A DNA stretch of 57,172 nucleotides, filler included, from Diploschistes diacapsis (taxonomy: Eukaryota), in NCBI GenBank assembly GCA_023645945.1. It is 6 parts of 6 records of this genome, joined end to end, with 100 filler letters (N's around TTAATTAATTAA, not from the genome) between each part and the next. Parts side by side here need not be neighbours in the genome. Positions count along the whole stretch, not along the records: positions 9,568 to 19,031 come from JALAIB010001037.1; 5 more parts are not named here. One strand, given 5' to 3'. The notes below the pieces were generated by a model. The model had not been told where the DNA came from, searched no databases, and worked only from the letters and a program-made list of their open reading frames with translations. How positions within the stretch are numbered: the stretch's first letter is position 1; every line of letters starts with the position of its first letter. Position numbers and translations under genes: made by a program. This document shows positions 1 to 57,172 of this stretch, piece by piece.

Positions 1-171
1 TACGACGCGCAGGGGTGGCAAACAAAGTATTAATAGATATTATGAATAAAGGGCATTAAAATGATCTAAAAAGCGCATTTGTAGGACATTATTTGGGTGC
101 GCATCGCATCTCCAAAGTTGGTGATGTCTACTATAATTTAGATAGGGACCATTACTTTTGGCACGTGACTG
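1..171 (+). mobile_element. 3' end of a Tc1/mariner DNA transposon (transposase C-terminus plus right TIR)
   Basis: Nt 1-33 read YDAQGWQTKY*, the typical Tc1 transposase C-terminus. Reverse complement of 145-171 is CAGTCACGTGCCAAAAGTAATGGTCCC, followed by TA at 172-173. Confidence 0.8.
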
Positions 172-453
172 TAGGCCCAAAACAAACCCTTCAATGTCCA
201 AGCCTCGGTTTATATATTCTCCGGCCGCGCTCAGCTGGGCTTATCGCCTCCAACTTAGGCTCAAGATCTAAGCCTCGTGCCAACAGCCTGGCATCACGAG
301 TCAGCTCCGTTTGGGTTCATTTCTGACCAGTGTCCCCAAGAAACATAGAGAACATCAGACATTTCCTTCCGTCCTCTGTCCTCTTCGACTCGGAAGTCCT
401 CCTCTCATCTTCTCTACTAATCGACTCGAATCTTGCAAGCTATCTTGCCCACC

Positions 454-1819
454 ATGGCCGAAGACGCAACGAGCAGGGCCTTGATACCGGTGCTGGTCAC
501 CCTGATGCTGCTGACCGGCGTCTGCAACACTCTCCTCACCAAATACCAAGTATGGCTCCCCTGGCCCTCCGCGTTGGCACGTACTGACCGTAGACCAGGA
601 CATGATCTGCGTCCGAGACTGCAATACCTCGAATCCGAAGCACTTTGAGCAGCCAGTATTACAGACGTATGTGCAAGACCACAAAGTAAGAAAGAAAAGC
701 ATCACCTGACTTCCTCCCAGGGCTCAGATGTTCGTCGGCGAATCCGGCTGCTGGCTCCTCGTCTTCGTCTTCGCCCTCTTCAAACGCTTCGCCCGCGCAT
801 CCCGCGGCTACACTCCTATCCCCGACAGCCAAGAGGATGCGAACGCCGCTCTGAAGCCACTCATCGCCAAAGACGGTCGTAAACCCCTAAGGGGCTGGGC
901 CACCCTCTACCTCGCCCTGCCCTCGGCGTGCGACATCATCGGCACGACCCTTATGAACAGCGGCCTCCTCTTCGTAGCGGCAAGCATCTACCAGATGACC
1001 CGCGGCGCGCTCGTCCTCTTCGTCGGCCTCTTCTCAGTCATCCTCCTCAAGCGGCGGCTGGCCGCATACCAGTGGCTCGCCCTCGTCGTGGTCGTGCTGG
1101 GCGTCGGGATCGTCGGCGTTGCGGGCTCCCTGGACAGAGCCGAGACACCGCTCAACGTGACGGCCCCGCCGCCACTGAAGCAGGCGCGCGAGGCCCTCGA
1201 GGCGGCCGTGCTGGGTGCCCGCGCGGCGGCCAAGGAGCCCCTGGCGTGGCAGACGGCGGTGGGCGTGCTGATGATCGCGGGCGCGCAGATCTTTACGGCG
1301 ACGCAGTTCGTCTTCGAGGAGTTCATCCTCGAGCGCTACTCCGTCGAGCCGCTGAAGATGGTCGGCTGGGAGGGCGTGTTCGGCTTCGGCGTCACCGTGG
1401 TCGGCATGGCGGTGCTGCACTTCTTCATCGGGCGCACCGAGGCCGGGCGGTACGGGTACTTCGACGCGGTCGAGGGCTTCAGGCAGTTCGTGCAGGTGCC
1501 CGGCATTTTCCTGTCGTCCGTCTTGATCATGATCTCTATCGGGGGGTTCAACTTCTTCGGCCTGAGCGTGACGAGGACGGTCAGCGCGACGAGCAGGAGC
1601 ACCATCGACACGTGCAGGACTCTGTTCATCTGGATCGTCAGCCTGGGCCTTGGCTGGGAGAGCTTCAAGTGGCTGCAGATCGCGGGCTTCGCGCTGCTGG
1701 TGTATGGGACGTTCCTGTTCAACGACCTCGTCGGCGTGCCGTGGGCGTGCTGTGTGCGCGGCAGAGCGACGAGGCGGTCGGAGCCTTTGCTGGAAGAGGA
1801 GCCGATCGAGCATGCATAG
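454..1819 (+). CDS. SLC35F6-like drug/metabolite (nucleotide-sugar) transporter
   Basis: Exons 454-549, 599-666, 721-1819 with GT-AG introns. Motifs LLTGVCNTLLTKYQD, FEQPVLQTAQMFVGE, SIYQMTRGALVLF, SATSRSTIDTCRT; multiple TM segments. Confidence 0.9.
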
Positions 1820-2149
1820 TTGCGGTCCTCGGCCCTTTTTCGGCTTACGGCTGGGCCAGCATTAATCTTTCCGGATATGTTACGGAGTTTGGGTTGGGAT
1901 ACGGGCATACGGTGCCAGGACGTTTGGGATGAAACGCTCCCACCGCATCGGCGTCGAGAGCGTCCTTCATAGTGGGCAGGCTAGCTAGAATCTAAAGTCA
2001 ATTACGCCGGAAAGCGGCCAACGACCTTGCTAGTGCAAGGGTAGCAGAATGAATTATATTAGTCTGAGTGACCCTATCAATATATCTGCGCAAGCTTCTT
2101 CACTACATTCAAGTCCCGTCAAGAACTACACTCCTTCCAGCTATACATG

Positions 2150-2171
2150 TATATATATATATATATATATA
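2150..2171. repeat. (TA)n microsatellite
   Basis: Direct reading. Confidence 0.95.
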
Positions 2172-2201
2172 GCGCCTGACCAGTCTCTTGCAGCCAACAG
2201 C

Positions 2202-2244
2202 GTTCGGGTACTAAGGTCTGTTTGGGGTACTAGGGCCACGACCG
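2202..2244. mobile_element. Solo transposon terminal-repeat remnant with two ~18-nt direct subrepeats
   Basis: GTTCGGGTACTAAGGTCT-GTTTGGGGTACTAGGGCC-ACGACCG followed by TA; closely similar to 19520-19561 on another contig. Confidence 0.65.
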
Positions 2245-2714
2245 TAAAGCCAATTCAGGTCCCGATGGCTGGGACAGTGACTGTAAAGAGAGCTACTTGA
2301 CAAGGTGGGCCGCATGTTGGCCTGTACAAAAGATACAATCAAGTTGCTTCCTTCATGGAAAGCTTTCCCCGCTTCGTTGCTCTGGTACTCCGAGAATAAG
2401 ATTGTAGAGATCAAGGGGGGACGGGGTGTTGTTGCATGAATGAAAGAAAGCATTCTTTTTTTTCTTCTCTAAGCTGCAAGATAATCATCCTGCTGGGGTG
2501 GTAAGTGGTTGGAGAGAGAAACCCGCTCAAACTCTCACGTACTTGGGAAACGCAGACGGTCAAGCAATACAGCATGCACCGAAGCGCCCCCCAGTAGACA
2601 CGGCCAGGAAAGCTAACATGAAATGCAAGAAAGCCACCGTATTATCACCAGTAAGAGGAGACGATTTACTAGGTGCTGAGAAAGTTTTCATCAAACACAA
2701 ACGTGTTGCGTTTG

Positions 2715-3605
2715 CTAACTCAAATCAACTGCCCGCCGTCCAACTCCACTCCCCCCTCTCAGCCTCCTTCTTGCGCTTTCGAACAGCTCTTCCCATTTCC
2801 CCTCCATTCTGAACACTCTGCACGCCTCCTCCGCACTGGGCTCGCCGAGGTCCGGATCCGCACCACCTTCCACCAACACTCGCACCACCTCTTCCTCGTT
2901 CTTGAACACAGCGCCTGCCAATGGAGATTGGTGCCGCTCATTTAAAGAATTAGGATCGGAGCCCTGGGAGAGGAGGAAGTGGGTTAGGGAGGCGTGGCCA
3001 TGATAGGAGGCGAGCATGATCTAGACAGAAGAAAGTTGGCGCGAGTTTCAGTCAGGCTGAGACAGTAAGCCGAGAAGAAGCCACGGTGGCGTAACAGGAC
3101 GGTTTCCCTCCTCCAATAGCCTCGTTTGAAGTGTCTTCTTCTCCAGACCATCGTTTCCGTTCACGGGTGCCCAAACTCATCCCCCTAACCATTCAAGACC
3201 TCCTCCCCGCTCCAACGCACTTCCCCCTGCAGCAACCCCTCTCAATCAAATTAAAAAACAAAAAAATAACGAGAAGGGCAAACTCACCAGCGTGTCCCCC
3301 TTCTCGTTCGTCAAATTAACCGGCAAACCCGCGGGAACCGCCTGCCTCAGCACCGCCTCGTCCCCGTTCCTCGCCGCATCGAACATTCTGCCGGCAAACG
3401 CCAGCGCTTCCGGCGGCAGGAGCGATGGATCCCGCACCACTTCGGGGGCGGATCCTGAAGGAGGCTCGAGCCGGGAGGCAGGGAGGTGGGCGTTTGGATC
3501 GACGGCAGGGGCTTGGGCTATTGAAGGGTCGGAGGCGGGGAGAGGGGGTGCAGAGGGTTGTGCGTTGCGGGGTGAGGGAGTGGGGGGGTTTGTGGCGTGT
3601 GGCAT
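2715..3605 (-). CDS. Small ankyrin-repeat protein
   Basis: Exons 3605-3288 and 3020-2715 (intron GTGAGT...CTAG) join to NEKGDTL-IMLASYHGH...GSDPN...QSPLAGAVFK...GADP. Confidence 0.88.
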
Positions 3606-4089
3606 TCTTGTGGGGAGATGGGCGATGGGAGAGCTTTGTATAAGGGGTGGTAAGTGGTAGTAGTGGTGGAGTGCGCGGTTGTTGCTTAGCTGAGTGAAAT
3701 CTTCCGAGGCGCGATTGTATGATGTCATGGGCCAAGTGCGGAAGCTTTAAAGGCTTGTTTTACCCCTTTACCTGGAAGTATGGGTATTGGTCGGCGGATT
3801 AGCTTGAGAGCACAAGGCAAACGAAACACCAAACTCAAGGGAGAATGGTTGTTGAAAAATGTAAGTTTTATACTTTTAAGAATCAAAAACAATCAGGTAT
3901 ACATCAATAGTGGTATCAACAATATTCCGCGTGGCGTCCATCCCATTAGGAACCCATCTTTAACAAAAATTAAAACCCACCACTACTAGGCTCCCTTCCA
4001 AACCCAGACCCGATACGAAGCGCTCAATTCCAATACTATATCGTGAATTCGTATGTAAAAGCACTCAAAACACGCCTGATTTCGACATC

Positions 4090-7000
4090 TCAGGTATCAA
4101 AGCTGTAAGCGAACAAATCCGCCCTGAACCCAACCTCTGGTCCCTTCCTCCCTTTCTGCTTCGGCTCATTTGACTTCGGGAACGCAGTTTCCCAGTCCAT
4201 TGCCAGGACATCGTCATTAACAAACGAGGTATCAATGTCTCGGTCGTAGCAATCCATCAGGAAGCCTTGAGGCAGCCATGAGTCGGCATCGATTTTAATC
4301 TTGATTGACGCATCTTCGCCTATGTCACTCTTCGGCGAATTCTTTTCCGACTTCGTAGCTAGTGTCGAAGCGGGCGTGAGACTGAGTACGCTCAGCGAAC
4401 CCTGGATGTCACCCATGGAAGGAAACTGCGCAGCAAGATCTTGCGGCGTCATGCCCAAATCGCTCCAGGCATCAGGAGTGGGAGGAGGCTCTTGGAAATG
4501 CGTTCCCGGCCTTTCCCTGCCCTGGCTGGATCTTGGTGTCGCTTTGCTCTCGGCCGGCTTGTTCCCTGGCTGAGGCGTTCTCGGACCACCTGGATTGCTC
4601 AAATGGGTTGTACCTCTGCTCATTGGTGTGCCCCCCTCCAGTCTCGGTGTTGGGCCCTGCGCTGAAGTAGTCTGCCGCATCGGTTGAGCCGATAGAGATT
4701 TCTCCATCTTGACCGAGCTCTCTTTCACAATCGTTTTCCCGTTGGCATCGAGACCAAGAGCACCTCTTGCGTGTTCCAGAACAAATCCGAGAGGATCCTC
4801 TGGATCCTTCTCCTTATGAGCCTCCTGTATATGCTGCACAAGAGCCTCGCTGGTCATCAATCCTTTCTTCCCATGCTCGCAACCAGGGAAGGTGCAATTT
4901 AATGCCGGTTCTGGCTTCGGCGGGGCAGGAGCTTCTCGCTTCGTTGCCGCAGCAGCGGCTTGAGGCGTACCCTTGGTTGGCTGGTGGTTTTCTAGCTTTC
5001 TGCGCTTCGCTTGAGGAGGGAACATCAACTTATCCTGGGTGAATTCGGGAAGATTTTGGCCATAGGTCGGTACGCCATGCGGCGGAGGTGAAGAGCCGAA
5101 TGCAAATTGGGGTTTGTCTGTCGTAGGGGCGGGCGGTTCCTTTTCTCGCGCATGCTTTTGACGGGATTGCTGCTTGACCATGGGCTGTGCAACAGGTTCC
5201 TGCTGTGTCGGTTGGGGCTGCTGTTGAGCTGGAGCAACGGTCGGCGGCTGAACATGCTGAGGTTGTTGTGGCGTGTGACCACTTTGTTTACGCTTTTGAG
5301 TAACTTTGAAGAAGGTATTTCGGATCCTGAACATGGCTGACTGCGTATCCTTAAAGTTCATGGTGAAATGAGCAGCCAACGCACTCAGCTCTTCCGGGTT
5401 TTGATACTGGCTGATCAAAGCGTGCCGCATCGTCAATAGTTCTCGCAGCACCTTTACATCTCCGTCTACGAAGTGGAGGTATTGCAGTATGCCCATCTCT
5501 GAGCGCTTCAGAAACGGAGCATTTTCCTCGAGCACCCTGACCATCTGTTGCCTAGTTTGCTCGTCCATGATCACGGGCGTGCGATTTGGGAAGTTTTTTT
5601 CTACGTCTTCCTTGATTCTCTTGAACATTGCCACCATCTTTGAATCGCTTGGAATATTAGTAGAGCCTGCGCCAGGTGGAAGAGAACCTCGCTGAATTTG
5701 CTGAGGCCCTTGAAAGGTAGACTGCTGCAGCTGCTGTTGCTCCTTAACGGGCGGCTGCGACCCTTGGTTGCTGGGCCCTTTTTGCATTTGCTGAGCGTGT
5801 TTATTTACCGACGTAGAGGCTTGTGCCGGGCTTACTGTCGCGTTAGATGTTTCTACAACATCCCCGTTCGACCTTTGGTTGCCTTTTTGAAGCTGAGCTT
5901 GGTTTGGCGGCTTGGCTTGTCGACCTGTTGTGCTCGATGCTTGCATTTGCTGCTGCGCTTGTTGAGCTTGAGAGTGCTGCGACTTTACCTGCTGGTTCTT
6001 GTTTCCGCCTTGCATAAGATTAGGGAACGGCGGCGACCGACCGAGCTTCGTCGACTGCTCGTTGTATCCCTGCATTCTCCTCTTCACCAATGCTACCCTG
6101 ATTTGGTCGTCGGTCATGCTCTGTGAGACCTGTGGTGGCATTCTCAATCGCGCCGCCTGGATGTCTTTCGGGCTGATTTGTAGTCCTGGGTGATTCGCAA
6201 TGCCTGGCGGTAACTGACCAGGCAATTGACTGGACGGTTGGTTCTGACGGGGTGGTCCCATTGGAGCCATTGGCGCAGGGCCCGGTTGTGCTGGTGTCGA
6301 ATGCGACAATGTTTGTTCACTAGGCATTTGTCCAACAAGATTTTGTCGTAGTGCCTGATTTTCGCTTGCAGCTTGTTGCTTGGCTACCATGGTCCAATGC
6401 ATGGCCTGGAAATGCTCGAGTTTACGAATAGACTCTGGTGGTACAAAGTGTTGGTTACCTTTGCACCACTCTTTGAGAGCGCCCCACGTCTTCACATCAT
6501 TCGGAATATGCTGCATCGCGGTGACGTGGTTTAGGATATTGGCAGGATAGACGAAGTTATCCATTTGCTCCAACTGCTCTTCCGTCAGGCGTGGTGCATT
6601 ATTCACGGAGAAGTTCAGCGAGTCGTTCTGCTGTCCGGTCGTTGCGGTGGCACTCAATCCTGCAACAGGAGGTTTCTCAGGAGCAGGAAGCGGCTGCTGC
6701 AGCGAACCTTGTGTGGTCTGTCCGGGCTGGTTCTGGCTTCGGCCTGCAAGACTCTTCTGCTGTTGAGATTCCCTTAGTCTCCGGATTATGTACTTGGTTC
6801 TGTCCTCGGGGGGCATCTTCATAAGCGCCTGCTGCACATGTGGTGGCAAGCTTTTGACGATTGCTTGAAAACTTCCCATATGATTTATGCCCTGATTTTG
6901 AGCCATTGGCTGATGCTGTTGTTGCTGCTGCTGCTGTTGTTGCTGTTGCTGATGTGGGGGCTGCTGTTGTTGCTGGGCTTGGCTCATCTGAGAAGCGCTT

Positions 7001-8697
7001 TGCGAGGTGGTTTTTTGGCTCGGTTCCGATCGTTGCGGTTGCTGCTTCTGTTGCGCCTCGCTCGGCGGCCTCGAAACTTCTGTCTCCATGGGTCGATTGA
7101 GATTAGGCATCGCAGGACTTTGCTGTGGAAGGCCCTGGCCTGCCTGACCACCAAGGCCACCGGCTTGACCTTGTAAATTTGCTTGCCGCTGCGGTTGATT
7201 TGCGTTGTTTGGTTGTCGTGCTTGCGTTTGAGCATTCACTCGATTTTGGAGTCCGTTGGGCTGGTTCATCATCGGCTGTTGCGCATTTTGACCTCCCATA
7301 GAACCTGGCTGCTGATTGAAATCAGGCTGACCGGGCATTCGTTGTTGCTGCTGGCTTGCTGGAACCACCATCCTACCCGCTTCCTGTTCTCGTATAGCGC
7401 TCTTCTGCAGCCCCATAATGTGCTGGAGGTTGTCGCCAACGTTGTTGTTGAACACCCCCTGACCCATGCCAGATTGTGATCCAGGACTATTCACCAGGTT
7501 TTGGGCAGGATTGGACTGCCCCGGCATGCCATTACCAAGACCACTACCGACATTGCCCTGCTGTTGGTGTTGGTTCTGCATCTCTAGTTGGTGCTTTTGC
7601 ATTAAATATCTTTTTGCTTCCAGTTGCCTGAAATGCCAATGCATTGGGTTCACTCCCCGCTGTTGCAGCATCTGCAGTTGCCCTGGAGGCCCATTCATGA
7701 GTTTCTGACGCACAAGTTCCTTATCTTGAGGTGAAGCGTGGCTGATGGCCTGTTGCGCCATGGTTGTGATGATTGCATGGTCTTGAGCGGTGAGATTTCG
7801 AGTGGGCATCTGCTGAGGAATGCTAGGCTGCCCCCCTAAACTCATCTGTATCTGGCCCTGATTCCGAGGCGCTTGTCCCATCATGGCTTGACCGGCTTGC
7901 TGCTGGAGCTGTTGCTGGAGCTGCTGCTGCTGCTGCTGTTGTTGTTGCACGGGCATGGGTGATCTCTGCATTTGTTGCTGCATTTGGGGGTTTGTGAACC
8001 CAGATCCCTGTGAATTGAAACGCTGATTCGGCATTCCGTTCTGCATACCGATTGGTGCAGGCCTTTGCTGCGCCTGGTTCATATTCATCGCCGAGGGATT
8101 CTGCAGATGCTGCTCCAGACTCTGTGCCTGCCTGTTTCTCTGTTGATGGATCTCGGTCATTTTTGCTTTTACTTGCGACTCGTATGAAGTCTTTGGCAAG
8201 TCAGCATACGAAAAATATATCATGAAAGTAGTCGAACCTGGTCATGACTTGAAGTGAAGGTCTTGCTCTCGTAGGATACGGCAACCTCCATCATGTGATC
8301 GAGAGGCTCAGCCGGATGAAGCAATCGAAGCTGTGTGAGACTGGATGACATTAGCTGGCCCTGCTTTTACTAGCATTGGGATCATTCACAGTTGAAAAGT
8401 ATATTGAACCCTCAAGGCAATATTGCATACCGATTGCCAACCAGGTCGGTTCGTCTGGGCACGTAGTCGAGTGAGAATATGCTTCTGAATCTGAGCTTGT
8501 TGTTGTTGTGGCTGGGGCTGCATTTGAGGGTTGAAACTTCGGTGAGGTCCGCCCATCGATCCTCCCATACCGCCGACCATGCCACCAGCCATAGTTCCTC
8601 CCATGCCATTAGGCATGCCATTCTGTTGGGCCTGGCCAGGCACCATTATGCCACCTCTTCCTATGCCCATTCCCTGCATCATGCCGTTGTTCATCAT
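4090..8697 (-). CDS. MED15: Mediator subunit Med15/Gal11-like Q-rich coactivator
   Basis: Exons 8697-8390, 8340-8238, 8190-4090. N-terminal KIX-like segment (GWQSVCNIALRVQ...YESKTF...SYESQVKAKM), polyQ tracts, late C-x4-C...H-x4-H motif. Confidence 0.75.
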
Positions 8698-9257
8698 GAC
8701 TATCGAGGCAGGGGTTGCATACAGCCAGGGAAACGGCCACAGTTGCGGGAACGCGGAGAAGGCGTGTGGAACACGTGCATTCGTCAGGTAGTCTTCTCAA
8801 GACAGAGATGTACATGCGAATGGCGTTCAGAGGTGTTTGCAGCGGTTGCAATGGAATGCTTGACCGGCAAGCCTTGGCCAGCTTGTGCAGGCTCAGTGCT
8901 CGGGTGCAGAGACCCAGGACTATTTCGATACTATGAGGCGTGAGATACTTCTGATAGAGGCGGAGAGGTGTGGGTAGGTAAGGTGGCAAGTTAGAGAGCA
9001 ACGATAGTATGCAGCGAGAATGGATGGGGTAGTAAGGATGGCTCCTAGATGGTCGAACAAACTATTGGCTTTGCGCAGAACAAGCCGCAGGGAGTTGCAT
9101 CGGTCCTCGTCGGAGCAAAGCTGTTACACAAGCCGTGATGGCTGTCGTAATTGCACGGGGGTTAGCGGATGGCTCAAACCCGAGACAAAGACAAAGGAAC
9201 AACAAGAGCGAGTGTGAGGTATGGGGTATTCCAGATCCAAGGAGAGGAAGAGAGTAC

Positions 9258-9263
<6 letters not shown>

Positions 9264-9307
<44 letters not shown>
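9264..9307. repeat. (AG)n microsatellite
   Basis: Direct reading. Confidence 0.95.
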
Positions 9308-9308
<1 letters not shown>

Positions 9309-9401
9309 AGTATGTTATGTTAGTGTAGTGTAAGAAATTATTCACAGGCAGGGCACAAGGCGGGCCAAGAAATGGGCGTTTGTTGGGCAATTAACAACTA
9401 C

Positions 9402-9467
<66 letters not shown>
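9402..9467. repeat. (TAA)n microsatellite at contig end
   Basis: Direct reading; runs into the spacer. Confidence 0.95.
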
Positions 9468-9567
9468 NNNNNNNNNNNNNNNNNNNNNNNNNNNNNNNNN
9501 NNNNNNNNNNNTTAATTAATTAANNNNNNNNNNNNNNNNNNNNNNNNNNNNNNNNNNNNNNNNNNNN
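9468..9567. other. Artificial contig spacer 44N-TTAATTAATTAA-44N
   Basis: Identical 100-nt structure occurs five times; the core places stop codons in all six frames. Confidence 0.98.
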
Positions 9568-9651
9568 GTCCTGTCGGCCGAGGAGGCGGCGGAGATTGGG
9601 GCGCTGCTGGATGATGAGGGGGGCGACGGGCTGGAGGATCCGTTTGATTGA
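9568..9651 (+). CDS. Possible 3' end of a truncated gene
   Basis: GC-rich open frame from contig start reading VLSAEEAAEIGALLDDEGGDGLEDPFD*; identity unknown. Confidence 0.4.
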   Translation, partial: VLSAEEAAEIGALLDDEGGDGLEDPFD

Positions 9652-10147
9652 GCGGGCGGTAGCGGGGCAAGGGGGGAAAAGGGATTTAACATGGAAGGGC
9701 TGGAAAGGGAGTCTATTTGTGGGGCGGCTTTGTCTCTGAGGCCATGTCCTAGCAAGCGGTCGATGGCGTGAAACTTGGGAGATTATTCGATGCGACTATC
9801 ATTTTCACGTTCCCTTTTCTCGGCAAGTGTGCAACGTGTTGGTAAAGATCATCTTGATTGCATCCGCTATGCTTCGCTTACACAGAAGATCGCTGTCCAC
9901 CGGGTACCGTGATCCACGATCGCAGACTATGTCCCCCCCCCCTGTTGCTCCGAACAGCCTCAACTGCCATTACATATCATGTATCAACAAGCTAGCAATC
10001 CCCGACGCTCACGGCACCGAGAAAACCCATTCTAGAATCTTGCATGACCCGAGTCGTAAGGAAAAGGACATCAGCATGTACTCCAACCGTAGGAAATCCC
10101 ATAGGAACGATTTGTGCGACAATGTGTTGGCAGGGTCGAAGGCACAT

Positions 10148-10687
10148 CTAGCAGCAGCCACCGGCCGATCCCGACTGCACACCTTGGCCTTGACCGACTT
10201 GCACGGTGGGCTTGTTGTTCACAGTGGTGGTGCCCATGCGTTCTTTGATCTGGCGGGCCATGGTGAGGAAAGCTTGCTCGACGTTCGAAGCGTTCTTGGC
10301 CGAGGTCTCTAGGAAAGGGATCCCGAGGCTGTCCGCAAATTCCTGAACGCAGAGTTAGATGCAGTGGTGCCCCACTAAGAACCAGACCAACCTTGGCAAC
10401 GGTGTATTCGACAACCTTCTTGTCCGACATATCGCTCTTGTTACCCACCAGAAGCTTGTTAACGCCTTCGGTTGCGTAGCGGTCAATTTCCTGCAGCCAC
10501 TGCTTGACGTTGTTGAACGAGTCCATGTCGGTCACATCGTAAACGACGCAGATGCCGTGGGCACCGCGATAGTAAGAGGATGTGATAGTACGGAAACGCT
10601 CCTGGCCGGCGGTATCCCACTTGTTCCTTGTTTAGCCATGTATTATCGAACGATTATCCTAGAGCACATACGATTTGAAGCTTCACA

Positions 10688-10721
<34 letters not shown>

Positions 10722-11110
10722 TTATACTAGTCAGCAGTGGTTTCTACATAAAATCAAGAAAACAACTCACGAAATCTACTCCGATTGTAGAAATGTAGCT
10801 CTCGGTGTAGGTGTCGTCAGCGAAACGGAGAAGTAGGCAAGACTTTCCTACTCCAGAGTCTCCGATGAGTAGCAGCTTGAACAGGTAATCGTATCTGTAA
10901 GTGTCTAGGTCAGGAAAATCGCTCATTTTGAAAAGCATGATGGCTGCTTTCGCTTGTGCCTTGGGATGAGGGTGGAGAGCGGAAACTTGGCATAGCGAAA
11001 AGGCTTGCAACAGGTCTGGATAAAGGTCAAGTATAACTCTGAGGCGCCGAGATATTAGCTCCCGGTGTCCTCTACCCAGTTCAGACCAGTACTCACCACT
11101 CTGGATTCAT
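10148..11110 (-). CDS. YPT1: Rab1/Ypt1 GTPase
   Basis: Exons 11110-11100, 10894-10771, 10719-10672, 10619-10392, 10342-10148 give [22 protein letters not shown]...[10 protein letters not shown]...GNKSD...GGCC*. Confidence 0.98.
10895..11099 (-). other. Nested spliceosomal twin intron (stwintron, [D3,4] geometry) in ypt1
   Basis: GA|GTG[GTGAGT...GCTAAT...CAG]AGT...CCTGAC...ACAG|A TAC. Inner intron 11096-11039 (58 nt); outer intron 147 nt once the inner one is removed. Confidence 0.8.
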
Positions 11111-12445
11111 CGCTGCGGCTGTAGAGCTGATCGGTATAACTGCTTATTAGACTGGGAGACTTCAGAATGCTGCCGGACTGTAAACAAAGGAGAACAGTAG
11201 AGCAGCGTTTATGTCTCGGTTGTCCAAATGAGCGCAAGGCGAGGAAGGTGCGGTAAGGGGTTGTGAGATGGACAGAAAGGACTTTCTATGGATCACGAAA
11301 GACAGACGTCGTACGGACAGTACCAGCACTGGCACTTTTAGGCGTCCTTGAAAGGTGGATGATGCTACTAGTCCAGCGGAGGCTTAGCTTGCCAAGTTGG
11401 TGTCGGTCACGGGCTTACTATCATGCGGCGCCTTATTAGGCTTCGGATTTAAAGGTACGAACGCCCACTTAAGTCCGATCACGTCAACATCTTGTTCATC
11501 AAGAACAACGGAACAAGCTCGCTATCCAGGTATGGCCAGTGAGGACGGTGGCGAGGTGGGCTGCCTGATGCATATGTGGGAGCTTTCCAATACTAATCCC
11601 ATGCCTGCTTCGGCTCTTCGCCGCGTCAGTGGAGTCGACCGTTGCGTGGATGAAGCACCGCACTTTTTTAGTCGAGATGTTGCTGCTTTCCGTCCGTGCA
11701 ATGGGTGGAACTTTGACTACTCCTGGAAGAGCCAGCATCGACCAATCTTCTAGGCCCGGTGATTGTTGATGATTTAGATGTAGTTCGTTGCTCTTATAGA
11801 TGGAGTAATGGTTGGTTGTGGAAGCACGAGCGCTTGCTTCGAAAGCAGGACATCACATAAAGTTGTGGAAATCGTCGGTGTTGTTCATTTATATTCATTC
11901 ATACTCATACTCGCATCTATAATGTCATTCGTATTAACATAGACGTTAATGTTAGCTTGCATGTAGCGAGATAATCAGGTACTTGCTACATCGACAATAA
12001 TGATTTCTGTCTGCCATTGGCAAATGAATCCATCTTGCCGATCACAAGCTTGCCCTCCAGCTAGCCTCGACCTTGCAGAGGAGCCCTCGTTACCTGAACA
12101 ATGGCAGCGCTGTATAGTAGCTGCACTACCATGACCTCCTGCTAGCTAGCTGAAGAGAACTAGCCGGACCCGTCTTACGCATCCATTCACTCAACAAATC
12201 CTCCTCCCCTTCCGTCCGTGTCTCCCTATGGATGCTAGGTATCTACCTCCCTCCGCCGGAGTTTGCACTCGGCTCCCGTACGTAGAGCTTGACAATTTCC
12301 TCACGCATCGCCTAGTTTTGGTCGCTTTTTAGCCCTCGAAGCACGACTTCACTTTCCGCACCCACTGCATGTTCCTCCAGGGACCACTGTGTATCCTTTG
12401 TAGGGGTCATCCTTGACCTTGATTAGCAGGTAGCCAGTTACTCAT

Positions 12446-13858
12446 TCACCTGTTGCTCTCCGCCTCCGTCTCCACCACCTGCGAGGGCCCGCTCGACCCC
12501 GCCTCCACCGCCACCCTTCTCTTTGCGTCCTCCTGCGCCATAATTTCCCCACTACTCAACACGCTCTCCGTCTCCGTCTCCGTCTCCGTCTCCATTCTCT
12601 CGTCCTCCTCGCTCTTTCCTCCTTCCCCGTCACCCCCACTCCCACTATCGCTCCCCCTACCTCCTCCGCTCCCACGGCTTCCCTGCCTCTTTCCCCTGTC
12701 ACTCCCCGCAAAACCCCTTCCCGATCCTTGCGAATCCCGGGACACTCGCCGCGGCACAGACTGCCTAATCTCGAAGCCCTCGGACCTCGCCACCAAGCTC
12801 CGATAATAATCCACCAGCACCTCCGGCTTCGGCACGATGCGCCAATCTATGCGCTGTAGAAACTCAAGCTCCAGCACCGCCAGCTCGCGCAGCCCCACGC
12901 CGCCGACGCGCGCATAAGTGTTGTTCGTCCAGAAAGAATCGCTTAGCCCCTTGCTGGCGACGGTGGCGCTGGCGATCAGGTAGCGGTGCACGGTGAGGCT
13001 GTTGATGGTGAAACGCGGCCACAGCGCGCACAGGCGGTCGATGTAGTAGACCATGCACAGTAGTATGGGCGGGGAGAGCGTTGCGTGTGTCGTAAGGCGC
13101 TGCAGGTAGTCGGCGACGGAGATGCCGGGCGGGGCCCGCGAGTGAAAGCGCGTCAGCCCGGCGGTGGAAAGGGAGGCCGTTGTGGAGTCGTTGTGGGAGA
13201 TTAGCTCCATCAGCATGTTGGCAATTAATTTGACGAGGTCCGAGGGGTCGCAGTGTTGGTAGCGCGAGGGCACGATTTTGGTGGTGGAAGAGGGAGAGTG
13301 GCGGGGGCGTTTGCTGCGCGAAGGTTGCGGAAGGTCGGTGGTTGTCGAGGAAGAGGACGAGGCTGTGGTGCCAACGAGGGTTGTGGCGGCTGTTGCAGAG
13401 GAGGAGGGGGCTCGGTGGGTTGAGGATGTTGTGGAGCTGGGAGGGGAAGTGCGAGAAGGGGGGTTCATGGCGGTTGAGGGTAGAGAAGACTGCTTGGAGG
13501 AATTGAATGTCGAGGTTGAGGAACTAATTGATGGTGTTATATGTGGTTCGGGAGAATCGGGAATGGTCGCTGTTGCTGCCGCTACTGCTTGTTCCCATCT
13601 TACTTCTTGCGGCAGAACGCTCTCAGGCGAGGAGCCCATTGCGTGCGGTGAGTACTGAGTCGAAGCTTCGCTCGTCTGTCGTACCTGGAACTTTGGCGAG
13701 TGTATCCGCCGGGCGGTCATCTCCAGCGGAGAGTTAGGCACTGATCGCCGCCGAGCCGCCGCGGCCGAGGGTACACTGCCGAAAACTCGCGATGAGCGGG
13801 TGTAGACATGTCTCGATCTGCAGGAATGGAGAGTTGGCGAGGGGGACAATGTGTTCAT
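12446..13858 (-). CDS. PHO80: Pho80/PREG-like cyclin
   Basis: LTRFHSRAPPGISVADYLQRL...YYIDRL...SLTVHRYLIASATVASKGLSDSFWTNNTYARVGG cyclin box. Start placed at MNTLSPSP; the ORF extends to 14062, so the start is uncertain. Confidence 0.9.
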   Translation of the reverse strand: MNTLSPSPTLHSCRSRHVYTRSSRVFGSVPSAAAARRRSVPNSPLEMTARRIHSPKFQVRQTSEASTQYSPHAMGSSPESVLPQEVRWEQAVAAATATIPDSPEPHITPSISSSTSTFNSSKQSSLPSTAMNPPSRTSPPSSTTSSTHRAPSSSATAATTLVGTTASSSSSTTTDLPQPSRSKRPRHSPSSTTKIVPSRYQHCDPSDLVKLIANMLMELISHNDSTTASLSTAGLTRFHSRAPPGISVADYLQRLTTHATLSPPILLCMVYYIDRLCALWPRFTINSLTVHRYLIASATVASKGLSDSFWTNNTYARVGGVGLRELAVLELEFLQRIDWRIVPKPEVLVDYYRSLVARSEGFEIRQSVPRRVSRDSQGSGRGFAGSDRGKRQGSRGSGGGRGSDSGSGGDGEGGKSEEDERMETETETETESVLSSGEIMAQEDAKRRVAVEAGSSGPSQVVETEAESNR

Positions 13859-16138
13859 TTGAAGGCTGCTGAGAGGCTCTTCACCGATGTCAGCGGCGTA
13901 CCGGAGTTTGTTAGACGAAGCCAGAAGCAGCCGCGATAGGAAGGAGGGGACGGTGAGTGTTGACCTGGCCGTTACGCATGGCTTTTGCGGGGTGCGGTCC
14001 GGCTTGGCGGAGCATTGTCTCCCGTTTGTGGGGCCGAAGCTAAGATGAAACAACTGCCTCATCTTTTTGGAAAGATGTTTAAATCTATCAATCTAAGCCT
14101 GCCTCCAAATATTATGATTAGAGACGAGTATCCTGTGATGTGCTGATGTATCCTGCTTGGGGGCTAAGGCACAAAGGACTCTTAGTATTTGTAACTGTCT
14201 GATATTCGATGCTGAATAGACAACGTTCTATGATAGGGGGCAGCGGTAACTAGAGACCGAACTACCTAATAACAAAGTACAGACGCTTTGATCATTGAGT
14301 GAATTATACCTTTCGTTCGTTAGGCTGAGGTCGCTGGGTATGAATGATTAATGGAGATGTAGGATGAAGCGGATGCAAATTGTAGGTCAAGGCCAGATTA
14401 AGTATCACGAGAGGTTCAGGATCTCAAAATTTCAACTACATCTAGGACAGGAAATTTTGTGGGACTATTCGTCCGCTTCTGGCTAAGCAAGAGTATCCCA
14501 GACTCAAAGTCTATCACCAATAGACTCGCGGCCATCGTGAAGATGGCCATCGAGGCAATCCCCATCCAAAAAAATACCCTACGTTAGATGGGCGTTCCCC
14601 TAGGGTGACTGGCGGTCCACAGAAATTAGTCAAAGGAAATATCGGCTATGCTCCGGGATGTTAGAGGCCATGGGATCAGCCGACGAATGATGCAGCTCTT
14701 GGATTCGGTACAGTCACCATAGCAAGATATGGCATTGCTTGTGTTCGGCTGAACCTCCGGTCCAAGCACGTGCATAAGAGTTTGATGTCGCTTGCGTCTC
14801 GAAGGGGTGCTCAAGGCAAGGTCCACTTGCTGAGGAGAAAAAGCATCAGAAAAAGTGACTAAACAAGAATCGAATGAACAAGTCTGTTCATTGTGTGGAG
14901 AGTAATACCGAATCCTTCCATGATCAGTAGCATCCGAAAAAGTTGAAGGGCTATGAGACTGAGCTGTCCTCGTGCTGCCTGCATATGGTATATGGGTATA
15001 CAAGATCATCCGATGCACAATGTGTTAGATCTATAAGTGACGCGATGGTTGTAACGGCTGTGCAGTAGTTGCAACGGCTGGTGGTAGACACAAACAAAAT
15101 GGGCTCATGCAAGCTGAAGCCATGGTGCTTCGCTACCGTCTCCTTGTTCTGCTCTTGTGTTGCATGATTATGGAACAAGAACTGGCAATTGGCGCGCCAG
15201 CGATTGTGGCAAGCCAAACACGAAACCGATCCCTAATGAAGGGACTCATAGCTTAGATCCAAGGATGGAAACGTGGCCCATAGTACAGGAGCATTCAGGA
15301 ACGTGTTCGAAGTTATAACCCAGGACTGAGGATGGCATCAAGCTTTCCGCCAAGAAATAGTGCTGATTGGTGCGCTTTCCCATGTTTGTTTTAGGGTTGC
15401 GATGGCGCCTCCAAGCGAGGCACAGCGACACAAAGAACATCTCATTTCAGGACTGCACATGAAGAGCTAGCCGCAACGGCTACGATGAAAGCCTAAATTG
15501 AGCCAGGGGGAAACAGATCCGGTTTCGTACAGAAAGCTCAAGGGGACTCTGCAAGATCAACTTACATCATGACTATGCCAACATGGCAACAAACGAAACA
15601 TGATGTCAAGGATGGAGCGGTAGCGTAATCATGAGCAGTTGCCACCCTCTTTGCAATCGGCACAAGAAATGGGAAACTTTGCAGTAGTGCGATAGAGAAA
15701 TATGGGGTAGAACAAGCTAGTAAAAACGTTGTTGGTGACATTGAACATGTCGCTTCTGTAGAAAGAGGCTGAGGCTGAGGCTCAAGAGAACCCTAATGCA
15801 CGGGCCTCTTTTTGCTCATTATGTCAGCAAATCGGGCTATGATAAGATAAGATCTTATCTTAAGTCCGAGATCTATGTTATGACCCGTCCACATGAAAGT
15901 AAACAAACTTCCTCAGCTCTTCCCTTCGTCTTCCTCATCTTCAACTTCATCCCTTTGAATGCGATTGCACAAGATACAAGTTCTCAACTGTACCTGCACT
16001 CCAGCATTCTTTGCTCCTTCCAAGTGTTTGATTGTAAGAACGGAATTTGGAAGCATTCAAGTCGGCTGTAGAACGCGAGTTGTGACGAAGTCACGCCAGA
16101 TACATTACCTTCACCAATAGCTCATCTCGGCTTCAGCT

Positions 16139-18112
16139 ATGCCATCCCAACGAGCGAAGCAGACCCCAACTCTCAGTCAATTTATGTCGCTGTCTCCATC
16201 AGACCGAAGAACTGCTCAGATGATGCAGTTTGACCGCCAGAAACATTCTCCTCCTCGCAACTTCGACTGGAAGCTGCGACTAGCAAACCCTTCCAATCAA
16301 CACCCAGCCAACGATCCAGATATTACAATCCTCAGCAACACTGGCTCAACTCTCGAAGTGCCACTGCAACCCCTCCCGAGCCCAGTCAACTCAACTGCGT
16401 CTGGTCCTTCCGATTTCACCGAGAATATGGAGAAGTACTTCGCACCAGGCTTTGACATCAACTCATATAAAACCAGGAAGTCACAGAAACAGTCAATGAA
16501 ACAGCAACTTGTGACGGCTGAAGCAACAGCCAAGGGCAACAAGAAGTCTAATAAATCAACACCAGCTGAGGAAACTTCCATTTGTCCTATTACCCAGCAA
16601 CAAGCTCAAGCCAAAGCTAATTACAGCGATCTTATTGAGAAGCTAGTCAATGAATCACACAATAGACTTAGTAGTGCTGGATCATCCCACCATTCTCATC
16701 TAAACAGCCATTCATCACGCCCTACTTCGTCATCACACACTTCTGAATCACAAACGGCCACAGTTCAGAGCCACGGCAAGCATGAGCAGAAGCTTGATTC
16801 TAAGAATGAACATCACACCATAACCTCATCGCAAACATCACAAAGCTATAGGCAACCCAGTGTGGAGGATGCCACTGGTAGCGATCTGAGCGAGAAGTCG
16901 CCCGCTTGGAGCAGTCAGCATCATTTGATGAGAGTACAGGAGTCATATGACGAGGAATTGCTAAATCTGGATCTCGAAAAGGAAATTGCAAAAGAGCAAG
17001 GTCGGTTACAGACACCACCACGGCAGGTACAGAAAGCTCAAGGTGTGAACCCTAAGAAACCTACAACCATACCAGCAGAGTCCCTGCAAAAATCATCACC
17101 ACACAAAGTTGCACTTGAAAGACTCAAAGATGCAATTGCAAGAACAAAACCAATAGTCGCTCCACTAGCTCCACCTTCCGAGTCCTTCAATCCTTCATTA
17201 ACTGGGCTTGGCAGTTCACGTCGAGCACCATCTGAGGTAGCATCCGAGATACCCTTTGAGGCACCATCTGACCTTGAGGACACCAACTTTGATCCGAAGG
17301 CTAGCGTTGTCCATCATAACACTCGTCCTTCTACCCCGGATTACCTGAGGCACGTAGCAACACAAGTCACACTGACGCTGAACGAACCCCCTGAGCCAGC
17401 CATGCTGCCACGAACTCAGTCAATCTTGAATCAGATCGAGGATCTCCAGACCCAGGTCGAAAGCTACAAAACCGAGCTTGATACATTAAAGCAAGATAAC
17501 TATGAACTTCACGAACGGCTTGGCAACGTCCAACAGGACAACAATGAGCTTCATGAACGACTTGACAATGTCCAACAAGACAAACAACTATTGGAAAAGG
17601 AGAACAAGAAGCTCCGGATCAAGTTAGTCAGCTTCAAAGAACAGGTTAAGGAACAGACTAGAGACCAGATGAAGGTTGAGGAAGAACAACATTTGCTTAT
17701 GGCAGAAAATAAGCAGCTGAAAGAACATATGAAGGAGCAGGGCAGGGAGCAAACGAAGATTGAGGAAGAACAGCATGTTCTGAGAATAGAAAACAAGAAA
17801 CTCAGGGCAGGTTTGAAAAGTCCAAAGCGTTCTCAGGACGATCATCTACAAAAGGAGAACAACGCTTTGAAAGCCGCACTTGAGACGATGAAAGTCGAGT
17901 ATCGGACTGTGAAAGCTGAACTTTCCAACACTTCAGACGAATTAGCCTGTCTCAAGGAGAAAATGAGAGCGCTGCAAGATGAGAGGAACCTCATGGGAGA
18001 AGCGCTGATGTACGAATGGGGAAAGCAGGAGGTTGGGCCTAAAAGGCGGCCTGATGGTACTTGGGGCATGGGGTACCGCTACAAGTATGTCAAAAGAGGG
18101 AAGGATACTTAA
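16139..18112 (+). CDS. Coiled-coil protein, possibly spindle-pole-body associated (SnaD-like)
   Basis: 657-aa single-exon ORF with disordered N-terminus, long coiled coil, and C-terminal ERNLMGEALMYEWG...GYRYKYVK motif. The functional label is from recollection and is tentative. Confidence 0.6.
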   Translation: MPSQRAKQTPTLSQFMSLSPSDRRTAQMMQFDRQKHSPPRNFDWKLRLANPSNQHPANDPDITILSNTGSTLEVPLQPLPSPVNSTASGPSDFTENMEKYFAPGFDINSYKTRKSQKQSMKQQLVTAEATAKGNKKSNKSTPAEETSICPITQQQAQAKANYSDLIEKLVNESHNRLSSAGSSHHSHLNSHSSRPTSSSHTSESQTATVQSHGKHEQKLDSKNEHHTITSSQTSQSYRQPSVEDATGSDLSEKSPAWSSQHHLMRVQESYDEELLNLDLEKEIAKEQGRLQTPPRQVQKAQGVNPKKPTTIPAESLQKSSPHKVALERLKDAIARTKPIVAPLAPPSESFNPSLTGLGSSRRAPSEVASEIPFEAPSDLEDTNFDPKASVVHHNTRPSTPDYLRHVATQVTLTLNEPPEPAMLPRTQSILNQIEDLQTQVESYKTELDTLKQDNYELHERLGNVQQDNNELHERLDNVQQDKQLLEKENKKLRIKLVSFKEQVKEQTRDQMKVEEEQHLLMAENKQLKEHMKEQGREQTKIEEEQHVLRIENKKLRAGLKSPKRSQDDHLQKENNALKAALETMKVEYRTVKAELSNTSDELACLKEKMRALQDERNLMGEALMYEWGKQEVGPKRRPDGTWGMGYRYKYVKRGKDT

Positions 18113-18433
18113 GGTGCCTGGAAGCAGTCTGTTGTTTGTTTCATGAGTGCTGGAAGCAAACTGCATTGTTTTTTTTTCCGAGTTGTTTGAAGCGGTGTCT
18201 TTAAACTATACGTTTTTGATTACGATTGCACGGTTAACGAAGCATAAGATACCCCACATAGTTAGCATTAGAGCGAGCTTTGAAAGCTGTTTGAATCCAT
18301 TGGTTTTGAGCTTCTCAATCGACTTGCAGTATGCATGAGTTGCCTGTAGTTTATTTTCTATTGACCCTCCGATAAACCACTCCACTCTTTCCTCAATGCA
18401 TCTTCTTCTTCTTCTCTCCACCACCGCTCTTCT

Positions 18434-19031
18434 CTATCCCTTTCCTAGTTCTCTCCCCAAGGAGCGGACACCCCCAGCCCACACCTCGAACTCCACCCCC
18501 CTCTCTCCTTCTCCTATACCCGCCGTCCACGCCGCGAATACGACTCTAGCCCACCGTCTCCACCGCCTCGGCGCCCACTCGGCCCCGAGTCCCGGCACGG
18601 GTCCCGCAGGTTCACGTGCACCCATCACCTCGCCTCCGCTCCTTCCTTTCCCTTCTTTTTTCCCCGCGTCCGTCTCTCTTTCTCCTTCCCCCCCCCGTAT
18701 CGCCTGCGTTCCCTCCCTTTGCGATCCCCTCTCGTCCCCCCCTTGCCGCCCTGTCGGCGTCTCGGGCCCGAAATCTCGAGCCCAGGCCGCTTGCTTGACC
18801 AGCGCGACGCGGCACGCGATCTGGTTGCTCCAGCTCAGTCCCAGCGCGGGCGTCTTCGGCGCCGTGTCCGCGCCGCGCCGCGCATCGCCCCAGCCCGTGA
18901 AGAAGCGCATCTGGTGGTCCAGCCCGAGCCGGGCGTCCGTCGGCGTGGGAGACGGCGGGCTATCTTGTGGCGGGGCCGGTTGTGGCTGCGGGCGCTGTGT
19001 GGCGGGGTTGGGTGAGGGAGAGGATTGTGGG
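18434..19031 (-). CDS. RAD57: Rad57/XRCC3-like recombination protein, 3' part (5' end lost at contig end)
   Basis: LDHQMRFFTGWGD...KTPALGLSWSNQIACRVALVK...WRRWARVVFAAW...VEFEVWAGGVR matches fungal Rad57 C-termini. Confidence 0.8.
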
Positions 19032-19131
19032 NNNNNNNNNNNNNNNNNNNNNNNNNNNNNNNNNNNNNNNNNNNNTTAATTAATTAANNNNNNNNNNNNN
19101 NNNNNNNNNNNNNNNNNNNNNNNNNNNNNNN
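19032..19131. other. Artificial contig spacer
   Basis: 44N-TTAATTAATTAA-44N. Confidence 0.98.
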
Positions 19132-19561
19132 TTATAATACTATTAAAAAGAGTCGTTTATTCTTATTGAGCTCGCTTGTCCTTGTTTTCGCTGGCGTCGC
19201 TTATAACGTTATAGGACATGATGCTATTGAACATTCACCCGCTTAATAGCTATAATAGTAACTATAAAGAGCTCGATGGTAGCCATAGCTTTTGGAATGC
19301 ATCTTTATTTCACAAATCAATTTGAGTCAATACTGACACTGGTTATTTTAAAGAAACTTTCTGGCGCTAACGTCGTCGACGCTGGCGATTAAGACATAAT
19401 TAGATAAATTTATAAGGTCAGATATAGCTATTATTCGACCTAAAGGGCTTTCAATTAATCACTTTTAGAAATATTTTATTTTAAATATATATTATTATAG
19501 TTTTGCTATTGTATCACGTGTTCGGGTACTAGGGTCTGTTCGGGTACTAGGGTCACCACTC
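19132..19561. mobile_element. AT-rich degenerate DNA-transposon end with terminal repeat
   Basis: TpA-rich decayed sequence ending in GTTCGGGTACTAGGGTC(T/A) x2 (19520-19555) + CCACTC, then TA; composition changes after it. Confidence 0.65.
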
Positions 19562-19901
19562 TATTTAATGAGAAAGTACACTGTAATGATGCAAAGGTTA
19601 CTAGTTAGGGTAGGAAGTAGACATTCTTTGAAAAGTAGGAAGAGTAGAATCTCTTTGCAGCTGGCTCCGGGGCTTTTTATAGATAAATTTGAGGAGGCAG
19701 TAATTAACTCGGCTACCGCCGTACTCCAACTGAATTCTGAATTCCGAAGATGCCGGTGAGCTTTGAGCAGTTTATATTGCAACGTTGCATATAAACGTCT
19801 TGAAATGGTTTTCTAATTCTCCATACATCACTTATGACCCTTTATCTTCGCTTTGTGTCGGTCACAGAACGGTTGCGGTTTCCTATAGGTTCCATACGAT
19901 C

Positions 19902-21219
19902 ATGCGATCTGCTTACCTTGTCAGTTTTTTGGCCACTTTTTGCGCAACCTGCGCTTTGGCGGCAGCAGAAGAACCGAAGCCGAGGAAACCATGCACCATC
20001 AAGTCGTCAACCAGCGGTCTTGAATTCGACCTGAACGGCTTGGCGGTTTTACCGAAAGAGCAAGGAGACAAAGGTAAGGATAGCCGGGAGGAGAGCTGGA
20101 TCGCCAAAGGATACGACTATGGGATCAACTTCACCATGAATTTTTGCGCGCCGGTGGTTGAGAACCTCGAGGATGTTCAAGGCATTGATGAAAAGCTTTG
20201 GAGAAATGTCAGCGCATACTACAAGCGGGAGGGGGAGGTCTATTCAATAGGGTACTAATTCATGCTCCGATTGCGCTCTCTACTACCATGGCCATTTACT
20301 GACGCGTAATACTTGTTCAGACAGCAATCTTCTGAGCTTGTATTCCGTGGTCGCAAGCTTGTGCTGAACTACACTGATGGCTCGCCATGTGACGAATCCC
20401 ATTCGAAGCGAAAGGTTATTGACGATGACGATAACGAGACAGACTCGAAGAAGAGCAGTACCGGCCGAAAGTCCTCCATTATTTCCTTCTTATGTGAAAA
20501 AGATACATACGACTCCACGAAACCTAAAGTATCCATATCCTTTGTCGGCGCCAGCCCAGATGAATGTACCTACTTTTTTGAAGCACGATCGCCACTCTCA
20601 TGCGTCGGCGCCGTACGGGTAGAATCAGATGTGGGACCAGGCAGTGTCTTCGGACTGATGTAGGTTGATACGCTAGCTTTCTGTTGTTCCTGCTAATTAG
20701 ATTATAAGAGCCTTGATCACACTTGCAGCTTATATCTTCGGTGGTATCGCATATCAACGCACCATAATGCATCAACGCGGCTGGCGACAGATACCAAACT
20801 ACAGCATGTGGGCCGGTATAGCGAGTTTCTGCAAAGTGAGTATCCGCAGATACTTTCATTCTTCTTTTCGCTTCTGGCGCTATACACCCATCTATATCTT
20901 TGTGTCAGCAATCATGGGGTGGAGTGGAAAGGCGAGCATCAAGTCCCGGAGCACTATCGCATCCTTCTCGCAAGCATGGCGGCAGACATCCCAACGATCT
21001 CGGAATTGATCGAGGTACGCAGACCAATATAACGAGCAGGCTGCTTACACGCCGCATTAGGACATGGTCATTATTCTATTCTCATCCTGTACCCGTTGGG
21101 TGCCCAAACGGAAAGGGTACAGCCAAGTACCATCTTACGGCGCCGGTCGAGGACGAGGTGAGGATCGAGAAGACGAGAACAGATTGATCGATCAGCTAGA
21201 CGAGGAATGGGATGAATAG
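19902..21219 (+). CDS. MRL1: Mannose-6-phosphate receptor-like protein
   Basis: Exons 19902-20251, 20321-20659, 20709-20835, 21061-21219. Signal peptide, GYDYGINFTMNFCAPVV, FRGRKLVLNYTDGSPC, TM helix, RGWRQIPNYSMW, tail EDENRLIDQLDEEWDE*. Confidence 0.9.
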
Positions 21220-21703
21220 TCTACCTTTTTGGACTATTAATTATAGAGAATCTATACAGACCCTGTATAATAATAGCTGGAAAGATGAACTTGCGTCGGG
21301 TTGGGGCACGGAAGCATTTGGGCGGCGTCGGTTAGCGATTATGGTGTACTTGACGAATAATCAGGTTACTAAAGACGTCTTGGGAGGCTACCTTGTATAT
21401 GTAGAGACAGACATCTGGACAACACAGAAATTCCTGTCCACGTTTTGAATTATGCCAAACATGGCATCTGCTGCACCATTTATTCCACAAGTTTTGAGTG
21501 CAGAAGACGATTACAAATGGAAAACTCATTTAATAAATGCTCCCTGCTAACGCGCTGTAGAACTCCAGTATCAATAATATTAGCGCTGGTAGAATCATCA
21601 TTTTGATTACGTTGGACTCTCTATTTCTCGCGGTTCCTTCATCTTTATTAAGATAGCATAATCATTATTGGATATTCATGACACCTTACTCTGGGATTCA
21701 GTG

Positions 21704-23491
21704 ATGGATAGCACTGTCCAGCCTTATACGTATATGGCTCTGAAACTACCGTCCGAGACGTTGAAAGTCGTACAAATAACACCTAATACGTATGTAATTT
21801 GAGTGAGCAACTGCCGCCCTCGATCATGGTCTTGTAATAACGTCAGGAACAGCAACATTTCATTGGGGAAATATGGAACGTTCCATGCAAATCATTTGAT
21901 AGGTCGGCCATATCATCTTACTTTTGAGCTAGTGGAGGATCCCATCGAGAAAGGAAACACCTCCTTGAGACTCGTCCCGGCTGCTGAGCTCTACGAACAC
22001 TTCAAGGCCGAGAATGCCACTCCGGAAGAGAGCGTTAATGGAGGGCCTGGCGTGGAATATGAGGTCGTCAATGCCGAAGGAAAGGTAGTGATGAGAACGA
22101 ATCAGCATATTGTAGATAATGCGGCGAGTCAACGCTTGAGTAACGAAGAAATCGAGGCTCTCAAGCAAGGAGAAACTTCATCTGGTAGGAACATCATCGC
22201 CAAAATCCTAGAGTCACACTCGGCCCTGGACAAGAAGACGAGCTATGCACTGGCAAAGTATACCTTAAGAAAAACAAGGAAGTTTATGCGAAGGTTTACT
22301 GTACTGCCGCTAGATGTCCCTTTGCTTACTAGTTGGATGGTGAATGAGAAAGATGGTGGTCGGATCATGGACATCCGGGAGGAGATGCTGGCGCAAATTT
22401 GCAGCTGGGCTAACGTCTACTGCGATGATACACTCTCACTCGAGCAGAACCCGGGAAATGCGCCGCTTAGCAACAGCAATCGCTGGCTAGTTATCGACGA
22501 GACTGGCGGTCTGATTATCGCCGCAATGGCGGAGAGAATGGGTATACTCTACCCTCAAATGTCTGGGACAGGAAAAAGAAAATTTCCTAACGGGACTGAG
22601 AGTAGGACTATTGGAAACTCACAAAAAAGTGATGAAGTTTCAAGAGAGCTTGCTATACCTCATGAGCAGATATTGCAGACAAACGCTTTAAACCAGTCAA
22701 GCATGTCCATCATCGCTCAGGAGAGCGCCATGTCCGCCACGACGAATTCAATAACTTTGATCCATCCCAACCCTCAGCCAAATCTCTCGCTGCTCACATA
22801 CTTTGGGTATGAGGCTGGCAACCCCGATGCAAGGCATCCGTTACACACAAACCTACGGACTCTCTCTTGGCTCCAGCTCCTCCATCCAGAAGAAGACTCT
22901 GCATATCAAGAACCGGAGGGTATCCCGGAACAAGAGCTGGCCATTATGAAAAGCAGCAAAAAGGGTACCTACTACCGCAAACGCCGTCGATGGCAGAGAA
23001 CGAAATCGATCGTTGACGATACTCGCGCCGGTAACTTTGCCGGGCTTATCGTGGCGTCAGTCATGGCCCCAGCTACGGTATTGCACCATGTCGTTCCTCT
23101 GCTTCAGGGTGGCACGCAGGTGGTCGTCTACTCGCCGACTATCGAGCCGCTGACCAAGTTGGTGGACTGTTACTCAAAGCTACGCCGAACAGCCTATCAG
23201 AATGCTGAAAATCCTCAAGTGCCGAGTGGGGAATTCCCTGTCAATCCGCTGCTCCTACTTGCACCAACCATATACACTGCAAGGACAAGGCCATGGCAAG
23301 TGTTACCGGGGCGCACACATCCCAAGATGACTGCCAGAGGTGGCGCAGAAGGGTATGTGTTTGTGGCCACGCGTGTGCTTCCGCTGGAAGCGAAGGTGGA
23401 TCCTCGAGGAACGTACCAGAAGCGCAAGGCGGATATATCAAACTCAGCCCAAACACCAAGTGGAGAGGCCATGGACCTAGACGACGGATAG
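21704..23491 (+). CDS. TRM6: tRNA m1A58 methyltransferase non-catalytic subunit
   Basis: Exons 21704-21789 and 21853-23491. ISLGKYGTFHANHLIGRPY, DKKTSYALAKY, WQVLPGRTHPKMTARGGAEGY. Confidence 0.93.
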
Positions 23492-23599
23492 AATGAAAAC
23501 GGCAGTGGGAAAGGGAAGGTCAGTATGGATTAGGTGCACGCCCCTGGAAATAGGACTAAGGGTATCAAAACATCATTCCTCCATTCTTCAATAACAAGA

Positions 23600-24537
23600 C
23601 TACAAAGACTTGCCCATGAATTTCCTCTTCGTAAAGCTAAGCCACCACTTGGTACAATCAGCACCTCCACAATGATTCGAAAGGACACTTCAATGTACAT
23701 ACCTTACTTGGCGTAGTCCCTCCTGCATACACTCTCTGCAACAACCTCATCGCCAACTCTTGCCTCACTTGCGAAAGATACTGCCTCAGCGTCTCCGCAT
23801 CCTGCCTATTTGCGGGCGCCTCGAACGCCTGATTGAGCGGAAAGCTTGCGTCCCCCGGAATGGCGAAATTCGTGTCCAGCGCTGTATTCAGCAATGCCTA
23901 CAATTCCCCGTCAGCCTGTACAATCTTTATCTCCACCAAAAACTCCATTCCCCTTTTCTATCGACCACCCCTTTACCTTCCTCCCCTTATCTCCCCTCAT
24001 CCCTCGTTCCCCTTGCCTATTGATCTCATATTGGAATATATCCTACCTTCTCCGCCTCCTTAGGGCCCATATGCACCTTTATCCGCCCCACGCACTCGCT
24101 AACGAAAAGGATGCCGTAGATAAGCAAGCGATCGGCGGGGCCCTTGATCTCGAAGTTGCGGAAAAAAGTGTTGGCACGGAAGAGCGAGAGGACTTCGTCG
24201 AGCTGGTCGTAGGACTCGCTGTCCGGGTCGATGTTCAAGAGGTCAGAGCCCGCGGGGAGTGGGGGGAGGACGTAGGCGGGTCCGCGCGTACGGGTGCGTA
24301 GGGGGGAAAGGGCGATGTTGCCTGGAGGGGGATAGATGAGGGGTTAGAGGTGGGATTGGAAGTGGGAGAATAGGGTTGGAGAGGGGTTGAATGGAGGGTT
24401 GTTGGAGGGATTTGGGTGGGGTGGAGGACCTATTACGCGGGTGTTGGCGTCCTCTTGGAGGAAGATGGAGTGGTATGCCTGCGCTTTAGCTTAGTCTGCC
24501 GTTGCAATGTGAGGTAGAGGCATGGTTGTACGGGCAT
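23600..24537 (-). CDS. ARC18: Arp2/3 complex subunit ARPC3
   Basis: Exons 24537-24532, 24478-24430, 24321-24047, 23897-23703, 23647-23600 give MPAYHSIF...FRANTFFRNFEIKGPADR...PSKWWLSFTKRKFMGKSL*. Confidence 0.95.
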
Positions 24538-25087
24538 TGTAGTCTGTCTTGAACTCGATTAACCTTGAACGAAGTCTATATCATCTGTCGAACCTCCTAA
24601 GTGAGTGTAGGCACAATGGCGCGGGACGAAATAGGACGAAACCCAGCAGAGCTTTTGATGGCTGGGATCAGTATCGCTTATTCATATATAACGTGAGGAG
24701 GCCCAAGGACGGGAGCTTTTTTTTGATTGACGCGCCGCGTCAGTCAAAGCACTACCCCATTACGTCGTATTTTCTGGAATTTTTTCCTATCTACGTTGGT
24801 AAAGCTTTCTATAGCTAGATGAACTGACTACACTAAATTGCATAGCTCCCTTGTCGTATATGTTTCTAACTGTGAAGTTTTCTGAGCCTTTGGGCTAATA
24901 GTCAAGTTCGTAAGGCAATATCCAGACTCAGCCTTCCCTTGCTTGTGGCTTTTGACACTGCCACAGTACATGCTGTTGCTTGACCAAATGGACTGATGAC
25001 TTCGACTCTATATAGTCCAAAGGCCACTATTTCACTTCCTCGTTGCCGCTCAAAGTACATCATACTCACATTACGCAACATCCAAAT

Positions 25088-27880
25088 ATGGTCAGTAGAA
25101 AGCCAGTGTCAACCCAAGCAGTGGGTAATAACCAGCTGCCGTACCCAATGACGCCATCTTCCTCCAGAAACCAGCCAAATTCCTTTGATGGTGATGAAAG
25201 AGCCGAGGAAAACCCATGGAGGATCGACCATGCTTTAAATCGAGGATTATCACCGTCTCCCAAGCATACTAATGTTATTCCGAGTATGTTAGATATGAAC
25301 GAGGACTGGGTAGACGCTGGTGCGGAAAGCAAGAGTAGCGATGGTAAAGATACGCTACCAGCACCCCTGAGGATCAACAAGCAAACAAGCAGAGAGTCTG
25401 TTGCTAAAGTGCCAGACATTGCACAATCCATAAAGTATGAATCACACGAACTTACCCCCAAAAGCTCCTGGGAAAGTGATGGGTCTTTCGGCGATGTTGG
25501 CGTCCACCCAAAGAACCCGGCCAGCTCACCGCCAACTCTACAAGTACCAAACCTCCACAGGCAACTACAGTTTCAAAAACAACGACCACAACCTCCTACA
25601 AACCCTTTCTATCACGCATCCGGTGCTGAACGTGGCCCTCCAACACAGACCGGACAAAAGGACGAGAACAGCTCAGACATCTGGGCTGAACTGGCAGAGA
25701 ACCCCACTCCTTCTACTTACAAGCTGTCCTCTCTCGACCAGCAATTCGGTAAACTCAGGGTTGAGGAGGGGCCAGGCTCTTCAATACCTTCAGCGAGCGA
25801 AGCGCAAGGGTTCATGTCGATCCATAGAGACTCTCCTCTTATCAGCTTCGACCAAGGCAAAGATTACCGGAAAGAACTTGAACATTCCCCATTCGCATCT
25901 GCTGACGATCAAGACCCATGGCAGGCAGAGGCAAGAGAAGTTGTACCTTTCGAGCCATCAACTAACGGGAAAGGCAACGGAGTTGCAATGCCGTTAAAGG
26001 AAGAAGCGACCCCATTTCAGGATTCTGAGACTTCAGTACTTCCTCGTCAAGCACCGATGCCGCCTATTCTGGAGAGAAAGATATGTGTCTCTCCAGAGGT
26101 GGCTAATCGGCAAAGAAGTGAAACATATCAGATCAAACACATTCGATGGCTAGATCACGCTTCGGGAGAAGTGAGAAAATCTCCCATCCTTGTCCAAAGG
26201 AAGAACGGTCCGTGCCCTCTGATGGCGCTTGTTAACGCTCTTACGCTTTCAACGCCACTGAACAGAAATACTGCATTGGTAGATACGCTGCGCGTACGCG
26301 AACAGGTTAGCTTGGGCTTATTGCTCGATGCAGTTTTCGATGAGCTTATGTCAGAACGTAGAGAAGACGCACCCCAGGAGCTCCCCGATGTGGAAGAGCT
26401 AAACGCGTTCTTGATTCAACTACATACAGGCATGAACGTCAATCCGCGGTTCATACCAGCAAAGAGGAGGGAGCATAGCGTGATTGACGGACAGGAAGAA
26501 GAAATACCTCTATCAATCCGTGACCGTAGAAAGCCCGGAACCTTTGAGCGCACGAAGGACATTTTCCTCTACGGTACCTTCTCGATACCCCTGGTGCACG
26601 GTTGGATACCTCCACCATCTCATCCTGTATTCGAAGCTTTAGAGCGGTCGGCACAAAATTATGAAGATGCTCAAAATCTCTTATTCCAGGAAGAAGAGTT
26701 AGAAGATAAGCTGCAAAGAAACGGACTAGGCCAGGACGAGCAGGTGGTGCTGGAAGACATAGCGAGCATCAAGTACTTTCTTGATTCATCCGCTACGCAA
26801 CTCACGGCATACGGCTTGGACACAATACGCGAGGCTCTCGCGCCAGGCGATATAGTGATTTTGTTCAGGAACAACCACTTCGGTACTCTTTACAAGCATC
26901 CTGAAACAGGAGAGCTGATGCATCTCGTGACCGATGAAGGCTATGCTAGTCATGAGGAGATTGTTTGGGAGTCATTGATAGACATCAATGGCGAAGGAGC
27001 CGAATTCTTTTCCGGTGATTTCCGCCCTGTTGGCAACAACACTGATGGAGGCTCTTCGCAGCAGCAGCCATTCGAAACGGAGGGCCAAGGCAATTTGGGC
27101 TGGATGACAGTCAATCGAACGAGGCAGGCCAAGGCTCCCTCAAGTCAAGCACCTTCACACCCATCCCAAAACCAGTTTTTACCACCGCCAGCCAAAGACG
27201 AGGCTGAATATAATCTCCCACCCGCTAGTAACCCCGAGCAAGAAGATGCCGACTACGCCATGGCATTACAACTCGAAGAGGACCAAGCACGCGAATCCCA
27301 TCAGGCGGCCGTTAGCCGCCAGCGCGAGCAAGAGCTCACAAGAGCTTATCTCCAGTCTCAGAATTTGCCGACGACCCATCTCAACAACCCCTCCGCATTA
27401 TCCTCTCCCACATCTCCACGACCAGGCCGCAACTCCCCCGCTCCAACGCAGATTGTCCGCCCTCTCCTCCCTCCCCGCCGTGACAACGTTACCCGAAGTA
27501 ACCCTAGACCTCCTGTCCACCGCGAAACAAACGAAGGCGACGATGACGCACCACCAAGCTACGAGGATGCCTCGAAATCTGAGCCATACAATCCGTCCAC
27601 TGGACGGCCAGGGAGGATGCTGTATGGTAATTCGCCCGCTCAGCAACGGTCTCCGAGCGGGCAGAACCAGTCGTATAGCAGGCAGAGAGGTCAAAGCCCG
27701 TATACTGCGAGCAGTGCGATTACGCCGCAGCAGATAAACATAGGGCAAAGAAGGAGAAGTGGAGCGCCTAGGCCAAGTAGTATGCAGGATCCGTCTGTGC
27801 AGGGAATTTCGAGGAGAAGGAGTGCGGGGTTGACCGGATCGGGAGAGGAGAGGAGGGACAAGGATTGTGTTGTTATGTGA
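25088..27880 (+). CDS. MINDY-family deubiquitinase with C-terminal CaaX box
   Basis: YQIKHIRW, QRKNGPCPLMALVNAL (catalytic Cys), FRNNHFGT (His), LVTDEGY, WESL; MIU-like DADYAMALQL; ends CVVM*. Confidence 0.93.
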   Translation: MVSRKPVSTQAVGNNQLPYPMTPSSSRNQPNSFDGDERAEENPWRIDHALNRGLSPSPKHTNVIPSMLDMNEDWVDAGAESKSSDGKDTLPAPLRINKQTSRESVAKVPDIAQSIKYESHELTPKSSWESDGSFGDVGVHPKNPASSPPTLQVPNLHRQLQFQKQRPQPPTNPFYHASGAERGPPTQTGQKDENSSDIWAELAENPTPSTYKLSSLDQQFGKLRVEEGPGSSIPSASEAQGFMSIHRDSPLISFDQGKDYRKELEHSPFASADDQDPWQAEAREVVPFEPSTNGKGNGVAMPLKEEATPFQDSETSVLPRQAPMPPILERKICVSPEVANRQRSETYQIKHIRWLDHASGEVRKSPILVQRKNGPCPLMALVNALTLSTPLNRNTALVDTLRVREQVSLGLLLDAVFDELMSERREDAPQELPDVEELNAFLIQLHTGMNVNPRFIPAKRREHSVIDGQEEEIPLSIRDRRKPGTFERTKDIFLYGTFSIPLVHGWIPPPSHPVFEALERSAQNYEDAQNLLFQEEELEDKLQRNGLGQDEQVVLEDIASIKYFLDSSATQLTAYGLDTIREALAPGDIVILFRNNHFGTLYKHPETGELMHLVTDEGYASHEEIVWESLIDINGEGAEFFSGDFRPVGNNTDGGSSQQQPFETEGQGNLGWMTVNRTRQAKAPSSQAPSHPSQNQFLPPPAKDEAEYNLPPASNPEQEDADYAMALQLEEDQARESHQAAVSRQREQELTRAYLQSQNLPTTHLNNPSALSSPTSPRPGRNSPAPTQIVRPLLPPRRDNVTRSNPRPPVHRETNEGDDDAPPSYEDASKSEPYNPSTGRPGRMLYGNSPAQQRSPSGQNQSYSRQRGQSPYTASSAITPQQINIGQRRRSGAPRPSSMQDPSVQGISRRRSAGLTGSGEERRDKDCVVM

Positions 27881-28582
27881 GAGATGCTCTAAGTATGCTG
27901 AGGGTATGGGCTTGGACAGTGTGCATTTTTAGCGATGGTGTTCTGGCATGGTTTGCGTCGGAGCTTGGGGGCTTTAGGTGTCTATTTATCTGTTTGTTTA
28001 TTTGTTTACGTTAGTTAACGAAGAACATGATGGTGGTAGCTTAATTTGCGTAAGTTTGGATGCATTCAGGTCATGCTTCGTTATTAGTTACAAGCTTTAA
28101 CTTTGAAGTCGCGAATGGGAAAGGGGCAACAAGGGCATTGGTCCGGAAAAAGCGTAAAGTCAAGTGGACATGGATGAATGAATCACTGAAACCGGCAGAA
28201 AGGGAGGCGTGGGCTGAACTAACATCTGCTCGAGATCTCTCGACGTGGCTAGCAGTTCTCCCGGGGAATATAGGATGCTTGCAGAGTATATGATAACAGA
28301 GCAGAAATACAATACATATAGCTCATATCCCATGTTTGTCCTATTCAACGCTTTGACAGTATCCCAATGCCTTCCCTACGCGATGCTATTATCCACCTAA
28401 ACAACATCTATCAAGCATCATCCAAGATACACAGACCATGTAAAACATAAGCACTCCTCACTATATACAATTCCCACCTCCTCATCCCTATCCCTCGGCA
28501 CAACACATCAAATCCCCTTCTTCCCCTTCTCCCTATTCTTCCGTATCTTCTCCTGCCTACTAATCCACCCCTCGGCCCCCAC

Positions 28583-28682
28583 NNNNNNNNNNNNNNNNNN
28601 NNNNNNNNNNNNNNNNNNNNNNNNNNTTAATTAATTAANNNNNNNNNNNNNNNNNNNNNNNNNNNNNNNNNNNNNNNNNNNN
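28583..28682. other. Artificial contig spacer
   Basis: 44N-TTAATTAATTAA-44N. Confidence 0.98.
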
Positions 28683-28707
28683 GGAGAATAGGAAGGGCTG
28701 CGTTTAC

Positions 28708-28901
28708 TGGAGGACGTCCTTGGGCTGGCCATGCCGGCTGTAGATGAGGGCTTTGGCTTGGGTGTAGCCGTAGAGTGTGCGGCGGCTGACTGTAGAGCGG
28801 AGAAGGAGGCGGGGGGGGAACCAGGGAGTCGGGCGGCGCAGGCAGGTGGCGGCGATGGTGCAGGTGCCGACGGAGGCTGCGGGTGGGAGCAGCCGGCTCA
28901 T
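28708..28901 (-). CDS. ETR1: First exon of mitochondrial enoyl-ACP (trans-2-enoyl-CoA) reductase, truncated by contig end
   Basis: R/S-rich presequence then YGYTQAKALIYSRHGQPKDVL and a GTAAAC donor. Confidence 0.7.
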
Positions 28902-30068
28902 TTTAGGGTCGAGACGAGTTGGAGGAGGGGCATTGGAGCAGGCGTCGAAAGTAGCAGAACCTTGTTTGCGCTCGCCCAAGTCCCGATAATGAAAATTTTG
29001 GCGCGATAGAACCCTTCATACAAACTTTGTAGGGCTGACAATTAATAGATCCTAAGTTTTTTTGTTTCTTCAGCAGCGCATAACGAGCCCTCTACAGCAT
29101 GACTGTGTAAAGGTTCTGGGGCCTTCAGTAATAATTCGCATTTGTTCTAAATTAACTCTCTTCGATTAACGTGGACGACTCGCAATCGAGTACACTAAAT
29201 AGGGTCAACCCTCCCTCTCTGATCCTTACACCATTTGCTCCGGTATTGCCGGTGCAGAGCAAAAGAACCCCCAAGATATTCACCTCTTCGGCAATCCATC
29301 GTCTACCGTCATCGTCCATTTCCGCTCACTGCTTGGCAAGACTCTTCCTCCGCCTGCGTGCCATAAGCAGCATTTCTAACAATCGACCGTCCTCAGGGCA
29401 CTTCCCGTACCTTTGGCGGGATCTCCAATATGTCGTTGTCAACTGTCTACATGGAGAATCAGCGGGAGCATCCGTTCCCCGAGGCGCTGCGCACATCTAT
29501 ATGAAAGTTTCCAGCTCCGAAAAGCGGTATAAGTAGTGCGCGCAGTAACGAGAGATTGATATACTTCGGTTTCGAGGCGCTGCTCGATCATCGTAGATTG
29601 GGGTGGGCTGTGTCCCAATCTGTGGAGAACTGCCGAGCCGATCCTGACTGAAGAGAATTAAAAGCTGTTGCATACGGAAAGCTGCTCCACCACATTCTCC
29701 AAATAGATAAGAATATCCCCGCACCAGGCGCGAAAAGCCTGGAGAGGCGAAAGGCTAATTCAAATGTCGTAGGATCAAACGCAGCCCCGCATGTTATCTG
29801 TACAACGTAAAAGCCACTGTTGCATGGCCAAATTCTTCAAGCTTCGACTTTGCACCGGACAAAAAACGATGTTCTTTAGTTGAGTGTGGTTGTGGATCTC
29901 TATATCAGACAGTCAATAAGTCGAATATATTGCAAGATACGCTAGAGAGAGTCTACCTTGGTCGAATAGTGACTCGAGCCAAGGTAAATAATTTAGAACC
30001 GCCCGTGCATTTCATGCGACATTCAAAGCCATCAAGTGTCATCTATTCAAGGAACCAGAACGTCTTGA

Positions 30069-30533
30069 TCAGTAATCCACATTATCGGCACAGTGCCCGC
30101 ACCAGCCGCAATCCTTGTCACAAAGACCGTAATTGTCACCACCACCCGAGTATAAATCGTCGTAATTGGAAGCAGCGTACGAGGGACCATAGCTCCGGGC
30201 TTTCGCTGGCGGTAGGTAGCTCCGGGCTTTCACTGGCGGTAGGCCAAGCGTATGCGACTCCTTGTGCTGCCGAAGTGCACCTTCGGACCCAAAGGCTTTC
30301 TGGCAGAGCGGGCAGACGTGTTCCCTTTTATGCCTGGGACTTTTCTTCTTCTTGGTGCGAGCAGGTGGCGTAGGACTGGCGGCCTGCGAGCTGCTGATCT
30401 GAGGCTCTGCGGCAGGAGGTTCTATAGAGTGAGGGTTGTGCACTGTTTGTACGTGCTGGTTCAAACTCGGCGTGGTCTTGAAGAGCTTCTGGCAGGATCC
30501 GCACGGGATCGTCTTTTTCTCCTTCTCCATCAT
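30069..30533 (-). CDS. Small protein with two C2H2 zinc fingers and a C-terminal CDKDCGWCGHC motif
   Basis: CGSCQKLF...LNQHVQTVH and CPLCQKAF...LRQHKESH; 27-nt tandem duplication encoding LPP(V/A)KARSY twice. Confidence 0.8.
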   Translation of the reverse strand: MMEKEKKTIPCGSCQKLFKTTPSLNQHVQTVHNPHSIEPPAAEPQISSSQAASPTPPARTKKKKSPRHKREHVCPLCQKAFGSEGALRQHKESHTLGLPPVKARSYLPPAKARSYGPSYAASNYDDLYSGGGDNYGLCDKDCGWCGHCADNVDY

Positions 30534-32174
30534 GAAAACTTCTTGCCCGGCAAAGTAGGCAAAAGATTTGCAGGCGGCGAAACCGGCGAAGGGTGCAACA
30601 GAAAATGCGAAAATTAGCCAAATAAACGAAAATGTTTGGCAACGTGGGAACGATATATTGAAGTCTAAGAGTATAAGTGGGAGCAATACTCTACCAGGCA
30701 GGCTTTTAAACGTGTGCGGGCAACATTAGCCCTACAATATCATGTGTTTGCCGACAAATCATGTCGTTCCTAGTAAAAACTAATCGAAAATAGAATCCAT
30801 GCACAATCCAAGCACTATTGCTCGGTGTCCCAATATATCAGAAAACAGTCTAGAAGAAGGGTGGAATCGGGGCAAAATTTCTGTCATCTTAGCACCAGAG
30901 CTTCAAGCCCTCCTTCTTACTTGTTGCTTGTGGCAAGCTCACTGCCGTAGCACATCTTATTACTTTTTGAACACCAAACACCTCTTCCACCACTCTAGGC
31001 CCACGCAAAAGCTCGAGAGATGCTTTAGATTTATTCATAAAACATCCTGGAAGTTCTGGAGGACGCTTCAGATAACTTAAGGCTATTTTTACTTGGTCTG
31101 AAGTATCCCTCGAGCTCTGGAATGTGCCCAAAGTGGTGGAAGAAGTTGTCTGGTGTACACATTGTTCTTGATATCGTCTGCCAAGGTTCCTGACTATAGG
31201 AAGTCAAAGCCTGGACTAAGAAGTATCCAATCACGCCCTCAAGGGGTTCGCAAATCGGGAGCCACATCAGTCTGACAAAAGAAGAAAGGTATCCAATCTC
31301 TGGTGGCGCGTGGTGAGCATCAATAGCCAGCATTGATAGGCGCCATTTGGTAGACCACAGCTTGGAACGGATTCATGGTGCGGAAATGCCTGAGGATTGT
31401 CCATTTCGCATTGAACATAGTACGCCTTGGAGCCATTTCTGCAAGCCGCCATGGTGTTATACAGGATAGCATGAATTGACGATCGGAAAATATCAGATCT
31501 TTCTCTCTTCTTGCGAAGGATAGCGAAGGGAATGGCGATGAGAAGCATCTTCATGGCGTTGGGTAACGCTTTCATATTTGGAGTATCGGTCGAAATTGCA
31601 AGACTGGCGACCGACAACCAGAAGCTTTCATACAATCGCGCGAGCCTACATGCTCGTAAAGCGGTGGTTAGCCTTGCAGCTCGTCGCAACAGACTGTCTA
31701 GCGCAACAAGGAAAGTCTTTGCATCTTTTGGAGCTGATGTAGACTTTTGGCGTGATGGACACAGTGTAGTTATGCGGTAAACCCTGTTGCTTGTCGTCAT
31801 GCGCTCCTGCATATTCATCCATCTTAATTTCTATTCATTATTATCTTCTTAGAGTTATCAGGTTGAATCATTGTGGGCAAAAGCTAAGGCAGAAAGCTGA
31901 ACATTAGCTTAAGAAGGACAAGGCTTAATCGGGACGCTGCATGAACAAAGGTTAGTCGAATTCCTTATCATTGAGTGTTTGCGTGAGATGATAGAGTGCA
32001 GTTGTTAGTAGTCCTTCCCATAGTTCTCCATGTCTTCCTGGCTCTGCCTTATTCCCTTTATATAAGATTGGTGGTTATGGCCAGCAGAAGCTCTTCCTAA
32101 ACAACTCTGCTCCATCTCTTCAGAGAACATCATCGGCCTTTTCAATCTCCTGTGCCATACAATCGATTCATCCT

Positions 32175-33082
32175 ATGGCAAGCACACAACTTCTTAGGTC
32201 ACAGGAGGTCCCAACAATGATCAAGTTAAGGGTCGGCGACTACTGCTTTCGAACCACCAAAAGCACGCTCATAGATGCTCGTTACTTCGAACCCTTTTTC
32301 GGAGGACCTATGAGGACCGAACCAGATGAGGAAGTGGTGTACTTCGTTGATGCAGATGGTGATCAGTTTGAACACAGTAAGTAACCCGTGGTGAGAAGGA
32401 CGATAGCATTGGGTTCTCGATTATCCGGAGCCCTGCAAGCTTCTAGAGGCTGAGAAAGTTTGATCAGACCTCTACAATTTTGATAAGCGAAGCTCTCATC
32501 TCAGAGTCTCCCTTTGCAGATTCACTGCAATGAAACCCACTAAGAAGCACGAAGCTCTCCTGGGTAATTGAGAATCCAATATTCTTCATGGTTCTTATAC
32601 ACCTGGAGCTCTCTCTAGACACCCTAGAGTTCCACGACGCTAACGCAGGCACAAAACAGTATTGACTTACTTGCGCCACCGAAAGTTTCCCTTTTTTTTG
32701 GTCCAAGGAAGTTGGCTTCGACTTTGGGAGATATGCTCGCCTCGCCGCACAGGCTGATTACTTCGGCGTCGATCGATTGAAAAAGTGGATCTCGGACCGA
32801 AAGTATGAGGCGGTCGTCTCCTCCAAGAAGTCCATCACAGCGGATACCTTGCTTGACCCCACTCCTGGTGACCGCTTCGACATACGGCCGGACGAAAAGC
32901 TTGTTCGCACTCATTGGAGTGTTGAAAAGCATTTTGTATGCGCAGAATGTCGCACTCCTGATGAAGAGCACGAGCCAGCGTTCCTGGGGGGGCCGGTTAT
33001 GAGGCTTGCACTGGAGAGGGAGCAGCTATCTTTCGAAATGGCTGGGCTCACGGACGACAACGAGGCATCCCCATCTTTCTGA
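32175..33082 (+). pseudogene. BTB/POZ (KCTD-like) gene with a 1-nt frameshift in a T8 run
   Basis: Exon 32175-32376 (IKLRVGDYCFRTTKSTL...YFVDADGDQFEH), intron 32377-32659, then ILTYLRHRKFPF. The continuation WSKEVGFDFGRYARL...ADYFGVDRLKKWI lies in the +1 frame after T8 (32692-32699). Confidence 0.75.
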
Positions 33083-34418
33083 GAGGGCGATAGGGTTCGG
33101 TGTCCGATCGACGGAGGGCTCCCATAATAACTCAAAGCGCTCAATGCTAGAGGCACGGAGCACTCTCGGGTGGTGGGAACAAAAGTACGGTTGTCTTTGA
33201 ACAACATTGAAAACTATTGATACAAGCACAAAGCGCCAGTTCACTATTGTTTTGTTTCTAGCATTGACATTGGTAGCATGCAAGCGAACTCGGTGGTAAA
33301 GTGAGATATTGTGTTTAAGAGTCCCATTTGAGTGCATTTTCATATATTGCATACTTCCTGGAATGCCAGTCTTACTACTACACCCACCCCCCAGCATCGT
33401 CATCTGTCAGCATGCGCTTATAGTCCTGTTGCTGTACTCCTAGCGTGCTGGTTGTGCTTTTGCTCTGGTGAGTACAACTGTAACGGCAAGAGCACTTCGC
33501 CCTTGTCTGTTGTCCACTTGAAGGCCGCGCGAATACTTGCCTACATCGAGGGCCTTTCTCGTGACCCTCACGAAGTTGAGCGGATGTTCCCATGCTGGAT
33601 TGCATAACCCAGTTACTCTTCAAGCCTCGATCAGTTGTCAAGCGAGCCAAAAAAAAACTGATATAACCAGTCATGGATGTCCTAACTCCTGGACCGCCAC
33701 CCCGTTGCAGGACCCGCCACTTACAATAGCTTTGTTTACCTCCTCGCATTTCCTTCGTCTTGAAAAGAGTCCTGCGCTGAAGCCCACGATGTGCTCACAT
33801 TGCGCACTTCACTTTTCCTAAGGTCCAGCCATTACCAGAACAGGGCGCTGTCGGCTCCTTCTAGCTATAGAGGGCTTTATCTTCCCTTGGCCTCCTTGGC
33901 AGCTCGATTGGTGCATCGCTGTTTTGAAGGCGGAAGACCGTAGCATTCGTCGGGGCGCATCGCTGCATCATTTCGATCTTAGGACATTTCCTTCGGTCTT
34001 GTTTGCGACAAGGAAAAGGGGTCGCGCTGCATAGTAAAACCTCAAAGAAAACAAAGGTTACGGTAAGAAGAGGTCTAATGATCCACAAGTGTGGCCTTGA
34101 TATAGCCAAATCTTGCCTCGAGAATCAGCCTACAACCAACTGATGATGATGAGGAATATTGTACGGACCGAACACCCTCGAGGGCCAAATATATCCGACA
34201 GGGAAATTACATTCTTCCCACGCCGTTTGTGGCATGGCATAAGTTTGAGCATCTAGGTCAGATAATTAAGCCTTCTAGCCCCATGCCCTTCCTGCAACTT
34301 TGTTCGGCGAGATTTGTGGGGCAGGACTAGGACGATTTCCTATGCCAATGGGGCAGTCGTTGACTTGCACCACCCGGCAGTTCCACTGAGCTATACAACC
34401 CTATCATGTGCAAACCTT

Positions 34419-37018
34419 CTAGATTAGATCAACACCGGTGTTCTCACCAGCGGCTGAGAATCTGTCATGGTCGCTGTTCTGTCCTTCTTCGGCAACTCCT
34501 TCATGTGTATCGTTCCTAGACTTGCATCCCTCGTCACCAACTTCTGTGGCTTTGGGCCCCAGTTTCTTACCGTCTGTAGCGTGTCTCGCGCTAGCGTATC
34601 CGTCTTTTGCAGGTCTCTCCATTTCACGTATCGTCTCTTCCAGAAATTCAAACTGTTGCAGCATATCCGGAATGGCATGATATCTGAAGGCTGCTGAAGA
34701 TTCACGATCGCCCTCTCGCTCACATGCTACCTGCTCCTTTTTCAGTAACTCTAGATCCTTGCGGGCCTCCCAAAGTTCTTTTGGTTTGGCTTCAAGTTCT
34801 TGCGAATACTCTGCTGCCTTTTCCACCCGAACAGCTTCTCTTTGTTGAAGATTTGAAGATCTAACCCGCTCCCAGGATGGCACTCAGCGAATTGGATGCC
34901 TGGAACGGGTTTCTTGCGTACCGCTGGGCTTTTGAGTGTCGTCTCTTATCTCGTTAAGATCCGGATTTGATACTGCATTGTGCAAAGGGTCTCGTCGCGC
35001 TCGTGGGAACGCTCTGGCTGATTGCGTATTTGCATTGATGCCCATGTGATACGCTTCAAGCAGTTCATCTGGGCCAGACAAAACTGTTGAGTAACCATTC
35101 TGTAAAGAATCACGGCGCCCAGATGCAGCCAGTCCTTGCTTTCGCTCCATATGGTTTATTATCTCCTGCCAGCCACCCTCTTGTATGAGCTTCTCTGATT
35201 GCTTCTTAAGTTCCCGAGCAGTGGCCTGTATGAGAGCTTCACTAGCTCTTCGATATTGTTCTTGCCTTAAATTAGTATTGTGGTGACACGGACAAGATGG
35301 TTACGTGAATAAGACCTACAAAGCTTAGGACGCCGTTAATCGAATACCGACCTGATTTAGTCTCCTTGTAGCTATAATTGAGAAGATCAAGAGCCTCTCG
35401 CCTCACCCATCCCATCCCAATCTCAGTATAATGTCCCCTACGTGCATGGATTGGTATTAAGGAATGAGGGAGTAGACAAAATATATAGCATTCGCGGCCA
35501 TCAACATAGTTTGTGACAACGTAATCACTTCTTGTTATCCACATGATGCCGCCATAGGTGTGGCGAAGGCTTTGCAGAATCTTGTCTCCTGTGTATCTTG
35601 TCGGTGTTAAACAGTAAACGTCGGGGTTACGCCACAGTTCATTCACGAAGCGCGACTTCACTGGCATTGGCTCTGGCTCTGGAGTAAAGTCTGAGGTTCG
35701 GGAGCTCTCAAGGGACGGCGGCTCTGGAACAAATGTTGGATTACGGTATGGAGTTTCACCTAGATCGTCATCTGATAAGCCACTCCTGAAGCGAAACCTT
35801 CTTCGCGGAGATCGTTCTCTTGTCGGCTTGTCATCGAGTGCGACAACGATGCTAAAGAATTTGAACTTGAAGATTGAAGTATGTGATCAGACGTTTCCTA
35901 CCCTTTTCGGTCGTCCTTATCCATGCTATTTCCTAAGACGTCGCATAATGGCGCGGAGCCTGCCGTGGTCCACTTATTTAGCAAGAGCTGAACAATCCTC
36001 GTTGCCTCATCCATTACAATCCTCTTATCCTTAAATGTGCTCGGATCCACAGTAACCAAGCGGTTTGCCATTCCAGGTGGCATCATATCTTTTGGCGGCC
36101 TATAGGGAATCATTTGGAGGAGGAGACTGGAAGCTCGTGTGGTCTGACTATGGTGTACCATGCCAGCACGTCCCAGCTTGTATCCGTAAGTGCCCCTCCT
36201 TGCTAGAGCAAGTTCGCCACCAGTAGTCCCAGGACCCTTTTGACCAGGCTGTCTCTCGGGGCCTTGACTGAATTCGTCGGATTCTGATTCCTCAAAGACT
36301 GGAGAAGCGGATCTCTTCACAGGTCTGGGCGGTGGATTTCTTTCATACGGATAATCTCCGGCTGCAGCGTATTGGCAGCTAAAGGTCCTGAGAAAGGAGG
36401 TGGGTGAGGGCCCCTTGATTCGGTTTCCCTAACGTGCTCCACGCGTTGTAACTTTGTTACGTCTTCATGATATTCAATGATAATATTCTTCAACTGATCG
36501 ACTTCTTCCACAAGGGTTTTGATACTCTTCGCGTCTTTCTTCGACCTAGGTTTATATTAGGGACGACCATTCTCAAGGGAAAAACCTACATACTTTGACT
36601 GCACCTCCCCCAATTTAGACAGAGTGACAATTTGTATCATTGATTGCAGCGTAGACTTGTGTGCGCTAAGCCTTACTTCGATTTCCATAGCTTGTGATTT
36701 CGTGAATAACCATTTCAATGCAACGAAGGTCGATGACTTCTTAGACTGGATCGTATTCAGAATCTCTTTGAAAGTGGACTCGCAGGATTGGTTGATATCA
36801 CGGATATCCTTTAGCATATCCTCACTGCAAATGCTCTTGTCTGCCTCAAGTACCCTTCCGAGGTGGCGCATTACTCCCGTGAACTGCGATACATGCTTCG
36901 CCATTTTTGCTATCTGCTTTCGGGCATTGATCATGTCGTTGGCGGCATCGTGAAGAGTTTTGGCAACGCTAATGTCAAAGGAGGCGATGGCGAACACCGT
37001 GGCTGCGGCTTCTGCCAT
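34419..37018 (-). pseudogene. Disrupted multi-exon gene: fungal STAND-type N-terminal (Helo-like) domain, a DUF8035-like segment and a ClpB/Hsp104 M-domain-like coiled coil
   Basis: Collinear minus-strand ORFs linked by plausible introns (36593-36546, 35901-35852, 35319-35261). Apparent frameshifts near 36320-36430 and ~35230; in-frame TGA at 34884-34886. Confidence 0.6.
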
Positions 37019-37341
37019 TCTGACAGTGATACAGGAACGAACGGACAGTGAACTTTTCTATTACTGAACGAGGCTGAAGAGCAAATGAAGGGAAAAAGAA
37101 AAGTTGGAAACATTGAAGAATACATTATGTAGCCGATAGCCTTCCTGACTTACCTATTCCAACGCACATGTGATCAGCCTCATAGAAAGACTTGTTCCTG
37201 CTAGTACTAATAGTTCGAAAGCACTTGTGGATGCTTTTCAGTATGCAGTCAAGCATGGAATTCATTATTAACACATCTTAGGTAGCGCTGTTTCGGATTG
37301 TCAATTCTTTGAGATAGTAGACTTGCAGTAAAGTTGATATA

Positions 37342-38122
37342 CAGTACTAGGCCAAAAGTAGTTAGGTCCACCATAAGCGGTAGTAAATAAACATTCAACT
37401 CTTGCTATTATTCTTCTAATTATGCCACCACAACGCCGTTTGAAGTCTTTCGAGCGTTCGGAGCTCCTCGGCGCCCTCTATAACAGTAATACTCTCAAAA
37501 ATGCTGCCTAAAAGCTTAATATTCCCTATTCTATAACTTAATATACCAAAAAGAAAGCTTTAGAACGCGATGATGAGTAGCATAATCTCGATCGTTCAAA
37601 ACGACCCCGAATTATTACCGAAAATTAAGAAAATAGGCTCTATCGACGCGCCAAGAGACAGCCAGACATACAATGGCACGAATTATTCGAAATAACGCCT
37701 ACTAATAGAAATATTAACCGCCGAAGATTCGCCGCCATCGACCTATTTTTTAAAAAATATCGAAAACGTTAGCGCCCTTATTTGAACCCTAAAGATGCTA
37801 TAAAACGCCTAAGGTATTTTAGGACATATAAGAGCTAACGTGCCGAGAATTAAGCCAATATTTAATAAATAAATGAATACTTAATATAAATTAACAGCGA
37901 TAAGATACGGTAATAAATTTAAAAATATTCCGAAGAATAATAATTACACGAACATATCGCTACTAAATTTAAGAATAAGAAAAATATCATAATAATCGCT
38001 TTTATAAAGACAGACGGGCGCGTTATATAATATTTCTTCGACGAATACTACATAAACAAACGAATAACCACCGCCGAAGTATATTATCGACTTTTACGCG
38101 ATATTATATCCTAAATTTACGA
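37342..38122 (+). mobile_element. RIP-degenerated Tc1/mariner transposon, left end and transposase 5' part
   Basis: TA|CAGTACTAGGCCAAAAGT TIR; ATG 37422 leading to an HTH region and RSKRP (GRP-like) motif; RPYLNPKDAIKRLRY...EN*ANI**INEY restores to W-A-x-I-x-W-x-D-E when transitions are reversed. Confidence 0.88.
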
Positions 38123-38222
38123 NNNNNNNNNNNNNNNNNNNNNNNNNNNNNNNNNNNNNNNNNNNNTTAATTAATTAANNNNNNNNNNNNNNNNNNNNNN
38201 NNNNNNNNNNNNNNNNNNNNNN
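38123..38222. other. Artificial contig spacer
   Basis: 44N-TTAATTAATTAA-44N. Confidence 0.98.
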
Positions 38223-38310
38223 GTATTACGTATGGTTATGCGAGAATGCGGGATGCGGGATACGGGATGCAGGAGGGTGGGGAGTGGTTTTTACGGATAT
38301 GGATAGTTGT

Positions 38311-38332
38311 TGTATGTGTGTGTGTGTGTGTG

Positions 38333-38366
<34 letters not shown>

Positions 38367-38408
38367 GTGTGTATGTGTATGTGTATGTGTGTGTGTATGT
38401 GTGTATGC
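38311..38408. repeat. Compound (GT)n/(GTATGT)n microsatellite
   Basis: Direct reading. Confidence 0.9.
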
Positions 38409-39467
38409 ATCATTTCCCACTGCATATAAGATAAAGCTCTAATGATTCTAGTCATGGGGGATGGTTTGTCGATGTGGATGGGGCTGGGGTTCCTGTGGAA
38501 AGGCCGGGGTGGTAATAGTTTCGAAACGCAAGACTCGAACGACCTACCTACGGGGGTATCTACGTACCGCCACCTCCATAGTATTTATTTCACGGGGCTG
38601 GAGCCCACGGTGCGTTTGAGCTCTGTCGCGTCAAGGTTTCGCATTGATCCGGGCTGGAGATAGACAAGTCCAGATAGAGAGGGATCATGGGAGCATGCAG
38701 GGAGGATCTACGGTGCAGAAGCAGAAGCAGAAGCTGTGCTTAAGCTTTCGGTAGGCTATTCGTAGGTTTGGGGAGGGATCCCGTATCTGGCATGAGTTTT
38801 CCCTGTAGCTGATCATGATGAGGGTTATTGTTTTGTTTCTTTCGATTAGGTTTTTTCTCGTGCAGGCTGGACTTTTGCAGCGTGTCTCCAAGGATGGACG
38901 GAGGGGCCGAACTGGTGGGGTGCGCATTCGTTGTCCAATACACCGTACTGCACGCAAGGGGGCACCATCTCTGTTTGCTTTTTCTATTTCCGTCTCTGTT
39001 TCTGTTGCTGTTCCCGTTCCCGTTCCCGTTGCCGTTGCCGTTGGGCAACTTGGGGCGAAGAAAAAGGCGTGAGTTGTGAGTTGTGTGCTGTACTGCCCAC
39101 TTGTAATAGCCGCAGCTACTACGTACGGGGACGAGTTATGAGACGAGACGTACGGAAATGGCACGAGAAATGGGAGTTGAGGGGCGCATAATCTCCGCAC
39201 ATGGCTAGCTGAGGGTGTCTTGTCTTGTGCGAACTATAACCAGTTACCTCCTGACTGTTGAGTTTCCTCGAGTGTTTCAAGCTCTGACAGATTGTTCTTT
39301 GTAGTATCAGGCTTGTTAAAGAAAGCCGCATCGCATCGCACTGCGTCTCCCTCCCTCGACTACCAGGCGCAGGTACCGTGCACAGTCACCGTGATTCCGC
39401 TCTTCTGCGTACAGTAGCCGGGCTGCGAAGTTGGCGGATAGATGGGCAAGGCTTTCGGAAGTTGCCT

Positions 39468-39570
39468 AGTGGCTTAGTGGCTTAGTAGTTTAGTGGCTTA
39501 GTGGCTCAGTGGCTAAGTGGCTCAGTGGCTAAGTAGCTCAGTGGCTTAGTGGCTCAGTGGCTTAGTGGCT
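39468..39570. repeat. 8-bp tandem repeat AGTGGCT(T/C/A), about 13 copies
   Basis: Direct reading; followed by (GAT)n at about 39586-39618. Confidence 0.9.
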
Positions 39571-39585
39571 GGTGTCGGAGAAGTA

Positions 39586-39619
<34 letters not shown>

Positions 39620-41044
39620 GAGGCACACGCACACACGTACTCACTTCCCCGAGTCACCGAGTCAGAGGCTTGCTCCTCTTCGCGCCGTGTGCAACCGGTC
39701 AAAAAAGCAACTTGAAGCCAATGAAGCCAATGAAGCCAGTTGCCCCCCCCTCTCCCTTACTTGCCTCGATTGTTGTATTGCCCCTTGCCTTGTTTTGCGT
39801 GCCTCTCGCCAGCCTCCACGTCTGTCTGTCTCTCTCACGGAAAACGTTTGGATGCTAGTAGTACCCCACACATCCACACCATTTTTGGCTGCGAGAACAC
39901 AGAAAACAAGAGAGAGTGTGTGTGGGGCCTTCAGGGGACGGGTCCCCGTTCGTGCTACATCGCTACTTGTAGCTACTTACAGGGGGTCTTTGACACCAGG
40001 GACCGCCCCGGATTGGGTCGCATGGAGAACAACGAACAAGCTTGGCGGCGCGCGGGTCGAGAACAACAGATAGAAACTACAGAGTGCACCAAATCCCCAC
40101 AACGCTTGTAGCTTGTAGCTCGGTGTTTGAGTCCCCTGTCAGGCTTCTCAGTTCTCACCTCACCTCAAGCCGGGGGGGAACGACGATCGGGCTCTGCCTC
40201 GACGATCTTGACCCAGTTCTGCACGGAGCGCAGCGAGTGGGGGCTGCAGCCTGTAGCCTGTAGCCTGTAGTTCGTGACTGAGGTAGTGGACAAAAACTAC
40301 TAGCTCCGAGAGGATGCAGCAGCAGCAGCGTCGATCGTCGGCTTGGATTGACGGAAAGCACCACCTTAGTACCCTAACTACTTTTCTGTCCAAGTGGGGT
40401 AGAAGAGGCCCGGGCGTTATACTGATAGTGCTTTGGATTCTTGTTTCCTTCTCTCGTGCTATGAACAGGTAGCTGTGGTCAAGGGTGTCACGTCCATGTT
40501 GTTATTTTCCACTCGCTCACTCACTCACTCACTCACTCACCCAATCACTCACCCAATCACTCACCCAATCAATTCTTTGCACAAATTAGGAGTCTTGGCA
40601 CAGACAGCCCTACCAGATAGTACTTGTTGATGTAATACTAATCAAATCCTACCACCTTCCAAGTCGTTGCGAAGGCATCAACTTTCCCCCTTGACTTCTT
40701 ACGTATACCTAGTTTGTGCTATCCGATAGTGCTCGGCAGTGGGATGGATATGGATGGATACAGGCCGTCAACAAGCTCATACATATACATATAAATCTCC
40801 AGGCTCGTTTACGCCGCGCCTCCCCCTCGACTCCCAACCAGGTCACTTGGTTGATCAGTTGCGTTACCATTCATTATTTAGCGAATCAATGCTCTGAGCA
40901 GCACCCGGCCTGCCGCCCTCCACTTCATTCCCAATTGGATCGGGACTCGGCAAAACAGGAGCATCGTATTGAAGGAAGAAGCTACGGGCTCGGCTTGGCT
41001 ACCAGTAGCAGCTGAGTCATATAGTAATCGATTCCTCAACAACC

Positions 41045-42641
41045 TTATGTTCCGTTACCGTCATCGTTGATGAAATCCATCCATGACTCTCTCGGTTTGT
41101 TCGGTGAGGGAGGGCTTTTTGATCGCCGGCCTTTTGGCGACGAAGGACCTTTCGCTGAGGGATTGCCTTTTGCTGAGTGACTGCCTTTACCCCCACCCAT
41201 TCTTCTTAATTGTTCCTCTGTGAAGTCGTGTTGAGTGAGTTTCGGTAGAGGGAGACCTTGCGTCGGTGGTATGACGGAGCCTTGCTTTGGGTCTATACGA
41301 AAGGGGACTTGATTGGCAGCCTCCGTCTTCTGGTGCTTGCGAGCCATCAACTGTTCCGGACCTTTGGCCCTGCCTTGATCGCTACTGGGACTATTCTCCA
41401 TCCTTCTTCTATCGCGAGCCTTCGTTGCCATTTCGTTTTCGTGTCTGGATATGATCAATATATGAAGCACCTGGGATATGGATGCTTGCCCATCACCTTC
41501 GATATCCCACATAGTCTGCCGCTCTCTTTCTCTCCCGGTATGTTTTGTTGTACCACCTGGACATGATCAGTGAATGGGGCATCTGAGATATGATTGCTAT
41601 CACCGGTTTCTCTCCAAAAGTGTCTGATGGTCGACTCTCCCTTTCGCTCGAGCTCGTCTCACACTTTTACTAGACACGTTCAGAAAATGGACCATCCAAG
41701 AGGTACCTGTTGCTACTTTTCCTCTTTCCGCTGTCCCTTGAAATATGCGCTATTTAGTCAGTAAATGGAGCATCTGGGACAATATGACTGCCGTCCTCAG
41801 TCTTGATTTTTAACGGCACCCGACCTTACCTTTTCTGTTCCTTTCTACCATTGTTTTTAGCGTGCTTCTCTATAGCCCGGCGAATTTGATCCTACCTTTT
41901 TGCCTCTTTTCCAGGATTGGGACTCGCATATTGTTTCTCTCCGGTTGTTCGCCGTGCTAGTGAGTGCGAAGAGTCGAAGGGTAGGTAGTCAACATGCCGC
42001 AGCTGATGGCCATTGACTGGATTCCTTTTGTTGTTGTTTTGTGAGGGATGGCCATTCGGTGAGGAGGGGCCGTGTATTGCGGCCATCTCCCTCAGTTCAT
42101 TTGAAGTAAAGTCATCTAGACCGAGTTTCCGTAACGGTAAGGAGGGGCCTTGCCCGGCAGAACTACTGACATCCTCGTCCATCTTCCTGCGCTGAGCCGC
42201 TTGCCTATCTCGGTCCCAGTTAGGATTTTCTTTTAACTTTCTTTGTCGATAATCTTTGAACGCCTGGCTAGCTGTCCTGGCTTTCCCGGTGCTATTTTCT
42301 CTTCCTTTATCGCTGGACCCCTCTTTGGTTTCCTTTTTTTTCCCCTTCTGTCCAGGATTTCTTTCTTTCAATTTCTGTGCATCTTCGTTCTTTCCCACAG
42401 CGTCCTTTTCGCTCTCCTGTGCTTCTGCTTCAGCACCCGTCTTTGGCCCCTCTTCCTCTCCGTCTGCCCGACGCCCTAGCGAATTCAGTGAGTCGAAGGG
42501 TGGTTGGTCAATATGGCGTAGCTGAGGAGCGTTTAATGAATTCCTTTCGATGATTTCGATATCGCGAGTACAGTGATCGCCCGACCAAGTGTTGACGAGC
42601 ACAGCGAAGACGGAAAAGGAAAAAATGATTGAACACCGCAT
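41045..42641 (-). CDS. Putative secreted two-module K/R-rich repeat protein (effector-like)
   Basis: Signal-peptide-like MRCSIIFSFSVFAVLVNTWS. Exons 42641-41896, 41844-41830, 41749-41717, 41669-41604, 41556-41497, 41444-41045, all joined by phase-2 introns into one open frame. Confidence 0.65.
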
Positions 42642-44009
42642 ATTGAGAACAAATAGGCGCTGCATTATATGAAAGACTTAGCAAGCTCGGAGCTCAGGCT
42701 ATATGTGTAGCAGTAGCAGCCTAGTTACATGACACTCTTTGGAGAAAGCGTTGGAACTATGACCATGAGAGCCCAAATAATAGGGCAAGCCTCCCCATCC
42801 CCGCCCGAGGGCTGTTCTCTTTTATACCTCACGATGCAAAGTCAAGTCGATTTTTGAGGGGGGGGGATGATACATTATGAAACACTCAGAGGCGATCCGG
42901 AAGAAGTTAGCTAGATACGCGGAAGCGCACCGCTCGAGTTGAGTTGTTGGTTGTCCAAGCTGTTGCCACGGAGTACTTGGCTACTGATAGCAAGCTCTAG
43001 CTCGAGTTTTTTTGCCCATTAAGAATTAAGATATGCAGGTAGGCATAAAGCCACTTTTGTCTTTTGTTTGGATTGTGGCTGGTTTCTATTGCTAGTTCTG
43101 ATTGGTTCGGTTAGGCCATCAGATCTTGTAGAGAAGAAGTACGATTAGAGAGTACGGCCACTGTCGGCGCCCAACAGTTAGCTTCTTTCATCCCCTTTTG
43201 GTGGGGATAGAAGCAGAAACCAGGGATATGCATCAGGGAAACTAGGCCGAGCTAAAAGTTGGACACCGTCATACAGATAGCCGCTGTACATTTTACGGGT
43301 AGCCTAGCGGGAGTCACGCAAGAACTGGCGCCAGCAAGATCATACATAGTAACATAGGCAGTGCAAAATGGGATTCGATGAGTGGGCCCAGAGATTTTGC
43401 CAAGTAGTGAAAATCACGCAGTGTGTCTATGCTATGTCTCGCATCAGTAACCGCTGAATCTAGTGGAAATGATATATGTGGTTCGGATCCAACAAATCAT
43501 CTCCTACGCGGCTGATAATGCGTTTTGTGGACCGGTTGTGCAGGCTGGCTGTGTGTGCCCTACATACGGAAACCTTTTCATTGACGTCTACCAAGCAATA
43601 CTGAGAACGCCATGCTGTTTTCCGTCTGATAGGTAATTCGGCCCGCGTTGTGTTACGCGGCTTGGTCTGGATGTGTCTGTCTAGAATGCAACGTCTATTA
43701 CCTACACTTTGTTGTACTGCCCTTGAATCCATGCTTGCACGACTTGAGCTCTCGCTTTGAACCTCCGGACTGGGAGAAGCAGTATCTACATGTCGCTACA
43801 TGTATGAATCTTTGCTAATTCTAGAAGTCGCTCGATCTTTGAAGTTCCGCACACAGCTGCAGCACGATCTGCACCAAGCCGCTTTCTCCCGAACCCTGGT
43901 CTTCCTGCGTCCAAGTCCGGCACGGCAACCCTGTGAGCCATCCCTGCTTATCTCGATCGAACGTGTCGGAGGACCCCATCCCAAAGGTCTGCGAAGGAGA
44001 CTGGCAGAC

Positions 44010-45123
44010 ATGGCTCCTCACCTCCGCAAACACACCGCGGCTTTGCCCAAACATCGATTCTTTGATCCCTGGAACTCGGCGTCGACGGGCCACCAGGACG
44101 CCGATAATCGGCTGTCTCGCAGCACAGCCTGGCGTGAGTCGCGCAGCACCAAGCTGCAGTCACAATTCGCGGCTGGGCTTGCCAGTGGCGGAGGCAAGCG
44201 CCCCTATGACACGGTTGGCGCTGGCGGCCCTGAGTTCGGCCAGGATGGTCGGACAGAAACCGGGTGGGATGATAGCGTCCAGGCTTGGAGAGGGAGACAG
44301 GGAGTCGGCAGGGATCAGGGGAATATAGGGACTTGGGTGGACAGCACTGGGAAAGGAGGTACCGAGAAAGATCCAGAAAAGGAAAGAGCAAAACTTGTAA
44401 AGGGGCCAGAAGAGGTCAAGGGGGGGTATGGCTGCAAGAGGGTGAAGCTGAGTAGCGGAAGACCTGCTTCTGTCCGAAAAACTATCAAGTCGCCGTCGCG
44501 GCCAGCCAACGATATTCCGCCTCCTTCCGCCCAACAGCCCCCACGAACTCCACCTCCAGTCGATTCTGCGCCCGCCTCATCCTCCGGGACTCCGAAGACC
44601 TCGCCGAAGCCGTCAGTGGACAACGATGCTGATGCTCCGAGCAAGGAGCCTCCGCTGCCAGAGCAGCCACCGCAAATATTCGCACAACTATCAATCTATA
44701 TCAATGGCACCACCATGCCTCTTGTATCGGACCATAAGCTGAGACATCTACTTACAACTCACGGCGCTCACATGTCTATAGCACTGGGTCGTCGCACCGT
44801 TACACATGTTATCCTTGGCAAACCCAACGGTGGGGTAGGGAAGGGTGCCGGTGGTGGACTCGCCGGGAGCAAGATCGAGAAGGAGGTGTTGAGAAGAGGA
44901 GGCAGCGGAAACGGGATCAGATACGTGAGTGTGGATTGGTGAGTGTTTCCTCTCCAGTCCTAAAGACCGGGATACCTCCCAAGGCACCGAGCGGGGACCT
45001 AACTTTGGTGATAGGGCTCTTGAGAGTATCGAGGCTGGGAAAAGGCTTTCCGAATCCCGTTTCCCGGGTGTCAATACAGCTCCGGCTGGAGTGAAGAGCG
45101 TGAGAAGCGCGTTCAACAAATGA
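44010..45123 (+). CDS. Fungal BRCT-domain protein (Rev1-like BRCT)
   Basis: FDPWNSASTGHQ...WRESRSTKLQSQF N-terminus; IFAQLSIYING...SDHKLRHLL...VTHVI. Intron 44939-45014 restores VDWALESIEAGKRLSESRF. Confidence 0.85.
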
Positions 45124-46310
45124 ACAGACCCCGATCCTTCCTTAAATCTTGAGGAACGACCGAAGTTCACTCGTTGTCTACCGGATGTCAACAGCCGACC
45201 CTATGCCGTGGACGTTCAGCAAGCATGTCCGCCGATCGGGCTGTTGAGCTCTTACACCATCCACGTGTTGCTATTGCCACAGCTAAACACAAACCTAGAG
45301 CTGAGGTACAGCCGAGACTGCTCCTGCGTGACTTAGTAGGAGCTGCTGTTCGCCAGGCACTGTGGAGGTTGTGCCAAAGTTGTTGAACTATGATCGAGTT
45401 CTCGAGGAGGCTGCTCATTGCATCTGAGTATTGCGAAATCTAAGAATCAAAAGGGGCAACCGAGTCACTATGCAAAACCTCGTGTTTCCAATGGAAGAAT
45501 GGGAGACCTTCGAGCACATCCACAATACATCGAGGGGAATTCATGTGCGGGCCTTCTGTGACTGCGGTCAATTTTTGGATGCACCGTTGCATTGCACTAT
45601 CCGACTACTTTTGTCATCTTGTAGCTCATATGTAGTAATGGAACCCATATAACTCATGACATACGTATAATTCCCGAGAGGAGGCGTCCAGAGACAAATA
45701 TGAGATTCTCAAGTGAGATACAAGATCTTATTAATTGAGTTAACAGCTTCGAGAGTACCAAAGTAACCACTTCTAGATGGCAGATATCATCAGGAGATCA
45801 ATTGATTGTACCTCTGAAAGCTCATGAGTTTGACTCATTCAAACGCCAAGCCCAGGCATGATGATGCCGAGTGCATCCATCGAACAGTTATCCCAACAAG
45901 CACCTAACAAATGATCAGAAAAAACAGCTGTGCGCTTGAGATTAACAGGAACGTTGGCGTTGGGATAGGCGATAGCAAGTGAAATGCATTGAGAGCTACA
46001 ACATGTGGAGTACCCAGAGCTGTAGGTGTCCCCGTTTCATTATGTGGCTTCAGCTGCCCACCCTTTCCTCAATGCACTTTTGACGGCCTTGGAGAGGCGT
46101 CTTTGGGCCGCCAGGGCAATACGACCAGGATAATATTTAAAAAATGAAAGTTGTCAAGGGGAAGCTCGAGAGCCAAAGTCTCCTGACAGCAAAGCTTTCA
46201 TCTTCCTTATGCGAGACGTGAGAACGCCATTTGTAGTTTGAGTTTGGGCCTGCGGACTTTAATGTTCTATTCAAATATGACATGTTTCTTCCTCTAGGAT
46301 TGCCCCTTCC

Positions 46311-47658
46311 ATGTGTCAGTTAAAGACAGCTTTTGGGCAATCCTACCAATCTTATGAAAGGCAGAGGCTAACGATTCTTGTCAATAGTGGCACTCATCCC
46401 TCCAGATGGAAAGCCCAAGAAGACCCCTCCGCCGGCTACAGCCGTCGTGTTGCCCTCCTATGCTCAGGACGGCCCTTCCAGCTTGGCTGTAGACGAGAAT
46501 ATCGGTATCACGGAGCTCCAAAAGCTATTCTACCTCAAGAGGGTCCCCGAGATCAAATCAGAGCATCTGGCTGCCCTCAACCTACATCACCGAAGCAATC
46601 TTCCCCTCGAAGCTCTGTTGCCGTCAGCCTTTCTTCCACCAGCGTCATGGGAGAACGACCCGGCACTCAGCTTGAGTGGACAGAGGTCCCAAACAGATGC
46701 TGCACCATCCTCGCAGACCCTCAGCAATGGCGCCGGAGTCCCCGGGCACGAGGTCTACTACCTTCGCAAGAAGGAACTAGAGCTAGACAGCAAAGATGTC
46801 TATCATACACTTTCAAGAGCGGCGCCTGATCCAGATCGCAAGACCGTGAAAGTCGTCCACTTTCGAAAATTCTGGACCACGCTGCAGCAAGTCGGCAACT
46901 ACTGGGACACGAGCCAGGACGGTGATGCAATTGCTGAATCCACCCAGCTAGATGGACAATCTTCGTCTGCACCCCAAGGCACACTATCCGGCTCAGACAG
47001 CTCCGCGATGGAAATTGACGATTCTCATTCCCAACACCAAACCCCTGCGTCTAGCTCATCAGGTACAGCCCGAGACTCACTCGCGTACGCCTTGGGCGAT
47101 TCAGCAGCAGCACGATCCTCCAACTCCGCCGCCGCCGCCACCGTCGCGTCCTCCTCTGCCCCTGCCTCTACCAACATTGCCCCCATACCCTCTCCCACAA
47201 CATATACCTACACTGGTCGCCGCACCTCCACCGGCTCCTCAATGCCCGCTATCCTGCGCGAGGACTTGCTGACTTCTTTCCTGGATCCCCTAATCTGGCC
47301 CTTTGGCTGTCGCGCCGAGCGCCAGCGTGCTCCGCGACACCTGTATGTCGGAAACATGCGCATAGCGGTCGAGCACGCGGGCTTCGTCTACCGCACACCC
47401 ATGGACAGAGCTAAGAATCGGGCGGGAATGCTCGAGGGTCCGCTGTTCGCGTTCCAGGGCCGGCACGAGACCAAGTTTTCTGGGGCAAACGGCGAGAGCG
47501 GCGACGGCAAGGCGGATAGGTTGGACCTGCTGAGAGAGGTGGCCGCGCTGCTGGTCCTCGCGCAGGAGAGGGCGAGGGAGGGGAAGGAGGAGGAGGTTCC
47601 CGGAAAGGGGAAGTGGTGGGCGGAACAGCGGCGATGGGGCGGGGGCACGGGCGAGGCG
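46311..47658 (+). CDS. Conserved-looking fungal hypothetical protein, 3' end lost at contig end
   Basis: Open frame of over 400 codons with FRKFW...YWDTS, YTGRR...GSSMP, AQERAREGK...GKWW...RWGGG. Acceptor GCTAAC...TAG at 46387; the 4-nt first exon (46311-46314) is tentative. Confidence 0.7.
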
Positions 47659-47758
47659 NNNNNNNNNNNNNNNNNNNNNNNNNNNNNNNNNNNNNNNNNN
47701 NNTTAATTAATTAANNNNNNNNNNNNNNNNNNNNNNNNNNNNNNNNNNNNNNNNNNNN
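47659..47758. other. Artificial contig spacer
   Basis: 44N-TTAATTAATTAA-44N. Confidence 0.98.
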
Positions 47759-48063
47759 AGGAAGGGGAGGGGTGGGGGTCCGGGTACCCGAGCGATGCGA
47801 GGACCGTGGCGTGGCTGAGGCGGAACATGGATCCCGTGTTTGGGTGGGGCGCCGAGTGCAGGTTCAGCTGGGATACGGTCGCGAGGATGCTGGAGAACAG
47901 GGAGTTGGCGCTGCCGGTGGAGTGGCCGGATCCCGAGGCGGAGCAGAGGGGGAAGATGAGGGATTTCTTGATCAGCGCTTCCTCCTCCGCGGGCGGGGAG
48001 AGGGAGGAGGTGGACGAGCTGGCGGATTGGTTTGGTAGGCCGGTTGCGGAGGCTGTGCTTTGA
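47759..48063 (+). CDS. RNH201: RNase H2 catalytic subunit A, 3' part
   Basis: WGSGYPSDARTVAWLRRNMDPVFGWGAECRFSWDT. Confidence 0.88.
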
Positions 48064-48722
48064 GCGGCTTTTGAAAGCATTGTTTTTTCCTGCTACGCCC
48101 GGTACGTTCGGCCATGTGCTATGACAAACGACATACTGATGATCGGTGAATCCTAGACATCATGCTTCCTCTAGTACCCGTACCTGGCACCGGCTTGCAG
48201 TCGTACGATATGCGCGGCGCCGGTTTCCCTTTCAAGCGATGACCTGACGTGCTCTGAATATTGAGCAACACCAAGTTAACGAACTTCGGCATACGGTCCA
48301 AGTCACGAATCCTATTGAGCTACAGTTTAGGCTCCAGAGTTTTTGCGATCCCCTGCGTATCTCGCCCAGAGTTGGGTTAAGGGGTTGCTGGTAAGCAAGT
48401 GTTAAAGATAAGATGATAATTCTACCAGCTATGGGCAGTGCTTGGGGCAATCAAATGAGTTTGAGTATGAGAACTTCGACCTTGCAATACATTACTATAG
48501 AATCGTCTTCTGCTTTGCATCCATAGCATGTTTTATCACCACTGATCGTCCCCGAGCTCTTCTGCTTTTCCTTATTCTCCTCACAGCAACGGTTCTAAGC
48601 CTGCGTTTGAAACAATATGTTTCTGATTGTTATGAAATTGTTATGAATGGCCAGGTAACGTCGCCAAACGCACTCGTTAATATCATGTACGTAACAGGGC
48701 ACTGGCCGAGATGCAATCTATC

Positions 48723-48769
48723 CTTCTTCTTCTTCTTCTTCTTCTTCTTCTTCTTCTTCTTCTTCTTCT
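48723..48769. repeat. (CTT)n microsatellite
   Basis: Direct reading. Confidence 0.95.
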
Positions 48770-49396
48770 GACCACGGGGCACCTTTGAACCCATCAACCA
48801 AGTTCCTGTTCTTGGATTCATGATTTGGGTCAAATTCTGGTTTATACTACCAGCCCCTTAAGAAGACTATGCCTGCCGTCGCTGATGACCCTGTTGCTGC
48901 CATCGTCCCCGCCACTGTTGTGTTACCACTGCTGCTTCTGGCGCGCCTTTTGCAATTTCCTTGTCTTTTTGCCTACCTAGCTCATAATCTAGGCATGCAT
49001 GCTCAGCTCCGTACCTGGAATAGAATGCATTGGGAATAGTTGTTTTGAACGATTGACATCGAAATGAGGATACTCCGGCCAACACTGATGCAGCGGCTGC
49101 CACTGATGACTCGTTTACGCAGCTTTCTTGGCTTTTTCCTTTGGCGCCGGCTGGTTCTATCCGCTCCGGCCCCTAATTTCGTATAAACTGGCTGTCGAGT
49201 AGCGCAAAGCCCTGGAAACGGTACTGTGTGTGCGACATCCAAGCTTTCCTACTCACGATGCAAGAGATGGAGACTAGAGGCTTCGAATAGGCGGAGCGGA
49301 GAACCATCTTGTCATTCAAGCGTTGGTGAAGATGATTGTCTGATTGGAGGAGTCAATTTCCATGGATTCTACAATGTTGACGCAGAATAGAGATCG

Positions 49397-51839
49397 TCAT
49401 GGATCCAGAGCGGAGTTACGGAGTGAGGGTCCGGTGGTATGCGGTACAGCTTTATACTAGATATCAATCAACATCGTCTGAACACAAGGAGAGAAGCTAT
49501 AAGCCTTACCCGCAAGCCAAAATTTAAACAGAGCGCCACAACTAGCGATATACAGACGAGAGAAGGCCCAAGGATGCTATCGAGGTCCTCACCACTGCGA
49601 CGCTTGATGATTCGACTGCGTGACACAAACATATACCAACCCCACATTCCAGCGAAGATGGCTATGATAGTGTAGACGATAGCTAGTGATCGAGCAACAG
49701 TGTTATCTGCTCCAGCACCATTGTACAGGCTTATAGAAAGACCAGAGAGCAGAATCGCAACATGGCACCATTTTATGAATGTCCTGAAGAGCCAAAATAA
49801 GCAGCGCATCTCCACGCGGGAGCGAGTTCCCACCTTTGGTTGGCTAGCCACACTTTGGGCTCTACCTTGACTGGCCCGATACCTTTGAGGAAATAATCCG
49901 GTTCCTTCACGCCAGGAGGTAATTGTATCCGTCCTCTTTTCGCTTGAGCGTACTTCGAGGGCGAGAATGATGGGATAAGGTTACGCAGACGGGGGCCGTC
50001 GGGTGTGCTTTTGCCATTATGGGTGTCTCGTTTGCCTGTGTTTTGGCTCTGAAATTGTGGCCTCAATCGTGCTCTTGACGAACGCGCCTCAAGGTTCTGA
50101 TTACCGAGATCCTTGAGTCCAGTAGACTTCTGCGCCGGCGAGCTTCTAATCGGCGAGCTGACCGCTGCCCTGAAAGGGGACATCGATCTGGAGCCAACGA
50201 AGCTTCCAATGGCCATCTCATCTTCGGCTTGCTTGGCTTTCCTGTCTTGCTCTTCTTCGAAGGCTTGTTCAGGATCTCTCCGAATGTCGGTTTCCATTAG
50301 ACTTGTCCAAAAAGGAAAAGAATTGATGTGGTCTTCGAACAAGGACGCAACGCCGTGCACAAATTTGGAGAAATTTGGAGCTTCACGGACTAGATGTGAA
50401 GACATGAGGTCATCAACCCACTCAGGGTTTTTCCGTTTCAGACCTTCCCTGACTTTGATCTCCAGCAAAGCGTAGGGGAACCTTGACACTTCCCCTTTCC
50501 GAATTCCAGAGAATGGATACTCCTCGCCCGAGTTATCAATATCTGTACGGTGCCACTGCTCAGGATCACGGCAAGGTCGGTCGCCATCCAAGCAATCCTC
50601 TCTGATGAATGCCATGTTAGTGTCCAAAGATATCCTGACTTTGTCCTCTCCAGGAATCTGAAATGCTGTTCGAGTATAGGTTGCACGCAGCATAGGTTCA
50701 AGCTCGCTCTGACGAACGAATTCCTGGATATCATACACGCTCTTCCTGAACTGCTGAACTTCCTCGGAGTCTTCACCATTCTTCTTCCGCATCTTCTGTA
50801 TCTGCTTTTCCATTTTGTACTCGCCTTTGATGAATGGTATAACGTATTTGTCCTTGATACTGAACCTCACTTCTTCGCTATCAGCAGCCTCGGTTAATGT
50901 TTTCTTCTCCATCACCAGCTCCGGCTGATCTTTCAGCTGTCCGAACCATCGTAGTCGAAGTGATGATGCACCGCTGCCTTTCTCGAGCTTTCCGGAGTAT
51001 AGGGAAAACGCACGGTTATCAAGATACAATGAGGTAATGGTAGGGTCTTGTTGACTACCTTCGGCCACTTTCATGCTCTGCGGGGTGTAGACCAAGAGGG
51101 GCAGATGGCGAAGGATCGACGTCTTGACCTCGAGAAGATTCTCGGGATGGACAAAGACTAGGGGGCTATCAACACAGCAAAGAAAAAAGTGAGAATTTGC
51201 CTTACATTTATGAGAAGTAGACGTGCCAGGTCTGCTAAGAGCTTCTATACTAGAGATTGCCCTCTCGGAATTTCCGATCATATTCTCCCTAACGAAAGAA
51301 TACATGGCCGACAAGCGGTAGATGAGGGGGGAGTAATCCTCCGAATTGAAGGGCAGGGATGCCAATCGAACTTGCAACAGCGGCCGCACCTTGTAATTGG
51401 CACCTCGCCTTCGATCGTGCTTTTTCGCCGCTTTGAGGGTGCCGGTGAAGTTTATGCGGCTGTACTTTTCAAGTCGCGTGATATCTTCTCTAATGCTGTC
51501 TAGGTCCCCGTGAATCTCATCAAAGAACTCGCCCTTCTTTTCCTTATCCATCTCTTCCGTTCCCTGGTAGGAAACATAGCGCTCCAGCTTCGCTTCACAC
51601 TGGCTAGTCCTATCTCTCAGCGCTTGGTGAGTCTCGATTTGAAAAGCGTTTATCTTTTCAAGTTGTACGTTCACCAGTTCATCGACGAAGCGCTGCTCAT
51701 CGTCATCGGTCCAAGGACGATCCTGATCACCACCAACAAGGTCATCTTCGCGCAGTAAAATTTTGAGCTTCTCGTAATTAATATAATGCTCCCTCCAGGG
51801 CTCATAAATGGACTGCTGGAGACTTCGACCAAACTTCAT
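49397..51839 (-). CDS. VTC complex subunit, Vtc2/Vtc3-like (SPX + VTC + three TM helices)
   Basis: Introns 51205-51158, 49833-49784, 49509-49457. MKFGRSL...YINYEKLK (SPX), FFVHPENLLEVKTSILRHLP, LRLRWFG, KVEPKVWLANQRTFIKW. Confidence 0.92.
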
Positions 51840-53089
51840 TGTAGCTCGCAAGGCTTTGCGATAAGCATAGGACCTTAGCAATGATGGTATATAGCCTACT
51901 AGGCTCTGTAATTGGGCATCTATCCTCTTTTCGAAAGGAAAGGAAAGGAAAGGAAAGGAAAATTACCCAAAGCTTGGGAGCTAGCTCTACAGCTTCCAGC
52001 CGTGTCCAACTGTTAGTACGCACCACTCGGTCCCTGTGGGGATAGAGGGCAAAAGCAAGGATTAAAGCGCTAAACAAGGTCGGGCACGCTAACAGTTGGA
52101 CATGGCTGGAGGCTGCAGAGCACTCTCCTCTTATAATTCCTTTCTTCCTTCCACGCGAAAACCCTTACTGTTTTGAAGATCACTTCTCGGTATACCTCCG
52201 AGAAAACGGGCCGCTAATTGCCGTGAGTATGGGGGGAACTTCCCAATTAGTCCAGGGACTACTATTCAAGAAACATTCTACTTCCTCTGATCCGTGAGCT
52301 TGTCCCCCGTTTTACGCCTCTGATTTTGGGCCACGGGGCTGGCCTTTTCAAAGCGTAGTATAAACGAGCCCACCCGGTCAGCTTGTGCCCTTCGTCCGGG
52401 TTGGCTTGCAGTCCTCGGTAGTAGGCACATGCATTATCCTATCTAAATGGAAAAAAACTAACAATTTTCTGAACACGCTCCATCTGATCCAGGTAGGCTT
52501 ATCAGACTGACTTAGAGATATAGGGGTCGAAGCAGCTTGATCTCACCGCGATTGTAGCATCCTGCGCCGCGTTTTCGTATCAGCAGAGGCGAGGCGGCTA
52601 TACCACGCACACACGGACGATCGGGTACGTAACCCCAAAGTGGACAAGTCCCATACGGACAATTCCACTGCTTCTCCATACCTGCATATCTCCATCTTTT
52701 TTCGATCACGAATCTGTACTGCATCAGCTATTCAGTCCTGGCCTGGCACATCCCCTACGAAGCACCGTCATCGTTGACGCTTGCCCCTTCTGCTTTTCCC
52801 ATGTCATGTCCATTCGTCCAGCAGTGTGCGGTGCACTTCCTTACATGTGTTGTCGGATAGCACCGTGGACGAAGCTCCGCTTGTGTTACCCATATATTGG
52901 CAGACAGCCCTTGCAATGATACAAGACTGCTTGGGTTTCAGTCCCGAGTCTTTGTATCCATTTTCACTTCCTACCAGATGCCGTCTTATTGCTTGCATGA
53001 TTGCCATTATTTCTATCGTACAGCTTTGCGGCTCTTGTCTATATCGACAGCCATTTCTCCTCTCTATGCATGACTAACGCACCTCCACC

Positions 53090-55924
53090 ATGGTAGTCAA
53101 GGCATTTAGCAAGCTCCCCTCCATAGACGAGGCGCTTGCAAACGCGAAGCCTCGAAAGGAGGCGCAGAAGATGAACGGTAACACGACGTTGCCTAAGCCG
53201 AAGGAGATATCGTCGGCCAGTACCTTCTCGTACCAGGACGAGCTTCCAAGACTGCCGATACCTTCCCTCGAAAGCACCTGCAAGAAGTACTTGAGCTCCC
53301 TAAAACCCTTGCAGACGCATCGAGAACATCTCGATTCCCAAGCGGCAGTTCAGTCCTTCCTGGAAGGCGAAGGGCATGAACTCAATGAAAGGCTTAAAAA
53401 GTACGAGAAAGGAAAGACAAGCTATATCGAACAATTCTGTAAGTGATTATGGACTCTCGGGGCAACTCGATCTGATGGTCACGGTAGGGTACGATTCCTA
53501 CCTGAACTATGACAACCCCGTAGTCTTGAACCTGAATCCCTTCTTTCTGCTCGAAGATGACCCTACGCCAGCTCGCAACAACCAAGTCACGCGAGCGGCA
53601 TCTCTGATAATCTCTGCCTTGTCATTTGTTCGAGCTGTACGGAAAGAGGAGCTTTCGATCGACAATGTCAAAGGTACTCCGTTGTGCATGTACCAGTACT
53701 CGCGGCTCTTTGGCACTGTACGAGTCCCAACAGAGAACGGTTGCCATATCGGTCAGGATGAAAGCTCGAAACACCTTGTAGTCATGTGCAGAGGTCAATT
53801 CTATTGGTTCGACGTTCTCGATGATAACAATGATATAATCATGACCGAAAAAGACATGGCACTCAACCTCCAAGTGATCGTTGACGACGCCCAAGACACG
53901 CCGCTTCAAGAAGCAGCCAAGGGTGCGCTGGGTGTGTTGACCACCGAAAATCGCAAGGTTTGGGCAGGGCTTCGAGACGTCCTCACCAGGGATGAAGGCT
54001 CGAACAATGCCGAATGCCTTGGCACCGTTGACTCAGCCCTGTTCATCGTGTGTCTCGATTACACCGAGCCAGTGACTGGCGCTGATCTCTGTGGTAATAT
54101 GTTGTGTGGCTCAAGCGAAGTCGTCAAGGGCGTCCAGATCGGAACCTGCACGAACAGGTGGTACGACAAGCTTCAGATCATCATCTGCAAGAACGGCAGT
54201 GCAGGAATCAACTTCGAGCATACCGGAGTCGATGGGCATACTGTACTGCGGTTCGCCAGCGATATCTACACAGACACCATCTTGCGCTTCGCTAAGAGCA
54301 TCAATGGGCAATCACCGTCATTATGGAAATCAACAAGTCCTGATCCATCGAAGCGAGACCCGGAAAGCTTCGGAAACGTTAGCACTACTCCTCACAAGCT
54401 CGAGTGGGACATGATTCCGGAGCTCAGCACCGCACTTCGATTCGCCGAGACGAGGCTGGCAGATCTTATCCAGCAGAACGAATTCCAGACGCTGGAGTTT
54501 GGCGCGTACGGAAAGAATTTTATCGTCTCGATGGGATTCTCGCCGGATGCTTTCGTCCAAATGGCCTACCAAGCCGCTTACTTTGGCCTCTATGGGCGAG
54601 TCGAGTGTACGTACGAGCCCGCTATGACCAAGATGTTCTTGCACGGGCGGACCGAAGCGATACGTTCCGTGACCATGGAGTCGGTCGAGTTCGTGAAATC
54701 GTTCTGGGGAGATAACCCAGCCCAACAGAAGATCGATGCTCTGCAGAAAGCCACACAAAAACACACGGCCGTTACGAAAGAGTGCTCGAAAGCCCAAGGA
54801 CAAGACAGACACCTCTATGCCCTCTTCTGCGTTTGGCAGCGTGCTTTGGATGAGGAAGGTGCCGAAATGGCAAGTAGTGGAGGTACGAGCGACGAAATGT
54901 CGGAGACGGACGGTCAGATAGGCTCTTCCCCTGGTGCACTGAATCGGCGATCCATGTCACCCAACGCTGAGCACAATGGTCCATTTATGGCTCGGATGCC
55001 TGCCATTTTCAGTGATGGTGGCTGGGACAAGATCAACAATACTATTCTCTCGACTTCCAACTGCGGAAACCCTTCGCTACGTCAGTTTGGTTTCGGTCCT
55101 ACTTCCGGGGATGGCTTCGGCATTGGCTACATTATCAAAGACGACTCAATTTCCATCTGTGCATCCTCGAAGCATCGCCAGACAAAACGTTTCATCGACT
55201 CCATCGAATCCTACCTCCTTGAAATCCGCAAATTGCTCCGCGCCACTCGCCAACGAACCTCCGAGCACAAAGCCAGTCGCGCCCGCGAAGCTGAGAACAA
55301 GCCTAGCATGACAGGCTCACGCTCCAAAACGCAAGGGAAGATCATCCACACCGTTGGGGCCAAGAGTCCCGATACTATCGAGAGCAAGGCAGAGAGCGAC
55401 GACGAAGGTCTTGGCGGATGTAGGCTCCCCCTTCGCTTCCCTCCTCTTGATGCTGGATTGAATACTTTTGCGGGCTTACCCTCGCCTCCGCAAACCCCAC
55501 CTTTGCTGAAGGCAGCGATTGAGGCGTCCCGCCCTGTGCTGTTTCCCAGGGCTCTGAAGAAGTCGCTGTCCAGCGGGGCAAGGGCACTGCACTGAGTGAT
55601 TCCCCAACATTACCAATCATGGTAGCGTTGCGTCACGTTTCTTGTAGCTAGTAGCCCGCACAGCGGCATTGCGTGCATAGTCATACATGTACCCCTTCCC
55701 CTACAACTAGCATTTTGCATACGCGTTTGCATTTTTCTTTTCCTCTCTCAGAACACATGGCTGATGACTTACTTTTGCGTCTTCTTGCAGATGGTTTCTT
55801 CGACGCTGGTATGTTGTTGCAAGCCTTGAAGGCGAACAGCAAGACAAAGGAGGACGCAGTCGAAAACGTGCTTGGACATTCGAGGAAGATGGTTGGAAAG
55901 AAGTTGAGGTTGAGCGAGTATTAG
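53090..55924 (+). CDS. Carnitine O-acetyltransferase (FacC/Yat1 type)
   Basis: LPRLPIPSLESTCKKYL, NRWYDK, FEHTGVDGH, SPDAFVQMAYQ, HGRTEAIR. Introns 53439-53487 and 55420-55790; ends GYGFFDAG...KKLRLSEY*. The 5' end is uncertain (possible acceptor at 53096). Confidence 0.93.
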
Positions 55925-56371
55925 GGCTTTATGAGGATGGGCATGCCAATTAGAATGGGGGCTGGCACAATGGTTGAAGGCGTATTTGAGGCTTCCGTTG
56001 CTGCGACTGGTCCTACCTAGTAGTAACTTTACAAATCACTACGACGCATTAAGATGGTGTACCTGTAAGTAGCTGTGATAAGGAATTCATGAAGTCAGGC
56101 AGGGGAAGTGGATCGAAACCGTGTCTGCCTTAGAATACAGATATAGAATTTGACACATATTTACAAAGTTACGAATAGAGTCTATATATTTTCTCAGGGG
56201 CATATCTGGCTGTCTTGAGCCATTGCTGGAGGCAACCTCAACCACGCACTGGCTTTCAAATTCTTCGCCAAGGGCCGAACATTTGCCTGACCAAGATTTT
56301 CCAACTACAACTTCTCTTCTCCATGAAATAGACATCAAGGGCCCAGGTAACAAAAGCTGTCTGCAAAGGTT

Positions 56372-57172
56372 ATGTTCAAAAGCAAAGATTCGGAGAAATT
56401 CTTTCAGACCAAGTCAGCCTTGCTCTACGTGATAACTTAACTTACTGATATTACACAGCGATTCTATCCAGGAACAGGAGAGAAGAGCTGCCAAGTCAAA
56501 AAACAAGAATGGGCAGCCCATCAAATTGCCATCCAAGGTTCTCGCCATCATCGCGGATCCGTCTTCGAAGGACAGAATTTACACGGCGGAATCGTCCGGT
56601 GTAGCTAGAAGGGTTGACCTTGTCGTATGTTTTGCCTCTTTGCACCTTATCAAATGCGATTAATGTCCCCTTCGCCGCTGTGGTTGGACCACATCTCACG
56701 TCACGAATATATGTCGCTTCTGTTTTTCCTGCTACTATCCGCTCCTACCTCCAACCTTCACGCCTCTACCACACACCTGGCTGACCTCCACTTAGGCCGG
56801 CAACACCCGCCACACTTTCCCCGGCCCCTCCGTCCCTTTAACCTGCCTCGCGCTTTCCGTCCCCACGAGCCCTAACACAGATCCCGTCCTCTACGCCGGC
56901 TGCTGGGACCGTACCATCTGGTCCTGGGACACCGAGACACGCATCCGCGGACGGAGCTTCACAAACGGCCACCGCGACTTCGTAAAGTGCATCCTCTGGG
57001 CCTCCATCCCCACCGGCGCCTCCACGTCCACGCTCAGCCTCCTCATCTCCGGCTCCGCCGACACAACGATAATAATCTGGGACGCCAACACCGCCGCAAA
57101 ACTGCACACGCTCCAAGGCCACAGCATGGGCCTCCTCTCCCTCGCCCTCGATCCCGCCTCCCTCTACCCCCC
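56372..57172 (+). CDS. WD40-repeat protein, 5' part
   Basis: Exons 56372-56412, 56459-56624, 56796-end: KFFQT...KSKNKNGQPIKLPSK...LYAGCWDRTIWSWD...GHRDFVKC...ISGSADTTIIIWD...LQGHS. Confidence 0.85.

Follow-up and report, generated by a model that had tools for sequence, protein, structure and literature searches.

A nested first intron in the ypt1 gene of Diploschistes diacapsis as a candidate [D3,4] spliceosomal twin intron

The ypt1 gene and its first intron

The window, i.e., the whole stretch of DNA analysed here, comprises 57,172 nucleotides of Diploschistes diacapsis (assembly GCA_023645945.1), which we take to be a filamentous ascomycete, judging from the Ypt1 sequences of that group. 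The gene ypt1 lies on the minus strand, within the part derived from JALAIB010001037.1. Its first exon (11100..11110; ATGAATCCAGA) consists of the ATG (11110-11108) and eight further nucleotides and ends with the A at 11100, which is base two of the codon for Glu4. Exon 2 (10771..10894) starts with ATACGATTAC at 10894 and supplies the third base of Glu4 as well as the codons from Tyr5 to Phe45, including the P-loop GDSGVGKS. Exon 3 (10719-10672), exon 4 (10619-10392) and exon 5 (10342-10148, ending with the stop codon TAG) follow, and they are set apart by three ordinary introns of 51 nt (intron 2, 10770-10720, donor GTGAGT), 52 nt (intron 3, 10671-10620, donor GTATGT) and 49 nt (intron 4, 10391-10343, donor GTTGGT). 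Exon 4 finds its best matches among solved structures in Rab-1A (E 2.8e-40) and yeast YPT1 (E 7.4e-37); the gene is therefore a Rab1/Ypt1 orthologue, which agrees with the identity assigned in an earlier, sequence-only reading of this DNA. Two simple repeats lie ahead of the part that carries ypt1 (starting at 9568). The joined part before JALAIB010001037.1 holds a (GA)n microsatellite of about 24 units (9262-9308), and an (AAT)n run of about 22 units from 9400 leads into N blocks (9469-9511 and 9524-9567) around TTAATTAATTAA, the filler between parts.

The stretch between exons 1 and 2 measures 205 nt in total (11099-10895, read on the minus strand) and features two sets of intron signals. 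It opens with GTG (11097..11099), followed by a unit of 58 nt (11039..11096) with the donor GTGAGT at 11096-11091, the branch-point element GCTAAT at 11059-11054 and the acceptor CAG at 11041-11039. No other AG lies between the first consensus branch point and this CAG, and the branch A is 16 nt away from the 3' splice site. Directly behind it stands AGT (11036..11038), with which the remaining 144 nt begin (10895..11038); these contain a second branch-point element, CCTGAC (10914-10909), and end in the acceptor CAG (10897-10895, reading ACAG). Removal of the 58-nt inner unit joins GTG and AGT to a GTGAGT donor and leaves a rebuilt outer intron of 3 + 144 = 147 nt. The subsequent join of 11100 to 10894 reads ATG AAT CCA GAA TAC GAT TAC, i.e., the conserved start MNPEYDYLFK. 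No alternative nested decomposition of the 205-nt stretch was found, with no other GT..AG inner unit leaving a consensus donor. The elements of this nested arrangement, their positions on the minus strand, the sizes of both introns and the N-terminus obtained by their removal had all been put forward in the sequence-only reading, and they proved to be correct to the base.

The sole GT..AG excision yielding MNPEYDYLFK is that of 11099-10895, the first hexamer of which is GTGGTG. The consensus GTGAGT sits three bases inside the stretch, and when it is spliced straight to the distal acceptor (11097 joined to 10894), the result is GAG TGA with a stop at codon 5. This nonsense join, likewise proposed beforehand, holds in the window and is predicted from sequence as GAG TRA in all seven loci compared below, because GTR precedes the A of exon 2.

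Conservation of the nested layout in related loci

Metagenome contigs were scanned with exon 4, which yielded 565 relatives, the best 80 of which were examined. Eight loci among these best 80 of 565 share the exon structure of the window. Two of them (L002 and L005) were dropped, their sequence ending 5' of or within intron 1, and the comparison set thus consisted of the window and six loci with intact 5' ends (L001, L003, L004, L006, L007, and L035). All seven read GA|GTR|GT(A/G)(A/T/C)G(T/A) at the border of exon 1. Likewise, AGT stands directly behind the first AG past the first consensus branch point in six loci and TGT in one (L001), and the rebuilt donor would therefore be GTRAGT in six loci and GTATGT in one. 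The layout common to all of them is GA|GTR|GTRNGN..branch point..YAG|WGT, so that the GTR[GT...AG]AGT-like arrangement, for which an alignment had been proposed in the sequence-only reading, is kept in the window and six metagenome contigs alike. The inner and outer introns measure 58 and 147 nt in the window, 99 and 136 nt in L001, 69 and 111 nt in L003, 183 and 78 nt in L004, 60 and 132 nt in L006, 81 and 111 nt in L007, and 63 and 100 nt in L035. Two exceptions were noted: the inner donor of L001 is GTACGA, with A at +6, and a further CAG|AGT in L004 lacks a consensus branch point.

Across the seven loci, intron 1 is saturated, with 33-52% identity in MAFFT alignments vs 70-90% in exon 2. 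This saturation supports the independence of the loci (seven loci, six of them on metagenome contigs) and is the sole basis on which they are treated as independent. Upstream of the split donor, ATGAAYCCNGA is kept directly 5' of GTR in five of the six related loci, while the leader further upstream is not kept. The locus L035 (2150-2330) belongs to a more distant Rab1-like gene with 76% identity in exon 4 and the start MASQE, not MNPE. It keeps the same four intron positions as well as the layout GTG|GTAAGT..CAG|AGT, and the arrangement would therefore predate the divergence of the L035 lineage or paralogue.

Further collections were searched as well. With the exon 4 query, the prokaryote genome collection returned only distant small GTPases in MAGs and no fungal orthologue. 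Many of these hits (within L081-L159) are Rab-like small GTPases from Asgard archaeal MAGs with 39-61% identity to the query, and one entry of this collection (L100) is a fragment of 393 nt. The viral contigs contained one match to the pattern ATGAAYCCNGAGTRGTRNGT, which has no Rab exon behind it and was discarded as a chance hit.

Six loci of another gene structure (L009, L024, L025, L031, L015, and L043) served as controls. They carry one canonical intron of 180-611 nt, located 3 nt downstream. Five of the six read ATG .. CCN GAR TA|GTRAGT ... YAG|Y GAY TAC, which places a phase-2 intron within the codon of Tyr5; L043 features the same kind of junction (TA|GTAAGT) behind a different leader peptide, with GAC as the codon before TA. 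A branch point in the interior with WGY directly behind the next AG is absent from all six control introns, whereas all seven window-type loci have one. The string CCCGAGTAGTGAGT of L024 and L015 matches the pattern CCNGAGTRGTRNGT of the window-type loci, where it is necessarily read GA|GTA|GT...

The frequency of the nested pattern by chance was estimated with 2000 shuffles of the intron interior, scoring a consensus branch point whose next AG precedes WGY. For the window alone, 4.2% (strict rule) to 8.5% (loose rule) of the shuffles give the pattern, and the per-locus chances across the seven loci amount to 1.3-4.7% under the strict and 2.0-8.5% under the loose rule. If the loci are independent, log10 p sums up to -9.1 over all seven, i.e., to a product of about 1e-9. 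The window contains 12 tandem GTRGTR sites on both strands together, and only that of ypt1 features the full pattern; the full motif is expected on average 0.99 times per block-shuffled window vs one observed occurrence. The chance for the window alone is thus not negligible, and the case therefore rests on the comparison with the other loci. As judged from these sequences, it is only through them, seven of seven window-type loci vs none of the six loci of other structure, that the nested pattern is far beyond chance.

An expectation of about one motif per window is also what could make the nested signals appear coincidental, in which case the true message would use another start codon, an ATG inside the intron or an open frame spanning it. 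The exon-2 frame is indeed open through the whole of intron 1 in the window (ORF 10744-11106, 120 codons, minus strand) and contains in-frame ATGs at 10937 and 10925. However, in L003 and L006 the same frame runs into stops within 12 codons of exon 2, and the open frame of the window is therefore probably a coincidence. The retention of ATGAAYCCNGA before GTR, next to a leader that is not kept, also speaks against another start, as do spliced contigs of relatives which start with MNPEYDYLFK (L008, L010, L012 and others). Accordingly, we regard a coincidental origin of the nested signals as highly improbable. Six sequencing runs matched the window, the best of them with 0.13 of the sampled words. 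Matching at 80% likeness gave 139 contigs from four runs. All of them stay below 99% and represent Rab1 messages of relatives only. The run contigs of these relatives give no cover from 10930 to 11350, and their loose ends at 10894 read ATGAAYCCNGA on the gene strand.

Donor quality, proposed order of splicing, and a possible shift of the intron position

The donors of ypt1 differ in the base at +5. All 23 donors of introns 2-4 (eight loci) have G at this position, and the same is true for the seven inner and the seven rebuilt donors of intron 1. The raw outer hexamers, on the other hand, have T in all seven loci (GTGGTG in the window, GTAGTA in four and GTGGTA in two loci), which suggests that the raw outer hexamer would be a poor donor before the inner unit has been removed. 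A second peculiarity concerns length, as ordinary ypt1 introns comprise 49-110 nt (21 measured) vs 163-261 nt for intron 1, which is two to four times longer; each half of intron 1 corresponds to the size of an ordinary intron.

Both peculiarities bear on the main rival description of the locus, a route with precedent in animals, in which the upstream GU of a delta-3 tandem donor (GTG-GTGAGT) is cut and one ordinary 205-nt intron leaves in one reaction. Binding of U1 would then take place in the strong downstream register and U6 and U5 would set the cleavage three bases upstream; the inner acceptor would have no role, or would serve only occasionally. Such an intron obeys the GT..AG rule and gives the right protein at once, and two GY do stand three bases apart at its 5' end (GTGGTG, 11099-11094). 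According to the accessible text of the respective studies, many species make use of tandem GYNGYN donors (PMC1779574), and at the delta-3 donor of human STAT3 the U1 register does not dictate where cleavage occurs (PMC11162779). As the register of U1 need not fix the cleavage, it is conceivable that the upstream GU is used in one step, at least for part of the transcripts. Still, a single step leaves unexplained why a branch point, a YAG and an exact AGT or TGT are conserved in seven saturated introns and lacking in the controls, and it is at odds with the T at +5 of every raw hexamer and with the excess length of intron 1. In view of this, single-step removal is considered unlikely, albeit clearly less so than a coincidental origin of the signals. 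Alternative use of both sites would not yield two protein variants, given the GAG TGA of the window and the GAG TRA of all seven loci.

The preferred reading, which we hold with a probability of roughly 80%, is that the 205 nt between exons 1 and 2 of ypt1 form a donor-disrupted spliceosomal twin intron (stwintron) of type [D3,4]. This architecture, suggested before from the window, is supported at the level of sequence by the layout shared among the seven loci and by the raw outer hexamer without G at +5. The inner unit corresponds to a canonical U2 intron (GURWGY donor, branch element, YAG), with an equivalent in each of the seven loci, and it interrupts the donor hexamer of the outer intron, where its excision rebuilds a consensus in all seven. 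As a first step, the strong GTGAGT (11096) would pair by intron definition with the nearest GCTAAT..CAG (11039), leading to removal of the 58-nt unit. The resulting join of GTG (11099-11097) to AGT (11038-11036) would create a GTGAGT donor three bases upstream, from which a second, ordinary splicing reaction would remove the 147-nt outer intron up to 10895 via CCTGAC..CAG and thus generate ...CCA GA|A TAC... Pairing of the strong donor with the distal acceptor would, in contrast, retain three bases in the message and turn codon 5 into TGA. The order of the reactions, the intermediate RNA and the nonsense by-product are deduced here by analogy to demonstrated stwintrons.

The control loci further offer a possible history of this arrangement. 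Exon 2 starts with ATAC in the window-type loci and with C in the controls, and the offset between the intron positions of the two groups, three bases, is exactly what remains at the exon after the inner intron has been removed. Six other eukaryote loci carry an ordinary donor 3 nt downstream, and the inner donor would therefore occupy the ancestral donor position; judged by its wider distribution among the sequences compared, the TA|GTRAGT position is presumably the ancestral one. An inner branch point together with YAG|AGT may have arisen in the ancestral Rab1 intron, followed by the gain of three bases at the acceptor by exon 2 (ATAC for C), which would have moved the mature junction 3 nt upstream. 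Thereafter, only the nested route would have given the correct message. From this comparison, we infer that the twin intron was the way by which the lineage shifted its mature ypt1 junction 3 nt upstream.

Relation to described stwintrons and other nested splicing

Stwintrons serve as models for the origin, movement, and loss of spliceosomal introns. Recursive splicing at ratchet points of long animal introns is related to them in its stepwise removal and in the regeneration of a donor after the first step. At a ratchet point, the acceptor is directly followed by an entire donor (YAG|GTRAGT). The donor of ypt1 is divided instead, its first three bases staying at the exon and only its last three standing behind the acceptor. 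The inner acceptor is followed by AGTTAT, which contains no complete donor, and the ratchet-point reading was rejected because there is no GT directly after this acceptor.

The types named in the accessible parts of the stwintron literature are [D1,2], [D2,3], [D4,5], [D5,6], [D6,7], [D7,8], and [A2,3] (PMC7138796; PMC5639578; PMC12403724; PMC9024468). The three types cited as best known in the sequence-only reading, i.e., [D1,2], [D2,3], and [D5,6], are confirmed by this list, but they do not exhaust it, as [D4,5], [D6,7], [D7,8], and [A2,3] have been published, too (PMC7138796, as far as accessible). A [D3,4] type is absent among those named in the accessible text of the same four papers (PMC7138796; PMC5639578; PMC12403724; PMC9024468). 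According to the authors of PMC12403724, in the text at hand, nearly all described stwintrons are [D1,2]. Text searches for ypt1 and GTPase returned no mention in PMC5639578, PMC9024468, PMC6616335, PMC8469720, PMC5587772, PMC12403724, and PMC7138796, and Rab is likewise unmentioned in the part of those stwintron papers searched for it. The combination of stwintron with ypt1 and Rab brought up no stwintron paper among the matches listed, and Ncypt1 gave no literature match.

Two-step excision with pairing of the nearest sites was demonstrated by RT-PCR for ascomycete [D1,2], [D2,3], [D4,5], and [D5,6] stwintrons, as stated in the available portions of PMC7138796 and PMC5639578, and [D1,2] stwintrons show occasional mis-splicing (PMC12403724; PMC9024468, available portions). 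The closest counterparts described by Flipphi, Fekete and co-workers in these portions are the [D2,3] stwintron of bioDA in Sordariomycetes and the [D4,5] stwintron in a reticulon-like gene of Lipomyces lipofer (PMC5639578; PMC7138796). Both consist of a canonical U2 intron nested in the six-base donor of a second U2 intron, and, as in ypt1, excision of the inner unit rebuilds a consensus donor and the halves are of ordinary fungal size. The bioDA stwintron is, in the text accessible, conserved across the whole class (PMC5639578; PMC7138796). The ypt1 case differs by the split between donor bases 3 and 4, by its host, the essential Rab1/Ypt1, and by being known here from sequence alone. Unlike in bioDA and L. 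lipofer, the leftover in ypt1 has the length of a whole codon, so that mis-splicing would give an in-frame stop and not a frameshift.

A stwintron of the [D1,2]/[A2,3] kind was proposed to account for the shift of an intron by one nucleotide (PMC5587772, in the part consulted). It resembles the ypt1 case in linking positions which differ by few bases between orthologues. The shift in ypt1 amounts to 3 nt, only one pathway is visible, the ancestral donor would survive as the inner donor, and the link to the shift is drawn here from the comparison of loci. Delta-3 tandem donors of the GYNGYN type share with ypt1 the two GT three bases apart at the 5' end of the intron, and, as far as the sources were accessible, both of their sites give viable mRNAs one codon apart (PMC1779574; PMC11162779). 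The strong downstream site of ypt1, in contrast, would by itself lead to a stop, from which the conserved inner acceptor is predicted to rescue the message.

Taken further, ypt1 would harbor the first [D3,4] stwintron and fill a gap in the published donor series, fixed in an essential gene across a deep fungal lineage and forming a living record of a three-base shift. The ancestral GAR TA|GTRAGT donor would still be recognised first but would now only rebuild the donor 3 nt upstream, and every failure of the first step would end in a stop at codon 5. We consider this extended proposal about equally likely to hold or to fail. Ordinary GT..AG gene models hide two-step splicing, and an annotator would record an intron of 205 nt at this position. 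If the [D3,4] reading applies, the arrangement could be traced across very many fungal genomes, since ypt1 is essential and easily aligned, and it would offer a concrete way in which an intron position could move by 3 nt. Under this reading, a trafficking gene would also be expected to produce nonsense transcripts at a constant low level, measurable in mutants of nonsense-mediated decay.
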